This document shows positions 1 through 64,000 of a stretch of 64,000 bases of DNA, piece after piece (position 1 is the first letter of the stretch; the number at the start of each line of letters is the position of its first letter). The stretch covers positions 19,160,001-19,224,000 of the forward strand of contig NC_087245.1 of NCBI RefSeq assembly GCF_037042905.1, read 5' to 3'. A program made the position numbers and the translations under genes. Origin of the DNA: Lytechinus pictus. Lineage: Eukaryota. The notes below the pieces were generated by a model that was not told the origin of the DNA, did not search any database, and was given only the letters and a program-made list of their open reading frames with translations.

Positions 1-134
1 AGAAGAGACCTTGGAAGAGTCTCTCTGTTTCCTCTGCCTTTCACATTTTAACCTTCTCCCTCTCTTTCTTTCATTCTCCTCATCTCTCTCACTCACCCTC
101 CATCTGTACATGGTTGGATCTTTTCCACACTCTA

Positions 135-51280
<51,146 letters not shown>

Positions 51281-52266
51281 ATTGACTATATCAGATAACT
51301 GTCAGTCGCCAAAGAGGCCTAAATCTACAGTTATTGTAGAATTTAGATTCGCCGATCGAGGAGTCAAAATCCGAACTACTGAGCAAGAGACATGTTGATA
51401 TGTTGTCCACGAAATTAACGAGATTATAATCATCTCGGATTAGGCGAGAAAACGCCCCCTTTTTACCAATAAACTCAAACGCGTAAAATTCAGTCGAGCT
51501 CGGAGCAACTCCTTGGTTCAGTCAATGCCCTTCACATTTCGCAAAGTATGGATTGATTGATGACAATATTCTTTTTGGTTTTTATAAATCAATATTAAGA
51601 ATTGAAGAGAAATAGCAAGAAATTCACGCAGATTGTCTGTTTTCTCTTTGTAGGGGGGGGGGGCTTTAATGGTTTTATAGTGTTTTCCGATGCTTTTTAA
51701 ACATTTTTTAATACTATAAATTTTTCAAGTTGTCAAAATTTTTGTGGGAGAAAAAAAAGTTTGTCCCCAATATTTTCATGGGGGCGATCGCCCCTCCCTC
51801 TCCGATGATTCACAGGGCAGCGATCCCAGGGTCATATTCTTTTGAAGCCTAATCTTCATGGTGAGTATCACATTCAAATAAAGATGTTGTGGACTTACAT
51901 ATTTATTTGGAAGTTCATAGTGAAGTTTCACTTCGAAAATTTTATCTCCGGTCACCACACTAAAGGGGATTGGCACCAATTGGCATTAAATGCCTGCCAT
52001 ATTCTATTATACTTCATATTACGTTGAAATGTCTCTAAATTATTTTGAAAATATTGTCTGATTTTCCCTTTCCTCTAAAAAGATATTTGGTTTGGATTAA
52101 GTTTTGAACTTGTGGTGTTGGTGTTGGGCCGATTTTTACTTCAACCTAGTAGCCTACAAGCAGTAGGAATATGAGCTGGTGCTGGAACAACTGATCTGTA
52201 TACCATACTACCACAACGGTTTTGTGTGTGTATTTGAGTTTTGCCAGCCGTGTATCAATCAAATAT

Positions 52267-52395
52267 GATTATATACGTCTGGGACCGACCTTTAATGTCA
52301 CCATCCGAAAGACGTGACCAGGGCTCGAACCTCGAACCTCTGCATCAATTTGTAACTTTCCCACAGCTCATTACATGCGCACGCCACAACGCCCA
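52267..52395 (-). mobile_element. Probable tRNA-derived SINE
   Basis: Minus strand reads gggcgttgtggcg...ggttcgaggttcgagccct (A/B-box-like). Confidence 0.45.
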
Positions 52396-53070
52396 GTTTT
52401 GCTTATTGGCAGCGCCGTAAAGTAATAAAAACATAATCGGGTAAGGTGTGCCCTGTGTCGTTTAATCAAATATTATTTGGATCAAGGGAGACAAACCTGC
52501 ACTTTTATTTCAAAAATAAAAAATAAACCAACACCCACGCGAAGGTACAGGAAAATAATGCGAGCGCGAAGCGCCGAGCCGAAATTTTTGCTATCATTCT
52601 GTCATTCTGGCCGGAAAAAGGGAAAGGTTTACTGATGGTGATCGATCCATTTCGCTGTTGGCAAGTATTTGATGCCGAATGTCACTAGCCGCGGGGGTGG
52701 GAGTAGCTTAAACCGAAAGGGTGGGTATAGAAAAACTATTTGTAACTGCCCTTTTGCAATTAACCGTACAAAATTTGATTCAAATTATGCAGAGAAAAAT
52801 AACATTACTTGAGAGAGAGAGAGAGGGGGGAGCAATTAGAAGACTATAACATTTTGCTGATTCAACGATACAGAGACAGGTTTTAACCATGTCATGCATT
52901 TTTCGAAACGAGCGAACCGAAAATATATTTTCCAGCTTTGATAAGTTTTCATTTCCAGCTCCTGGATTAAGCTGCTGAAAACAAGAGGTGCCGATTTAGG
53001 TTTTACCGGCGCCGTGCAATGTTGAAATTAACATAGCGTCGATTACTTTTCAGTATAGTAGCGCCAATAA

Positions 53071-54665
53071 CTGATAGGACCCAATTTGTATCAGTAAATA
53101 ATAGCAATTCGACTACTCTTCCAATTACTTGCGGTGTCCCACAGGGTAGCCTACTAGGCCCACTTCTTTTTATTACTTATTTATATTAAAAATACATCAA
53201 ATTTACTTTCATTTATACTTTTTGCTGACGACTCCAATATTTTCTTTTCCCATGATGATATTAACCAACTCGTTAGAATCGTAAATTTTGAACTAACAAA
53301 TGTTACAGATTGGATCAAGGCCAACAAACTTTCGCTTAATCACCAGAAGACAAACTACATGCTTTTCAGTAATAAAATCAATACTCTACCTGACAGTATT
53401 TTCTTTGATAATTTCGTTCTTAATAATGTTTCCACTACCAGATTCTTGGGTGTCCTTATTGACGACAAATTATCCTGGAAGCCTCATATCGATAGTATAT
53501 GTAAAACAATTTCTAGAAACATTGGAATTATTAATAAACTCAAACATTTTCTCCCTTCCCGCACTTTGTTAACATTATATTACACCCTTATTCTACCAAA
53601 TATTAATTATGGAATTATTGCCTGGGGATGTGCAATACAAACACAACTAAATAGAATATTACTTCTCCAGAAAAAAGCTCTAAGAATAATTTTTCAAACA
53701 CACTTTAGATCACATACTGATATCTTATTTTTTGAAAATAACATTCTTAAAGTAAGTGACATTTATCTTTTCGAACTTAGTCAATTTAAGTTCAAATTAA
53801 GCAATGACGACCTTCCCGCCATTTTCTCTAATATGTTCCGTAAAATCACATTCGTACACTGCTACCCAACAAGGCAACGACAACATTATCATCTCCCTTT
53901 AACAAGAACTTTATTTGCAAAGAATTCATTTGTCTTCTCTGGGCCTGCCTACTGGAACTCTCTGCCTCAAGATTTCAAAGAATCCCCCAATGTAAATATT
54001 TTTAAACGCAAACTGAAAAAATGTTAATTCTGCAATACTCGTCGCAAACAGGTCAAGCTGAATAACTAATTTAATTATACTCGACTTTTGTGTATATGCG
54101 TATTATATGCGCTCATATTATATACATAGTCATGTATATTATTCGTTTAATTATTTTCTTCTTAAAATTGCAATTAGCCAAAGTACCTGCTCCTGCATGC
54201 TGCCCGGCTTCTTCTTTCTTTCTACTTAGTGTACTGCACTCCTCTGTCCCTCCTGTCTCCCCCCTCACCCCCTCTCTTATAATATTGTAAAACGTAATTT
54301 TTTCTCACACGATCCATCAGTTACGTTTTTGTCAAGTGCACAAAAATTGTTTGTATTTATTTTTAAACAAAATTATTATTAAGACCCAATATTTATTTGT
54401 TGTAATTTTGTAATGTAACTAAGATAGGGGCTTGTCTCTTGTACAAGCTTTGTTTTTTTTCGGCAAGTCCCTCCGTTTTACTTATAAATACAAATGTCAT
54501 TTGAGATATCTTTATTTACTGAATTGTGTTCCTTAAATCTATGATTATGTTATATACAGTATATTATATTTTGTCTTGTAGTATTTTCGACCTTGTTATG
54601 TTATGTTTATCATATTATGTACAATTGTGAAACGGAAATAAATAAATCAAATCAAATCAAATCAA
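53071..54665 (+). mobile_element. 5'-truncated LINE (CR1/L2-clade) with partial reverse transcriptase
   Basis: CGVPQGSLLGPLLF and ILFADDSN RT motifs (frameshift between them) lead into ORF 53359..54027 (FLGVLIDDKLSWKPHI, LLLQKKALRII, YWNSLP); 3' tail aataaa(tcaaa)n. Confidence 0.9.
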
Positions 54666-55077
54666 GTATTCCCCGGCGCTAGTATATTATTAAAATCAAG
54701 AGGCTATGAAAAGTTTTCATCGCCACCGCTTGAGATGCAGGCATGCAGGGACGATTTTTCTTGACCGGCGCCGACTTTGATTTAGGTTGCGTTTGTTATT
54801 CTTGATCGGCACCAACACAGGCAGCGACGATTACCAGAAAAAAGAACAACGAGAATAGATAAGAAAGATCCCATTCTGCTTTTTAGGGGGCGCCCCCTCT
54901 GGATCCATCTCTGCTTTTTATTCGACATTTCTCCTCCTTTCATATTTCTTCGTCTTCTGTTTTCACCTCTCCCCTCCCCCTTTTTTTTAAATTTCCGTTT
55001 GCCCTTCCCGTTTTGACCACCAATAGGGGAGTTGACTTGGCCCCCATGTTGGACCCGCATACGCATATGTTTTCTCT

Positions 55078-55750
55078 CAGTGGCGTAACTACGGGGGGGG
55101 GGGGGGGGGCACGTGCCCCCAATCGGCTGGCCTACCCCCCCAAAAAAAAAAAAAAAAAAAAAACAGGGGAAAGGAGAAAACAGGGAGAAAGGAAGAGAAG
55201 CGTAGTGGGAAGAAGAAATTATTGCACATTATAATATGTTATATTACATAAGATTTTTTTTTCATAACTTTTACGAAACATAATTTGCTCAGGGCCTATG
55301 TGTTCATCGTTTTCTGGTGTTCGCATGGTATGGTCTGTTTAACGAGATATATAATCCTGTTGTACTAAAACATCCCATTTTCTAGTCAATATACACCAAA
55401 TATATTTCCTCGCACTTATTATTGAATAATGTACAGTGACATATGCTACTATAGCTTCGTGTTCATGACTACTCAAAGTGATTGCCCCCTTTTCAGAGCT
55501 TACGTTCGCATTAGTGACTTGTTGAGATATGTCTGCTCTTCATGAATTCCTAAAATCAGCCCTTAAAATAACCCTTTTTCTGATCTGAATATCAAAAATT
55601 TTCAGCTCGCGCTTCGCGCTTGCATTATTTGATCAGTGAGATACATATCCGTTTAATGGCACAGTCCTTAAAATGTCTCTATTATGTCAGTATACCTTTG
55701 CGCGCACATTCAGTTTTTTTCTGGTGCCCGCCCATGCCGTGACGCCACTG
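55078..55750. mobile_element. hAT-like MITE
   Basis: cagtggcgtaac / gtgacgccactg ends; imperfect 8-bp flanks ttttctct / tttttcct. Confidence 0.6.
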
Positions 55751-56849
55751 TTTTTCCTTATCCTTTATGTACATTCATTTTAGCCCCTGACTAAGATATT
55801 ATGAATTCATGATGACACAAACATTTATTGTAAATAAGTACAGAGATTAGTTTATAAACTTAAATCAGAGTTAGAGAAGTATTGCACCTGTTTTCTGTTT
55901 AGAAATTGTTGTACTGACTAGCGTTCATGAGGGTGGAGCAGGCGCAAATAGTTACACTTGATCCTGACAGATTTGAGAAATTACGAATAAAAGAGGAGAA
56001 AACGGAAAAATCACAAAAGAGTACTCTTAGAGTACCGTTTCATAGAGATTTACAGTTATGGTACCGGCCAGGTAACTTTCATTTATGTCAAATAGCATGG
56101 AATTCTTGATTTTGATTGGCTACTGAGCCCTGTTATCACATTGACAAATGTGAGTAAATCCTTAAAGCCTAGCCCATCACCAAGAGCGATCGACAGAAGA
56201 CAAGACTATCAGTAAGCCTAAAAGTTTCTATTCTACGTGCTTGTTTTAAATACTGATAAAAAGGAAATTTTACATGTCTATCAATGTTTGTTTCTTATCT
56301 GTTGAATTCGATTATGAAAATAAATGAAATGAAGCGAAGCTTTAAAATATTGCAATTGTCCCATCTCACATTCAAAATTGACCAACCTGCACTTTAAGTA
56401 TTATTAGGTAAAAGTGCTCCATAAGCAGATAAGGGTAATTATGTGTCCAACCAACATTAGGCATTTCTTTTGGGCATTTTTATTTATCCATTGTGATAAA
56501 AAATTTACCCATTCTAAAGTAATTGCTGCTTATTTTTTAACCTTACAGTTACAGGACAATATGCTTCCCGAGTTGGGTAAAATACTGCCCAAAATTGGTT
56601 GGACACATAATAACCCTCGTGGTGGTAAAAATTTTACCCAATATTTTTTACAGTGTGTCAGTGTTAAACTTATGCTTGTTTGATTTTTCTCTTTTCATTT
56701 GAAACATTTTTTTTCTTCATGATAACTTAACCTTTCATCGGGTATGATTATCAAGAAATTTAATGGCTTGATATAATGTCACATAAAATTTAACAAATAC
56801 ATTTGGCTGATGAAAAGTCATGTCTAAGAAATCATGTTCACAAATTTTA

Positions 56850-57400
56850 ATTCAATTTATTTCAATTCAATTCAATTCCTTTATTTCTATATTCAAATCG
56901 AACAATATAAAAAGGATGATAATTAAGAGTTGATTAAAAAATGACAAAAATACAAAAAATAACAATATCAAAAGTTACAAAAATTACAAAGAACAACGAA
57001 AGAAAAAAAACATATATGTAATCTGAATATGGAAGAATTGCCAAAAGCCAAAGACGCCTATCAAGGGCAATCCCAGAATAATATTAAAACATACATTGTA
57101 TAATATGAGAGACAGATAGTGCGAGACAGTCAGACAAGCAGAGAGTTATGAGTGGGGAATTGGGAAGAAAAGAGAGAGATAGGAATAAGATGAGAATAGA
57201 AAATTGGTATGGAAAGATCAGAATAGGAAGAATAAGGGGAAAAATGCTAAGTATATTAATAATCTACACGCAGTATATAAGCCTTGTATTTACGTTTGAA
57301 TGCCCACAATGAAGGACATAATTTAAGTTCATCTGGAATATTATTCCAGCATTTAGATCCAATGAAAACAATAGTAGTGTTTTTTTTACTTTATGGCTGA
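56850..57400 (-). mobile_element. LINE 3' end fragment
   Basis: Minus strand encodes FIGSKCWNNIPDELKLCPSLWAFKRKYK (ORF2 C-terminus); (ttgaa)n tail near 56850-56885. Confidence 0.65.
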
Positions 57401-58887
57401 TAAATACTAAAATCATATGACATAATAAAAATTAATTCCAATTAAACTGAAAAACTCAAGGGTGCCCTGTTTGAAAGCACATATGGACATGCTGTCCAAG
57501 ATGTAGGTACGATCTTCATAAATAAGCTCCTAAAGTTACCCAAAATAACTTTATTTATTATAATTTTTTTTTCTAAACATTTAACCATGTTTAGCCCTTT
57601 GTGCTCTTTTTTCAGATCTTGCCCCCCGAGAAAAATGAACAAAAAATAACAAGCAACCATTCAGCGCATTTTTTCTGTTTTTTTTTTACACACTCGGTAC
57701 TTACGAGTTGCGAGAAAGCGATGAGAGGGGTGAAACTATTGAGGAAGAGGCGGAGGAAGGGTCAAGAAGTTGGCAGATTTCAATTTTTATTAATCATTTA
57801 ACGATACCACACACAGATCGAAAATCTTAGCAACAACGCAAACAAAATGGCCAGACGTCGACTGTAAATTTATTATATATTTTGGTTTCAAACGTTAAAA
57901 TCTGGGTAAGAATCGTTTATTCATACGCATTTATTGTAAATGGTATTTATAATTCACTTAACAATTGAATGAAATTCATGAAAATTTGTGGAATATGCGA
58001 GAAAGAGTGCAATAGAGAGATGATCCGATCGTCGACGTCGGTTCACAAATACTTACCTAGTGAGTTAGGCAACGGTAAAGGCCCGTTTACACCGCATCCG
58101 GCACGGCGACCGTGCACGGCACCACGGCAATCCGGCACGGCAAAAAAAATCGATCCCCACTAAATCCTATGAAACTGTTTCCACTTCAACGGTGCCGTGC
58201 CGTATTGTACAACACGGCGTAATTTGCCGGATTTGCAGATCGATCAGCAAGCCATTTTCAGAGCACGGCACACGGTTTTTTCACTTCTGGCCAATCACAG
58301 TCCAGATAAATTACGTCATTGCCCACATATTTTCTGATCAAGCGACAAATCGCCTGCGGTGATAGTCTATGGGAGTTTACGTGTTAAATGCAAAATCGCA
58401 CATACACGTAGGTCTACGTGTATTACCTGCTGAAGAGAGGTGACTGAAGGAGGACTTGATCTTGCAATTCTTGGTCTGGTAAGCAACTAATTAAGAACAA
58501 GTGTCATTTCGCATACTGTAGAACCGAGCCCCAGAAAGTAGAGCACAAGAAAATAAGGCCAAATAATATAAGGCCGGCCTGGGATAGGGCCTAACGTTAT
58601 GATCTAACGAAGATCTAACGTAAGTTAGCTTAGCCTAGGCTTAGGCTTAGACTCGGTCTAACTCTAAGTTCTAACAAGATATAGGCTCCTATCTAATTTA
58701 GATAAGCTAGATGTTTATCCTAGCCTAAGTTACATCTAGATCTAACGTTATAGACCTAATGTTAGACTCGATAATCAATTAGACTGGCCTAACGTAATTA
58801 GGCCGGCCCTAGGCCTACTAGGCCTACTAAGTACTATCTAGGCCTAGTAGGCTACTAAAATAAAAAAAGTTAGGACTTGGGCCCTAA

Positions 58888-59296
58888 AGATAAATGAAAG
58901 TAGTTGCAGGAAACACTGATTTCACGAGAAAGTGTGTAAAACCGAGCTTAATTGTCACTATATAATCGAGGATCTAGATCTGGTACAGTTACATGAACTG
59001 AACTTTGTGAAATCTTGAAATCTACGCTGAAAAATGTTCATACTGAAGATCACCAACACAGATAAGCGCACGTGGGACAGTGTACTATTAAAAATTATTG
59101 CTTTGAATGTCGGCCCGACGCTTGACCCAAATCCCGTGCTTATTTGCTAATTTCTCAGCAATTACACAATTTCTTCCGGAATCCTTTGGCACATATTTTT
59201 TTATTTATACAAACAGACACTTTGGTGGTCATTTCATTGGATTATGTAAACTGTACGAACTCATTTTGAAATCGTTACCACAACTGGCATTTATCT
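58888..59296. mobile_element. Kolobok-like MITE nested in the Harbinger-like element
   Basis: ctaa|agataaatg..agttg ... caact..catttatct|ttaa. Confidence 0.6.
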
Positions 59297-60826
59297 TTAA
59301 CTTAAGTTAAGTTAGACTTAGTAGAGTCTAACTAACAGTAACAGTAACATTAGGCCTAACGTTACTAAGTTATAGTTAGATCTAACGTTAGGTAGACCTA
59401 TAACTAACGTTATCAAAAGTTAGACCTGTTGTTGGTCTAACGTTAGGCCTCAGTAGTCTAGAGTCTACACATAGGTCTAACGTTAGTAACACTAGTTTAT
59501 GTAAGTTAGACCTCTGAACGAATATGATGAATTCCGGGATGAATTATTTATATTAAGATATAGACTAGCCTAGCCTAGTAGTAGTACTTTAGTTTTAGTA
59601 GTAGGGTCTATAATAGATGAGAGCTAGGCACTGAGTCGTTTTGTCAGCAGCAAGAGTGGCAGATAGGAGGGTGGCAAGGAATTAATAAGAGGGGATCTGG
59701 AGTGGTGAAACTTGGGTAGCCTGAACTGAAAGAAGTTAGACCGATTGCTCAGTTTGACCATATTTTTGTGGGACCCTCTGGTCGATCTGTTCTAGATCGA
59801 AACAAATGGTGGAAGGCTAAGGAGTAAGGCTAACTTAGTTATTTCCCACAAACTCTCTGGCAAAGACTAGGCCTACGAATAAATAATGTAAAAACCTAGA
59901 CTCTAAGTCTAAATCCTCCCCATATGACGTCATACTTAGGCTTAGCTAATTAACGTTAGACATTGTTTTCATTGAAATATAGAGTCTAGGCCTAGTAACT
60001 AAATTTAGGCTACTATAATTTTGGAGAGAACTTGCATTAAAAAAAGTTATTGTTTCTAGTTTGTCAAAAATTGTCAGTCTGTTATTATGTAAAGGATTTT
60101 AAAATGAGCGCACTTTCCTTTATCCAGGGGCAGCTCAATCGTGGGGCGATGGGAAGGGGTTTGGGTTGGCACTGGTTTGCCCGAAATAGAAATCCCCCAG
60201 AATAAAAGTGATCCCTTTTCAATATGAAATATGTCCTTTGTGTGCTGGCATAACTTTTAAATCTGCACATTTCTGTTCCAAAAATTGATTGCTTTATTTG
60301 TGTAATTTCATTCTTTTTTCATTGGTTTATTTCTTATTTGGTTTTTTTTTTTTTTTTTTGGGGGGGGGGGGCTGAAGTGATTGGGTACGTATACTATACA
60401 GAGAAGACATAATTTGCTGACATTTTATTCAACAAACATTTCATCCCTAAAAAAACATTATATGGCTTAGCTTATAGGCTCTCATGGAGGCAAAAAATTG
60501 TGCCTCTATCTTTTTTTTTCTTAACATGACCCTATGTTTACATGTACTTTTCAAATGATAAAAAATTATTATTTCAAGCTCTTGAAGGAATTTCTAGACG
60601 ATCACTTTTCTCTACAACTAAGCAAAATCATTTCAATTAGGAGAATTTCTATTTGTGCATTATAAAAATTGGACCCTGATCAGCAAGCCTGCCAGTTACA
60701 ATGTAAATGTAAGAAATTGCTGATTGGGCACTGGCCTTTCACTAATCGCTTTTGCAATTCTTTAAACCTTTATTATTATTTGCTAACAAAATTTATATGG
60801 AATGTGTTGCATGACAGATAACCAAC

Positions 60827-62413
60827 ATGGAGGAAGCCCTTATCCTAGAAGTGTAGGAAAATCCATTCCTGTATGACAAGAGATTGGAGCTGTTCAAGGA
60901 TACAGAAGTAAAAAAATGATGTATGACATGACATTGGGCGTCAGCTTGTAATCTCAGGTTGGTATAATTTTACGTCATATTAATTTTTTTCAAACTTCAC
61001 GATTTTTTCACTATCAATTTGAAGAAAAATATTGAACAATGTAAAAGAGTTATATTTGTATGTGGATGTTTGAAAGCAAATCAAGTTCACAATCTAACAA
61101 CTGTAGCTAACTTCTGGTTGTTGTAATTCAATGAATACCAATGGTAAGTTTTGGTCATTGTGGCCATTTTTGAAATTGTTTGCACATGTGTAAAATAGTC
61201 TGGTGTTTAAAAAAAATAACAAATTAAATGAGACACAAGAGCAAGGGTATGTTAATGCAGAAAGAGACCTTGCTTTGTGATGTGGACCAAAAAATATATA
61301 CCAACCCCTCCTCACAAATACGTAATATAAATATCACGTCACTTTTACAAGCAAAAAAAAAATGGAGGCAAAATTCTTTACTATCAAAAGCATGTTGTCC
61401 AATTTCACATTGAAATATTTCGGGGGGGGGGTGGGTAGGGCTTGAAATGAGTCATAAACAGAAATGAAAATTTTCAGAGGTTATAGGAATTAGATTTCGT
61501 GTTGTTTTTCATTATTTTAAGGTGACGTAGCGAGTTGAGGGACAACTTCCTAAAAAACGACAGAAATCGAGAGGAAGAGTGGTGACGGAGCTCCCTCAAA
61601 TGCAGCACGTAAATACAAGTACAGTGAGGCAATGGAATTCCTACTTCCCCACATACATAATCGAGAGTAAGATATTCAATATTTTGTTTTCTTATCCCAG
61701 GGAAGAGAGAATATGTGTATATCAATTTGAATTCATGCAAAGAAATGTATTTTATAAATATGAATTCTGATATTGTGCTTCACTTAACCCAGGTTTAGTT
61801 TCTGGGTTCTGACAGGAAACGGTCGGGCAACAGCTATGGTATTAATTTGCACTTTGTGCACTCTGCAGGGTGGATATGAGCGCTCTCATACAAACTATAC
61901 AAATCATTTTGAATTATACATTGATGATTGTCTCATTCTCTCATGTTTACATTAACCCGTTTCCTGTAATTATACATCCACATTTTCATTCAATATGATT
62001 TATCATATTTGTACTTGACTACCTGTGTAAAATAGTACAGGTTAATGGGTGTTGCATTTCCTTGAAGTGAGAGCCATTTGCCTTCAGAAAATTACCCTTA
62101 AAAAAATATAATATAATAAAATAAAACTAAAGATGTTTCGAATATTAATGAAGTAAAGAACAGACAAACTGTATCGACTTGGTACATGAGAGTCGATTTT
62201 TTTAGTATTCATTATTATGAGTAAAACATATGAAATAAATTTGAACATATGATTTTTCTGTCAGCAGAACAAGTTCAATCTTGGATCCTGTGTTTGATGT
62301 GGACACACCAGGAGAAGCCTGTACCAAGCAGGAAGAAACTGAGCAGGAGAATGGTGGGTGACATCTGTCCACAACGTGGGTCAGTCTTCCTCGTCATCAT
62401 CCTCAGGCACGTC
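60827..62413 (+). pseudogene. Decayed MADF (Myb/SANT-like) DNA-binding protein gene; exons ~60827-60957, 61522-61666, 62268-62413
   Basis: MEEALILEV*ENPFLYDKRLELFKDTEVK(fs)DV*HDIGRQL / LRDNFLKND(fs)RKSGDGAPSNAARKYKYSEAMEFLLPHIHNRE / TSSILD; GT-AG introns with compatible phases; stops and frameshifts. Confidence 0.75.
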
Positions 62414-63105
62414 TATGGCGCGCCATTTGTTTCATAAAGGCGATAAACTCAGTTTATCGCCGAAAAACCTAGTTTATCAATCGAAAAACCTAGTTTTTCA
62501 ATTGAAAAACTAAGTTTTTCGCCGATAAACTTAGTTTTTCGCCGATAAACTAAGTTTATCACTTGAAAAACTAAGATTATCAAGAAAAACTAAGTTTATC
62601 GCCGAAAAACTTAGTTTTTCGATTGAAAAACTAGGTTTTTCTTGATAAACTTAGTTTTTCAATTGAAAAACTAAGTTTATCGTCGAAAAACTAAGTTTTT
62701 CACTGATAAACTAAGTTTTTCAATGAAAAACTAGGTTTTTCAATGAAAAACTAGGTTTTTCAATGAAAAACTAGGTTTTTCAAGTGAAAAACTTAGTTTT
62801 TCTCGATAAACTTAGTTTTTCAAGCGATAAACTCAGTTTTTCATTTGATAAACAGAGTTATTTGATAAACTAAGTTTTTCAAGTGATAAACTAAGTTTTT
62901 CGAATTGAAAAACCTAGTTTATCGAATTGAAAAACCTAGTTTATCGAAATTGAAAAACCTAGTTTATCACTTGAAAAACCTAGTTTATCGCCGATAAACT
63001 AAGTTTTTCAAATCTGATAAACTAGGTTTTTCAATTTCGATAAACTAGGTTTTTCAATTCGATAAACTAGGTTTATCGCCTTTATGGGACAAATGGCGTT
63101 CCATA
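62414..63105. mobile_element. MITE filled with palindromic minisatellite units
   Basis: TIR tatgg.gcgccatttgt..cataaaggcgataaac / gtttatcgcctttatgggacaaatggcgttccata; interior of GAWAAAC(T/C)(A/T)(A/G)GTTTWTC units. Confidence 0.75.
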
Positions 63106-63377
63106 AGGACGCCATTTGTCCCATAAAGGCGATAAACTCAGTTTATCGCCGAAAAACCTAGTTTATCGAAATTGAAAAACTAGGTTTTTCGATTCGATAA
63201 ACTAGGTTTTTCGATTTGAAAAACTAGGTTTTTCAAGTGATAAACTAGGTTTTTCAATTTCGATAAACTAGGTTTTTCGATTCGAAAAACTAGGTTTTTC
63301 GATTCGATAAACTAGGTTTTTCGATTCGATAAACTAAGTTTTTCGATTCGATAAACTAGGTTTTTCAATTTCGATAA
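63106..63377 (+). mobile_element. Second left end of the same family, abutting the first copy
   Basis: acgccatttgtcccataaaggcgataaactcag followed by the same unit array, then unique sequence. Confidence 0.65.
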
Positions 63378-64000
63378 TCAGGGTTATTTACTGTAAGCCA
63401 GTAGTGGGCGCCATTCGACCCTGGACATGGAGAATATTGGAAGGCTCTAAGTTTGATTTTGAGTTTTTCCCCCCTTTTTACCGGACCGGAGAACAAGATA
63501 TGATTCTGTATATTTAATAGAAAAGATTATGAGCAAGATTCAAGAAATTAGCCAGCGACCTTATTTGTTGAGGGATAGGAATCCTAACGTTAACCAAATC
63601 TTCGTCGGTGACTCGAGCCGGTGCAATGAACAATGTGAGTGGGTCATACGGTACCAGCGCCTGAGCAGAGCAGCCCGGGGCGTCGTCGGGCGAAAGTTCG
63701 GTCGAAAACGTTGCTACAGCTACTGTCGGTGAGCCGAAACAGCCAAGCCGGAGTCCGCAGAATTGGTAAAGCCTATGGATAAGATTATAGAAAAACTAGA
63801 CCTACGGTACTGAATACTAAATATCACTACCATGAGAAAGGGTATGGCCATGGATGAATTTCGTTAGTCATTGACTGCAAGGGCAATGCTCGCCAAAAAA
63901 AGCTTAAGTTAAGACAGATCTGACACAAATAATTCTGGATCTATAACTTAGAGTTTCACGATAGAAAAATGAGCTTGCTCATATATGGCGTTGAGAAAAA

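Follow-up and report, generated by a model that had tools for sequence, protein, structure and literature searches.

Excision of Tc1/mariner transposons leaves footprints made of TA, the first or last 2–4 nt of the element, and a second TA (PMC6943129); described examples are TACAGTA/TACTGTA for Sleeping Beauty (PMC6943129) and TACATA/TATGTA for Tc1 (bioRxiv 10.1101/2025.10.09.681459). Other work has drawn attention to short words around promoters. Nakamura et al. 2017 described 6-mers in the linkers of hypomethylated medaka and zebrafish promoters, with GCTAAC ranked top in medaka, GGCCTA 17th and CTAGTA 20th (GGCCTA being without a known factor), and read them as causes of nucleosome positioning, citing a 200-bp period and a lower SNP rate (PMC5607494). 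Indel rates behind medaka TSSs are likewise periodic at ~200 bp (PMC4653950). In human spermatogonia, 5–20-bp insertions at open sites often duplicate a motif (Kaiser et al. 2021, PMC8559717), and AGGCCTAG, the ZFX/ZNF711 motif, is enriched within ±240 bp of human CpG-island TSSs (PMC5848610).

Here we analyse a patch of TA-bounded words (58560–60015) in a 64-kb stretch of DNA, called the window throughout. Similar to Tc1/mariner footprints, its words consist of TA, 2–4 fixed bases and TA, its 7-mers occur in two orientations, and the flanks do not serve as template. However, none of the cores ACGT, GGCC, GATC, GGTC and GACTC equals a Tc1 or Sleeping Beauty end given in the parts of PMC6943129 and bioRxiv 10.1101/2025.10.09.681459 used here, and both the density (~43 words per kb within a single intron) and the promoter-proximal tie are unlike that system. 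With the fish linkers the patch may share a class of TA-containing words with no known factor behind promoters, GGCCTA and CTAGTA occurring in both, and the fish top word GCTAAC has CTAAC in common with the top 7-mer here, GTCTAAC; in contrast, the patch shows no 200-bp period and probably a high turnover, and several of its words carry negative medaka weights (TAACGT −0.62, AGATCT −1.07, TCTAAC −0.25; PMC5607494). The likeness to germline insertions at open sites would be a pile-up in accessible promoter-proximal DNA that builds motif clusters, yet those insertions are mostly tandem duplicates of a local motif, whereas the patch cores are not flank copies (PMC8559717). The 8-mer AGGCCTAG occurs seven times in the patch, downstream of a CpG-rich start as described for ZFX/ZNF711 (PMC5848610), but here it is one word among several, spread over 1.1 kb. 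Among the literature matches listed, with subscription journals outside coverage, no title concerns these words as promoter-proximal insertions.

Host element and first intron

The patch and its surroundings comprise the following features.

58076–58078, plus strand: TAA target site before the element, seen in the sequence and in an X6 contig with another flank
58079–58201, plus strand: left end of a PIF/Harbinger-like element, with terminal AGGCCCGTTTACAC and subterminal GGCACGG repeats
58291–58318, plus strand: CCAAT box and TTACGTCA site, a putative internal promoter
58400–58478, plus strand: non-coding first exon with an exact 3′ and an approximate 5′ end
58479–60817, plus strand: intron 1, GT..AG, 2,339 bp (1,926 bp without the MITE)
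58585–58854, no strand: motif patch A, 15 words, 106–375 bp from the donor
58888–59296, no strand: high-copy Kolobok-like MITE with AG..CT ends
59298–59577, no strand: motif patch B, 21 words, the densest part, with chains such as TAGGCCTAACGTTA and TAGATCTAACGTTA
59831–60012, no strand: motif patch C, 9 words, beyond a 250-bp gap without words
60818–60957, plus strand: second exon of the putative MADF gene, ATG at 60827, in-frame TAG at 60854–60856 in this copy
61522–61666, plus strand: third exon of the putative MADF gene, GT..AG joint 60955–61520 (cut +2)

On the left side, the one visible in the window, the TAA at 58076–58078 agrees with the TWA target of PIF/Harbinger elements. From 58076 the X6 contig matches the window over 411 bp with 0 differences, while its upstream flank differs, and one X1 contig starts at 58076 too. 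GGCACGG repeats lie at 58100, 58134 and 58195 (reverse). The target and the putative MADF gene resemble PIF/Harbinger (PMC13668399); by comparison, the right end and the transposase gene are outside the window or missing. The right end is not within the 64 kb, which hold no further copy of the element, and at up to 3 mismatches the terminal AGGCCCGTTTACAC has only one copy in the window, plus 45093. Nested within the patch is the MITE, flanked by CTAA on the left (58884–58887) and TTAA on the right (59297–59300). Kolobok elements are recognised by a TTAA duplication and RR..YY termini (PMC9587614); the MITE shows RR..YY ends and TTAA on one side, with CTAA on the other. Sequence common to its copies spans 58885–59300, and loose ends at these two positions recur in X23, X1 and X11, with depth up to 1.5 million in X11. 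Its interior contains none of the patch words. The Harbinger-like element and the Kolobok-like MITE are ordinary hosts of the patch.

Splicing was read from contig ends in X1, an exon-enriched run. Because X1 contigs begin at 58449 and end at 60846, the k=31 branch points predicted for a 58478–60818 junction, the data fit base-exact splicing of intron 1 from 58478 to 60818. The GTAAG donor at 58479 named in the first-pass annotation is correct, and the splicing evidence bears out the promoter-proximal placement of the patch, in intron 1 behind the first exon. The patch begins 106 bp and ends 1,120 bp into this intron. X1 depth is 12.5 at 58363 and has risen to 44.7 by 58441; in X23, a raw RNA run, mean depth is below 3 per strand outside the MITE, without a start pile-up. 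CpG o/e, used as a proxy for hypomethylation, is 1.18 over 58079–58478, 0.59 in the patch (owing in part to the CpG of the words themselves) and 0.31 in the distal intron. The exon 2–exon 3 joint is present in one X1 contig, at depth 56.8, and in one X23 read. The 30-aa piece of exon 2, with its in-frame stop read as X, aligns to positions 1–25 of PF10545 (MADF) at E = 0.0096 and 16.7 bits, short of the cut-off of 22, and MADF clusters in the protein atlas gave a weak lead (0.77).

Word content and arrangement

For the words counted next, expected counts are means of 1000 dinucleotide shuffles of 58560–60015. TAACGTTA occurs 8 times (0.05 expected), TAGGCCTA 6 times (0.07), TAACTTA/TAAGTTA 8 times (1.11), TAGCCTA/TAGGCTA 6 times (0.62) and TAGAGTCTA/TAGACTCTA 4 times (0.07), counts that 0/1000 shuffles reached; TAGATCTA is present twice against 0.09 (2/1000). 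TAGACTA/TAGTCTA, originally counted as part of the mosaic, is not enriched, with 2 copies in the patch against 0.83 (206/1000). The five words first named total 26 in the patch and 66 in the whole window; outside the patch, the richest 1,456-bp segment holds 9 and the median is 0. While the strong enrichment of most words upholds a mosaic of TA-bounded motifs, the wording "largely built from" was too strong: 11 exact words, some of them picked after inspection of the sequence, cover ~30% of the 1,043 MITE-flanking bases, and 38% and 58% of the two densest stretches. The top unbiased 7-mer is GTCTAAC (10 against 0.09), which is closed by a second TA in just 3/10 cases. TA-NNNN-TA spacing is doubled (42 against 20.9), whereas TA-N-TA and TA-NN-TA are not in the same comparison. 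Linker-type 6-mers amount to 16 GGCCTA (15.3/kb, against 0.40/kb elsewhere), 4 CTAGTA and 2 GCTAAC, with 0 each of GCTAGC, ACTAGA, CTAGCA and ATGCTA in the patch.

From 60013 to 62400 there is not a single word. With the MITE removed, Fourier power at 150–260 bp is at most 0.6 (0.2 at 200 bp), a single-locus measure of low power, in agreement with the earlier observation of no fixed period. Words are chained at shared TAs in 28/45 cases. Under a null of iterative insertion at any TA the mean is 0.51, and 0.62 was reached in 261/2000 runs; the chaining therefore lies within the null, and a special effect of new targets is neither proven nor needed. The proposal that each footprint creates new TA targets thus survives as compatible with iterative insertion, though not above the any-TA null. 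TAACGTTA favours C-TA/TA-G contexts (20/26 half-sites), and asymmetric words are present in both orientations. Among 44 neighbour pairs, 13 are different words with a common TA and only 4 are identical. AC halves pair with GT 12 times, against 0.5 otherwise; GG/GA/AG and CC/TC/CT halves pair near-independently (13/26 matched, ~10 expected). In five 9-mers the core is 5 nt long and exceeds the 2–4-nt range. Short tandem arrays lie at 58591, 58628, 58737, 58809 and 59333, including GCTTAG x4 and CTAGGCCTA x5.3, and (TAG)n-like runs occur near 59575. A role at the RNA level, with CTAAC acting like a branch point, is unlikely given 14 copies on the plus and 12 on the minus strand.

Recurrence and copies

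The same words recur elsewhere in the window.

18923–19827, no strand: second patch, 140–1,040 bp from a donor predicted near 19963 on the minus strand, and behind it
49513–49539, no strand: four-unit chain sharing TAs, with cores GACTC, GATC, ACGT and GGCC

The second patch sits inside a 10.7-kb TA-flanked element (15964–26705, CA..TG ends) behind a predicted exon, and a 108-bp foldback at 18922–19029 has words in its arms. The chain lies in the first intron of a minus-strand host gene, where ~460 bp separate it from the donor if a 1,226-bp foldback is not counted; the putative first coding exon is 51280–51230. The gene may be neurobeachin-like; it gave no hit in Pfam or the atlas, and none of 58 candidates was a homologue at E <= 0.01. 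The suggested link to promoters thus recurs, with the same words behind two other putative first exons. Promoter words without CpG fall in CpG-rich and CpG-poor kb at 12:5 (58001–60000 excluded), against 6:51 for TACATGTA, which window-wide is located in CpG-poor gene-body DNA (Fisher P = 3e-6). This segregation, with the patch left out, bears out the idea of a class distinct from TACATGTA. The reported absence of TACATGTA from the patch is correct at 0 copies, but with 1.3 expected from the window mean (P0 = 0.27) it is not significant alone, and the contrast is meaningful only window-wide.

Further clustered words were found at 7 of 19 independent metagenome loci (0/200 shuffles); the other 12 fell short, one at 4/200 and the remaining 11 at 32/200 or more. 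One cluster precedes ORF1 of a LINE-type element. Prokaryote genomes (596 Gb) yielded 1 match, an exact search of metagenomes with the exon-1/donor 26-mer 0, and blastn of the window against 32 metagenome loci no match.

In the near-identical X6 copy, 694 bp of patch region carry 18 gap letters (12 and 6), a 36-nt insert and 3 substitutions, against 6 gap letters and 10 substitutions in 2,211 motif-poor bp; its second piece is shorter by exactly 6 letters. The gaps of 12 and 6 letters belong to the stretch 59519–60211. As minimum gap events this is 3 against 2 (P = 0.09). The alignment to other copies that had been proposed thus reveals excess gaps, counted as letter totals, with none assigned to a particular word. 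X1 contigs over 58449–58994 and 59272–60329 equal the window sequence without a difference. Among related copies in X11, depth is lowest where word density is highest (rho −0.47, P = 0.02, 24 bins); holes in Logan contigs count as proof of nothing. In five pairs of metagenome haplotypes, chosen for sharing the match, 0/10 gaps equal a TA-core-TA unit.

Origin of the words

We give roughly even chances to fixed TA insertions having piled up in open promoter-proximal DNA, probably as transposon excision footprints. In this reading the patch would be a palimpsest in which small fixed insertions were written over one another at TA dinucleotides (TA to TA-core-TA). Their cores would be ACGT, GGCC, GATC and GGTC/GACC, with forms one base shorter or longer, and they would have accumulated within ~1.1 kb downstream of a promoter active in the germline. 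We infer that the words are insertions, that the chromatin was open, and that transposases were the source: end-joining footprints of TA-targeting cut-and-paste transposons favouring open, unmethylated promoter-proximal DNA, from families other than the CA..TG family that would leave TACATGTA in CpG-poor gene bodies. An extra TA would come with every scar, and later events could chain onto it; a few units may later have doubled through slippage. On the side of this reading are the enrichment, the two orientations, the AC–GT pairing, the CpG segregation, the gap letters of the X6 copy, the X11 depth pattern and the metagenome loci. The cores are fixed and not templated by the flanks, as in Tc1/mariner footprints: 0/49 promoter-class octamers in the window match a tandem or fold-back copy on both sides, 0/45 words have a 3–9-bp flanking duplication, and a palindrome reaches more than 1 base past the TA in only 3/32 cases. 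TA-flanked elements in the window with GG..CC (47808–48284) and CA..TG ends fit the attribution to transposons, but a donor with AC..GT or GA..TC ends was not clearly found in the 64 kb, save an ambiguous 102-bp foldback. The near-independent pairing of halves counts against the footprint explanation, as perfect-TIR 2+2 footprints do not predict it; one-end footprints would require several more families. It would also take about 40 cycles of insertion and excision in each kb. The low minimum number of gap events, the X1 contigs equal to the window, the gaps of the metagenome haplotypes, the mostly unclosed GTCTAAC and the low X23 depth without a start pile-up likewise weigh against it.

Some of the same features could be due to repair of breaks in open germline DNA, in which short inserts are templated from nearby motifs (polymerase-theta-type joining, template switching, inverted duplication). 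Such a process is insertional and promoter-linked as well, and a few seed words would be copied and reshuffled locally. Templated repair accounts for the mixed halves, the unclosed GTCTAAC, the tandem arrays and the 108-bp foldback with words in its arms, and has an analogy in the motif-duplicating insertions of human spermatogonia (PMC8559717). We nevertheless consider it unlikely: the cores do not copy their immediate flanks, identical neighbours are just 4/44, and one limited set of words turns up at loci without a relation to each other and in other organisms, for which local copying needs a common seed. Slippage of TAG/CTA in decayed microsatellite or low-complexity DNA, with nothing special about it, would explain the tandem arrays and the (TAG)n-like runs, yet it is very improbable and already largely refuted by the spacing and flank results; cores that are exact palindromes, the occurrence of either orientation and the sharing of words between independent promoters also speak against it.

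It seems improbable, less so than slippage, that the words are functional cis-elements under selection, either homotypic factor-site clusters or linker-positioning words behind the promoter. The seven ZFX motifs (PMC5848610), the GGCCTA density and the reduced SNP rate in medaka linkers (PMC5607494) are on its side. However, several different cores have TA borders common to all, conservation between related copies is lowest in the patch, the 200-bp period is absent, and the medaka weights quoted above are negative.

If the words are scars, a mutational process and not selection makes conspicuous motif clusters behind promoters, the causal reading of the fish linker motifs would be reversed, and caution would be due before such clusters are taken for transcription-factor sites. 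Scars would also offer a sequence-only marker for germline-active promoters in invertebrate genomes and imply transposon families, or repair routes, sorted by chromatin state. It is tempting to speculate, as a doubtful generalisation, that animals share a germline process writing chromatin-state-specific TA-bounded scars, with TACATGTA in methylated gene bodies and TAACGTTA plus TAG-RY-CTA words in open promoter-flanking DNA, including promoters inside transposons. The fish linker 6-mers, and possibly AGGCCTAG within ±240 bp at human ZFX sites, would then be products and not causes of open chromatin, and sequence alone would preserve, like a fossil map, which promoters were active in the germline. 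Because recent near-identical element copies are replicates of one promoter, the question of origin is directly testable.

Other sources were tried and rejected. Telomerase addition is at odds with the counts of GGTTA (0 against 3.9), GGGTT (0 against 1.9) and TTAGGG (1 against 1.3), and the flank comparison excluded six-base tandem duplication (hAT-type target remnants), fold-back of flanks, and TAG..CTA mini-elements with their own duplication. Transition decay of TAGGCCTA into hybrids is unlikely, because the CpG-bearing TAACGTTA stays intact 12 times and is decayed twice.

The word patch and its host gene

The patch of TA-bounded words at 58560-60015 of this eukaryotic DNA is a real feature in the right place, behind a real first exon. 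In 1,000 dinucleotide shuffles of this stretch, the observed counts of TAACGTTA (8 vs 0.05 expected), TAGGCCTA (6 vs 0.07), TAACTTA (8 vs 1.11), TAGCCTA (6 vs 0.62), TAGAGTCTA (4 vs 0.07) and TAGGTCTA (3 vs 0.17) were never reached (0/1000 each), and that of TAGATCTA (2 vs 0.09) was reached in 2/1000. The words are thus seen, and enriched, where the first-pass annotation put them, except that TAGACTA, which it also listed, shows no enrichment (2 vs 0.83 expected). Its five words have 26 of their 66 window occurrences in the patch (9 in the next best stretch), and an 11-word list, part of which was chosen after sequence inspection, gives 45 matches, which together take up 30% of the 1,043 bases flanking the MITE. 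As it had described, no fixed period was found in the patch. TACATGTA was rightly called absent (0 copies), although only 1.3 would be expected at the window mean.

Features around the patch
58079: left start of the host element, behind TAA, with GGCACGG subterminal repeats (from sequence)
58478 and 60818: end of exon 1 and start of exon 2 of the spliced gene in the element (from X1 contig ends)
58888-59296: Kolobok-like MITE

In sequencing run X1, depth is 26-77 in exon bins and 3-6 in most motif-region bins. For introns 58479-60817 and 60958-61521, k=31 branch points are predicted at four positions, and the X1 intron contigs have their starts (58449, 60930) and ends (60846, 61549) at precisely these, in agreement with the claimed position after a first exon. 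The second splice joint is directly listed in X1; the first is not among the 15 of 128 matches listed. In the raw RNA run X23, mean depth per strand stays below 3 outside the MITE, a single read crosses the second joint, and reads do not pile up at a start in the MADF gene region; expression there is therefore weak at most, and the start site putative. The MADF match of exon 2 is weak (E = 0.0096, below the cut-off); in this copy of the element, the exon is interrupted by a stop. The TWA target and MADF gene fit PIF/Harbinger as described in PMC13668399. One contig of run X6 equals the window over 58076-58486 but has a different flank upstream of the TAA, and therefore the element family has recent copies elsewhere.

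The MITE is flanked by CTAA (58884-58887) and TTAA (59297-59300), its landing site being inside the motif cluster, and no enriched word of the 58560-60015 count falls within it. The interval 58079-62400 has 47 words. Once the MITE is subtracted, 45 of them fall within 106-1,114 bp past the donor; the other two are just upstream of it, and none is further downstream. In or directly past MADF exon 4, an array of 20-22-bp palindromic, foldback-forming units (AAACTAGGTTT-type) occupies 62441-63377.

Two word classes in the window

All 13 window copies of TAACGTTA are confined to four CpG-rich spots.

TAACGTTA spots and the long gene of the window
58560-60015: the patch, 8 copies
18923-19371: 3 copies, of which two form the arms of a single foldback
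49526: further spot
63585: further spot
51280 to below 300, minus strand: host gene, long and multi-exon, putative first coding exon 51280-51230

A second patch lies 140-1,040 bp past a putative minus-strand donor of a predicted exon, within a 10.7-kb TA-flanked element. At 49513-49539, four different cores are chained through shared TAs, ~460 bp from the putative first donor of the host gene's predicted exon once a foldback insert is subtracted. Leaving out 58001-60000 and counting CpG-free words only, promoter-class words divide 12:5 between CpG-rich (24 kb) and CpG-poor (38 kb) DNA and TACATGTA divides 6:51 (Fisher P = 3e-6, which overstates independence since words are clustered). The host gene's CpG-poor introns hold 51 TACATGTA. 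The patch is part of this wider two-class pattern.

Other structures were seen nearby. The foldback at 18922-19029 (108 bp), each arm with TAACGTTA joined to TAGGTCTA, could be an inverted duplication or else a very small AC..GT-ended element. A 1,226-bp TA-flanked foldback (49726-50951), which ends in CC..GG and has smaller foldbacks nested inside it, lies in the host gene's first intron. Minor groups of the patch words at 1798-1950 and 63585-63950, beside local CpG-rich spots, are possibly further promoter-like sites. The host gene may resemble neurobeachin-like proteins, a likeness that database searches did not confirm, and the fragments at 53158-54027 and 36384-36677 read as putative C-terminal portions of LINE reverse-transcriptase ORFs.

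Turnover and origin of the words

The first-pass annotation inferred a promoter-proximal hotspot of TA-targeted footprints, and an insertional origin of the words is likely. Taken jointly, transposon excision and templated repair make an insertional process tied to promoters quite probable. A transposon origin is plausible but unproven: TA-targeting DNA transposons would favour open promoter-proximal DNA, and excision with end-joining would leave fixed cores inserted at TA, a route to which we give an even chance. Such footprints consist of TA, the first or last 2-4 bases and TA (PMC6943129), so non-palindromic cores could come from one end, and some Tc1/mariner elements favour open chromatin near the TSS (PMC7913693). 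The patch works like Tc1/mariner footprints, but the allele comparison and the donor search do not suffice to assign it to that class.

Candidate donor types
47808-48284 and 44585-45070: TA-flanked foldback MITE in two copies, GG..CC ends; candidate for TAGGCCTA
15964-26705: 10.7 kb, CpG-rich, CA..TG ends, TA on both sides; candidate for TACATGTA

The latter, with inverted ends matching at 20/20 and beginning CAGTA, sits amid TACATGTA words in a host gene intron. No clear donor with AC..GT or GA..TC ends was found within the window.

Comparison between copies gave a divided answer on copy-specific insertion. The X6 contig at 59519-60211 has 12 gap letters and no substitutions in its first piece, a 36-nt insert at 59814, and 6 gap letters and 3 substitutions thereafter; the corresponding counts for five X6 contigs poor in motifs (2,211 bp) are 6 and 10. 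Patch-region and motif-poor contigs have the same substitution rate, and gap letters are far commoner in the patch region, an excess that reaches only P = 0.09 by minimum event counts and is counted per contig, not per word. Apart from the MITE itself, no X6 contig among those listed lies over sub-patches A (58585-58854) and B (59298-59577), and filtering may cause such holes. Six bins hold at least three words; in five of them the related copies in run X11 reach a depth of 0-45 (holes that may again reflect filtering), and in the sixth, part of which lies outside the patch, 595. Word-free bins have 128-932 (depth vs word number, rho -0.47, P = 0.02). One X11 contig omits 59872-59949, possibly also through filtering. 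Against turnover, X1 contigs carry the window version with no differences over 58449-58994 and 59272-60329, and none of 10 gaps in five metagenome haplotype pairs is a word insertion.

Both flanks match the core in none of 49 promoter-class octamers, none of 45 words has a 3-9 bp flanking duplication, and palindromy extends more than one base beyond the TA in 3/32 cases, which rules out the cores as local tandem or fold-back copies. Identical units are neighbours in only 4/44 pairs. A C before or G after the TAs of TAACGTTA in 20/26 half-sites (background 0.36) suggests a C-TA-G target, a preference that explains why TAACGTTA is mostly on GGCC, GATC or GGTC units. AC halves nearly always pair with GT (12 vs 0.5). 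Between GG/GA/AG and CC/TC/CT halves, by contrast, pairing is mixed (13/26 matched). Words do chain at shared TAs (28/45), as expected if each footprint creates new TA targets, but no more than iterative random-TA insertion gives (261/2000 model runs). The strongest unbiased 7-mer, GTCTAAC (10 vs 0.09), is closed by a second TA in 3/10 cases, which is beyond what a pure footprint model explains. Locally templated repair insertions, as treated in PMC8559717, are a less probable source than excision, at roughly one chance in four.

Selected cis-elements (PMC5848610 and PMC5607494) are unlikely, and a decayed microsatellite seems very improbable to us. The patch resembles the medaka linker 6-mers of PMC5607494, which include GGCCTA (rank 17) and CTAGTA (rank 20), but those are periodic, unlike the patch, and two core words of the patch are weighted negative in medaka. 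Indel rates downstream of medaka TSSs are also periodic (PMC4653950). Literature covered mostly at title level, with supplements beyond scope and perhaps relevant, held no description of the words as promoter-proximal insertions.

The words in other organisms

A three-unit chain pattern of these words matched 31 metagenome stretches (19 once duplicates were merged), one viral contig and one site in 596 Gb of prokaryote genomes. Additional clustered words were present in 7 of the 19 independent loci (0/200 shuffles); clustering in the other 12 fell short of this. At L023 (53-166), the cluster precedes ORF1 of an element with a further ORF for an endonuclease, which makes it a LINE-type 5' region, and at L014 (160-1804) it adjoins a TGACGTCA site and GTAAG donor; L009, L017, L022 and L025 gave no firm gene start on reading. 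L014 has mostly TAGATCTA (15 copies), whereas L017 (1059-1400) and L025 have mostly TAGGCCTA-type words, so the vocabulary is shared and the mix differs by lineage.
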